Shown: in pieces, positions 1 through 64,000 of the stretch
How positions within the stretch are numbered: position 1 is the stretch's first letter
Layout of the letters: each line of letters begins with the position of its first letter
Source: Paraphysomonas bandaiensis
Lineage: Eukaryota; Protista; Chrysophyceae
DNA: 64,000 bases
NCBI GenBank assembly: GCA_965644295.1
Contig: CBFFRP010000615.1
Span: 14,268 to 78,267 of the forward strand
Reading direction: 5' to 3'
Notes under the pieces: model-generated
The model's database searches: none
What the model was told of the DNA's origin: nothing
What the model saw: only the letters and a program-made list of their open reading frames with translations
Translations under genes and position numbers: made by a program

Positions 1-3000
1 CAGTGAGAATATTCTTAGAGCATGCCGGAGACCCCATACTGAAATATCCATCCGCACCGTCATTACCAGCAGCAAATATAGCAAGAAAATCTGGATTATC
101 CACCATAAAAGCATCCGCACTGATATCGTCCGCATCATCTACGTTATACTCATATCAACACTCAAATATCGGACATAAAGCATTTAAGATATTGTCAACG
201 CAATAAGGTCGATATACTACGGCACGTACAGAAATTGAATGGTCCACCCCATGAGTTACTATGTACCCTTGCTCCGGCTTCATATGCTGCTCCAAATACA
301 TTGTTTCCTAGGGGTGAAGGGTAGTATATCTGCATGTACGATAAATAACATGTAGTTAAAGACACAAGACCAAATCGCAACACACTGCAGAAAATGAGCT
401 GTACGGCTACACCATCTGGCAACCAAAATATACTGCCATATAAAGTTCTTAAATCACATACCGAGTTGCCATCAGTAGACATATCAAAGAAAGCTATTTT
501 GGCTGCTGGAGAATGCCCGCCGTATATCCCCATTGTAGAATAACTCGCATCAGATGTCTGCACGCTTCCACCCACCGTCCCACACACATGGGTGCCGTGA
601 CCACCGGTCGTGTCTGTGCCGTCCTACGGGCAAATATTTATCACAAATACGTGTGTAGATACGTACGGTTAGTAGGTATGCATTCGTTCATACGAAAAGA
701 ATACATTGAATATGAATGCATATAAGCTTTGTTCACCATGTAGTCTATGTACTGAATGACTTTTCTCTTTGACATATCATAGGTGGGGTTCGTGTACGAT
801 GATCTTTCAACAACGCTGCCATCCTCGTTTGCAAAGAAACAGCTGCCATGCGATATTTAAAAAGAGCAAGCATAAAAACACAGCCTTACGAATATTCATC
901 TACCCCTGTATCACCCACTCCCACTACTTGACCAGTTCCATTCAACCCAGCCTCAAAGTAAGGATACACAGAGTCTTCTCTGGTATCCGTCTGAACGATT
1001 CCCTTGATATAGTTGTTGAAAGCCTTCATTGAGTGTCTCAAGCGAATATCTACGACTTCGTTTTGTTCAGCCGCCGCTGCCAGAAGAGAAGCAAAACACG
1101 CAGTTGGAGTGGACGAATGATCCCGAATCTCGTGCAAATTTCCAACCTCAATGGAACTGGGACCGATGGCTCGATGTTTGAGTCTAGAGAAACGACAGAC
1201 ATCCTCTCCCACTAAATCCGTAGCGGAGGAGTGTGGGTGGGTGAGAAGCTCATCAGCTGCCTCTTTCCATGCTGTGAAGTGTGGTGATTTCCCTGCCAAG
1301 CCTTCGGCATGAATGCCTGGATGAACAGACCGGAGCTTTATCCCGAAGTCCTTCGCGAACCCCTCACGAGCATCAGCAGATTGCAAGGTGATGACCAGCT
1401 GTACGTTTGCCACATCGACAGCATGCAGGTTGTTTCTTACAATTCCTAGATGATGCATCGCACTTTCATGAATCTTGAGAGTGTTGGGCAGAGGTGTCCA
1501 CAACCTGACAAAAGTGTGACATAAGTGGCGAGGTAAAGTATAAATACAATGACAATAACAGTGGAAATGAAAATAACAGCACTTGTGGTAATGAAAATGA
1601 CAGTAGCTGTGGAGGTGAAAGTGTGTCTACTTGAAAGGGATGCCGGATAGGTGTTTCTGGCTGGATGAGAGGGTGCTATAGGACGCAAGTACCAAAAAAC
1701 AACCTAAGTCATTCCCCGCACTGGTGTAGACGGGGCTAACGCTATCCGCTCCAAACTGCTCCATGAGCGCAGAGCTTGCATCAGCCGCATAAAAGTATCC
1801 AACACATGTGATGTGGGAAATCCTATCCCTAACTGCAGATGGTGTACTTCGGAGAAACGATATATGGCCCGCAAGTGCCCCTTCGAAAGTGGTTACACTG
1901 GAATAGTGAAGTTTCAGTTTCTCCTTGCCCAACACCAAAGCAAGCGTATCATAGTCTACAAAGAGAGGATAGAATTGAGATTACAAACAAAAGGCAACCC
2001 ACATCATATAACCATGTCACATAACCATACCATACAACCAAATCATACAACCATATCATACAACCATACCATACAACCATATCATACAACCATACCATAC
2101 AACCATACCATACAACCATATCATACAACCATACCATACAACCATATCATACAACCATACCATACAACCATACCATACAACCATATCATACAACCATACC
2201 ATACAACCATATCATACAACCATACCATACAACCATACCATACAACCATACCATACAACCATATCATACAACCATACCATACAACCATACCATACCATAC
2301 AACCATATCATACAACCATACCATACAACCATATCATACAACCATACCATACAACCATATCATACAACCATACCATACAACCATATCATACAACCATACC
2401 ATACAACCATATCATACGATCATACCATACAACCATATCATACAACCATACCATACAACCATATCATACAACCATACCATACAACCATATCATACAACCA
2501 TATCATACAACCATACCATACAACCATACCATACAACCATACCATACAACCATACCATACAACCATATCATACAACCATATCATACAAACCATATCATAC
2601 AACCATACCATACAACCATATCATACAACCATACCATACAACCATACCATACAACCATACCATACAACCATACCATACAACCATACCATACAACCATACC
2701 ATACAACCATATCATACAACCATACCATACAACCATACCATACAACCATACCATACAACCATACCATACAACCATACCATACAACCATACCATACAACCA
2801 TATCATACGATCATATCATACAACCATATCATACAACCATACCATACAACCATACCATACAACCATACCATACAACCATACCATACAACCATACCATACA
2901 ACCATACCATACAACCATACCATACAACCATACCATACAACCATATCATACAACCATACCATACAACCATATCATACAACCATACCATACAACCATACCA

Positions 3001-6000
3001 TACAACCATACCATACAACCATACCATACAACCATACCATACAACCATATCACACAACCATACCATACAACCATACCATACAACCATACCATACAACCAT
3101 ACCATACAACCATACCATACAACCATACCATACAACCATACCATACAACCATATCACACAACCATACCATACAACCATACCATACAACCATACCATACAA
3201 CCATACCATACAACCATATCATACAACCATATCATACAACCATACCATACAACCATACCATACAACCTACCATACAACCATACCATACAACCATATCATA
3301 CGATCATATCATACAACCATACCATACAACCATATCATACAACCATACCATACAACCATACCATACAACCATACCATACAACCATACCATACAACCATAC
3401 CATACAACCATACCATACAACCATACCATACAACCTACCATACAACCATACCATACAACCATACCATACAACCATACCATACAACCATACCATACAACCA
3501 TATCATACAACCATACCATACAACCATACCATACAACCATACCATACAACCATACCATACAACCATACCATACAACCATACCATACAACCATACCATACA
3601 ACCATACCATACAACCATATCATACGATCATATCATACAACCATATCATACAACCATATCATACAACCATATCATACAACCATACCATACAACCATACCA
3701 TACAACCTACCATACAACCATACCATACAACCATATCATACGATCATATCATACAACCATACCATACAACCATACCATACAACCATACCATACAACCATA
3801 TCATACGATCATATCATACGATCATACCATACAACCATACCATACAACCATATCATACGATCATATCATATGATCATACCATACAACCATACCATACAAC
3901 CATACCATACAACCATACCATACAACCATACCATACAACCATATCATACAACCATACCATACAACCATACCATACAACCATACCATACAACCATACCATA
4001 CAACCATACCATACAACCATACCATACAACCATACCATACAACCATACCATACAACCATACCATACAACCATACCATACAACCATACCATACAACCATAC
4101 CATACAACCATATCATACGACCATATCATACAACCATATCATACAACCATACCATACAACCATATCATACAACCATACCATACAACCATACCATACAACC
4201 ATACCATACAACCATACCATACAACCATACCATACAACCATACCATACAACCATACCATACAACCATACCATACAACCATACCATACAACCATACCATAC
4301 AACCATACCATACAACCATACCATACAACCATACCATACAACCATACCATACAACCATATCATACAACCATATCATACAACCATACCATACAACCATACC
4401 ATACAACCATACCATACAACCATACCATACAACCATACCATACAACCATACCATACAACCATATCACACAACCATACCATACAACCATACCATACAACCA
4501 TACCATACAACCATACCATACAACCATATCATACAACCATACCATACAACCATACCATACAACCATATCACACAACCATACCATACAACCATACCATACA
4601 ACCATACCATACAACCATATCATACAACCATACCATACAACCATATCATACAACCATACCATACAACCATACCATACAACCATACCATACAACCATACCA
4701 TACAACCATACCATACAACCATATCACACAACCATACCATACAACCATACCATACAACCATACCATACAACCATACCATACAACCATATCATACAACCAT
4801 ACCATACAACCATACCATACAACCATACCATACAACCATACCATACAACCATACCATACAACCATATCATACAACCATACCATACAACCATGTCATACAA
4901 CCATACCATACAACCATACCATACAACCATACCATACAACCATATCATACAACCATACCATACAACCATACCATACAACCATACCATACAACCATACCAT
5001 ACAACCATATCACACAACCATACCATACAACCATACCATACAACCATACCATACAACCATATCACACAACCATACCATACAACCATACCATACAACCATA
5101 CCATACAACCATACCATACAACCATACCATACAACCATACCATACAACCATACCATACAACCATATCACACAACCATACCATACAACCATACCATACAAC
5201 CATACCATACAACCATACCATACAACCATACCATACAACCATATCACACAACCATACCATACAACCATACCATACAACCATACCATACAACCATACCATA
5301 CAACCATACCATACAACCATACCATACAACCATACCATACAACCATACCATACAACCATACCATACAACCATACCATACAACCATATCACACAACCATAC
5401 CATACAACCATACCATACAACCATACCATACAACCATATCATACAACCATATCACACAACCATACCATACAACCATACCATACAACCATACCATACAACC
5501 ATACCATACAACCATATCACACAACCATACCATACAACCATACCATACAACCATATCATACAACCATACCATACAACCATACCATACAACCATACCATAC
5601 AACCATACCATACAACCATATCATACAACCATACCATACAACCATGTCATACAACCATACCATACAACCATACCATACAACCATACCATACAACCATATC
5701 ATACAACCATACCATACAACCATATCATACAACCATACCATACAACCATATCATACAACCATATCACACAACCATACCATACAACCATACCATACAACCA
5801 TACCATACAACCATACCATACAACCATATCACACAACCATACCATACAACCATACCATACAACCATATCATACAACCATATCATACAACCATACCATACA
5901 ACCATACCATACAACCATACCATACAACCATGTCATACAACCATACCATACAACCATACCATACAACCATGTCATACAACCATACCATACAACCATATCA

Positions 6001-8305
6001 TACAACCATATCACACAACCATACCATACAACCATACCATACAACCATACCATACAACCATACCATACAACCATATCACACAACCATACCATACAACCAT
6101 ACCATACAACCATATCATACAACCATACCATACAACCATACCATACAACCATACCATACAACCATACCATACAACCATATCATACAACCATACCATACAA
6201 CCATGTCATACAACCATACCATACAACCATACCATACAACCATACCATACAACCATATCACACAACCATACCATACAACCATACCATACAACCATACCAT
6301 ACAACCATATCATACAACCATACCATACAACCATATCATACAACCATACCATACAACCATACCATACAACCATACCATACAACCATACCATACAACCATA
6401 CCATACAACCATATCATACAACCATACCATACAACCATACCATACAACCATACCATACAACCATACCATACAACCATACCATACAACCATACCATACAAC
6501 CATACCATACAACCATACCATACAACCATACCATACAACCATATCATACAACCATATCATACAACCATACCATACAACCATACCATACAACCATACCATA
6601 CAACCATACCATACAACCATACCATACAACCATACCATACAACCATATCACACAACCATACCATACAACCATACCATACAACCATACCATACAACCATAC
6701 CATACAACCATATCATACAACCATACCATACAACCATACCATACAACCATATCACACAACCACACCATACAACCATACCATACAACCATACCATACAACC
6801 ATATCACACAACCATACCATACAACCATACCATACAACCATACCATACAACCATACCATACAACCATACCATACAACCATACCATACAACCATATCACAC
6901 AACCATACCATACAACCATACCATACAACCATACCATACAACCATACCATACAACCATACCATACAACCATATCACACAACCATACCATACAACCATACC
7001 ATACAACCATACCATACAACCATACCATACAACCATACCATACAACCATACCATACAACCATACCATACAACCATATCACACAACCATACCATACAACCA
7101 TACCATACAACCATACCATACAACCATATCATACAACCATACCATACAACCATACCATACAACCATACCATACAACCATACCATACAACCATACCATACA
7201 ACCATATCATACAACCATACCATACAACCATACCATACAACCATACCATACAACCATACCATACAACCATACCATACAACCATACCATACAACCATACCA
7301 TACAACCATACCATACAACCATGTCATACAACCATACCATACAACCATACCATACAACCATACCATACAACCATACCATACAACCATACCATACAACCAT
7401 ACCATACAACCATACCATACAACCATACCATACAACCATACCATACAACCATACCATACAACCATACCATACAACCATATCATACAACCATACCATACAA
7501 CCATACCATACAACCATACCATACAACCATACCATACAACCATACCATACAACCATACCATACAACCATATCATACAACCATACCATACAACCATACCAT
7601 ACAACCATACCATACAACCATACCATACAACCATATCATACAACCATATCATACAACCATACCATACAACCATACCATACAACCATACCATACAACCATA
7701 CCATACAACCATACCATACAACCATACCATACAACCATACCATACATCCATACCATACAACCATGTCATACAACCATATCATACAACCATATCATACAAC
7801 CATATCACACAACCATACCATACAACCATACCATACAACCATACCATACAACCATACCATACAACCATGTCATACAACCATATCATACAACCATATCATA
7901 CAACCATACCATACAACCATACCATACAACCATACCATACAACCATACCATACAACCATACCATACAACCATACCATACAACCATGTCATACAACCATAT
8001 CATACAACCATATCATACAACCATATCATACAACCATATCATACAACCATATCACACAACCATACCATACAACCATACCATACAACCATACCATACAACC
8101 ATACCATACAACCATGTCATACAACCATATCATACAACCATATCATACAACCATACCATACAACCATGTCATACAACCATATCATACAACCATATCATAC
8201 AACCATACCATACAACCATGTCATACATGGGTATGTCGTATACGTACCAGTGGTGAGTGCTTGACTCGTGAGTGCAGTTGCAATTACAAGCAGTGTTGCT
8301 AGCAT
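1..8305 (-). CDS. Secreted subtilisin-like serine protease (peptidase S8, KP-43/TagC-like), multi-exon, 3' end beyond window start
   Basis: Exon 1 (8305-8248) encodes signal peptide MLATLLVIATALTSQALTT. GTACGT donor at 8247 and TTTGTAG acceptor at 1956 join in frame to DYDTLALVLGKEK. Later exons give the catalytic Asp motif GLNGTGQVVGVGDTGVD, the His motif GHGTHVCGTVGG, GARVHSNSWG and IFAAGNDG. Confidence 0.88.
2005..8227. repeat. 13-bp tandem satellite (CAACCATACCATA)n, ~480 units, inside intron 1 of the S8 protease gene
   Basis: Directly visible, with variant units CAACCATATCATA, CAACCATATCACA, CAACCATGTCATA and CGATCATATCATA. It lies between the intron donor (8247) and acceptor (1956). 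Confidence 0.97.
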
Positions 8306-8997
8306 AACCTTCTTGATGTTCGTTGTATTGTTGTAGTGTGCAATAGGCAATAAGTGTGTCGGCCTCTATGTGTGAGGGGTGTGTGTATGCATGATATCAT
8401 CGTGTCGAAAAGAATCCCACTCAGCACTGTGATCTCATTCTGATGCTGTATACTGCTGTATACCAGTACAGTACCATATCCTGGCACACCACATAGGTGA
8501 GAATCTTTGCCCATACTGTACATAGTACAGTAGGAATTCCTACTGTACTGCACTGTATAGCATATACCGGTATATGGTATACGCATTGTGGCAACTGGTC
8601 TATGCTGGGCGTCTCGGCATCCTTTGTTTATTTTTGTTCAAAGAGGCCTCTAATATTGAGACAATAATTGTCTGTATTATACCATGGTATAGCCGTAGTT
8701 TTATTGCAGTAATATAAAAGATATTTTGCTTCAATTTATTTCCGAAAAATAAGATGCTGGCTGCCGATGTACACTGTAGTCCAGGTGCTCGTGTGGATAG
8801 AGACGCAGACCGGCAGGCCATATCTTTGCAGTGGAAGCTCACGTATACTAAACTTGCGGTCGTAGACACGATGATTTGACTCGAAGGGCCGCCCAAGCAT
8901 CCAAAGTGCATTAACTCTTGCTCGTCCAGGGTCGCAGGCGAGTCCATTTGACTGTGGTTAACATTAACTGTCTCGTCTAACGCACGTCTTGTGCAGT

Positions 8998-9069
8998 GAT
9001 AGGGTCCTGGCGGCCTCGATAGGGTCCTGGCGACCTCGATAGGGTCCTGGCGACCTCGATAGGGTCCTG
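8998..9069. repeat. 20-bp tandem repeat (GATAGGGTCCTGGCGACCTC) x3.5
   Basis: Directly visible, with one substitution in the first unit. Confidence 0.9.
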
Positions 9070-9604
9070 ATGCAGCACAGCATCTCACTAACAAGAGGTA
9101 ACAAGAGGTGCCAAACCCACTGCGGTCCACAAGAGCCTTATCAGCACAAGTCTGCTTGTTATTTGGGCTGGAGGGTCTACCCGCATCCGTTTCTATGAAG
9201 CGCCAGGTGAACCAACAAGTCCTGAGCCCCCTCCCCCCTCCTAGAGGCACCACTTATGGTAGTTTATTCACGATGCAGTGTGTGAGTATGCAGTGAGGTC
9301 TGCTGTTCGAGTATATACATATGACACATAAACAAATCCCGCACACGAAGGGATCACTTTTCGATTGTTTCGTAAAGTGGTGTGTCTTTTTTGTATGTGT
9401 ATTACAGCCCTAAGAACCGCCGTAAGAGTGTTAGTTCTGTATATGGGCCTCCTTAAGTAATCGAGTCGGACCTCAATGCAATGTATACGTATATATGGCA
9501 AAATAAAGCAGCAGATAGCGTTTAGTAGTTTTCTGCTCATTTTTCTGAAGAGTGGAATAATGATAGATAATTCCTGGCAACAAAGATCAAATGATGGAGC
9601 TGTT

Positions 9605-9770
9605 TGTGTTGAGTTTAGCTGTTTGTGAGCAATTACGAATTGTTTTTGTAAAATATTTGAATTATGGTGACCACTTGAAGAATAGAGCAGTGGTTAACAG
9701 CATTACATGAACACATGAACTAATGATATGATATGCATTATGTTTTAGTGAAACTGAAATATATCAACGG
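9605..9770 (+). repeat. Dispersed repeat, diverged copy of 34533-34688
   Basis: Shared blocks GTGTTGA-TTT-GCTGTTTGTGAGCAA, ATATTTGAATTAT, AATGATATGATA and TGAAACTGAAATATAT occur in the same order. Confidence 0.7.
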
Positions 9771-9847
9771 TATAAGATCGGTGATTGGTAGTTGATAGAA
9801 TATATATAATTGTAGCGAATATCGATAAACAATAAGATGTGTTGATT

Positions 9848-10040
9848 ACCCCAACACAGTCGAACTCGCACCTCTTCGTGGTGTTCTGGGGGATAAGTAC
9901 CGGAGATATTTCTCCGGGAAACTAACGTGAGCCGCCTATATAGTATGTATTCAGCAGATATTGTTCTGCTCACTCATAGCCTAATGCTTGTGTGGAACAA
10001 GGGACCAGATGACATGCTCTTTTGGATTGGAAGGGCCCCT
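9848..10040 (+). mobile_element. SINE-like retroposon family A, 5' part
   Basis: Reverse complement of ~54050-54240 (ACTCGCACC...GGGGATAAGTACCGGAGA...ACTAACGTGAGCCG...CACTCATAGCC...TGTGTGG). Confidence 0.75.
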
Positions 10041-10544
10041 ACAGTGCATATTTCTGTGCAGAGAAACTCAGAAATGGTGACGATCGTTTATTGGAACGAC
10101 GGCTTAATATACCATTTTGTTCCTCCTAATCGATGTTATCCTAAAAGCCTTAGTGTTAAGACTTTTTGTGGAACCTCTGGCATTTCGGTAATCGGAAAAA
10201 AGGGGTTTGTCTTATATATAGCGTCACGATTGGACAAAGGCTGATAGAAATAGTCCTCATGTTACGAGCAAAAAAAGCAATGAAATTCCTTCCTAGACGA
10301 TCATGTGAGTGTACTGATATGCAATTCCGTGACAATACTATTAGCACTGTAGTTGCTCTATATGGTAGAGAATATGAAAGATGAAACTGTTTTAAAAGAA
10401 TTTAATAGTGACTCTGGAATTTAATTATATATTCTAAGGATAGTAAGCATTACTACATGGGTGTTTCTAGAACGGGAGAATGGCTTGTATTTGTGGCTGA
10501 AAGATAAGTTATGGGGAAAAAGGTAGAGCACATATATGAATGTA

Positions 10545-10966
10545 TGAAATGAATGTCTTATTACGTGTTTATTAAGAGTCAAAACTAATACAGCATTTTA
10601 TTTATTTAACGCTACAATAACTGCTTGTGCGTCACCTCAAGCACCAAGGTGCACCAACTTTCGCTCTATCGCTCAAAGCAAACGCAGTGAGCAAGCAGAA
10701 TGTTGACATACCTGATATATACGGACTTCAGGATTTTGGAGTCCTTGAGGTGAACAGCCCGGATGCCCTTGAGGTGGGACCATTCCCTGATCCCTGTTTA
10801 TTTCAAGGCCCAAAGAATTTCACACATGTGACACTTAATAGTGCCCCTTGTACCTTGTACCACACAAGCATTAGACAATGAGTGGGCGGAACAATATCTG
10901 CTGACTACATATAGCCTGCTCACGTTAGTTTCCCGCAGAACGCCACGAAAAGGTGCGAGCCAGGCT
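10545..10966 (-). mobile_element. SINE-like retroposon family A, near full-length with internal deletions
   Basis: Colinear with 53764-54240 and 57981-59388. Has a GAATG-type tail at the left end and a possible short TSD AGAGCAC on both sides. Confidence 0.78.
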
Positions 10967-11351
10967 TAAGAGCACTAATAACTAATAACAGTTGATTCCC
11001 GAGTAATGAAGGAGAGTGTTAGTGCTACTCCCTACACAATATATGCCTATGCACATGGAAGACGAAGATAAGACTAACACAACGTCGTATTCTTTATGAG
11101 ATATATTTTTCAGCTCACACTACCAACTATGACGTGTAAGTCAGACGTATACAACACATTTCCCCACTTTTACAAGTATACTTGGCTATTATATATATAT
11201 TCATTCAAATATAATTGATGCTCGTCAACACTATTACAGAATCAGCATTGACAGAAAGTGCTGTGCCCATATTTCAATGCTGAAATTTTCAGACGCACAT
11301 ATATCCAATCTTGTCCTGGTTAATCTCTTCAAGTGCAACTGAAATTCTAAT

Positions 11352-14300
11352 TCAATAATGGTCTTTGGCCACTCTAGTCAGGCGTCTCTGCTTTCTATAC
11401 GCGAATGGGTTTTCCGTAGAATGTGGAACTTTAGCAGGACCGTACAGAGCCTCATCTATCCAACTATCAGGATCCCTGATAACACCACCATGAAGAACCT
11501 TCGATGGAGCAGACAGAGTGGCTGCAATTCGTTCTTTGTCTTGTTGTTTCAAGTCTTCAGTGCTGTAAACAGATGGCCACATAGAAGTTCTTTTAGACCA
11601 ATGAGATATACGCTCCTGTACATTTCTAAGCACCTTCAACACCCTTTCTGATGCTCTGTGCTGGTTACCAAAAAGTGTTACACTCATATGGTAGCACTCC
11701 TGCATAACAGAAAGGGATTCCCTGAACTTCCCTGTCTCAGCATAAAAGACACCGAGATTGAACAGTGCTTTAATCAGATCCATGCTCATACCCTGACGAA
11801 CTACTGTATTCTCACAGTCGCCATCTTTCGAAGGAGTCCTTTTTCGGCGCTCGTCTACTACCATCTCATAGAGGGCTCGTGCGACATCAGGCTGTTCTAA
11901 CTCCATATAAACATAAGCAATATTGCTGATAACTGCGAGTGTATCATCATGGGTTTCTCCGAGAGTTACTTCACGTCCCACCAGGCACTTCATATACATC
12001 TCCTCAGCTTCTGAATACCTCCCTTGCTTGGTGAAGCAGTTGGCGAGGTTGAACATGCTCGTCAGGGCATCTACATGATGAACACCTAGACACTCAGACC
12101 TGTGTCCCAGACAAACAGAAAAGCATTTCTCCGCCTCCTCAAGCAACCCTTTGTCGTAATAATATACCCCAAGATTATTCAGCACACACAGTGTAACAGG
12201 ATCTTTGATGCCGTGTTCTGTACTATACTTTTTAAGTAGCTCTTTGAGGCTCTGTTCCGAAAGACGTTTTTTATTTTTTGCTGGCTTCATATTGCTCTCT
12301 TCACAGTGAGTGTCTTGTGCCCTAGGTGAGGACATGAGAACGATACGCCCAACAAGAGAAGGTCGCTTTTTCGTAGCTGAATTATTCGTATTCATTGGTT
12401 GGGACAATGACCTCGAAAACGTTCGACTCAGAGTCTGCTCTTTTTCATTAATTTGCTCTGCCAGTCGAGCTACCTGAATTCTGGTTTTATAAGCCTCCTC
12501 GGCGGCGAAAATGTGTAGGTCCTGTAAGTTTTAGTCATCGTGAAGGACCAAAAGATAGCCAGCGTAAGACCACTCACATTCTCATCAAGATTGCCACTAC
12601 CATCCTTGTCCAGCTCAACAAACCTCTACATAGACGATTACGAGACTACAGCATATGGTGCAGTGTAATACAGCGCCCAATACCTGTAGCCATGGGTCGA
12701 TGTCTTTTTCCTTGTTCAAACCATTCGTGTGCACCAACATGGCAATAAGGAAGTTCAACCGATCTACTTCCCCTCCCTCTACACACCATAGAATGATAAG
12801 AAAATTCGTTGAATATAGCATAAATATTAGAGCAGTATACAGTGCATACAGAACTACGTTACACCCACAGTCCAAACTCCGTATCAAACATATCAGTGGC
12901 ACAGTACAGTACTGCCAGAATACACGATGGTGATACCAGCTTCTCCTTGCATGGTGAGAATAGATGCAGCATCAAGCGGCTTGTTCAGCATGGCCATCCG
13001 TTTTTCCTCAAACGCTTTTTCTCTCTGAACCGAAGAGAAAGTCCCAATAGCAGCTGTCACTATGAGAACTGAAGCGAGTACGTAAAAAACGTTGAAAAGC
13101 CTGGTACAGGTAAAAGCTTTACGACAGAATTGTACGCAAGTTGCACGAGAAGATGACTACCCAAGATATCATAAGTTTATAGATGAGAATGGAGCAAATA
13201 AACTTAAAAGGGAATCAGGATGAGCTGCATTTTACCTTGACGTGTCTTTCTCAGGAATAAGATCACCATACCCAATACTCTGAGAGCCAAAATGCAAAAC
13301 AAGATATGAACTTAGCCCAAGCTACATATACATGCCCAAATATGCGGATATATAACAACCATGTTCACACCAATACAAAATGAAGAATAATAGCACATAT
13401 ATTCAAGGAAACCTACCAGAGTAGTAACTACGCTCCAGTATATACCAGATACGACGGACAGACCTTCATGAACACACATGAAGGCGGTGCCGACAGTGAT
13501 ACACATTAGAGTAATGATAACGCACAGGATTATTCTTTCCCGCTGTAGCACCTAAAACGACATCCATGTTAACACATCAGGGTCTCAACATCACATATTA
13601 ATAGAATCCTGGTACACACCCAATTTACCTACCGATAAAGGAGTACTAGTTTTGTCATGTCTGCTGTATATAAATTTGTCCTGGATATAGTCCAAAAGTG
13701 CATATGCCCAGTCTATCAAAATCTGTACCACAAATACAATACCCACAAGTATATATATCATGGTGAACACCCGTGATCCTGCAAAAAACTGCTTAGAATG
13801 GTACCGTCTAAATGGAAAAAGGACTACCATCTGTGTCCGGTGTAATGTCGCCATACCCCACAGTGGTCACTGAAAACATGAATAAGGTGGTCAAAAAATG
13901 TACATAAATATAGATGCTAGTCGGTACATGAAGTTATACATACATAGATTGCCAGGACTATATATCACTACAGTGCGATCTGAGCCTTACTTGAGACAGT
14001 TGTAAAATAAACACACTGCAACACCGTCCACTCCTGATTGTACTTATAGAACAGTAACCCGATACCATAATACAACATCACAACAAGAATATTATGCAGA
14101 GTGGAGTCGGAAGGGATGTTCCCTTTGGACTGCTGATCTCTCAGCCATCTCATAGTGCTGCCCGGCTGAACACTTTCTGCAGAGGAGACAGCCGACACTG
14201 AGGCAGAGACAGCGACCGGATGAGATGTTTCCGAAGTATCTGAACTATCAGTGGATTGATTCTGCTGTTCAGTTGACAGCATGAGAGCCAACTCGTCGAC

Positions 14301-14597
14301 AAGAGACACGGAGCGATCAGGTGCACTTCTATTGATACCGTACACCGGACGGGGGCTCGATCCTCTGACTGTATGCGGAGGAGCGAGAAACCCCTCGCAG
14401 TCCTCGTCATCCTCGTCCTCATCATCTTCATCGTCATCCGGATTGTCTCTATCTGTGTAGGGAGATGATGGCGATGTCTCTGGTGATGATGAGTGAGAGC
14501 GACAGCTGGTGCTGGTGCTGTGGATGGTTACGAGAGGAAACAGACCCCTGCCTGTGTCCTCATGCTCTCGATACGAGGAGTCAAGGGCTTGTAACAT
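11352..14597 (-). CDS. Two-pore-domain K+ channel (TPK/KCO-like, 4TM/2P) with EF-hand, fused to a C-terminal kinesin-light-chain-like TPR domain; 9 exons
   Basis: Spliced frame: CVYFTTVS|MTTVGYGDITP, GSRVFTMIYILVG, IYWSVVTTL|SIGYGDLIPE, RLFNVFYVLAS, EF-hand RFVELDKDGSGNLDEN|DL. The last exon (12521-11352) runs without a stop into TPR repeats (LNNLGVYY..G.LEEAE, SMFNLANCF..QGRYSEAE, HDDTLAVISNIA). Confidence 0.85.
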
Positions 14598-14749
14598 GAG
14601 GGTGTGGGTGGTTGTGGAAGAGTCTGAGTCTACTCACGCATCACTCACGCATCACTGGGAGTGAATCGTATAGACCTGCAGTGCTGTTAGCCTGCCTGTA
14701 TGTCTCATACGCGTGTATCGAGTATATTCTTCTGCTGTATAATCCTCTA

Positions 14750-14820
14750 CAGTACCTGTAGACCTGTGTACCTGTAGACCTGTGTACCTGTAGACCTGTG
14801 TACCTGTAGACCTGTAGACC
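14750..14820. repeat. 16-bp tandem repeat (GTACCTGTAGACCTGT) ~4 copies upstream of the K+ channel start
   Basis: Directly visible. An 11-bp duplication ACTCACGCATC lies at 14632-14653. Confidence 0.85.
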
Positions 14821-15679
14821 TCTATGCCATATACCTTCGTAGTGGGGTACATTGTATGTATCTATACTGCACTGTTCTTCCTACGTACCTCCATCAGTGT
14901 AGTGCAGGTATACGGCTGTAGTGTTCATATAACAGTCTTGTATGTCCAGAGCTGAGCCGAGGGCTCTGAGGAGGCAGTGGCTTATGCCTATGTGTGGAGC
15001 AGTTGCGTGAGTTGAATCTCGATCAGTGTCCTGATAAGATGGGCTCAGGTGACCCCCTATAGCAGAGCACTGTGTGAAGAAGGCTGTTGAAGCTGGTGCA
15101 TTGTCTTCAACTGTAACTGCAAGTTCAACTGATGAGCACCGACAGTGTGGCAGGTGTGCTACTGCTCATTGGGATGCACTTATACATGCTGCCATCACCT
15201 CGAGCCCATGACCCTATGTATAAATGGACAGGCGAGAGTTGGCATACGTGCTGATCCCTGGTAACAGCTGGCATGATGAGAGTGCTGAGAGCTTGGTATA
15301 TGCTGAGTACGGCAAGCGCAGAGTGCCTTATCAGTATGTCTCTATCGTGTGGGCCCTGCCCTCAACTTGAAGCAATAGCTAATGAATGTGTTGCAGAAAC
15401 GAGATGGAGGTCGGGGCAGAAAAGTTATGGGTAAGATTCGCACCAATATAGCCGAGGTAAGTAGTGCATTCCTTGTCGTACTGCGTTAAATTTGTGACAG
15501 ATATTCGATTATTTCAGTCGAAGTGAATATCAGGAAGTCGAGAATTTCTACGATGAATGGTGTAAGTTCTACACTAACTACTCCGACGTTTACTATTTCG
15601 CCTACTGCGTAATTAGTAGAAGCCAAGTGGACCAGCTTGGTAGATCCCTCCCAAGACATGTCCAGAAGGACACGTAATG

Positions 15680-15900
15680 GTTTACGTTTCTGTAGTACTC
15701 CATCTTCTTGGCAGAATGATCCGAATGCTATACCGAATGAGAAGCATATGTCTAAGTAAGACCCTCCAGCAAACCACCATGTTCTTATGGAAATCACACT
15801 ATCATAGCTGGTCTTAGCTCTTCTGCGATGTAATTCAGTGTCGTACTCATCGCCATAGTAGTCATTAAGTTTCGCCTGGTTTCCAATAAACCTAAGCTAT
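15680..15900 (-). pseudogene. PIF/Harbinger-type DDE transposase remnant
   Basis: WFAGGSYLDICFSFGIA matches the (L)RWLAGGSYLDI helix-turn-helix motif of Harbinger-like transposases. The frame is disrupted on both sides. Confidence 0.6.
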
Positions 15901-16017
15901 GTTAGTGTTGCAATTACGCATCATACCTCTAGTACTTCACATTCTGAACAATCTCTTAATTCTCTTTATGTCAATTTACCTATTTCATCCAAAGCATACT
16001 GCCAATATTTTTATTTG

Positions 16018-16157
16018 ATCCTACTTTTAAACACTACAAGAGGTGCTTGTGCGTCACCGCAAGCACCAAATTGCAACTAAAGTAGGATATATGATATATT
16101 AGAGTTAAACACTGACTCTTAAACGCGTATTGCTAATAATCTAATAAGACACTCACT
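16018..16157 (+). mobile_element. Family A 3' fragment with internal micro-inversion
   Basis: 16078-16157 matches the family tail (AGTAGGATAT...TATTGCTAATAAT...TAAGACACTCAC). 16018-16077 (GCTTGTGCGTCACCGCAAGCACC) is in the opposite orientation, between ATCCTACTTT/AAAGTAGGAT inverted repeats. Confidence 0.65.
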
Positions 16158-16238
16158 TCTAATATCTATATATATTAATATATGTATATAGTGTTACTAA
16201 GTTGTTACTAAGTGTGAATAGAAGTAAGTGTTACTAAG

Positions 16239-19200
16239 TGCAAATTAACGACAAATCTTGAGCATATATAAATTTCACCTAATCTTATAGTTCATTACAG
16301 TACACCATCTAGTTCTCATTATTGCTTGCGCATGTAACAGAAAAGCAATAACTGTACCCCAATGAATGAACTGATTATTACTCAACAGCCCAATAGTACT
16401 CCAGCTACACACTCTACTACTCTAGTCTCTAGTACCACTACTTATTACCTGACACTAGCCCGGAGTCTCTGGAGATTAAAGCCATTTCTGATACAATTCT
16501 CTTTTTACCACGACTGAGAGCATTGCACAGTAAGTCGAGCATATCCACTACCTCACCTGCATCGTCTTCTTTTTCCATTTCAAACACGGTTTCATGCTGT
16601 AAATCAGCACATGAATCAACGACGTACTCGGACTGTACTTTCACTGCGCATTTCAAATGCTTTACTCCCCTCCAATCTAATAGGCATTCTGCTTGCTTGC
16701 GTCGTCTTCAATAACCTCGAGACATACACTCTCCGCTTTTCTACAGGTCACGGGAACCCACTTTTCACGCTCATTTTGTCGATAATGAGGCATAAACCTT
16801 TACAATAGCTCTCCCGCATAGTAATGAAGCTTGCAATACGAACTCACAGTTAATAATAATGGCACGATTCACAGTGTATTCGCTCTCTCAAATTCCTTCT
16901 GTGGGAATAAGTCGATCCAGCGGAATATGTCGATCCAGCAAAAAAATCGACCTTTTTTCGTTATTTCTCTGAAATATATTCGTCAAAAAACAACATGCAT
17001 CAAAAAAGCCTGGATTTTTTTGCTGGATCGACATATTCTGCTGGATCTTATATTCCCACACAGACAGAATTGTTGCCTTATTGGAATTCCAAGACATCAC
17101 AATCTAAGTGCGTGGCATTCGCTACTTCAAAATTGAAGTTGCGGTTTCTGCAGCACGACATCAAGATTTCAGCTGGATGATGGTATCTTGTTCCCTCAAA
17201 CCATCCCTAATCTGCTTCTTGGAGTTCCAAAACGCTGTTCACATACCAGTGCCTGCCAATACTTCAATGTTCTGTTCGACGTCACACTTTAGTCAGCCGC
17301 ATAGCATTTGCGATTACTATACAATCACAACTTCACTGCAATCAAGTCAGAGTTATCATCACGACTAAGATTCGTGTCCTCACAGTGAGTGTTGCCTGGA
17401 GTGACACTTCTTTATTGGCATGCTCCATTTCTGATTGGCTTCTGCGGTATGTTTTTTTGGACAAGACGATGAAAAACGACGCTTTTGTTCTCGTTAGCGC
17501 GAAGGGCATCCCAGTAGAGCTCATAGAACTCCCATCCATACACTCGTATCCAGAATATACTCCAGAGCGCAAGTAAAACTCCCTTGCCTGACAATCCTGG
17601 AGTTTTACTTGCGCTCTGGAGCTTGAGGAAGATTTTACTCCCTTGCCTGACGATCCTGCAGAGTGTTCGATCATGGAAGACCGCAGTCCTGATCCCTTCT
17701 ATCAGACATTGCATGCTCTTACTTGTCCAGATACACTGGATGAAATGATTCGTTACTAATATTCGCCGCAAGAGAATGGATACTTTAAACGAGCAGCAGC
17801 ATGTGGCAGCTCAAACAGCCGAACTGGAGACATCACGGTATCATGATCAGCTCACTGAAACCTATTCATTTCCGTCGGCTGACTTAACACTTCTTCCTGC
17901 ATCGTTTGTTTCTACTTAGTAAATTTTTTGCTATCTGTTCCTTAGTCTTAGTTTGCTCCATTTTTACCATTAACTAACATTCGATACAACGTAACACTTA
18001 CATAACCTTTCGACACTTAGTAATATATGTATATAGTGTTACTAAGTTGTTACTAAGTGTGAATAGAAGTAAGTGTTACTAAGTGTCGAAAGGTTATGTA
18101 AGTAAAAGTTACGTTGTATCGAATGTTAGTTAATGGTAAAAATGAAACAAACTAAGACTAAGGAACAGATAGCAAAAAATATTACTAAATAAGTAGAAAC
18201 AAACGATGCAGGAAGAAGTGTTAAGTCAGCCGACGGAAATGAATTGGTTTCAGTGAGCTGGTCATGATACCGTGATGTCTCCAGTTCGGCTGTTCGAGCT
18301 GCCACATGCTGCTGCTCGTTTAAAGTATCCATTCTCTTGCGGCGAATATTAGTAACGAATCATTTCATCCAGTGTATCTGGACAAGTAAGAGCATGCAAT
18401 GTCTGATAGAAGGGATCAGGACTGCGGTCTTCCATGATCGAACACTCTGCAGGATCGTCAGGCAAGGGAGTAAAATCTTCCTCAAGCTCCAGAGCGCAAG
18501 TAAAACTCCAGGATTGTCAGGCAAGGGAATTTTACTTGCGCTCTGGAGTATATTCTGGATACGAGTGTATGTATGGGAGTTCTATGAGCTCTACTGGGAT
18601 GCCCTTCGCGCTAACGAGAACAAAAGCGTCGTTTTTCATCGTCTTGTCCAAAAAAACATACCGCAGAAGCCAATCAGAAATGGAGCTTGCCAATAAAGAA
18701 GTGTCACTCCAGGCAACACTCACTGTGAGGACACGAATCTTAGTCGTGATGATAACTCTGACTTGATTGCAGTGAAGTTGTGATTGTATAGTAATTGCAA
18801 ATGCTATGCGGCTGACTAAAGTGTGACGTCGAACAGAACATTGAAGTATTGGCAGGCACTGGTAAATGAACAGCGTTTTGGAACTCCAAGAAGCAGATTA
18901 GGGATGGTTTGAGGGAAAAGATACCATCATCCAGCTGAAATCTTGATGTCGTGTTGCAGAAACCGCAACTTCAATTTTGAAGTAGCGAATGCCACGCACT
19001 CAGATAGTGATTTCTTGGAATTCCAATAAGGCAACAATTCTGTGTGTGGGAATAAGATCCAGCAGAATATGTCAATCCAGCAAAAAAATCCAGGCTTTTT
19101 TGATGCATGTTCTTTTTTGACGAATATATTTCAGAGAAATAACGAATAAAGGTCGATTTTTTTGCTGGATCGACATATTCCGCTGGATCGACATATTCCG

Positions 19201-19879
19201 CTGGATCGACTTATTCCCACAGAAGGAATTTGAGAGAGCGAACACACAGTGAATCGTGCCATTATTAACTGTGAGTTCGTATAGCAAGCTTCATTACTAT
19301 GCGGGAGAGCTATTGTAAAGGTTTATGCCTCATTATCGACAAAATGAGCGTGACAAGTGGGTTCCCGTGACCTGTAGAAAAGCGGAGAGTGTATGTCTCG
19401 AGGTTATTGAAGATGACGCAAGCAAGCAGAATGCCTATTAGATTGGAGGGGAGAAAAGCATTTGAAATGCGCAGTGAAAGTTCAGTCCGAGTACGTCGTT
19501 GATTCATGTGCTGATTTACGGCATGAAACCGTGATTGAAATGGAAAAAGAAGACCATGCAGGTGAGGTAGTGGATATGCTCGACTTACTGAGCAATGCTC
19601 TCAGTCGTGGTAAAAAGAGAATTGCATCAGAAATGGCTTTAAGCTCCAGAGACTCCCGGCTAGTGTCAGGTAATAAGTAGTGGTACTAGAGACTAGAGTA
19701 GTAGAGTGTGTAGCTGGAGTACTATTGGGCTGTTGAGTAATAATCAGTTCATTCATTGGGGTACAGTTATTGCTTTTCTGTTACATGCGCAAGCAATAAT
19801 GAGAACTAGATGGTGTACTGTAATGAACTATAAGATTTGGTGAAATTTATATATGCTCAAGATTTGTCGTTAATTTGCA
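16239..19879. repeat. Large inverted duplication: arms 16239-18023 and 18076-19879, ~52-bp spacer
   Basis: The arms are reverse complements with scattered substitutions and small indels. Mirrored ORFs 17412-17771/18337-18696 and 16438-16656/19462-19680 differ at ~1% and ~4% of sites by my count. Confidence 0.97.
16900..17060. mobile_element. ~160-bp MITE-like foldback element (mirror copy at 19045-19221)
   Basis: ~50-bp terminal inverted repeats TGTGGGAATA..GATCCAGCGGAATATGTCGATCCAGCAAAAAAATC / GATTTTTTTGCTGGATCGACATATTCTGCTGGATC..TATTCCCACA. No TSD identified. Confidence 0.65.
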
Positions 19880-20049
19880 GCAAACGCATGCATGTGTATG
19901 TCTAATATTAACTACAACAAATGTACCACTACCACAGTAGGATACGGAGGGATTCAATATCCTGCATAAATGTGATGATGAATGTGAGAAATTGTAGTTG
20001 CATGAGGCTTCTTGTTGTCGTTGCCATCATTGTGAATTGTGACAACGCG

Positions 20050-20260
20050 CTTAACTTCTGTTGAGCGTTTTGTTTAACCCAATTCAGGTCAATCTATCAA
20101 AATTAAGGTAGAAGATAGAATCTGTATGAACCGAATGTTGAAGTTTAATGTCTATATTTTGTCGGTGCTAGGATAAGGCATGAGCGTTTTATTAGAACCT
20201 AATTCAGGTCAAAAAATTCACATCTTGTGACAGCATAGGGATAAACTATATCCAGGGCAC
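20050..20260 (+). repeat. Dispersed repeat family B (inverted copy at 24640-24797)
   Basis: GAAGATAGAA...GAACCGAAT-TTGAAGTT-AATGTCTATATTT..CGGTGCT...TGAGCG...TCAGGTCAAAAAA matches the reverse complement of 24680-24797. Confidence 0.75.
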
Positions 20261-20729
20261 TCAATATTTCATACGAAATGTCGATAAGGGTAGTCTTTTA
20301 GATATTATTAGTACTTTTTACTATTTTTAAGGGTGTTCACACCGAACAAACCAGCACAAATTGAATTCTCGACTAAATATGATGTAGCAGTGCATCTATA
20401 AACGATTGATACGCAGCTTCGCAGAAATATATATATGTAATAATAATAAATGTTTCCTAATCTCTATCTACTTAATTGGACTGTCACGCATCATTATCTG
20501 GTAAAACAATCAAACCACACACGCATTCCTTCAATGCCTCAGTTTTAAACAGATACACGCGGGTAAGTAAAAGGACAAGGAAAATGTGCAAAACTCTTCA
20601 CAGCGCTTATAATCGCCGAAACGTAACATCGATGGAAACGAGAGCATCACAGTGAAAGCGTATAATATGAGATAGCACGACGTGCTATCATTCTGTAATG
20701 TCTTTATGTATCTCTTTCAGTGTGTAGGG

Positions 20730-22052
20730 TTAGAACTGATAAGCAGCATACAGATGATCTCTATGCTCCTGATTATGGTTATGGTACGTAGACGAATCCA
20801 TAACGTTAGGTGTATTGGCTGGAACCTGACGACTTGGGGGCTGGGGTAGTGTATAAGTGGGGTAGAAAACCGCACTGTCTACTCGCAATGAAGACGCCGA
20901 ACCCCCAGGAGTCGTAGGCTGCTGTTGTCTAGTAGACAGTGTCTGAGTTTGTCCTTGCAGTTCAGAGATGGACGACAGATAGAGAGAAGGACCGCTGGAA
21001 AAAGTAGGTGACCGCCGAGAAGCCCCAAAACCTCCCCCCTTGGCAGAGGGAATATATGAACCACCTGCTTCAGAGGGGAGAGAAGTAGAGGGAGTAAACG
21101 GTACGGAGTTGGTCCCTTGGCCATCTGCAGTGGGGAGAGTCTGAGGGGTGTATACCTGCCGAGTGCTGCGAGGAGCACAATGAACACGTTGGGGAACCGC
21201 ATCAGGGGCAAGTGGAGCAGTGGGAAACATGAAGGCTAGTGCTGCTGCCTCAGCAGGTGACACCTTCTGCATCCATATTCTCGTCTTGAACACCTGAAAC
21301 ATATCCCTCACGAGCTCTCTGAAGTCGACTCTCCTATCGGCAGAGAATATAATCGTCAGCTTCTTACGGTCGAACTGCATTTCAGCTGCTGCAACAGTGA
21401 TGGGCACGTGGCGGACCTGAGCAAGATGTCTGCAGAGCTGTAGCGCCCTTTCTTCTTCTCTGGAATTGTCCTGCATGAGCTGCTTATCCTCAGGTGAAGC
21501 TAGTGATATAATAGAGCGTAAAGATGAGGTCTGAGAGGGCGCATACAGTGAAACCGGAGCAGGAGGATGAATAGCATGAACCACACCCGCATCAAACCCC
21601 CTGTCAGCCTCCACAACCACTGCAGAGCCGACTCGAATCACATCCGGACACCGATCAGTTATCTTATACGAGTCTTTCGTACACTTAAATCTCACCTCAA
21701 CCACACTACCCGCCTGAGATGAGTGAGCAGACGAGAGCTCATGATGAGAGAATGATGATGACGAGGGCTCTGAATATCCTCGCAGCCTTCCCCCCTCTGA
21801 CTCATAGGCTCCTATTCGACCCCCCTCTGACTCATAGGCTCCTACTGATAGAGGTGTGACGTATCTGCTGCTGGTGATGTACTGTTGATCTCCATCCACC
21901 CCATCATCTGAGCATGGAGCGCTTACCTCTGTAGGTGAATGATCAGAGGGTATGGGAGGGATCATAGAGGGCTCTGGAGGATAACCAGAGGAGCATATAT
22001 CACTCATAGGAGAGTGATAGTTCGAGTGATAGAGATCCGCTGATGGTTGCAT
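20730..22052 (-). CDS. PSP1 C-terminal domain protein (YaaT/RicT-like domain) with low-complexity termini
   Basis: 440-aa ORF with VVVEADRGFDAGVV and AEMQFDRKKLTIIFSADRRVDFRELVRDMFQVFKTRIWM, the PSP1 signature. Confidence 0.9.
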   Translation of the reverse strand: MQPSADLYHSNYHSPMSDICSSGYPPEPSMIPPIPSDHSPTEVSAPCSDDGVDGDQQYITSSRYVTPLSVGAYESEGGRIGAYESEGGRLRGYSEPSSSSFSHHELSSAHSSQAGSVVEVRFKCTKDSYKITDRCPDVIRVGSAVVVEADRGFDAGVVHAIHPPAPVSLYAPSQTSSLRSIISLASPEDKQLMQDNSREEERALQLCRHLAQVRHVPITVAAAEMQFDRKKLTIIFSADRRVDFRELVRDMFQVFKTRIWMQKVSPAEAAALAFMFPTAPLAPDAVPQRVHCAPRSTRQVYTPQTLPTADGQGTNSVPFTPSTSLPSEAGGSYIPSAKGGGFGASRRSPTFSSGPSLYLSSISELQGQTQTLSTRQQQPTTPGGSASSLRVDSAVFYPTYTLPQPPSRQVPANTPNVMDSSTYHNHNQEHRDHLYAAYQF

Positions 22053-22626
22053 TAGATAGCTGGAAACATGAGGGGACAGTGATAGAGGCAGTGTGCTATA
22101 AGGGGGTGAAGTTATCTTATATGAGATGAGACTGATACTGTGAGTGCACTCCGCTGCTGTCTATACATACACTGCTCGACATGTGACAGACATACCACAC
22201 TACACGATACTAGACTATACTGCTGGGTGCTACACACATCTATATATGAAATCAACGACTACGCACGTACGCTACCCTCATCAGATGGGAAGAAGTCATT
22301 CGATTGGTTCTTTTCATATACAAAAACATCGTATGCGAATACATGTCGTCGTCACTTCGACTTCTTTTTCTTCAATTCAACTTCGAGAGCGAAGTAGCAA
22401 ATCAGAAGATTCGAAAGACAGAAAGTGACGTAGTTGATAAAGAAATAGTATCTTGAACAGTCAATACTTCAACATATATATTTTCAGTTCTAATATATCT
22501 GTACACATAGCTGTATTCTGCGTATACGTATATGAATGCAGAGGTGCTGAGAGTTGAGTCTCTGTGCTGCAGTCGCTTCACTATACCATCAAGCATGTAT
22601 GTATATATATATGAATAGACACAGAC

Positions 22627-24352
22627 ATGAGCGAGTTTCAGTCCCATCAGCAAGTGATTCTTCGTCTACCAGAGTCAGTAGCGGATCGTGTGAACCGTAT
22701 GCTTCATCGTTCTCTTGAACCGGTGCACATAGAAGTCGTTCCCGAAGGTGAGATCCACGCACATACATACATATATATATACATATATGAGACTATACAC
22801 CCCTATATATGAGACTAGGCACATGTATGAGACTATACATACATACATACACGTATATGAGACTATATACATGTATACACACATATATATGAGATACAGT
22901 CACATGCTATATCCATATACGTATATGACACATAGTCACGTGCTATATACATATACATATGATATGTACATATATGTATACGTATGATATTATATGTTAC
23001 ACTATATTGCCTTCATATTCTAAACTGAACTTCAGTGGGGAAGAAGGCTATGTATAAGTTCGTGTTCGGAGAGGAGAGTCTTCCTGCTCTATTGGGTAAT
23101 CTGCCATGTAACGTCGAGACTCATAAGACATTCGACCACCGCACATACTACAAGAGTGCAGACATTGGACAGGTGAGACATATCCCCCAATGATATGATA
23201 TGATATGATAGACCGTACTATGATGCGAAATATACCTCACTAAGATATGACAAGATACCTTATACCCCACTATGATATGATGCGATACATCCTTCTATGA
23301 AATGAAATGATATGCCTACCCTACGATAATACGCACTGTGATATGAAGGAATATGTAGTGAGCTGATGAGATTGTATTTTGTGTAGATGTTGGTAGTGTT
23401 TGAGAATGAATCGGAGCGGGAGAAGGCGGATGAGTCCATGGTATCGGGGGAGTTCACATGTTTTAACACTGGTGTCACCCCACCATCGCACTGTATCGTC
23501 ACCAGGAAGTTCAATAAGACTAGACACCAAAAGCCCCATCCTCCGGATGAGGTATCTAAGGTCGAAAATGAACTTTGCAAGTATGTCTCAGCAGACGATA
23601 CCGAGGAAATATGTGAGTAAATGATGCTGTATTCTATGTTGTATATCCGTAGAGTGCCGTACGAACGTTATACATATGGTTTGTCGTGTCTACATCTACA
23701 TGTTTGTAAAGTGTATTGCATGATATGTTGTTTAGTTCGTGAGCGTTGTATTCACTGTTCCGCACAAGTCTAATACGGAATATGTGTCCTAGTTGAAGAA
23801 GTTGTGGACTTTGAGGATTATATGGCGGATAGACAGAATCCTGAAGGGAAAACATTCACACTAAACTCTCATGACTTTTCTTTGAAATCATCGCTGCCAT
23901 TTCAGTTACATCCCGAGGTGATATTTTGTATTCACACTGTGGCGTGTGTATTATGGACATATTATAAAGTGCATTGTTAATTGATGTCAACATTATGCTG
24001 CGTCAGTTTTGTGTGAGGTAACTAAAAGGTATAGATGCTTGTATCTTCTGAAGATAAGGATTTGCTGGAAAAAATTTCGGCTGTGAAGACTCAGGCTGAA
24101 AGTTCATCCAATAGTGTTCTAACTGGCTCAGTTGTTCACTCCAGAGGGGGGGAAGGTAAGCAGGTTCGTTCGAAAGAAGGCGATGGTGATGAGGGTGGGT
24201 ATGGTACTGGTTTCGATGATAAGGACCTTGACGGTGATGAGGGAAATGAAGAAGATGGGTCTAATCAGAGTGCATGCAGTTCCGATAGCAGTGAATCAGA
24301 CGACGCCTGGCTGAATGACCTGGAGAACAGCATCGAAACCAAAGAGACCTAA
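22627..24352 (+). CDS. TAF7: Transcription initiation factor TFIID subunit 7 (TAFII55_N domain), multi-exon
   Basis: QQVILRLPESVADRV, LPALLGNLPCNVETHKTFDHRTYYKSADIGQ|MLVVFE, GVTPP, EEVVDFEDYM and an acidic C-terminus, joined by GT-AG introns. Confidence 0.88.
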
Positions 24353-24639
24353 ACATCTTATAGATAGTTATAGCCGGACATGAATGAGTATTTTTGTGCA
24401 TTGTGTTTCAGTAGTGAAGGTATATATGTGTGATAACCCGTAATGCTGCGCTTTGTCGTCTAACACTTATGATTTCACAATGTAAAAGCTACTTACAATG
24501 TAATAACATTGGCCAACTACATATTGCATAGAGGTATAGCAATATTTCTGTGTGATTTAATTAGAATTAGAATACTTTTGCTTATAATTTTGGTCCACTA
24601 AAACTTAATCTTCATTTTATCTCCAAAATAAGAGTTTTT

Positions 24640-24797
24640 GGAATCAACAGAACGCTCATATTAATACCAGGTGAATATAGACTTATCCCTTTTTTTGACC
24701 TGATTTGGGCTCAACAGGGCGCTCATATCAGCACCGGGCAAATATAGACATTCAACTTCAATATTCGGTTCAACAGAAGCTCACTTCTATCTTCATT
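24640..24797 (-). repeat. Dispersed repeat family B copy
   Basis: Reverse complement of ~20110-20250. Confidence 0.72.
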
Positions 24798-24864
24798 ATG
24801 ATAATGACAGTCGAATGTACGTGATTTCATTATAGTACACAATTATAGAGAAACCACAGCCATG

Positions 24865-25870
24865 AGCCAAATATCAAGAGCAGATCATCTAACTCCAAGT
24901 TATATTCCATCCTTCGACTGCTGTAGAAGATCACAACGATGTCAGTGCAAGTGATCTGTCTTCATATCCAGGAATTCGAAACAACTTCAAGAATATTACA
25001 GGAGAGTTTAAGTACCATATCTGATGCTATATAGGTGGTTAGGAGCAGTGGCACCCAGTTCTTTCAGGGTTGGAGCCATATCGTGCTTCTCAGGATATTG
25101 TGTGTCTCATATCATACACACATCCTTCGATAAGGTGCACTTGCAGAGGTAAAGCCTGCTGTACTATATAAATGTGATGATGATGCTAATTAAGGCAATA
25201 ACAAGCCTCTCTTTCATCTTCAACTGTTTACATTTATTATCACACTTACAGTATACATATCATTCATTTGAAACTATATGAGTTCTCATTTGTGTTATTC
25301 ATGTTAATCAAGGAACATCTATTTCTTAATACAGCAAGCATGCTACAAATAGCTATACAATCTAATAGTAACTTTTCAACGTCATGAGGATAAGCTACAA
25401 TTTAACCTAGGGATAAGGAGTATCGTCCCTTGTCTAAATTTTAAAACTCGGGCTTTTCGCCCTCGTTTCAAAATTTTGAGCGCGGGACGATATAGCCTCC
25501 TTATTGCCCGTGGTTATATATAACCATTTAAACAGAGACTCTCTTCTATCTTAATTATTCTGTTGACAGTCATGTGTATGTGATTACATTAAATTGCACG
25601 ATTATAGGGAAAGCACAATGATGAAGCAGCTCTAGAAATCAGATCATCAAACAATCCCAGTTAACTTTTATCCTTCGTTTGATGTGGAAGATCATAATGA
25701 TGTCAGTGCAAGCAATCCATATTCAGTCCTGAATCTTAAACGCATAATAAAACATTCAATCTATTCATATAACCAGGTCTATGCAACAACTTGTATAAAT
25801 ATTTTAGGAGAGTTCAAATGCCATATCTGATGCTGAAGGAGATTCGAGGCAATGGCACCTACTTCTCTAA
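24865..25870 (+). repeat. Two diverged direct copies of a ~230-bp sequence (24865-25075 and 25625-25870)
   Basis: Shared blocks CAGATCATC, ATCCTTCG, GAAGATCA-AA-GATGTCAGTGCAAG, AGGAGAGTT-AA-T-CCATATCTGATGCT and TGGCACC. Confidence 0.7.
25403..25516. other. ~114-bp imperfect hairpin
   Basis: Nested complementary blocks TAACC/GGTTA, ATAAGGAG/CTCCTTAT, TATCGTCCC/GGGACGATA, AAATTTT-AAAC/GTTT-AAAATTT and GGGC/GCCC around a TTTTC loop. Confidence 0.8.
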
Positions 25871-25871
25871 T

Positions 25872-26552
25872 GCCCTCTCAACAAAGTCGGACTCGCACCA
25901 TTTCATGGTGTTCTAGGGGATAAGTACCGGAGATGTTTTTCCGGGAAACTAACGTTATTGAGTATTGACCATTTTCAGATGATTAAGATTGTTTCAAGAA
26001 AAGTTTAAGTTAGTCAAACTGGATAGATTACGTTATTATAATTATTGTATATACACAAAACACAACCGTTCTCATGTAATTATCAGATATTCGTATATAC
26101 ACAATTGTGTGTGTTGTCATGAAACACATGTCAACAACATGATAAATTATTTCGTTCATGTTAACCACTGCTCAACTTCCTTATCTTGAATCGTCATGAT
26201 ATAATACTTCAGTTACACAGTTATAGCTATATAGCACCTTTGACAATTGACTACGTATTACTGTTTTTCACATTGTATTTAACGTATTCTACAGTACTAT
26301 CTTAGAGAACCATACGTATTCCAACAAACGTGAGTCGCGTATATTATTATGTATTCAGCAGATATTGTTCTGCCCACTCATAGCCTAATGTTTGTGTGGT
26401 GCAAGGGACACTGATATAAGTGTCACTTGTATAGACGGCTTTAAGCCTTGACGAATAAACAGACATCCGGGAATGAGCCCACCTTAAGGGCGGTAGTGGG
26501 CCGTCTACTGCAGTCAACCATCCGGGCTATTCACGGTGCTTGCGGTGATATA
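25872..26552 (+). mobile_element. Family A copy split by a ~370-bp AT-rich insertion
   Basis: 25872-25955 is the head up to ACTAACGT. The element resumes at ~26327 (AACGTGAGTCG...CACTCATAGCC...AATAAACAG-CATCCGGGAATG...GTGCTTGCGGTGA), with AACGT on both sides of the insert. Confidence 0.75.
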
Positions 26553-27429
26553 GGACATACGAGGCAAAATGCATTTTGCCGACATCTGGGTTTTTAGCTG
26601 TATGCGTGATTAATACGGATCATATGAATCGTACAAATCACGAGAAAGCAAATGTAATATTTCCACTTTCCTCCCTGAAACCAAGAGGCCGCCCTAATAA
26701 TTTATATATATCTGCAGTGCCTTAAATAGATTAGCGATATGCTCCATTGAAGCTATGTATACATATATCGGATTATCTATATTTTCTACAATAGAAATAG
26801 AGTACAAATCTATACGAATACCATCTGTTTAAAATGTGAACTTGAGATAGTTTTGTAGTCGGCTATGTAGATAAATACTTTGCGAGAAATGAACATATAA
26901 GGCATTACAAGCGACTATTTAAGATTATATAGTTGGAGATGATGAAGTGAATCAGTAAGAATTGTCCCATGTGTAAACATTGATATAAATCAATAACAAG
27001 TGTGAGTGTGGAAACACTTTAACGTTGATGGAACTAGTAATGTAGTAAATCATGATACAAATTCGTAATCATACATGGCGGTAATTATACTCATATTTTT
27101 CCCCATAAAAGCAATGAGCACAATAGAAGTCATTTCCAGAAAAAGAATGTAATACCATACATAACCGAGACTCAATAACGCATCATATACAATCCACCCA
27201 TACAAAGAACCTGCCTGAAACGATACACTACGCCAAGAATTAATTACAAACAATACATGAAGACGATAGGCTATAATGATGGTGCAATCTACAGTTTCCA
27301 CCCCATCAATTTGTTGACCGACGAAGGTATTGATCGTGATGTACGTCCCCATGGGCATAAAAGGCACCGAATAGCACAGCGGAAATGAAAGAAAACAATC
27401 TAGAAAAGTAATACGAGGGCTCTAGTCTA

Positions 27430-30400
27430 CTAGCAATATAACCCTCCATACAGCTCTATTCCAGAACAATATAAATGACAAGTTCCCCGCGCGTTTTGGT
27501 GCTTTTGCACCAGTTTAAATTCTCTGTACATTCCATCATCTTCTCGGCTATCTTTTCGTGAAGGGAGAGGCGTAATCAAAAAAAGGCCCTCGACAAAAGC
27601 ATTATCATATTGATGAGAAGAGTCATCCAGTGGAACTAACGGGCCAGGATGGGCATGAAGGAGAACCCATGGGAAATCCCCTGACGATCTTCCTAACAGC
27701 TCCCAATCACATATAGTGTTGGCCTAGAAAATGCAGTGGGTTAATGTAGCCACAGAATGACGATTATACATAATATTGAAATCTACAGCATTGAATGACT
27801 AGATATTGCATTATATCATCCAGTCGTGCCGCGAGTGTACCTGCGACGAACGAATGGCATATCCAGAGAGTCGTAGTGCTCGACCTTCTCCAATATCTAT
27901 GCTTACCCACTGACCAGCAGACCCCCCCCCTGCGATATACATTCACACAATAGTCGTCGTATATCACACCACACTATCTTACATCCAATACCATACTATA
28001 CTTCTTAAGGTTCAGGTATATAAAATATCACTTTCAAAGATGCACACTTCAACATGTCCTTACTTCACTACCTGTTGCATTATATCCATTAGATCCAACC
28101 GAGTAGTCTACGATTCGTGATGGATCCGATAATTTAGCATTTACTATGGAGCTCATACTAGCTCTAACAGCTCCACGACAATGAGGATTAGAGTATGCGC
28201 GAGTTCCTCCCTCAGTGCTGATGACATATAGGACTCCAGTTGAGTGGAAGGGAGCGAGTGGAGGCTCAGGAGGGGGGCAAGATATGAGACGAGGTCCAGG
28301 AGTGCGAATTACACATGACGCAGACCATGCGCTAGCTACACCTATATCACCCACATCAACTACTTGGAACATAGATACATGTATCACGTGCATATTCACA
28401 TATATACGTACATGAATGCATACCTACCATGTTTATTAACGGCCTGTACACGAAATCTGAGTAATTTCCTGCTAAGGGTAGCCATACTGGACAGCAGGCT
28501 AAAACAATGTGAAGGAACGGCTGCTGATTGGTCTGTGTTGGAGACACCCTTCTCTCCATGGGGAAAAGTAACAGGAGTAGTCCCTTCACTGAGCCCTTGT
28601 GATCTGCTGACAGATCCCACCCACCCTACTCTTTCATTGAATTTTTCCGAAATTTCCTGTGCTTCAGTTTCCCCTTGATCAGATAGTGTTTGGGATCTGT
28701 CCACGATGACTTGACCAATGGTTTCAAAGCACATAACCCCATCCTGGCTTCCAACACTTGGAATATTCTGAGTAGAGCTCGCCCCATCATCACTACGCTT
28801 CCCCAAATTATTCGGAATAACAGGTTCATTGAGGTCGCAGACAGAGCGCTGTACAACATATCGAACAATATCTGAACAGTCTTCCTCGGGCTGTCTCCAT
28901 GATACTATTACACACATGGTATCCTTATCATCATCTTTATTTTTAGCCTTGGGTCTCTTGGAAGGTATCGTGGACGGTGCGTCTCTGTTTCTTTGGCGCT
29001 CAAGGGATGACAGCCCACAGAAAACATCAGTCGGGGCACAAGGCGATCCTACATGCCCATACGATTCGATGGCCAAAAGTAGACCGTCGGATAGAATCAC
29101 AGGCACTTCAAGAGGAGGTGAACAGCTTGGAGGTAGGGGTGACAGTAACAACGCTTCTAAGGAAGAAAAGACGGAGGGGTATTGCATGCACAACTCATTG
29201 TTGCTAAGCAAGGACAAGGTCTCTGCCGATGACAGTATTCTCCGAGCCTAATACACACCTGAATGTCAGCACATATTCACATTCACGTAAAGACACACAT
29301 TTAACACAGATACTCGCTTGTTGTGCTTGGTTCATAATACCTGATTGGCCATATCTACTAAACGCTGTTGGTAACACATTTGAGTGGAAACTCTTGAGAG
29401 CTCATCTTCCTCAATTGACAACATCAGTTGCTCTTCTCTTCTGTCCAAGGCCTCCCGTAGTGCAACGAATCGACTCTGTACCAGCTTCTTAGCAGCATAA
29501 GAAGGGTCCCTTGTAGGCAATGAGGTTACTGATAGAGCTGAATCCACTGCCAACAAAAGACTTTCAGCTTGCTGAAGTAAACTTTTCGAGCGCTGCAACA
29601 TTAGTCATCAGGAGTGCAGTAAACATCAAGTTGACTTCACAGGTACACATTGCCATATGACGCTGTATGCACTGTATATATGCCACATATCTGTATAAAG
29701 CATTGAGCGCACACCTCTCGCAATGATGTGGCCACATGCATCACTAACTCCACCCTATGGCCAGAATGTTCCCCCAGAGTTGCACATTCTCTGCAGATAA
29801 GAACGAAGCAATCTCTGCATATGAGTTTCGACATTTCCCCTGGATGTTCGGTACATAATACCTGCCCAAGCAAATTGAGTGAGTTTAGCTGAATCAGACT
29901 CCATACCTCCTCGTTGATTGGTATACCAGCCTTCTCGGTCGCATGAGATTCCGAAGATCCCTTGTAGGCTCGATAGTGTTTATCCATGACTTCACTCTTA
30001 TGTATAGCGGAATCACATAACGAGCACATCGATGCCACACAATTAACACAGTACACTTGTGCCTCCCGCGACACACACACCTGTCATGATCATGCTATAA
30101 ATCTCTAATTATAGCGTAACAGATGCTAGCTAAAAGTAACACAACTACCCACCTGGCAGTCCCCCCCACGATTTCCCAGTCCCTGTCTCTGCTCCGTTTG
30201 CTCCCCATCTCTGTCTCTATGTCGGTTGGCCTCTATAACGTGAATCATCTCATAGTTTTTTACAAGAGGAGCGGGAGAATGAGTGAAGCAAGACGGACAT
30301 CGCACATGTTTCCTAGAGGGAGACACAGTGGAGCTGCAAGGCTCAGCCAGACGGTCACTGCATGAGAGGCATATCGAATGACCGCATAGGAAGAGGACGG

Positions 30401-30733
30401 GAGTATATCTACAGCAGGTAATCAAAGTCACGAAATAGATACCTATACACCAACACACAAATATACTCATCAACTCTCTCATTACACAACACCATACACT
30501 CAATACTAACGCACATTGATAACAATATACCATAAAACCATTCCACACTACATACACACAGGACACTGTATACAGTCTAGGGTGGCACATATATGGTATG
30601 CTCCTATATACGGGGTGGTGTTCTACCTTCCATCTGGTTTGTAGGGGGAATAACAAACGAGACAATCTCCCCCTCGAAAGGGCATTGAGTGGGAACCACT
30701 ACCGGATCCTCTGCTCTCGGATTCATCAGTCAT
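27430..30733 (-). CDS. TRIM/RBCC-like E3 ligase: RING, B-box1, B-box2, coiled coil, FN3-like, C-terminal discoidin/F5-8-like domain
   Basis: RING: CLVC..|..CGHSICLSC..CPSC. B-box1: CQ|VC..CVNC..CSLCD..IH..H. B-box2: CTEH..CRDC..CREC..H..H. Coiled coil: RFVALREALDRREEQL. FN3-like: VSWRQP..RYVVQ..RFRVQAVNKHG. C-terminus: GVLYVIST..YSNP ... DWELLG ... YREFKLVQ ... LYCSGIELYG. Confidence 0.82.
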
Positions 30734-30798
30734 CGGTGGAGGTTCGAGAAGTAATTGATGCGACCGACAGAAGCAATGACAATATAGCAATATCCTAG

Positions 30799-30799
<1 letters not shown>

Positions 30800-30829
<30 letters not shown>

Positions 30830-32410
30830 TGTATGTATGTATGTATGTATGTATGTATGTATGTATGTATGTATGTATGTATGTATGTATGTATGTATGT
30901 ATGTATGTATGTATGTATGTATGTATGTATGTATGTATGTATGTATGTATGTATGTATGTATGTATGTATGTATGTATGTATGTATGTATGTATGTATGT
31001 ATGTATGTATGTATGTATGTATGTATGTATGTATGTATGTATGTATGTATGTATGTATGTATGTATGTATGTATGTATGTATGTATGTATGTATGTATGT
31101 ATGTATGTATGTATGTATGTATGTATGTATGTATGTATGTATGTATGTATGTATGTATGTATGTATGTATGTATGTATGTATGTATGTATGTATGTATGT
31201 ATGTATGTATGTATGTATGTATGTATGTATGTATGTATGTATGTATGTATGTATGTATGTATGTATGTATGTATGTATGTATGTATGTATGTATGTATGT
31301 ATGTATGTATGTATGTATGTATGTATGTATGTATGTATGTATGTATGTATGTATGTATGTATGTATGTATGTATGTATGTATGTATGTATGTATGTATGT
31401 ATGTATGTATGTATGTATGTATGTATGTATGTATGTATGTATGTATGTATGTATGTATGTATGTATGTATGTATGTATGTATGTATGTATGTATGTATGT
31501 ATGTATGTGTATGTATGTATGTATGTATGTATGTATGTATGTATGTATGTATGTATGTATGTATGTATGTATGTATGTATGTATGTATGTATGTATGTAT
31601 GTATGTATGTATGTATGTATGTATGTATGTATGTATGTATGTATGTATGTATGTATGTATGTATGTATGTATGTATGTATGTATGTATGTATGTATGTAT
31701 GTATGTATGTATGTATGTATGTATGTATGTATGTATGTATGTATGTATGTATGTATGTATGTATGTATGTATGTATGTATGTATGTATGTATGTATGTAT
31801 GTATGTATGTATGTATGTATGTATGTATGTATGTATGTATGTATGTATGTATGTATGTATGTATGTATGTATGTATGTATGTATGTATGTATGTATGTAT
31901 GTATGTATGTATGTATGTATGTATGTATGTATGTATGTATGTATGTATGTATGTATGTATGTATGTATGTATGTATGTATGTATGTATGTATGTATGTAT
32001 GTATGTATGTATGTATGTATGTATGTATGTATGTATGTATGTATGTATGTATGTATGTATGTATGTATGTATGTATGTATGTATGTATGTATGTATGTAT
32101 GTATGTATGTATGTATGTATGTATGTATGTATGTATGTATGTATGTATGTATGTATGTATGTATGTATGTATGTATGTATGTATGTATGTATGTATGTAT
32201 GTATGTATGTATGTATGTATGTATGTATGTATGTATGTATGTATGTATGTATGTATGTATGTATGTATGTATGTATGTATGTATGTATGTATGTATGTGT
32301 GTATGTATGTATGTATGTATGTATGTATGTATGTATGTATGTATGTATGTATGTATGTATGTATGTATGTATGTATGTATGTATGTATGTATGTATGTAT
32401 GTATGTATGT
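30800..32410. repeat. (TATG)n microsatellite, ~400 units, nearly perfect
   Basis: Directly visible, with only two interruptions (~31507, ~32299). Confidence 0.98.
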
Positions 32411-32472
32411 GGTTCATTATATTTATATAGCTCATCGACCCATCCATACATTCATATCCGCCTGTCATAATC

Positions 32473-34276
32473 ATGCCACTCCGTTTACGTTTGTATCTCT
32501 CTCTTCCCTCTATACCATCACGATGTATGTCTAATAAGAGATCACTGAGGAGGGGTCAGTTAACGGATGACATGGAGGCTCTGCTGCGTGCGGGGGGTCG
32601 AGCCAATCGAGAGAGATCAGACAGTGTGACTCCTCAAATGCTTCAGGAGAGAATCAACCATAAGAAATTAATTGAAGCATATAGAGTAAACTCTTCTTTA
32701 GCAGTGTCCCTTAAAGATATGGGCTTTGGGTCCAAGAGACGTGTCCATCAAGTGTACAACAAGATCCCTTTAACGGCTGACAATTTCTATAGTAAGACTG
32801 CGCCAAAGACACCGACTGGAGCGGGAGGGCACGGGATGCTCTTGGCATCGGCTACGAAGCACTGGCCGGTGTTTCCTCATATGCTTCCTGAGGTTGCCTT
32901 TGCAGGCCACTCTAATAGCGGCAAGGTGCTCCCTTGCATCCTATTGCATTGCTGTGTTGTATTGTCATGCTATATACTGTAGTATTGTTGTATGTATCTT
33001 TATAATCGGGTTGGGATATATGTGCAGAGTACTCTGGTAAATGCGATGGTTGGAGTCAGTCCAAAGTCCGGTCCGGCTGGAGTGAGCGAGAGGGCGGGAT
33101 GGACGGATAAGCTGTGTTTCTTTCAGGTCGCTCTGTTAATTATTCAAACCTCTGTATTTAATATTGTCGACATATTTTTAGCTGGGACGTAAGCCCCCCG
33201 TGGTGACCCTAGTGGATCTGCCCGGGTATGGACACGCAGTGGCCCCCCAGTCCATGCTTAATGCGTGGTCAAAGATGACCAAAAACTACCTCTCATCGAG
33301 ATTAATATTGTCAAGGTATGACTTTTAGTACGAATCGTTGTGTATATATGGGTGCGGTACGAATGCAGCGTATGAGTATGTGCGTTTAGTCTACAAGTAT
33401 AAGAGTCTTATAGTAGCATACGGCATAGTGTGTATATTGACAGTTGCCTATCAGGTGCTACGTTCTCGTGGATTGTCAGCGGGGTCTATGTAGGGCAGAT
33501 AAGAATATCCTCAGATTCATGCAAAAGGTTACCCTTTTTATTTCTGTTCCATATTTTTTAACTTTTGATGTCTAACAGAACAAAGTCCCATGGAAGGTAA
33601 GATACAGTATAACCTTTTGTAGAAAATTACAGTGTATTCAGTGTGTGTTGTTATCGACATAATTGTGTGCATGGCTGAATCATGTAAAGATATGAATTTG
33701 TAGATCATTCTCACTAAATGTGATTTACTGCCGGCTGAAGAGGTTGCAGCTTCAATGAGTATCGTATATAATGAAGCAATGAATATTCGTTCTCCCTCGG
33801 CGGCGCGTGTCCATAAAAAGATGGAAAAGAAGGCAATGAATGACGAAATATCTAGCGACGAAGACAGTGACTCTGAGGCATCGTTGGACGAAGCTTCTGA
33901 AGAAGGTGACCCACTTTTGGATATAACAGATGTCGCGGCTGTGAGGCATGTTGTAATACCTGTGGCTGCCAGTACTGGAGCAGGTGTATCTGGCCTATGG
34001 GCAGACATAAAGTCATGTGTGCGGGCTGTGACCAACACTAACACACATCATGATAGTGGTACGGATACTCCAAGGAGCTCTTCAGATGATAGCCAAGGGC
34101 CGTTTGTGTATATGAAAGGACCTGGCTCGGAGAAGTCGCAGCAAAGCCCAGTACAGGATATGATGGTGAGAGAGCACCCCTTGGCGAACGCGCAAAGAAG
34201 GCGCTTGGCCTCTGCCAATAAAGAGCTACGTGCAAGTTCCTCGTTTACTATAGTTAAACAGAAATCCCCTCGATAG
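32473..34276 (+). CDS. EngB/YihA/YsxC-family GTPase (GTPBP8-like), probably organelle-targeted, multi-exon
   Basis: G1 LPEVAFAGHSNSGK|STLVNA, G2 GWT, G3 LVDLPGYG, CYVLVD, G4 ILTKCD, G5 IPVAASTGAGV. The N-terminus is Arg/Ser/Leu-rich, like a transit peptide. Confidence 0.9.
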
Positions 34277-34532
34277 ATGGATTCCGCTTTCTAGGGGGTA
34301 GTGCAATAGAATAGATTGTTGATAGTATTTGTGGATAAATTAAGGCTATATACATTTTTCGATACGTCAGAATCTACGGGTGGAATACTGTGCTAGGATT
34401 CATTCAGTGGATAGTACTGAGTCAAAGGTTGTGCTGAGTTGTAGATGCTCGCAATAAACATGTTGTCTCACTGGTAGAAGTCTGAACAAGAAGAACGAAA
34501 CATTACGCTACGATATCGTGAGAATGACATGG

Positions 34533-34688
34533 GTGTTGAATTTTGCTGTTTGTGAGCAAATTAAAAAACTGTAGTTTCTAAGATATTTGAATTATAACCG
34601 TTACTCAAAGAACACAGTTGTAGCTGACCGTATTATTGAGAACCAATGATATGATAGCTATTGCTGTACTGAAACTGAAATATATTGA
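34533..34688 (+). repeat. Dispersed repeat, diverged copy of 9605-9770
   Basis: Same conserved blocks in the same order as 9605-9770. Confidence 0.7.
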
Positions 34689-35799
34689 CTGTACAAGATA
34701 GTGACTGCGTAAGAGCGTACTAGAAATGGTAGGTGTAGTAGAGATAATGAGATACTCTAGAATCTCTAAGTCTACTTCATTCAGACCAAAAGCAATGCCT
34801 ATAGCTCTTATCTGCTCTTCACTAGCACTGGCTATTGAAGGATCAAGGATCAACTCCTCCTAACATTAATCTTTGGGTCGTTCTTACTGACTCCAAAATA
34901 GAAGGCTCTTGTACTCTATCCAGTACCTCCTCAACCATATAGTAATCAACGATAGAAAAGTAAATAAATAACATGAATATGTCTACAACTACAATACTAT
35001 CTACAAGAAACTACCAGAGAAAAGAAATTGTATCTTATTTTCAATGATTCATATGTATCTATCTACGATTCCGTGATCAATGGAATGAACATTATTCATA
35101 TTCAATACCAAACACATCAGTCTAACACAGTTGATCATGATAACTCATTATCACTGTATAAGGGAAGATACATTCAGTATTTTCATTGTAGTTGAAACCT
35201 TGTATACATACTTGCAAGCACAATCAATCCTCAATAAGCAATGAAAGAAATACGTAAAGTATAACTGTCTTATGGATAATCTGGCAATACACGTCTATTA
35301 TCAGCGTGGATATCAAACCCGGAATTCCCCAGTAAACTTCTCCAGCCTTAAGCATCAATATATATATAATAAGATCATATACATATATATCATATATATA
35401 TATCATCAATCGTTATCTTCATCATTATGTTTCATTATTGATAATCCTGTCTTTCTTTGTCTTTTGAATGTGGTTATATATAAGTATCAATGATAAGCGG
35501 GAATTGTCATATATTGTCATAATATATCATCTATCTTACTGTGAAATATGGCAATAATAATATTCAACCTATGTTGTACAGATAGTATGTACAAACTTAA
35601 GCATATAATATACAATAGAGAGCTTATATATAGCGTAGAGAATAACCTGATAACTGGTTATTACGATAAATCGAGTTGGTGAATGACAATGAATGATGAA
35701 TGATATCTCTTATAAAATATAATATAATTTTCTGCTTGAAGTGTTTATCTAAGCTTTTTGTTACTAAAAGTTCAACTACTATTTATGTCGTTATCTAAC

Positions 35800-36025
35800 A
35801 TGGTAGCAGATGGAGGTTCGGATTGGAAGCAACTTCTTAATTTTGACCAGCTTAGTGAAATCAACTGGTCAAAGAAGCTGAGAGTATGGCTGATGAGGAA
35901 GAACCGAGGAGCGCCCAGTGAGACCAGCAGCCAATATGCGCCGGTAGCTGTTCGAAATAAGTATAAAGAGGATCTGGACAAGTGGCTGGACACATGCATC
36001 AGCTCGATATTCGAAGCACTGCAAC
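35800..36025 (+). pseudogene. Coding-like fragment, possibly the N-terminus of an LTR-retrotransposon gag, truncated by a hAT-type end
   Basis: MVADGGSDWKQLLNF...NWSKKLRVWLMRKN...DKWLDTCISSIFEAL loosely resembles copia gag starts. It is followed by hAT subterminal ATATTGCAATA sequence at 36028-36130. Confidence 0.3.
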
Positions 36026-36227
36026 CAATATATTGCAATACTACTGTAAGAAGGTAGCGTTCCATCAACAATAGTGCAGTACTCTCTTAACCGACCCAAC
36101 AATATTATTGAATATCACAGTATATTGGTTATTGGTTCCTAACCCTGCTACTTCCATAAAAATAATCAGTGGTAAGTACCATTATCCAGTAATGTCCATG
36201 AGAAACAGAAGTTTGTGACAATTAAAG

Positions 36228-36992
36228 CAGGGCTAGGAAACAATATATTGAGTTGCAATACATTATATACAATATATTGCAATATATTGTAAAATATATT
36301 GATTGGTCGACCGGCCAAAAATCCCATCAATATTGTTTCTGTTAAAGTAGCTCACAATATATTGCAATCAATATATTATGATAGTCATAAAAGTGAAGAT
36401 TCTCAACTGTAGGGTGCAAAAATGGATATAAATAACCGAGAAATTGATTACAACATTACAGAGGATGATGAAGCTGATGTTGACTATGCAACTAAAAATC
36501 TTCAGTCAGCTCAAAAAATTAAGAAACGTACACGTTCACGAGTCATTAACGGTTACCAGGCCGTGGTATGTACTTCCAATACATGGGAACGTCTGTTTAG
36601 CGCAGCTAAACATATTATATCAGTGTTGCGCAGAAGTATCCATCCTACTTAATATGCTGTTGTTTCTGAAAGCTATATTATGGCCGGATACTAGCATATT
36701 TCAATTAATTCTGTGGATGAATATGTTGATGTTGACGTCACCGATGATGGCTCACAGGATGAGGATTTTTAGTCGGTATAAGCAGCAGTTGGTTTGGTTG
36801 TCATGTGATCTCAATACCTAATACTAAAAATGGAATCTACGGATGTGTTTGCTTACTGATTAGTCATCATATATTGCAATACATTGACAATATATTGTAA
36901 TTGTATTGTTGGGCCTGTTTAAAATCTCCATCAATACTATTGATGGAACGCTCTCTAACAATAGTATTGCAATATATTGTTTCCTAGCCCTG
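36228..36992 (+). mobile_element. Non-autonomous hAT transposon (765 bp, internally deleted)
   Basis: 23-bp perfect TIRs CAGGGCTAGGAAACAATATATTG / CAATATATTGTTTCCTAGCCCTG, 8-bp TSD AATTAAAG/GATTAAAG (7/8) and subterminal ATATTGCAAT repeats. Contains a hAT dimerisation-domain remnant TSNTWERLFSAAKHII...RRSIHP...MLLFLKA. Confidence 0.92.
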
Positions 36993-37490
36993 GATTAAAG
37001 ATACAGAAAGGCTGTAGCAAGAATATAATAAACTGATTAAGTAATAAGTTTGATAGTTAAACACAAGCGTGCTTTTCACTTCTGTAACAACTCCCTATTC
37101 AAGCGACTCAACAGATTTTACCCATCGAGGTAAGAAACAGGCAGAACTCAAGATTCTAGTTATTAATCTGATTCATAATTCGACAGAATTCATGTGTGGT
37201 AGTATCGTAGGCGAGAAATACCTCTATTTACAACCCTTTACTCGAACTTTTTTTTATCAGAATGGAAAAAAGTAAACAGTAACTACACCACGTACAATAG
37301 CAATTATATAATCCGGGAAGGATTCCAACGTAGCTCAGAGTAAGGCATCCAGCGATTGCATTGAGCAGTCGGGTAGATACATCACGAGGCCCATAAAATC
37401 AAACTGCTTTAGCAACTGCTACATAATATATTCATCAATACGTACAATGTTATCGACATAGCATATTAATATACAGACACACTGTCTAAA

Positions 37491-39317
37491 TCAGTGGTCG
37501 TCAAATGGCATATTGTACATATCTAATATGTTTCTGAGTGTAGGGGAGTGGATATCTCGCTCTTCATTTGGTTCATCACGAGAAGTAGCAGGCGCATCTG
37601 CAATGAAATCATTGTTGCTGGTGTCCGAGCTCTTCGGGGGCTCTTGACTCGTGCCTTGAGCCGCTTTCGCTTGTTTCCGCACATGTTTCATTAGGCGGAG
37701 CTTAGCCAGACCAACCTCCCCTGTAGTTCTCATGCTAATTAGTTTCAGTACCTTCTCTTTGTCTGCTTTACTGGGAGAACGAATCATCGGCGATCTTCCG
37801 CCTCCTGAGGGATTACTTACACTTGTTGTGTCGATTCGTACGCGGTTGCGGGGGGATCGGTTTGCTGGGGATCTGCTGCCCGTTGACCTATTACTTGGAG
37901 AACGAGATCCGCTTGAACGGTCGGTGGCGCACCATTCACCGGTAGCGCAAGGAGAAATACCAGGTGTTGCAAATGGAGTCCGACTGCTACTAGGTGAATA
38001 CAGGCGAGAAGTGTCACCATCAGAGTTGAAAGTGCCCTTCGGGGTTGTGTTTGAAGGGGAGTTGAATGCAAAATACCCGCTTGAAATTGGATCATGAGCA
38101 TTGCTGGTTCCGACATGTACTGATGCAACACTCTCCTCATCGACACTAGGAAGAGATAGAAGTGTGGGTTTCAACGCTTCTTTGGACACCATCTCTCCTC
38201 TAGAAAGATATCCGACCAGCTTATTATACTCTGGCGAGTCTCCAGCCAGATAAACGTTGGGAAAACCTTTCTTCCTTCCTCTACTCTCGTCATACGCCGC
38301 AATATCGCCTAATGTGTCAGAAGGCAAAGTAGCCATTACACCCATTGCTACCTGCTTGAATTTGCTCTTGAACCCTAACTTAGGTTTCGGTTTAGGGGGA
38401 AGTGGATAATCCTCATCATCATCATCGTCCATAGTCTTGGATGCCGTCAAGTTCGGTACGATCTCACTACAAACCTCATTGTTCGTACTCTCCAAGCTGA
38501 TAACTGAGACAGTTTCACTAACATCACATGCGTTGTGGTGTCGTTTATTGCTGCTGAAATATCCTGTTGTATGACCTCGATTGGCTTCTAGTCTCTTCAC
38601 ATCTCTGCACCATCTCTTATAGTAAAAGAGTGGCGGTACTCGCATTTGCATCTTTTTGCAGACGAGAATGACATCATCCCTCTTCGGAGGAGAAGTATCT
38701 GTAGGGGCGAATAAACCGGCATATAAAACAAGTTGTCGTGCCTCTGGTATCGACAAGAAGACCCCCATATGCTCCTTAAGGTGAGCCAGTATGTTGTCAT
38801 AGTTGTGTTCTGGGGCACACGATTCGGTGTAAACCAATCGAGCGAGTATGTGTTTGGCCCGCTTGTTATCCCCTACCGCTCTCTCAACCTTCATGAGGGC
38901 TCGATAGAGTATAGCACAGTTGATAGTATTGACGCTATTGACTAACAGTAACACGTATCTCTTATGTTTCTCCTCAGGAGTCATGTGAGATATAGTAGTC
39001 GCAGTGGTCTGATAGGACACACCGCCATGAGGGCTCAGTGAGGTGTTATGAGGGCTGTCTACATGTGAGTCATGAGGGACCCGCTGATCATTAAAGGGGA
39101 CCCTCTGATCCCTCTGACACACAGACGAGGGCTGTCGACCTGTGGGGGAACGAGAGAAGGTCTGTCTACTAACAGGTGAACGACTCCGTCTCTTAAGAAG
39201 AGGGCTTGATGATGGACGACTCATACTCATACTGCATGACCTGGACCTGCTGCTGGTCCGGTCGGGTCGGGAGTAGGCGGAGTATGGTCGTGTACGGGAC
39301 GTCAATGAGGGGCTCAT
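37491..39317 (-). CDS. Hypothetical Ser/Arg/Pro-rich protein, single 608-aa ORF
   Basis: Long stop-free ORF with a promoter-like CATA/CTGTA tract upstream. The central ~130 aa look globular, but no family was recognised. Confidence 0.75.
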   Translation of the reverse strand: MSPSLTSRTRPYSAYSRPDRTSSRSRSCSMSMSRPSSSPLLKRRSRSPVSRQTFSRSPTGRQPSSVCQRDQRVPFNDQRVPHDSHVDSPHNTSLSPHGGVSYQTTATTISHMTPEEKHKRYVLLLVNSVNTINCAILYRALMKVERAVGDNKRAKHILARLVYTESCAPEHNYDNILAHLKEHMGVFLSIPEARQLVLYAGLFAPTDTSPPKRDDVILVCKKMQMRVPPLFYYKRWCRDVKRLEANRGHTTGYFSSNKRHHNACDVSETVSVISLESTNNEVCSEIVPNLTASKTMDDDDDEDYPLPPKPKPKLGFKSKFKQVAMGVMATLPSDTLGDIAAYDESRGRKKGFPNVYLAGDSPEYNKLVGYLSRGEMVSKEALKPTLLSLPSVDEESVASVHVGTSNAHDPISSGYFAFNSPSNTTPKGTFNSDGDTSRLYSPSSSRTPFATPGISPCATGEWCATDRSSGSRSPSNRSTGSRSPANRSPRNRVRIDTTSVSNPSGGGRSPMIRSPSKADKEKVLKLISMRTTGEVGLAKLRLMKHVRKQAKAAQGTSQEPPKSSDTSNNDFIADAPATSRDEPNEERDIHSPTLRNILDMYNMPFDDH

Positions 39318-42054
39318 ACAGCGATATCTCCCCTCGCTATGAGGAGAGATTGAGACTGATTGAGGTGGAAGTGTGTTTTAATGGGGGTGAGAGTAGTGAG
39401 GTTGAGGTTACGGCTACATTAGAGGCGGATCATGCCATATCTACCTCTATCTACTGTACATATATACATACATACATACATTAACACCACACTGCTATAT
39501 ACATACACACGTACACGTACACGGCCCTGCTGTGCATACACTCCTAACCCCATCATCCAGCAGTTCCATATATACTGCATACTACCACTGTATTTAGCCG
39601 TTTTTCAACACATCCAGCAGTCAAATATCCCCATTTTTTAGTCTTCAGAATCTGGATTTCGTTGGTTTTTTCCTGTTTTTTTTTGGTTATTGAGGCACTA
39701 TACGCGACTAAGAGTTCGAGTGTAGAAACTATCTACAGGGGTTTTAAACGAATTACTTTACAATGAAGAAATATGCTACATTGAGTCCTATATTAACAGA
39801 GTAGATAGTGTTTGTTAAGGAGATATATTTCATACGAAACTATACACTTTCTAGAGTATAAAAATCCTGCTGGGGTGGTATACCTACCGTATACCTACCG
39901 TATTACACACCTCAATACCGCTATACAAAACCGTTACATTGTCCTGGGTAACCGAACAGATAGCTGCCCGTGAACGGCTACATACACCAACACTCCACTT
40001 CAACACTTCTTTCAACGTCATGTCGTCAGAATAGCCAAAACTGTAATAAAATATCTGTAATTTTGGCCACGTTGTTTTCAGAAGTTTCGATATAAAATCC
40101 ACCTCATATAAAAATTACCTTTAAAATTTTCATTTCTGTCCACGTTGTTCACCACTTTTTGTCTAAGAAAAAGAGGGGAATGAATCAACGGGTTTCTCTA
40201 TATGGATTTTAGCTATAGAATTCCTCGTTAAGTTCCTATCCAACCCCTCGGGCTCTCTGCTCTTAACTAACTAACCAGTCAGTCCAAAGTACACCTGAAT
40301 ATATCAGTCAACACCGCATCATGTAGCACAAGACACTGTCCTGTCATTGACTGTATCTGATCATAGGCTCCTGTCATCGCTGCATATGGAATCAGAGGCA
40401 TCTAGTTATCTATCTGTGTTTGATGAGTCTCTAGGGGCCCAACTAACAGGCCCGTGTACCCTCATACACATGTGCATACTGCTCTTAGGCTGGGTGTTTC
40501 TTATGGATGTCTTCAGACTGGTGTATGTCGACAGAGCTCTGCTGCTGTTCCAGTCGATTGATATCCTCATATTCACATCGCGACATAAGAAACTCAACGC
40601 TGTCATTAAGATTTAAAGATTGATTGATACTAAACATGTGGTCAACAGAATGGAGTAGTATAGCTAATACTGTTGATAATGTATGGGCGTGTATTCTATT
40701 CGTATATAAATTGTCAATATGGATTAGATGTATAGGATTGTGTGATTGTTATTAGGGCGTGTTTTACGAATAATAACATAGATGTATTGGTAGCATGATT
40801 GCCTAGGGCTAATTATCATTAGCCGGCGGGCCATAGCTGACCAGTAAGGACATGTTGCTTATGTCTTAGACGATGTAAGTTAATGTAATTACAGAATATT
40901 ATTCTGCACATCTATCTTGTTCAATTAGATTGCTCTCCCCATGCGTAGTATACTTTCGTATATTCAGATCCTACAGTACGGTATGGAGGTACTTCTTATC
41001 AAAGAATAAGTATTGAAGCTGCTTTTTTATCTTTTACACCTTCTATGCAATGTTAGGCCGAGGCATTGTCTTGTACTACACACCAGCACTGTTATAATTG
41101 GAAGTTAACCTTTCTCAAGAAAAATAAATATCATTACTAATCTAAACACTTTACAACATATCCATGTAATATTTGGTGAAATGTATTCTCATTAACATTA
41201 GTTGGTCATACGCCCACCCGTCTATCCTATATCCATAAATATCTTATATAGGTATACATCAGCAACAGAATCTATTTCCTTTGTAACTCTATTTATTCTT
41301 GAGAATTAAGTGCTGGTTTTTCCTATTGCTGCACACTAATCTTTCACTATATATCATATCATGCAGAAGAACTCAGCAAGCTCTAATTTCATAATAATCT
41401 GACATGATTTTGCACCTGCTGCGAGATATATTTTTCAACGGATACAATCTTATGTTTGATAGGTGATAGGAAGGATGTAGTTGGGATATAGAATTGTGTA
41501 TTATCTATTGCAATAATAGCATTGTTGATCGGTTAGAAAAGTATTGCAATATTATTGATAGGAAGCCAGCTTACAAATCACACTATTATAGTATATAGTA
41601 TATAGTATCATATTCCCTCTGAGCCCTGACACATGGTTATATATGTCCAAGCTAATAGTTATTTTATTGCCATGTTGTGTTTTGGTACCACTATACAACA
41701 GCGTTTCCATCCTTCGTTTTTCACAATGCATGCCTTCCGGAATTTGATATTGTAATATAGTATAGGATGGTAATATGTACGAAATGGAAATTAGTGATCA
41801 AATTATGCATAAAACTCTTAAAATTGCATCGTTAGTATATTAAGAAGTATTGGTTCTACGTGATATCATTGAGGAAATGCTCGTCTACGTATTCCTACTA
41901 GCACATGTCGGACAAGCACTTGGCATGCAGTAAAACAAGCCGTACTCTGAACCGCTACTCGGACATTTTCAATCAAAGCTTCTTTCACAACTCTGCTCAC
42001 AAAAGATTTAGGATTCGTAAGGATAAACATTGTTTTCATGCAACTAATACAACA

Positions 42055-43839
42055 TCATATTGTTCTATAAAGTTTACATTGGCTTGTGCACGCTTTAGCA
42101 TATACAGTGGTATAATACGCACCATGCATAACAATCCCGGAGTTTTTTTTGTCAATGTCTTCAAACCATCTATCCACAGCCCCAATTTCACACTCAGCGG
42201 ACTTCAAGAGTTCTTCACCAGACATCAGATCTTCAATACTAGTTTCTGTTGTTGAATGGTCACCTAGCCACAGCGATGGATAGGAAGAAGACAGGGGAGG
42301 TACGTCCTCAACAAATCCAGAATCATCAACGGTCCCAGTATCTTGTTGATCTGACCTTATATATTTGCTTTTCTTAGATGACAAGTCTATTTGTTGAGAA
42401 GTGGCTTCGCTTTTCCGTTTGTTTTTATCGCTTTTAGAGTCTGTATTTACAGTGGGGTCATTATAAGTTATTACCACGGCTATATCTAATGACGTACCTG
42501 GTGCATGACATGGTAGAAACTGGACGCGATATTCAGCATCACTATCACACTCTTCACTGTCCACGTATTCACTATCACTAGGGCTGTCCCTTGGACATTT
42601 CCTTGAAGCTCGAGGTTGAGCTTGAGGCGGTTTGGCGACGGTTGTAGGAGACGGCCTCTGACTAGTCAGCCGTTTAACAGCCTCTATACTCTTTAATCCA
42701 CCAACAACACACTCAGGATGTTGCTGGTAGTGACGTTCTACGTTGAGGAGTCATGATGTTACCAACTAAGAACGCTGTATAATATACCTAATATTGTGTA
42801 GTCTAGAGGTGTTTTCGGCGCCTTCTTTCCACTAATAATGGGATAGAGATGCCTTTTACGCATGTTTGTCATCCAATTTCCCACCTAGAAAGAAGTTAGA
42901 CAAGAGAGATATACAGCAGGTGAATAGGAGTGTAAATAGATATACCTGTTGGGGAGAGAGATGCAGCTGTGTCGCCAGTCTATGCTTCTCTTCTTGAGAT
43001 GGAAACGGGTTGTCTGAGCACCCATATCAACACACAAATGAATGCATAAGTGTTCGCTGCTTGTCGCATATCACAGTTAATACGTTTACCCACCTTGATG
43101 GTCCACTAACCACCTCGTTAAAAAGTCAGTGGCGCTTCTATTTAGCCTTTTATTAGACCTTCCTTCCTCCCTACCATCATCAGGGGCCCGAGAATACCCA
43201 GTCACACTTTCTTCACCACCTGACCACGAATCACTGCATAATATACGACATAAACGTGAACGCTTTGTGAAAGATAAAGATAATAGCAATATCAGTATAC
43301 CTATTTGTGTCACCCTCGCGGTAGAGCATGGAATGTGACCCATCATCACCACGGAGGGATGCAAACAAAGCCTCATCATCGCTGTCAACAGTAGCTACTG
43401 TTGTATTTGCAGTAGTAGAATGATCAGTCAAAAGCGGGCGCATATCTCTAGGCTGGGGACTCTGCAAAATATGAATTATTCCTATCGGAAACCCCATTGT
43501 ATATTTTTCATAGCTACTATCGACCTGGTATTGCGCAATTACTGTCTTTTGAATATCTAAGAGCGTCTCTCGAATAAAATCACAATCGTTATTCGCAGTG
43601 CTTCTCTCTCTGTGGCATCGTATAATTGCCTTTTCTAACTCGTCCAGTCGAGCTGCACCATTCAAAATACTCTCCTGGTCAGATGGACTGCTGGCTAGAG
43701 CTATCAATGTACTGGTATACTTCATAATAGACCTAACTACTTCAAGATAGCAGGAGCTAGCTGATTCTGACTCTCTGGAAGATGTTTGAGGTACATCACT
43801 GTTCGACTGATGCGATTGAGAGATTGTCAGTGACTCCAT
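42055..43839 (-). CDS. TALE-class homeobox (Homeobox_KN) transcription factor, 4 exons
   Basis: Spliced homeodomain RLNRSATDFLTRWLVDHQ|DNPFPSQEEKHRLATQLHLSPQQ|VGNWMTNMRKRHL. The last exon is in frame with ORF 42055-42564. Confidence 0.88.
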
Positions 43840-44579
43840 ATTGACTCGATGAAACTTGACACAAATCAAGCGTTTCAGTGGTATATTTTCGTCATCAATG
43901 CAGTTGCTTATGACCTGAATGCAATAGAGGTGGAGTCAAATTGACTGAAGGCTACACGGTGCACGTGTAACGTCACTGGAGTGACACCGACCCGTGCAGA
44001 TAATGTTGCATCCATGTGTAGCCTGCAGCCGTTAAAGGTTCGATATAAGGGTGTGAGTAGTATCATTTACTATAATGGAGATGATTTACAGGTGTGTGGG
44101 TGCTTGTTTACGCATGGGTTCAATGGATATGCAGTGGTATCATTGAGTTGGCTCCGTCTCTCATGCACGAAGATCGCCCTGTGTGTCTATGCATGCATAC
44201 ATACAGCAGTGTATTCAACTGCCAGGCCCTACACTGTACTACACCACTGTACGACACCTGTACACAGCAGCACTTTATCCGTTACGGATAGCTGCCCGTT
44301 AGTCAGAACTATATACAAAATAAACGGTCCGTTTCTCTCTACCGTTACACAGGCAAGATAAGTACTGTATGTATATGTATGTGTATGTGTATGTATGTAT
44401 ATGCATGTAGGTGTACATAGCCTGCGTATACAGACATATACAGACACACGCAGATATGTCTGTATGTATGTATGTATGTATGTATGCATGGGACTCTGCT
44501 ATGAGATGAGTGTATATATATAGCCATCTAGAGCCACTGTATCGAATATCTCCCTATCTGTGATATACTATCGGGAGAT

Positions 44580-47500
44580 ATGTCCGGTCGTCCATGTATC
44601 GGCCTCCTGGAGCCTCATCTTCATATGGTGTTCGCTCAAGAGAGGGTCCCGGGAGAGGACTTCGTCTACACGCCCTCCACAGAGATGTTCAACACACTCG
44701 AAGACTTCTGTGATGATCAGACGATACAAGAACCTCGACCCCCTCTATTGATACTGGGAGAATCAGGCTCAGGGAAGTCCGCTTTGCTCGCTAATTGGCT
44801 GCAGAGGAGGCAGAGGAACATGACGCGCAGTCGAGCTGCTGATGATTTCGTGTTTTGGCATGCAGTGGGCTGCACTCGACAGTCAATGGATGTTAATAAT
44901 CTCATGAGACGTTTAATGATTGATTTAAAGAATCGCTTTGAGTTGTCTCGTGATGTGCCGTTGGCTCAGTCGAGGTTGTCATGGGATCTTCCCCGGTTCC
45001 TTGAATTGGCTAGTAAGAAGGGTAAAGCCATTATTGTTATAGATGGGTTACACAGATTAGAGTCAAATGAGGGCGAGACAAACTTGTCTTGGTTGCCGTT
45101 AGAATTTCCCCCTAATGTGCGGATAATTCTATCAGCTACAAGCGCAACGAATTCGGATGCAACCAGTAAGCGTAGCCATGTCATTGCTGAGCTGGAGAGG
45201 TACGGTGTTCTTGTTCGTGCTTGTAGAATGTTAGATGGATAGTATGTATATGCTTGGTGTCAACTGGTAGTGATTGTCACTATATTTTGATGTAACACTT
45301 CTATATGATTCGCAGGCGTAATTTACAGATAGTGCATCTCCGCCCACTGGATGGGTCTATGTGCAGAAATGTCGTCGACTCTTTTATAAAGAAAACAGTG
45401 CAGGCAGAGTCTTCATCAGTCGCCGGAGGAACTTTTCTCACCGATAAATCTGCAGCTGTCACAGGTTCGTGTAGCGTTGTATATCTCAGTTTTTCATTTA
45501 CACTATATGATGTAGATCACTCCAATGACATTCCTGGTTTTCTATTGTTTGATACCCAAGTGCAAGACATTGCCACCCACGGTCTTGCTAACAACCCACT
45601 CTTTTTGAGAGTGCTGTTGAGGTAATACGTTTATCGATGTAACTGTATCTCGCTAACGCGAATTAGGTGTTTGCACTGGGCCGTGTCCAGAGGTTTTTCA
45701 TTGTGGCATATTATGGATTCCTGGCTGTACAGTGTGGACTCTATTGAAAACCTGTATCACGCCATATTGACTTCTCTTGAGCAAGGATTTGCTGCTACTC
45801 CAGAGGTAATAGAAACTGCTCGGGCGAATTCTGTGCAGGCTGGATCATTAGCCGCTCTGAAGGCCCTGTATCCCTGGCACCCCAGTTTCCAGAAGCTGGA
45901 CGAACAGAGCAACACCGAAATGATGGCAATAGACTTTCAGTTTGATAACTCAGATGGCATTAGAACTGGGGGGGGGCAAAAGGGTGGGAGTGGGGTAAAT
46001 GTGGGTGGAGGAATGGGAATGCAAACGACTGGAGGTATTTTTCATCATACGCTAAACATACATATGTATTGGTGTAGTGACTTGTTGTGGAAACTGTGTA
46101 TACTATATTGTACGTTAGGGTCATACCTACGTTGTATTCACTTCTACTTGTAGGTCAGCAGTGGTTATTAGCGTCTCAGCAGGCGGAGAGCAAATTAGAA
46201 GCTGCCAGGGTGGATACCCAGAGAAGCATGGATGCCATGGTGAAAAGAGCAAAGCGGCTAGCATCAGAGGAAGGCCTTAAGTATGTTGATGCATTTCTGA
46301 GAATTCAACAGGTGCGAAATATGACATGAATTATGAGGATAAGAAGCTATTGGTTGATGTTGTAATTTGATGTTTTCTCTGGCAGGAAGTATTGGAGGCT
46401 CAGCAAGAAGATGACGATGATTCTGTATCTCTTGCCCAAGATGATGTTGAGGGAGAAATGGATGAGAGTATAGCGAGTGACACCATGACAAAAGACGATG
46501 ATATTGACAGTACTCAAGATGTTCCCTTGTCTGAGGAGCAGTCAGTAGTGGAAGAAACGAAAAGCTTATTTATTACCGAAACTGAAGAAGAACCTCCTAG
46601 TGAGTTTGAAGTAATGGTAAAGGATTTGGCATCGAGGGCCGTCACTTCAGCTACGAGAAAGATGGAGACGAAACTGGGGGGAGGGTTTTGTGAGGGCCGG
46701 GAACGAGCGTCCACCACAATAAGGAAAGGAGGAAGCGCAGTGGCTGAACTGGCTGGAATAGCGCAGAAGAAAGGGAATGCTGGGAGATTTTCCTCTGTTG
46801 CTGTGGTCAGTGCTTGTCACTATATCTGTGTTGTATGTCTTTTATCTGAGTGTTTATTATGTCATTCCCTTATCTACTCTATGATAATATATGCCTTAGC
46901 CAAGTGGCCGGGCCACTATTGCACCTCTTGGCAAGCAGTCATCTCTCCAGATTGTACCGATTCAACCTAGTACCTCTATACCCGAGTTTGACCCATCCTC
47001 CGACAGTAACCCCGCAGACAGAAGTGGCAGAGATGGGCCAAGTGCTGAAGGATCTCCAGTGCCTGTCCAGGGCAAGCAAAAGGAGAGGCAAGTACTGACG
47101 GTTGAAAACTTAGAAGAGCGGTCACAGGCTAGTAACAAAAGTGACACAAATCCTGTTATTGGCCTTGACTATCTACCTTTGTACCTTACTGGTGGGGTAA
47201 ACACTGCGGGCTTCATGAACATATTGGGTCATGCTTTGGCACTGCTATACGTTGCGAGACACGGATTGAATGAATCTGAGCTCTTTTCTATGCTGGCTAG
47301 TATTCCAAAAGTCAACGATGCTGCAGAGAGTACTTCTCGCGGCCGTCCTCCAATCACAGATGAAATGAAGGCTTTGATTAGTGTATGCTACCACTACAGA
47401 GAAAAATTTCGTGACTGCTGGCAGTCTAATGATACGCTTCATACGAATAGGCTGAGCCCGAAGAAGCTTCTCGTGGGTATGCAACGAGTAAACCCTGAAT

Positions 47501-50500
47501 TTAGTGCGCACGATTTAGATCTCCTTCTAACAATTTTAGACTGCAAACCTGAGCAGAAGAGCTCCTCTGTGAGTTCTGTTGGCAACAGTAAGACTGTGGA
47601 CTACACAGTACTGTTGGAGAGAATATCAAGGGCAGAGAGAGTGACGAAAATGCAGGAGATCAGGAAAAAGAACGCAAAACTTACATCTGGTGAGTCACTT
47701 TTCTTGTTGATATCATATCCAGTAGTTATAAGTGGTGTACAGTTGATGAGGGTTCGGTTAATGACTTGGATGACCCTCTGTTTGCGTCTGTTCCACTTGG
47801 AGAGGAAATTGATGGGTTTTACTTCGATGAAACGTCGGCTACAGAGACTCAGGGGAGTTTAGGACCGGTTATGGAAGAGGGTCTCTTGTCTGCATTGTGC
47901 GCCTTAGGAGTGCTCCATTCGCCAAAAGACCAGGTAGGTCGTCCACTCAATTTTCTTAGGGCCTTTGTGTTGATTTAGATTTTGTCAGGTTATCGTCTTG
48001 CCATGTGAGAACGAACAGTTACGGAATGTTATACTGGAGCGGTGAGTTGTGAGCAGTATACTGTTGATTCGCTGGTGGCTATAGTTATTTATATGGTGCT
48101 AATGCCTTCTTTGCAGATACATTCTTGCAAAAGGAGGAACACTCGAAGAATGGCATTTACGTCTAATTAGATTTTTCCAGCGCAAGACGAATAGTCTAAG
48201 GAGGTGTGAAGAGCTTCCGTGGCACTTAAAGATATGTCGGAAGTGGTTTAGTCTCAGGAGTGTGGTGGCTGATCTGAGGACCTTCAATATCATGTCCCAG
48301 GTGTGTAGCTAGAAAACTATGGGGAATCTGTATGCAGTGGCGCTAGCTTTTCTTCTTTCCCTCCCAGACGCTTAATTTTTGTACTACAGGGAGAACTTAG
48401 GGACGAGCTTCTGGGTTACTGGTTCACGCTCACACATGCTCCTCTCTATGTGACAGATAAGGCTGAACAAGAGGCAAACAACGCGAATCGCATGCAGATA
48501 TCTGAATCCCAGCGAATCTTGTCAGAAATTGACTCCGCTTCCGCACTACATTTAAATGAAAAGGACATTAAGAAGCAGGTATTTATCAGGATTCGTGATG
48601 ACTGACCATGGTGCCACGTTTGTATTATACTGTAGTTCGAATGAGTTAGTGTGTATATCATATCATTTTGCTGCTTTTTTTACGGTGCGCGCTTTCAGCT
48701 TCTCAAAGATTGTGTTGCCAACTTTGACATAATTGAAGAACTGGATAAGACAGTTGAGTTATGGATAACAAAGAACCACCCTAGCAGCGCCAAAATATCG
48801 CAGACGCTTTTGCACATTGCTCGCTTCTTGGCTGAATTTTGTAGGCACTATGAAGTGTCACCACCACCGTTTCTGCGTCTCGGAATGGAAAAACGCTTCT
48901 TTTCTATGTTCAATATCGATCTAGAAGGTGTGTATCATTCATCAAAGAAGGGATCAAAAACTGGGGTACAGGTCACACCTGCCATTGGAGTACCGTCACC
49001 AGGTGTGCAGCATAATTTTGCTCTGGGTGTATAACTTCGTGCGTGTAGGGGGACTGGACACCAATGGAGATGATGGTAATGACTCATCCAGTGAGCAGTC
49101 TGCATCAGAGACAGTGAAACCAACGCCAATAGGAAACAATGTCCTTGCTCTCCCTAAACAAGAGATGCATCTGTACCAATATTATCGGTGGATGTGGATC
49201 CAGTTTCCCTGGCTAGGAATGCCGTCTTGTAGCAAAAACCTTGTTAATATGCTGGATTCTGGTAGCGCCCCTGCGAATCCCCCACCTGCTGATGATAGCA
49301 CGATAGACAAGGCCAACAGCACATCAAGGTCCCGGGTGGGTACAAGTGCTAATGTGGGCATTCCTGGACAGCCAGGAAGTGTGGGGGAGAAACCACCCCC
49401 ACTTCAGGATAATAGTGTATCAACTTCTCCCAGCAGAGAGGCTGATCCAGACGAGGCAAGACGACGCGAAGTGGCTGCGAGGTCGTGGCATGCAAAGAAA
49501 CAGGATCCCTCTCTTGGACGCGTGGTGAGCACATCAGCAAGTCGAACTGCGGCTCTCATAAAATCAAGGTACTGCTCACTTTGTGTCATTGATTATGGAA
49601 CGTGATTTTGTATGTGGCAGCATGACCCCTTGCTCTAGTCTGGATGCCATAGAGAATTTTGGCAGGCACACTCTCGAGATGTCTCGTTCACTCTCCCAGG
49701 CCAATGATGGACCAGGGAAACATCAAGCAATTGACAAATACCGATACCCACTGGGAGTACACTTGCGGGGGGTGTCAAACATTCCTCACTCGAACCCATC
49801 AGTGAAGAGCCTCCGGAAAAAGACTCTATTTCCTTCCGTAGAGAGCATTTACCGAGAGAAGCACGACAAAGACCATGCTTCAAAGGATCCCCACTCAGTA
49901 CAAAGTGCGAAGAGGTTTGGCGGTCAGGTAGACGACGAGGACAAGACAGTATCGTTTCAGGATGAACTGAATCGTATTCACGTTGACGAAAAGTTAAAAG
50001 CTTTAAATGCAAAGGGTGGGTGTACTCTTAGTATATCTAAATGGTGGCGAATGTGTCGTGTGTAGTATTAGAAGTTGTCTTCCTTTGGAAATTGCATGAA
50101 AATTGGTATTTGATGAGTTCCTATGTAGGTGGAAGCTGTATCCCAAGCTCTTCTGTGGAGGGCGTACTTGCGGAATTAGAGATCGAGAAGGTTGGTCGCC
50201 TACGGAAAGCATACGACAAAGTCAGGTGGGCGGAGAGTATAAGTTCTTGAACCTGTCTTATCGAATTCTTCTATGGCAGGGAGTTGAGGCGACAAAAGCA
50301 GTTGCAGCTTGATGAGATGAAGTCAGCCACGTCTGTCAGGGATGATATCGACGGTGAAGTTCTTGCAGCTATTGAAACGGCGGATTTTACAATGAACAGC
50401 TTGGAAGATAGATTTGTAGCCCTACAGGTATATATATACTGGCTAGTTGAGAAGTATTGCATTTTGTACATATCAATTCAGTGCATAGTGACTTGAGTAT

Positions 50501-53253
50501 TGCTCTTGAAGTAAATTGCGTATACTATTGTATGTCGTACATCAGTACAGCAACATGGCACGACACAATGTATACTAGAGAAGCCAATGATGAAGCACAT
50601 ACACAACGGTTATGTGTGGCTTGTACTACTCGCTTGAAGTCTTGAATTCTTACTCTTTGTCACTCTCAGTCGGCATTGACGGAAGCAAAGCAGCTGAACA
50701 AGGGCTACAATAAATTGATATCATTTCTACAAGTGAACCAGCCCTCCACCGAAACCCACATGCAATCACTGGAACAAGAGGTTCGACTTGCCAAACAACA
50801 GTACGAGGATCTTAAGGCTTACAGAGCTCAACTCTATGACGAGACAGATCGCATTGAAAAGGTTTCGATTAAATCCCTCAAAGACAAGCTACAAAATCTC
50901 AAGGCACAGCGCAGTAAAGTCCAGAAGAGGGCGAAGGAGCAACGCGAAGAGCTCAAACGGCTTCAAAATCTGTTGTTGGACCACGAGGAAGCTGTGGAGG
51001 AAGCTAACAATACTGCTCGAATGAAAGCTCAGGCTCTTGTGGGAGTGCTGAATAGTGCCTCAAACAAGCCAAGTGTACAGTTTAGTGTACCCAAGGATTC
51101 TGATAGTAGACGTGCGCAAGACCTGGTGGAGAAAAATTATAGCAATGAGTCGAAATCTCTCACGATTGCATCGATGGTGTCGCGGTCAGAGCGAAAACCC
51201 CCACTGGTTTTGATGTCGCCATCTGCTGCTAATCCTAGTAACCTTGGCCCTACTGCTGAAAAGCCAATTGAGGTACATTTGTCCGCTGCAATCTATCAGA
51301 ACAAGAACGTGTGTTGTTATATACATTTCTGGTTGTGTTGGTTTTGTCTCGATGTATTCATTCGTTTGTGTGTTGCAGTTAATTGAGACCATGCCGATTC
51401 CTAAAAAAGCAGTGAAGCAGCAAGAGATGGTGACTATCACCACTGGTCCAGATCCCGAAAGATCATCGTCCCCTGTTAATGATGTAAGTCTACAAACTCT
51501 GTCACATGCGTTGCGCGCTATGTTGTCTATGGCGCTCGACTTTATTAGTCCGCTCTGCGTCATTTATACTTGTTGTGTTTAGACCAAGACTGCGCTGGAG
51601 AAACTTTACAAGCATTCCGGTACGAACAATGCAGATGACTTTATCGAAGCTTTTAAGAACTCTCAACGACTCCACGAGAGCATGAAGAGTCACCAAAGTC
51701 TTGCGGAAAGTCGCCTATCTCAGCTTAGGGGGGAATATAACGAACTGTACTCTTCCTTGGGTGATACCATATTTGTTTCATCTATGGATGAAAAAGCAGA
51801 AAAAACTTCCTCTTCAAATTCTGAGCGGGAAATGAGATATCTGGACCAGAGGTATGTTTTGATTTGGAATGACAGCAATGTGTAATTGTGCATTGTATAG
51901 GCTATTTAAAGCTGAGATGAGACTTAATCACAACATGAGGCAAACTGAAAAATCAGGTAGAATAATACGGCTTGTTTTCGTTATATAGAAGTAAGCATAT
52001 CTGCAGTTTTGGCCATCAACGAGATTCGCACGGGTGTTGTCCATATTGCATCTCTGTTATCAGCCAACGAGAACCTTCTACAGAACCTTCCATCAAGTAG
52101 CCCTCCTGTACTTAAATCAGATGCGGGTATCGCGAAGATATTGGCGTGGTGCGAGGAAAGGGTCCTTGCGATCAATGAAGCCTTGGTGTTAGATGCCTCC
52201 AAGCCAGCGGGTATCGACGACTCGAAACCGCTCTACTCTCGGCAGACAGAGTTGGCGTCCCTAATACAGGTAACATAAGCGCGTGTCATCTGGCCTATTT
52301 ACCTCTTACATGTCCACGCAGGCCATGCTGCACAAGGGTGGCCCGTCATCAGCCAAATATAAGAGGCGCATGAAGCTAGCTAAGAAAGGAAATATCAGTA
52401 AAGAGCTTCTGACCTCAATTGAAGGTTTGTGGTGTATGCCTCCTTTGACTGTGCTCACTCTAGGGCTCGTACAGGAATGAGTAATCAGGACTTTAGTCAG
52501 GGTGCTGCTGTTCGAGTGGCTTCAGAAGCAGACACAGAGAAGTTGTATGCTGAAAAGGTGGATGAAGCGCTGCGGATGTTGAACGCCACGGCCGAACAAC
52601 AGGAAGCTGCAGAGAACAGTGTCAAGATAGAAGACCCTACAGAGGCTACTTTAAGGCTGGTCACAGATGCTGTGCAATCACAAGAGGTGAGAAAGTAGCA
52701 GTGACTCTGTTAAATGCAACTATTTTTATTCTGTTCTGCGCTCTTATAAATTATAAAGACTGGAGTGTCCCACTGTACTAGCACTAGTTTATGTTTTGAC
52801 GTCATGTGTGCAGTCGTCAACAGCACTGAGGAGGGCGAATAAACTGGCCAACCGCAAACAAGGGCGTCGGGCTGGTTTTGGATGGACCATCGAGGAGCTC
52901 CTTCGAGCCAACGTTGAAGAGGAAACTGGCGCCACTCATGGACCTTCAGAGAGACGACAACAGAAGAAAAAGAAATATAACTCGCAGGTATGGAATTATT
53001 CACTGCGTTGCATTGTCGCCTCTGCCAGACCTTTCAAGGCACTGCGCACTGCATGCATTTGCTGACTTACTGCGGTTCTAACAGTTAACGGCAGACATTA
53101 TCTCGAAGTGAGATGAAGCAATTATCGAACAGCAGGACACGAGCACATCACCAAGAAACCGAGAAGAAAGGAGGTGCACCGACTAGCGCGGGTGGAGGTA
53201 TGCTTACAGATAGACAAGGAGCTGATGATACCCAGCCTCCCTTGAAGGAGTGA
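44580..53253 (+). CDS. Large multi-exon NACHT/STAND-like P-loop NTPase (nephrocystin-3/NWD-like) with long C-terminal coiled coil
   Basis: Walker A PLLILGESGSGKSALLANW, FVFWHAVG, Walker B IIVIDGLHRL, LSWLP..FPPNVRIILS, NPLFLRVLL, RHGLNESEL, RRCEELPWHL. Coiled-coil exons lie at 50130-52270. Exons run on the same strand to TGA at 53253; some boundaries are uncertain. Confidence 0.8.
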
Positions 53254-53763
53254 CTCCCTTTTGGTACCCTAAACCTTGTAAAATGGTGACTGGTGGATGT
53301 ATATGACGGGCTATATGGCGATAGGGTCTAGTTTGTGAAACGTGAAAATATTGATGTGCAGGAGTGCGGTGATTCGAAGCATATTATAAGTATATGAAAC
53401 ATATAAATGTATGTCATTAATTCAACGATGGAATGAGTGAACAATTCTTGTGAATGTGGTAGGTTTCGTGCACGTTGCTATACTCTTTACTATACGATGC
53501 ACTCTGTACTGTACGAAGACTACACGGTTACTTGGTCGCATGCGTAATCTCGCTTATAATAAAAAGAGAATATTAAGATTTACTGTAATTTACATATACA
53601 TCTTATATATTATACAACAAGGCACAATGAAATAGCAAATGTCTATATTATTATCACACTATAGTCCTATGATTGATTCTAATGCTCCTCCAATTGTGTC
53701 ATACTATTCCACCATTAGGTCATACCCTATGTGAAGAGATAGTAACTCCCGCTAAATATCATA

Positions 53764-54240
53764 CATTGAAAGTCTTATTATTAGCAATAGGCGTTAAAAA
53801 CCTGCACCAACTTAGTAGCTAGACAAACTAGTTAGACCTCTACCTGTAACTAATCAGTACACACTTTTTTTATCCTACTATTTAACGCTACGGAAGCTGC
53901 TTGTACGTCCACTTCCGCTCTGAGCTCTTAAGGTGAACATCTCGGGTGCTTGACTTCAGCAGGCAGCCCAATACCCCGGTTACCCTTCAGGTGGGCCCTG
54001 TCCCGGATGCCCTTGAAGTGGGCCCATTCCCCGCTGCCTGTTTATTCGTCAGGGCCCAAAGACGTCTACACTAGTGACACTTATTGGCGTCCCTTGTACC
54101 ACACAAGCATTCGGCTATGAGTGGGCAGAAGAATATCTGCTGACTATGTTTGCGGCTCACGTTAGTTTCCCAGAGAGAATCTCTCCGGTACTTATCCCCC
54201 AGAACACCACGAAAAGATGCGAGTCCGACTTTGTTGAGGG
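53764..54240 (-). mobile_element. SINE-like retroposon family A, reference copy with perfect 13-bp TSD
   Basis: GCTAAATATCATA at 53751-53763 and 54241-54253. No TIRs. The element-sense 3' end is TATTGCTAATAATAAGACTTTCAATG. Homologous to at least 6 other loci in the window. Confidence 0.82.
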
Positions 54241-54799
54241 GCTAAATATCATAACTTATCATAACTCTTTAAGGAAGTACTCATAACGGATAATTCATAT
54301 TTTATAGTTCATATTCTATCGAAGTTAGATTGAGTGCATTTCGTCAACAAGTTTTATATTTTTAATTATAACCTTTTCATTATGGTAGCGGGTTTGTCGT
54401 GTGTTGGGGTTATGGGAGTCCTTATTCCTCTCGGCTGGAGCGGTTGGGTGTTGATTTATATCCGCAGAGTATGTGGCTGTCCTTATCTCGTGTAGCCAAT
54501 ACTCTACAGACTGCGATAAAACATATAGCGATAGAGACACTCATGACTTTGACTCACCTGATACACGTGAGGACGGAAGGGTTACATCATCTACACACTC
54601 TTAAGGCCACTAATTACTGTGAGACAAAACGACAAAAGACAGTTTTTGTCAGGTGCAAACAGAACTAGAGTTATACTGCAAACTGGAAGACGAAAGACAG
54701 AACAGCCCACAAATCCTGAAGGTATGACTTTTGCTTTTGTTTTATATAACATGTCACACTATATCAGGCAAGCAATTATGAACGCGTTTTCGAATTTCG

Positions 54800-55400
54800 T
54801 ATCCAAAAAATAGTTTGAAGAGTTATCACTTCGTAAGAACAAGTTAGGGAAGCCCATCGCTGAGACTGACGCGTCAGGCATTTCTCCTGTTTTCTATAAT
54901 TATCAGGTAGTAAATCAGCGACAATTGAATTACTAGTGCTCGGAGTACTGCGTGATTTAGGGAGAGGAATGTGTTTTGATGGAATTTCTGAGCTTAATGG
55001 AGCATCAATCTCAGTCTATCGTGTATTTGTTCATGATTTCTGCAAACAATATACGAGGGACAAATTTTCGAAGGTTTGTGACATGCCAACGACACCAGAG
55101 GATATAGATCGTGTAATAATGGTGTGTTGAGTAATCTGCTAATTAAACTTATGCTTAGATGTATGCTAGCTTAGGGCTTCCTGGTGTTATTGGATCAACA
55201 GCTGTTGTGCCTATTCATTGGGATAGATGTTCTGCTTCATTACGTTCTTTGCGCGTTGGCAAAGGAGGCTATCCCACATTAGAGAATAATTCGGTGACAT
55301 GAACCCACTCCAGACGTATCATTGCAGCTACATGATACAGTTGTGTGATACAGTTGAAGCTATAACTGCTGAAGTTGACGAGCACACTGTCCTCAGAAAT
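54800..55400 (+). pseudogene. Decayed PIF/Harbinger transposase
   Basis: VLGVLRDLGRGMCFDGISELNG...VFVHDFCK...PTTPEDIDRVIM|YASLGLPGVIGSTAVVPIHWDRCSASLRSLRVGKGGYPTL. The catalytic D of the GSxD motif is lost and the flanks are disrupted. Confidence 0.78.
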
Positions 55401-56309
55401 GAACTTGCTAACGATTTCATGCGTATATGGAGTGGCAGTACGGCTGTATGGTCGCAATTAAAAATCTATTAGTTTCATAACTATCGCTAGCTAGTGTGAA
55501 GTACGAGCAACCAACATGTGCGTGTGATTGCACAGAAGTTATGCATGCTCTACGTAGCTGTGGAAAGTATTCTAGCTACTTGCAAGCAATTCAGATACAC
55601 GAGCACCAAACTGAAGTCGATATCCGCCAGATGCACTCGCTGTGCATGCAACGGCAGGAAGGGAGCTGCGGGAGTGTCGATAGCAACTTGCAGCGTGTGA
55701 TGACGTCATCGTCCTTTCAGCTCCAGCATCTTGATGAGCAACTCACTCACTCTTCGTTCTTCATAATCCGATCAGTCTTGTGGTTCCAGGCGGACTATAC
55801 GCAGACACGGATGCAGAAGTGGCTGCTCTGCTGCGTCTCCATCCCTGCCAGAGGAATCAATATGCATATATACACACTATCATCATGAAAACCATCGATT
55901 TCATCATCAAAACCCGCATTTTCATACCTAAAAATCGACTGCATACTGTCAGTACTACGACGTATATAAAAGCAAAAAAAAACTCAGCTGATATGTTCGT
56001 ACAATATGTCGTAGGAAATCCTAGTTTTTCATGACACTCGCCAATGGATTTTCAGGATTTACAGTTTTTTTTTGTTCTTATTTTCAGGGTTTTGTTTATT
56101 TTCTTGGGTTTTTGTAACCTTCAACCGTCCAGCGTATCTTATGCTCGGAGTGTCCACTAGTACTAGTCGCAGTGTACTATAGTGGGGGGGGGGCAGTGGA
56201 GCAGACGAGGCGTGCTCTTGCAGTATATAAGACAATCTGAGTGTTGTATGACTGATACACTCCTCATCCACCCCTCCCACGCCCTCATCCCACCCCCTCA
56301 ACTCACAGT

Positions 56310-57354
56310 ATGGCAGATCGAGTCGAGTGGCTTCTCGTGCTCATCTTATCAGCCGTTTCGTTCAGTTTGTCTCTGTGGATCGTATGGAGGGTCCTCTCGA
56401 GACGCTTATACGATAAAGCGTTTCATTTCTTTGCACTTGGACTTGCATTAGCGGATATCATAACGAGCTCTACAGGCTTTAGTGGATACACATACACACA
56501 CTCACACATCTTGTGCTGCACGCTGACATACATGCAGATATTCGGGTTGATGATGAGAGCTCTGCTCATACTGCTCGTATGTGTGGTTGTTTTGTCAATC
56601 ATCAAGCGTGGTATGATACTATCCAATTCGGAGATCATAACAGCGTTCGTCTGCAGCCTTTTGGTAGTTATCGTGTGTACCGCTGTTGCTATATCGTTTG
56701 ACGTAGCGATCTTGTTCTGTAATGGGAATCACGATGGAGGCATAGAATTTGTGCACTCTCATGAAACGGCGCTAGTAGTGTTTGTTATCCTATACGCCGG
56801 AGTTGTATCTTCTTGCATGATGATTTCTTTGTACATAGCTTTATCCCTACGATGTCGCGTTTATGGTATGAGAAGTCGTAGAATGTCAAGATTTACTTTG
56901 GCTCTCAAGTTCCTTGTTGATAGGTTGCTATTGTATCCTATCATTTTTGCATGCTCTGGTATTCCTGGCGTACTATTGTTGGTTGTTGTCCTATCTACAG
57001 ACAGATACCCAGTTGCCCTCAAAACTCTGGTTGCTGTATCTATCCCTCTGAGAGGCATAGCTATGTCGATGGTATATATACGCTGGACCATGGCCTTTAA
57101 ATTACCAGAGGGAATAGTAGATGACAGTCCGCTAATACAACCCTCCATCAATACATCTGATCATTTAAACTCGTGTTCTGAAAGTTCGTCACGTAAGAGT
57201 GGAATTACATCGGGTTCACGTGCCACTGACGTAAAGTTGAGTTGGCACGAACGGTCTACAGACTTAGGTACAGTGATATTATTACTGTTTAATTCAAGTG
57301 CTCATATTTTACTTGGACACAGGCAACAGGAGTAGTGACCTCGAATTAACATGA
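56310..57354 (+). CDS. Seven-transmembrane GPCR-like protein (cAMP-receptor/GCR1-like)
   Basis: Seven hydrophobic segments, LALADII in TM2, Cys before TM3, RLLLYPIIF in TM6 and a Ser-rich tail. A probable short terminal intron at ~57268-57322 gives the end GNRSSDLELT*. Confidence 0.8.
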
Positions 57355-57557
57355 AAACATCAATACACACTATTGAATATCTGATTATTAAGTCTTGCTA
57401 TACTAAACGAACGTAGTTTCTAGCTAAAGTTGAATTTGCATACAAAGTAGTAGATTAGCATTATAAAGCAATCTTATATTACTAGTTTTGACGCGACTAC
57501 AGGTGTCTGAGCATCACGGGTAAAAACATTGACATTTGTATCCTCCTCTTCCATTAA

Positions 57558-57752
57558 GGTTCCTTGGTGCTTTCTCACTGCGTTTGCTTTGAGCGATAGA
57601 GCGAAAGTGGTTCATTGGTGCTTGCGGTGACGCACAAGCAACTTTCGTAGTGCCAAATAGTAGGATATCAGAGTTAAGCCCTAGTTAATTTACTTGTTTT
57701 GCTACATTAGTTCTGACACATGCACGCCTATTACTAATAATCAGACATTCAC
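57558..57752 (+). mobile_element. Family A 3' part (5'-truncated copy)
   Basis: TTTCTCACTGCGTTTGCTTTGAGCGATAGAGCGAAAGTGG...GTGCTTGCGGTGACGCACAAGC...AGTAGGATAT...TATTACTAATAATCAGACATTCAC; inverted relative to 57981-58190. Confidence 0.8.
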
Positions 57753-57980
57753 AACTAGGACTGGATATAGGGTTGGAATGTATCGGAACTATTAGCGTAT
57801 AGCAGCGTTATGGTAGTATACACATAGATGCATTGGTGTTTTCTAGGGTGATATTTGAGTTGATAGTACGATGCCAAGGGATATTTCTGGAAGTATAAAA
57901 CTGTGTTTAGATTTAGTCCTGTGAATATATATACACACAATATAGATTTGACAATAATTGGTATTTATATATCGATAGTA

Positions 57981-59388
57981 GTGAATGTCGTGAATGTCTT
58001 ATTATTAGCAATAGTCGTGTAAAAGTTGGAACAAGTGTAGCATTGCAACATCACTAACTTGTGCTTAACTATAATATATCCATATATCCTACTATTCGGC
58101 GCAACGAAAGTTACTTGCGGTTCACCGCAAGCATAATGATGCAACCACTTTCGCTCTATCGCTCAAAGCAAACGCAGTGAGAAAGCAGGATATTGATATA
58201 CCTGATATCTTCTGACTTCAGAATCTTTGAGGCTTTAAGTTTAACAGCCCGGATGTTTGACTTCAGCAGGCAGCCCAATACCCCGGATGCCCTTCAGGTG
58301 GGTCCATTCCCGGATGCCTGTTTATTCCAGGGCCTGACTGGTAACCACTAAAATAGCCCATTAATAATAATAGTCCAGCAGTTCCCGGCAATTATAATGG
58401 CATAAATAAAAAATGTCCCGGCAATTATAATGACCTACTAACTTAAAGTAGATAATACCTCTCTTAATAGATAGTGTGGTGCTCCCTTAATTACTAAGTT
58501 TTAGTTAAATATAGCAGCAGACTACGAATTGTAACTACTTCTCACTCTCCATAGGCACATCAGGATCTTCTTGCAGGGATTCATGGAGAGTATAAGCATC
58601 CCATATCATGTAATTGGCTCGTAGTAATAGTAACGATTCTAGACGATATGGATTCATGTTTCTACGCTCAGGTGTCATAACGACTAAAATGCCCCTCAAC
58701 AACATTAGATTGTGCGTCAATATGAAGCAAGCAGCGATAGTTGGACTCATAGGTACCTAGTCGAGCTCTCTTGATGACCTCGGCGCTGTCCAGAACACAC
58801 TGTGAAAAATCAGTTCCTTCACTCTCGTCCTCGTTATTACTGCCCGGTGCACCAACATCATTGAATGAATCCAAATTGCAGATGTCTAACTGCTCTTCTC
58901 TCATTACATATCAACTCTCATCGTTCCCTTGAATTTTAGCCACTGCCTTCTGAAAATTTCCACTGGAAACAATGCTTGCATTCAGGGAAGATATGGATGC
59001 CGCTCTGAATATTCTTGTCGCAGCATATCAAATATCTGAAGGGATTGGTAAAAATTGGTTCCATCTCTTTTTGTAAGGCGAGCGTAACACTCTGTAATAT
59101 TTTAAGTTGCGTCAAACTATTGTTTCAGATCTCGAAAGTTAGCTGGAGTAAGAATCTTATCTTCCAGGGTACTCGGGAAATTACATTCACCAAGAGAAGG
59201 ATGCAATTACTTAACCAGCATTAATAGTGTCTTTTTTACGTTGTACAACACAGGCATTCGGCTATGAGTGGGCAAACCGTTATCTGCTGACAATATATGC
59301 TGCTCACGGTAGCTTTCCGAAGAAATCTCTCCGGTACTTATCCCCCAGAACACCGCGATAAGTTGCGAGTCCGACTCTGTTAGAGAGT
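57981..59388 (-). mobile_element. Family A full-length copy interrupted by a hAT transposase fragment
   Basis: 57981-58334 and 59221-59388 are colinear with 53764-54240. The tail has tandem GTGAATGTC x2. Confidence 0.8.
58335..59220 (-). pseudogene. hAT-like transposase 3' fragment with subterminal repeats
   Basis: Frameshifted LQSVTLALQK...IFDMLRQEY...NASIVSSGNFQKAVAKIQG...VMTPERRNMNPYRLESLLLLRANYMIWD (hAT dimerisation region). TCCCGGCAATTATAATG occurs twice near the end. Confidence 0.8.
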
Positions 59389-59911
59389 ATATATATAGAT
59401 ATGGTTCTAATGCTCTTTGCAATAGTGTCATATGCTATTAGGTCTTACCCTATATGTGAATTCTTCCATTATTTAATAACTTCATAAAAAAGAGTAACTC
59501 CCACTATATATTATCATAACTTATCATATATTTTAATTGAAAAAGTAAGTGCTGCTAATTATCACCGAATCACTTCTTTTCTCCATACTATCGAATTTAG
59601 CTTGTATGCACATTGTCAACAAGTATTATATTTTTCATTCTGACGTTTTCCAGTCCATATTACTACAAATCATGCATATTTGGATATGCTGTCACTGGCT
59701 AAGTAAAACGAAAAACTATCTGGCCGACATACATGAAATTTCAAGAGCACAGTACGAACTACCGGAGATATCAACGTCCCGGTGCTATTTGACATGGTAT
59801 CAAGAACAATGGAATAGACAAAAAGGAAATTCGATCATGCACACCACAAGCACAACAAAAGACAAGTCCGAAATTGAAACACAATTGGAAGTAGAAGGAT
59901 AAGAGCTACTT

Positions 59912-62900
59912 CTACACGTCATACTTCGACAAGTCATATTCGTCCTCCACTGTCATATTAGTCACAGGGACACCTTGACTTTCATCCTGTCGCTGCTGCT
60001 GGAGTATATCTCTGTAAGGATCGGAAGATGACATGGGCATACTTATCGATACACCCATTGGTGCTGCAACAGTTAACATTGGTATTTGTACATGATTCTG
60101 GATATGAGTTCCGCCTATCGACTTCTCCTGGTGCGGATGTGTAACAACTCCAGGCATCGTTTGAACCCAGGGTGGAACAGGGAGAGAGGATTCCGGAGAG
60201 ATCGGAGTTGGCGATAAAGGAGTGGCCCGTATTGGGGGGGAGGGCATGACACACAGGTTCTGAGTATTGTGAACATGTGAGTGGGGTTGAATGTGTGGCG
60301 GTGGATGTATGCCGAAGTCAGACGACGATGGGGTGGAGCCCATAACATCTCTCTGCTTTAAGACATTGTGCCAACGGTGGCGGCATTGATTGTATGTGCG
60401 CACTGATCCCATGTACTCACACACCTACACAACTTATGTCAAATCGGGTAACAATGCACAAAACATAAACTGCGACAATTTGTGTTGTTTCAAGGAGAAA
60501 CACCGAATAAAGTTAGGTACTCACTTTTTTCCAATCTACTCCACCTCCTCGTCCCTGACCATCGAATACCCCAACTGCGCCTATAAGTTTTTCGTCCTAT
60601 ATATACGTTTACACACCACAACTTACAACAATAGACAAAATGCGCATAATATCAACAATAAGATACAAACACTGTGAACTCCGACTTAAACACCAAAACA
60701 AAATCACAATTCAGGCATACCTCAGCAACTGTCCATGGTTGATTCTTCGGATCAAGAGGCGCACAGACAGATCCCACAGGTCCAAACTCGAAACTGTCAT
60801 CTCCATCAGCAGCAGCCCGCTCGTTTGCCGTCAATATCTGCGAGTCACATCTCACTGAGCACAGTGCTTACAATAGTATAACTTGGCAAAGTATAGTGGT
60901 ACAGAATACAACGCACTGTACAATCAAATTTAACTGCAATATCTAATACGGATAACAAGATATCCAGATAGTCAGACCTGTCTCCACATATGTAAGCATT
61001 GTATGGAGGTTTTGGAAGGACTCATTCCCAGTACTTTCATCCGATCGCCTAATTCAGCTGCCACCTTATCCCAAAGCTCCTGGTCAGTAGAGCTTACGGA
61101 GGGTAGCTCGTGATGTTCACCAGTGGGGACATCAGTCTTAGATTGCTGAATGTCGCCTGGTTGCCGTGTAGAATCGCAGGAGCAGCACTTCACTGATTCC
61201 ATTAGCAAGACAATCTACATAAATAGGGCAATGTTACAGATGTCATACGGTATGCAGAGAATCGACACTGTCAAGTCACCTCTGTCTCAGTCCATGGCTC
61301 ACAGCCTTCCTTCCTATGAGTGTTGGACGCATTGGAAGTGCCCCGACTAGAGGAGCCATTAACCCTGTTCTTCAACACACTGTGCCACCTCATTCGGTGC
61401 TGGTATGTGGACCGATCGCTGCCTACATGTTCTCTAACCTATGTGGGAATTAAATAGTCACGTATGTAAGAATACTTACAAATAATGAGGCATGGTGTAT
61501 AATTGTGATCTAGCTTCTTTTACACAGCATGCAACAGCTACGTCGTATAATGTGGAATATGATATATTTTATAGCACGAGTACCTTTGCCCAGTCTACAG
61601 TCCCGCCCCTGCCAACACCATCATACATTGCTACTGCCTCAGTAAGAAGTGCATCCTCAGCATCCGTCCAAGGTGTTGTCTTTAGCCCTTCACCTCTATG
61701 TCTCAGTACGCTATTCCATCGAGTATGACACTGATTAGGAGTTCTTTCCCCGTTACAATACTCACTGACCTATATCAACATATGAAACCTGTTTATATAG
61801 AATGTATGGATATACCCTTCTCCAATCGACCCCTCCACCTTTGCCCTGGCCTTCATATAACCCAACGGCCTGAATAAGTCGCTCGTCCTACCAATATAAT
61901 GCAGAATCACTGCAAGCACTCAAAACATGCCATGCTATACCTCATGTTTGGCCCATGGCCCAGTTTTGACAGTTGTGCCTCTGCTTCTATGGACCCGGAG
62001 AACTGTATTCCAACGCAGTCTGCATTGCTCACTTGTCCTACCCACCATACACTCCGCAACCTATAACTTATTACGAATGCGCCACATATAATACATACCA
62101 GCTTACTACAGGCACGGTAGCATAGACTTTAACAGTGATACACATGCCCGACAATACTAAGAATTGAACATAAAATGCACTGACCTTAGACCAATCTATC
62201 CCACCACCCCTGCCCTGACCTTCACACGAGCGTACTGCTTCGGCTAATCTCTCATCATCCTCACCCGACCATGGCCCCGCTCTTGCTCTGCCTCTATCCA
62301 ACCTCTCCCGCTGTATTGACTGCCTCAGGGGAGTACTATTCCCATCTGTGGAGCTTCCCCTGAGGTCGCCCTCCTCCGATTGTCTCTGTTTCTGAATAAC
62401 TTCAATCCGATGCGCACATTGTTTTGGTGTCCGTTGGCCTCCTAAATGGTCTTCACTTACTCTCAGCCAGTCCACTGTACCCTGAGACCCAGAATACTGT
62501 TGTACCCCTCTACATAGAGCTTCATCTTCATCTTCTCCCCACGGGTCGGTCCTTACGCATGCCACACCCCTTTGGAGTTTCAACACTTTGTTCCACCTAC
62601 GGTTGCAGTCTTTGGAGGTCTTTGTTGCCCCCACATGAGTAGCCACAGCGGACCAGTTTACGCCTCCTCCTATTCCTTCTCCAGCGTATATTTTCACCCC
62701 CTCGATGACCCTGTTGTCGTCATCCGTAGTCCAAGAATCATCTTCGAGGCAGCGCCGACGTTGCTTGAGTGCATCATGCCATCTCTTGTAGCACTGAATA
62801 GGAGCACGAAGCCCTCCCAGATGTTCACTAACCTATAGCATTGCTCCCATAAGACCCATACTCATCTTAAACAACAAAGCAGAAACTTCAATATACTATA

Positions 62901-63741
62901 CCTTGGTCCAGTCCACCCCGCCACCTTTGCCTTGTCCATTGTATAGTGTCATCGCCTCCAGCAGACGGCCATCTTCCTCACCACTCCATGAACACGTTCT
63001 CGCCTGAGTGCCTTCATGCTGCAACGTCTGTTTCCACCTCTTCAAACACTGTCTATACGTCCTATCTCCAAGCTCGTCACTGACTCTTCCCCAGTACACA
63101 CCCCCTCCTTTCCTCTCATGCTTCAAGACTGCTGCCCTTAACCGCTCATCTTCCTCCTCCGTCCACCCTCTTCGAGAAGCCCTTGTCTTGTCCCATGTCT
63201 TTTCACCTACATCGCAATATCATTTATTATTAATACGACACGAAACTTAACAGATGTCGCGTCTCATAACTAGTCACCTAGTGCCATACATTATATACAT
63301 ACTCCCATTAGCAGGTTTCAATATATGATAGCAGTCACATGATTCACACAAACTCTCACCTGATTTCTCACAATTTTCATGTTCTGATTTGTTACATATA
63401 TCCGTGTATATCTCATCATCTGATTTATGTTTTAAGAGAGCTCTCCATCGTCTATAGCACTCTACAGGGCTCTTAACGGCCACACTATCAGATACATCCG
63501 ACCAACAGACAGTCCCCTCCTCATTCTGTTGAATTCTCTCCATTGCACTGATTAATCTCGCATCTTCCTCTTGAGTCCAGTCATCAGACTCATCATCTGA
63601 CCCCTCGTAGTCTATCATCTCATCGCTGTTACGACCATCTGCTGGATTGAGGCGTTTATTCAGATTATCATCCTGCTGCTCCTCCTCTCGAGGGCGTTTA
63701 TTCATACGATCAGTTTGAATGGATGCAGACATTACACCCAT
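59912..63741 (-). CDS. Multi-repeat Myb/SANT transcription factor (~10 repeats) with Pro/His-rich C-terminus
   Basis: Repeated W-x-x-E-E-D-x-x-L ... V-D-W-x-x-V ... R-T-x-x-Q-C-x-x-R-W units across GT-AG exons, e.g. WTQEEDARL, WTEEEDERL, WSGEEDGRL, WTTDDDNRV, WGEDEDEAL, WSGEDDERL, WAKHE|DERL, WTDAEDALL, WTETE|IVLL, WTVAE|DEKL. Confidence 0.9.
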
Positions 63742-64000
63742 TACATCATTGGATTCATGGGGTGTGATTGGCCTGTTTGGTAATTGGAATCAATGAGAAA
63801 TGCTCCCCTCCGCTCTGCTCTGCTCTCATACTTGTGCTGGACGTATATATACATACACTCATACTGTATATATACACACATATACGTACAATATACATAC
63901 ATATTCTGCAACTTCATATACATACAGCTGTATATATATACACATACTGTACCTACATACAACAGTACAACAGTACAGTAATGCAGTCGAACAGTATCAG

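Follow-up and report, generated by a model that had tools for sequence, protein, structure and literature searches.

A TPK-type two-pore potassium channel gene of Paraphysomonas bandaiensis continues in frame into a kinesin-light-chain-like TPR domain

Identification of a channel–TPR fusion gene

We analyzed a window of 64,000 nucleotides of DNA of the marine flagellate Paraphysomonas bandaiensis (the whole stretch under study; all positions count from its first letter) and identified one real, expressed gene of a Paraphysomonas-type chrysophyte that joins a two-pore channel and an EF-hand pair to a TPR domain. By domain anatomy and sequence similarity, the channel part is assigned as a TPK-type channel with four transmembrane segments and two pores (4TM/2P). 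As the best overall explanation, we lean towards an expressed TPK–TPR fusion gene whose product would act as a Ca2+-modulated, dimeric K+ channel with tethered docking modules. Counted against it are the degenerate first EF-hand, the Asp at position 12 and sub-threshold Pfam score of the second, the failure of the searches made to reveal an ortholog of the fusion, and a transcript isoform retaining intron 8.

Gene structure and transcript evidence

The gene is located on the minus strand, where nine GT-AG exons between 14597 and 11352 join to 2451 nt, or 816 codons, with a terminal stop only and zero internal stops. The first-pass annotation had likewise joined nine exons in one frame. All eight exon joints of the model are matched by single transcript contigs: in both X1 (2860 nt) and X3 (2808 nt), 8/8 introns are spliced at the exact model borders. 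Splicing at model borders is also seen in contigs of two JGI assemblies. Five of the eight introns are also spliced in the poly(A) and cDNA metatranscriptomes X5 and X10, and a spliced environmental contig (L023) spans exons 4–9. For exon 6, an acceptor at 13068 was rejected because it breaks the frame; the transcripts use the one at 13100, by which the frame is restored. The longest transcript contigs extend from ~14686 to the poly(A) site at 11075. At the 5′ end, X3 (record 8) and the JGI contig L013 both start at 14686, giving a 5′ UTR of 89 nt (14598..14686, minus strand), in which two overlapping three-codon uORFs (14652–14641 and 14641–14630) were read from the sequence. The TGA stop (11352–11354) in exon 9 is followed by a 3′ UTR of about 277 nt (11075..11351); its end is given by the X1 contig, which has a poly-T loose end (21 T) at 11075, and the contigs L013 and X3 end at 11084. 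In addition, a public Paraphysomonas protein of MMETSP1103 (P0156, 816 aa) differs from the model at a single residue, V708I.

The junction between channel and TPR domain lies in the interior of exon 9 (12521–11352, 389 codons), which is one continuous genomic exon, and the fusion is thus encoded in the genome. Throughout its length, from DLHIFAAEEAYK via SRSLSQPMNTN to the TPR region, exon 9 is stop-free, in agreement with the in-frame run proposed at the outset. The TPR region had further been described as an ORF of 351 aa; the open frame holds, but the length reflects the TTG start chosen by the ORF finder, the open exon comprising 389 codons. An artefact, either a chimeric assembly or read-through of two neighbouring genes, is almost certainly not the explanation and was rejected, since the junction sits within this single exon and is carried by independent culture and environmental transcript assemblies. 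A protein search of the same genome, with counts to be read as lower bounds, likewise revealed no processed copy elsewhere. Near-identical matches were confined to the window and split exon by exon, so a processed retrocopy also appears unlikely.

Anatomy of the channel part

The joined exon model was used for the frame check and for comparison, and domain scans were run on natural proteins. Scanned exon by exon, the short channel exons give nearly empty Pfam results (exon 3 alone shows a weak Ion_trans_2 match), while the domains are clear on the natural proteins P0001 and P0156. Ion_trans_2 was found twice on the natural fusion protein chain (E 5e-30) and matches P0001 with an E of 1.4e-12.

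Exon 1 (13991..14597; this and all following exons on the minus strand) contains the start codon, a Ser/Asp/Glu-rich N-terminus that is disordered at residues 1–146 according to AlphaFold pLDDT, TM1 (residues 163–188, about 14034–14111) and the start of pore helix 1; its assignment is based on the gene model, the transcript joint 13869/13991 and AlphaFold pLDDT and secondary structure. Exon 2 (13828..13869, joints 13778/13828 and 13869/13991) supplies the selectivity filter of the first pore, TTVGYGD. Gene model, transcripts and AlphaFold together place TM2 (residues 216–256) in exon 3 (13633..13778), and TM3 (residues 264–294) with pore helix 2 in exon 4 (13417..13551). The second filter, SIGYGD, follows in exon 5 (13236..13279; model, transcripts and Ion_trans_2 on P0001), and TM4 (residues 322–364) in exon 6 (12937..13100, joint 13100/13236), where a degenerate EF-hand 1 begins. 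AlphaFold predicts the four transmembrane helices at these residues, pore helices at 192–204 and 298–310, and, with confidence, the order TM1-P1-TM2-TM3-P2-TM4 followed by two helix-loop-helix units. In the AlphaFold model, TM1 (to residue 188) is followed after only three residues by pore helix 1 (from residue 192), and an extracellular cap helix is absent. Sequence, Pfam and AlphaFold agree on the two GYGD pore loops and four transmembrane segments noted initially.

This anatomy corresponds to that of the plant TPK/KCO family, which is characterized by a 4TM/2P architecture, GYGD pores, a missing cap and cytosolic EF-hands (PMC8619664). Arabidopsis TPK1-type channels share with the fusion the 4TM/2P arrangement in one chain, both GYGD motifs, the capless extracellular side and EF-hands right after TM4. 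Animal K2P (KCNK) channels and fungal TOK1 show pore-domain homology to the fusion (E about 1e-12) and a similar fold. However, K2P channels differ from the capless, EF-hand-bearing fusion in that TM1 and P1 are separated by an extracellular cap and EF-hands are missing; TOK1 has eight transmembrane segments, and neither K2P channels nor TOK1 carry a TPR domain.

The EF-hand pair and the post-EF helix

The two helix-loop-helix units after TM4 comprise residues 369–396 and 402–437 (AlphaFold). Exon 7 (12684..12778; model, transcripts, relatives and AlphaFold) completes EF-hand 1 and provides the helix leading into EF-hand 2. While the loop of EF-hand 1 is degenerate (QGEAEGGEVDRLN), that of EF-hand 2 (DKDGSGNLDEND) fits the EF pattern and is invariant in the relatives compared. 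It straddles the exon 8/9 border, with DKDGSGNLDEN in exon 8 (12578..12625; model, transcripts and pattern match) and position 12, an Asp instead of Glu, in exon 9. Pfam EF-hand_7 scores 16.7 bits against a cut-off of 30 bits and thus remains below threshold. The canonical EF-hand loop of the first-pass annotation is therefore present, but near-canonical rather than canonical. Given the degenerate EF-hand 1, the Asp at position 12 and the sub-threshold score, control by Ca2+ is not assured.

The first part of exon 9 (12402..12521) codes for the helix leaving EF-hand 2 and for its continuation as a long helix (residues 426–467). This helix ends in RSLSQP (residues 464–469), the sole mode-1 14-3-3 match found in the protein by pattern search; neither a mode-1 nor a mode-2 motif occurs in residues 1–160. 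The chance expectation for the 14-3-3 pattern alone, estimated from residue frequencies, is ~4%. In plant TPKs, a 14-3-3 site is often found at the N-terminus, a motif present in many but not all of them, whereas the only 14-3-3-type motif of the fusion follows the EF-hands.

The TPR domain and its relatives

About 380 residues come after the EF-hand 2 loop of the fusion protein. They include a disordered, basic and Ser-rich linker of about 50 aa (residues 468–515, 12258..12401; pLDDT ~26–30 and composition), which is long and flexible in the AlphaFold model, the TPR domain (residues 516–740, 11583..12257; Pfam, AlphaFold and Foldseek) and a low-confidence C-terminal tail (residues 741–816 plus stop, 11352..11582; AlphaFold) containing the stretch DPDSWIDE (residues 777–784). 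TPR_12 was detected on the same chain as the two Ion_trans_2 domains with an E of 9e-23 and 80.6 bits at a cut-off of 30.1 bits, and the region also matches TPR_10. Ten helices form five repeats with an inserted loop at residues 656–665; the repeat signatures are intact, with the Asn of the N-L-A/G signature present in four repeats, and pLDDT reaches 94–98. Altogether, the structure prediction suggested by the first-pass annotation shows confident channel helices, EF units, the long helix, a disordered linker and a TPR solenoid.

Kinesin light chains 1 and 2 are the closest solved relatives in both sequence and fold, in line with the label “kinesin-light-chain-like” of the first-pass annotation. 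Sequence matches in the PDB are restricted to the TPR region and range from an E of 6e-27 (KLC2) to 1e-16; the Foldseek top 30 consists of 28 KLC1/2 structures and two fungal putative KLCs (probability 1.00, TM up to 0.79 by target for KLC1/2), with K2P channels ranking next. The repeats of KLC1/2 are of the same TPR_12/TPR_10 type, but identity is only 20–24%. Moreover, KLC has six repeats and the fusion five, attached to a membrane channel. The KLC heptad-repeat region for kinesin heavy chain is absent from the fusion; what precedes its TPR domain is the channel with its EF-hands, followed by a helix that shares homology with the tails of plain TPKs.

Among the five strongest TPR relatives scanned from a search of 1.84 billion proteins, three are TPR_12 arrays with CHAT, NB-ARC or TIR domains. 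Such NLR-like, CHAT and TIR proteins use the same repeat type, which could point to the TPR domain being a ligand sensor with the channel as effector, a viral, prey or stress-derived molecule turning K+ flux on or off in a defence or signalling response. If true, this would represent a sensor-channel in one polypeptide; to our knowledge, such effector coupling has not been described for TPR_12 sensors or two-pore channels. We consider it very unlikely: these proteins combine 10–25 repeats with enzymatic or NTPase domains, while the fusion has five repeats, a channel and no NTPase or other switch domain, the closest solved proteins are kinesin light chains, and the locus is without any tie to defence.

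Relationship to plain TPK channels and origin of the fusion

Plant TPK/KCO channels end soon after the EF-hands, whereas the fusion adds about 350 residues of linker, TPR domain and tail. The same holds for plain TPK-EF channels of related protists and of this genome (P0153–P0155, P0160–P0162; paralogs at L003, L005, L007), all of 327–454 aa and without a TPR domain. From the channel through the EF-hand pair and into the beginning of the post-EF helix, they are 38–50% identical to the fusion; similarity ends near fusion residue 450, and the plain relatives stop 30–120 residues after the EF-hand 2 loop. The early end of ordinary TPKs, stated in the first-pass annotation, is accordingly true of all plain relatives and paralogs compared.

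We further looked for other TPK+TPR proteins. Word searches, scanning of metagenome data and the published literature, a non-exhaustive set, yielded no second example, in line with the initial statement that no TPK with a TPR tail was known. An ESM Atlas feature search gave zero usable matches. An unrestricted HMMER search with P0001 listed 150 matches, all covering only residues ~220–380; this output is dominated by long multi-repeat TPR proteins and is thus silent on other fusions. One paper naming both Ion_trans_2 and TPR_12 was set aside, as the two sit on different transcripts. In these searches, the combination was found in no organism outside this one lineage.

Most likely, the fusion originated from an ordinary TPK paralog whose short terminal exon became extended into TPR coding sequence. 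This would be consistent with relatives and paralogs sharing channel, EF-hands and helix before they stop, with the position of intron 8, after LDE(E/N), being common to the fusion and the TPK paralogs of the same genome, and with the abundance of TPR_12 genes found by protein search of this genome.

Lacking an ortholog in the searches made, and built with a promiscuous domain that is numerous in its own genome, the fusion might alternatively be a lineage-specific accident with little integrated function, or effectively yield a separate truncated channel and a dispensable or independent TPR product. In this context, L013 keeps intron 8 (12522..12577, minus strand; 56 nt, phase 0), which shifts the frame, ends the protein at 462 aa and leads to two called ORFs of 462 and 347 aa; such an isoform would give a 462-aa channel without TPR domain. 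Nevertheless, we judge this alternative unlikely. Intron 8 is spliced in 4/4 transcript runs (X1, X3, X5 and X10) and in L023, and the retained-intron product, in which EF-hand 2 has lost its exiting helix, has the appearance of a splicing intermediate. The intact repeat signatures and the very high fold confidence of the TPR domain also argue against it. In addition, the TPR region and its nearest counterpart among the TPR genes of this genome share only ~46% identity, and the fusion is therefore not a fresh, undiverged accident.

Possible function of the tethered TPR domain

For the favoured TPK–TPR fusion, we infer a function as a K+ channel that is modulated by Ca2+ and carries a tethered docking module. 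Like other two-pore channels, the protein would assemble as a dimer and conduct K+, and cytosolic Ca2+ acting on EF-hand 2 may modulate gating, by analogy with plant TPK1. Two flexibly tethered TPR solenoids below the pore could then offer docking sites for short peptide motifs of putative partners, such as regulators, scaffolds or transport machinery placing or tuning the channel.

Autoinhibition of kinesin light chains relies on an LFP-acidic motif, and their ligands include Trp-acidic peptides. With this precedent, the TPR domain could instead represent an intramolecular gating or autoinhibitory module that binds a motif of the channel itself and couples phosphorylation or Ca2+ to opening. 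Candidate self-docking motifs are the acidic N-terminus, with LFP at residues 19–21 and a 17-residue run (53–69) of Asp/Glu interrupted by a single Cys, as well as DPDSWIDE in the tail and RSLSQP at the helix–linker border; the long, flexible linker would be compatible with docking in cis. On the other hand, these motifs are short and fit the consensus loosely, as illustrated by the chance expectation for the 14-3-3 pattern. N-terminus and tail are wholly below a pLDDT of 50; AlphaFold thus gives no confident prediction of the TPR groove being occupied by LFP, acidic or Trp-acidic-like motifs, and docking of this kind was not retained. Self-docking thus appears rather unlikely.

As a rule, regulation of two-pore K+ channels comes from separate proteins, in plants for example from 14-3-3 proteins and kinases. 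The natural occurrence of a TPK–TPR fusion suggests cooperation between TPK channels and TPR or 14-3-3-like scaffolds, and the gene may serve as a compact model for studying the influence of a tethered docking module on the gating, trafficking or clustering of a leak channel. Its significance is limited by the fusion being so far known from one lineage and by the function being deduced. As a final observation, the ORF track fragments this real, intron-rich protist gene into parts that appear unrelated, as the first-pass annotation had remarked, because the ORF finder ignores introns; the fusion protein was already present, unannotated, in public transcriptome data.

Gene model and transcript evidence

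As stated in the first-pass annotation, the ORF finder shows only fragments; on the minus strand these are two longer ORFs, of 209 aa (13968-14597) and 351 aa (11352-12407), and several short ones. Reading this strand and joining the GT-AG borders gave nine exons (14597-13991, 13869-13828, 13778-13633, 13551-13417, 13279-13236, 13100-12937, 12778-12684, 12625-12578 and 12521-11352), which add up to 2451 nt and a frame of 816 codons free of internal stops. The two pore motifs are located in exon 2 (TTVGYGD) and exon 5 (SIGYGD), the frame is kept at exon 6 by use of the acceptor at 13100, and exon 8 holds DKDGSGNLDEN, while the final D of this EF loop is the first codon of exon 9. From there, an open frame (DLHIFAAEEAYK) continues to the stop at 11352. 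The proposed continuation of the channel frame into the TPR ORF was borne out, and the junction lies within one continuous exon. The 351-aa ORF exists as listed, but its extent was underestimated: it is the tail of an open exon of 389 codons.

The interval 10800-15200 (4401 letters) was compared with the transcript contigs of four sequencing runs (X1, X3, X5 and X10). X1 and X3, the latter from a different study and under a different organism label, contain one contig each (2860 and 2808 nt), spanning approximately 11075/11084 to 14668/14686. All eight modelled introns are skipped exactly in both (CT..AC on the plus strand, corresponding to GT..AG for the gene), and the X1 contig ends at 11075 with a run of 21 T, read as the poly(A) tail of the minus-strand transcript. 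Two metatranscriptomes recorded as RNA, X5 (with poly(A) selection) and X10 (cDNA), show 5/8 joints, including both joints of exon 8, and a single X5 contig links exons 7, 8 and 9, with 1333 nt of the last. An automatic guess of X1 as "probably DNA" was rejected; we read this run as a transcriptome because its share of sampled words (0.70) is close to the exon share, compared with 1.00 in the genomic runs X17-X19. The evidence from X5, X10 and the database proteins is independent of this reading.

Homology searches were performed per exon, and the joined model served for the frame check and for comparison with database proteins. Exon 9 alone matched TPR_12 (Pfam, E 2e-24) as well as TPR_10, and a word search with this exon retrieved the 100% identical P0001 (527 aa, encoded by a JGI metatranscriptome contig), which carries Ion_trans_2 and TPR_12 on one protein. 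The environmental contig behind it (L023) has exons 4-9 spliced as in the model. The cluster of P0001 includes P0156, an 816-aa protein from transcriptome MMETSP1103 (taxon id 36769, Paraphysomonas, a genus of colourless phagotrophic chrysophytes), which equals the model in all residues but V708I. The fusion protein is already present, unannotated, in public data. V708I matches a C>T difference at 11681 between genome and transcript contigs (found in X3, X10, P0001 and P0156); a C>A at 14439 occurs in X3 only, and both probably reflect strain variation. An artefact is excluded by the nine-exon frame, the transcript splicing, the P0156 match and L023, and the observation of one mRNA with one open frame is confirmed.

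The exon 8/9 region, for which a transcript check had been suggested, is spliced in X1, X3, X5, X10 and L023. One further assembled transcript, the JGI contig L013 (2864 nt, same ends as the X3 contig), lacks introns 1-7 and keeps the 56-nt intron 8 (12522-12577) at the EF-hand/TPR border. Here, the frame is shifted after LDEN, and the gene caller splits the product into a channel truncated at 462 aa (P0157) and a TPR ORF of its own (P0158, 347 aa). Such separate products, in line with a functionally loose or split product, find support in the two ORFs of L013, whereas the spliced fused form was assembled in 4/4 runs and in L023. We therefore take the spliced form as the main product, with the contigs unable to give proportions. 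The truncated product would have no exiting helix in EF2 and resembles a splicing intermediate; regulated retention of intron 8 is conceivable.

Domain organization and possible function

On P0156, Pfam identified Ion_trans_2 in two stretches (E 5e-30), TPR_12 (E 9e-23) and TPR_10 (E 8e-22). The canonical EF-hand loop claimed earlier was present as DKDGSGNLDEN plus D, but with Asp at position 12 and an EF-hand_7 score of 16.7 bits, under the 30-bit cut-off. This EF2 loop is invariant in relatives; the EF1 loop is degenerate here compared with the DKDGDG kept in relatives.

The AlphaFold2 model (42-row alignment, mean pLDDT 69, pTM 0.42, relative domain placement unreliable) shows a disordered N-terminus (residues 1-146), TM1 (163-188), pore helix 1 (192-204), TM2 (216-256), TM3 (264-294), pore helix 2 (298-310) and TM4 (322-364); TM1 is joined to pore helix 1 without an intervening cap. 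Two helix-loop-helix units follow (369-437), the exiting helix of the second being extended (426-467), then a disordered linker (467-515), ten helices forming five TPR pairs (516-740, pLDDT 94-98, loop 656-665) and a low-confidence tail (741-816). The best solved relatives by sequence are TOK1 and K2P channels for residues 150-460 (E about 1e-12) and kinesin light chains (KLC) 1 and 2 for residues 480-816 (E 6e-27 and weaker). Foldseek likewise placed KLC TPR domains on top (top 30 matches: 28 KLC1/2 and 2 from a fungal putative KLC), followed by K2P channels, in agreement with the suggested kinesin-light-chain-like identity. The protein combines two intact K+ filters and paired EF-hands with a folded, KLC-like TPR that is flexibly tethered, and its interpretation as a TPK channel extended by a TPR module is supported.

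The function can be proposed by analogy with the families: the protein would be a dimeric K+ channel modulated by Ca2+ via EF2, with two TPR solenoids below the pore that may dock short motifs of partner proteins. A sensor-effector design is one rival reading. Another is intramolecular autoinhibition, for which candidate motifs exist in the protein itself: an LFP triplet near the N-terminus (14535-14543, residues 19-21), an acidic run (residues 53-69), RSLSQP (12396-12413, residues 464-469) and the Trp-acidic-like DPDSWIDE in the tail (11451-11474, residues 777-784). However, AlphaFold docked none of them confidently. The LFP triplet and DPDSWIDE both resemble motifs known to bind KLC TPR domains. 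RSLSQP fits the mode-1 14-3-3-type pattern perfectly and is located where the post-EF helix passes into the disordered linker; its position after the EF-hands differs from that of the 14-3-3 site in plant TPKs, which is N-terminal.

Relatives and origin of the fusion

Word searches with the channel-EF-linker part yielded EF-hand-containing two-pore channels of the plain type (38-45% identity) as well as several longer ones, with candidate lengths of 290-922 aa and 449-1428 aa; among these, a TPR was found only in the protein's own cluster. In alignments and BLASTP, similarity begins at residue 147 and ends near residue 450. The 62.6-Mb genome itself contains at least six further TPK-type loci with EF-hands (contigs C324, C134, C432, C109, C408 and C297), a sizeable family for this genome size, and many TPR_12 genes, the two located on different contigs. 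No TPR was found within 0.9-1.5 kb past the match at the three best paralog loci. These three share an intron exactly at the intron 8 position, after LDE(E/N), and the short final exon behind it starts with DLRL. The nearest TPR gene encodes a 745-aa all-TPR protein with 46% identity across 120 residues. In the simplest history, a TPK paralog acquired TPR coding sequence by extension of its last exon, an event that is not very recent.

Regarding the same architecture elsewhere, a scan of JGI metagenome contigs revealed three channel-only and five TPR-only loci and none with both parts, ESM Atlas gave no usable match, and TPR-bearing TPK or K2P channels were absent from the results of full-text literature searches; TPR is not mentioned in a cross-taxon survey of TPK evolution. 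Multi-repeat TPR proteins filled the results of the one unrestricted HMMER search (3/5 scanned being CHAT-, NB-ARC- or TIR-linked arrays), which is uninformative on other fusions. Since these searches had limited sensitivity, the absence of other examples is provisional; so far, the fusion is known from a single chrysophyte lineage.

Untranslated and flanking regions

In the 5' UTR (14630-14652, minus strand), an 11-nt tandem duplication creates two overlapping three-codon uORFs (Met-Arg-Glu-stop twice, stop/start overlap TGATG) located approximately 35-55 nt before the main ATG. The Asp/Glu-rich coding run at 14400-14440 matches numerous unrelated metatranscriptome contigs whose two ends are both loose; these contigs were rejected as isoforms and represent a low-complexity mapping artefact. 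Another transcript contig of ~900 nt (14993-15200) starts ~300 nt upstream of the gene's 5' end, and the intergenic spacer is therefore short. Just downstream of the poly(A) site, a very highly covered transcript contig (10800-10946) reaches a word depth of about 4800 in X1, compared with 123 for the fusion gene, and a 63-nt skip with non-canonical ends (10872/10936) is seen in X3 only.
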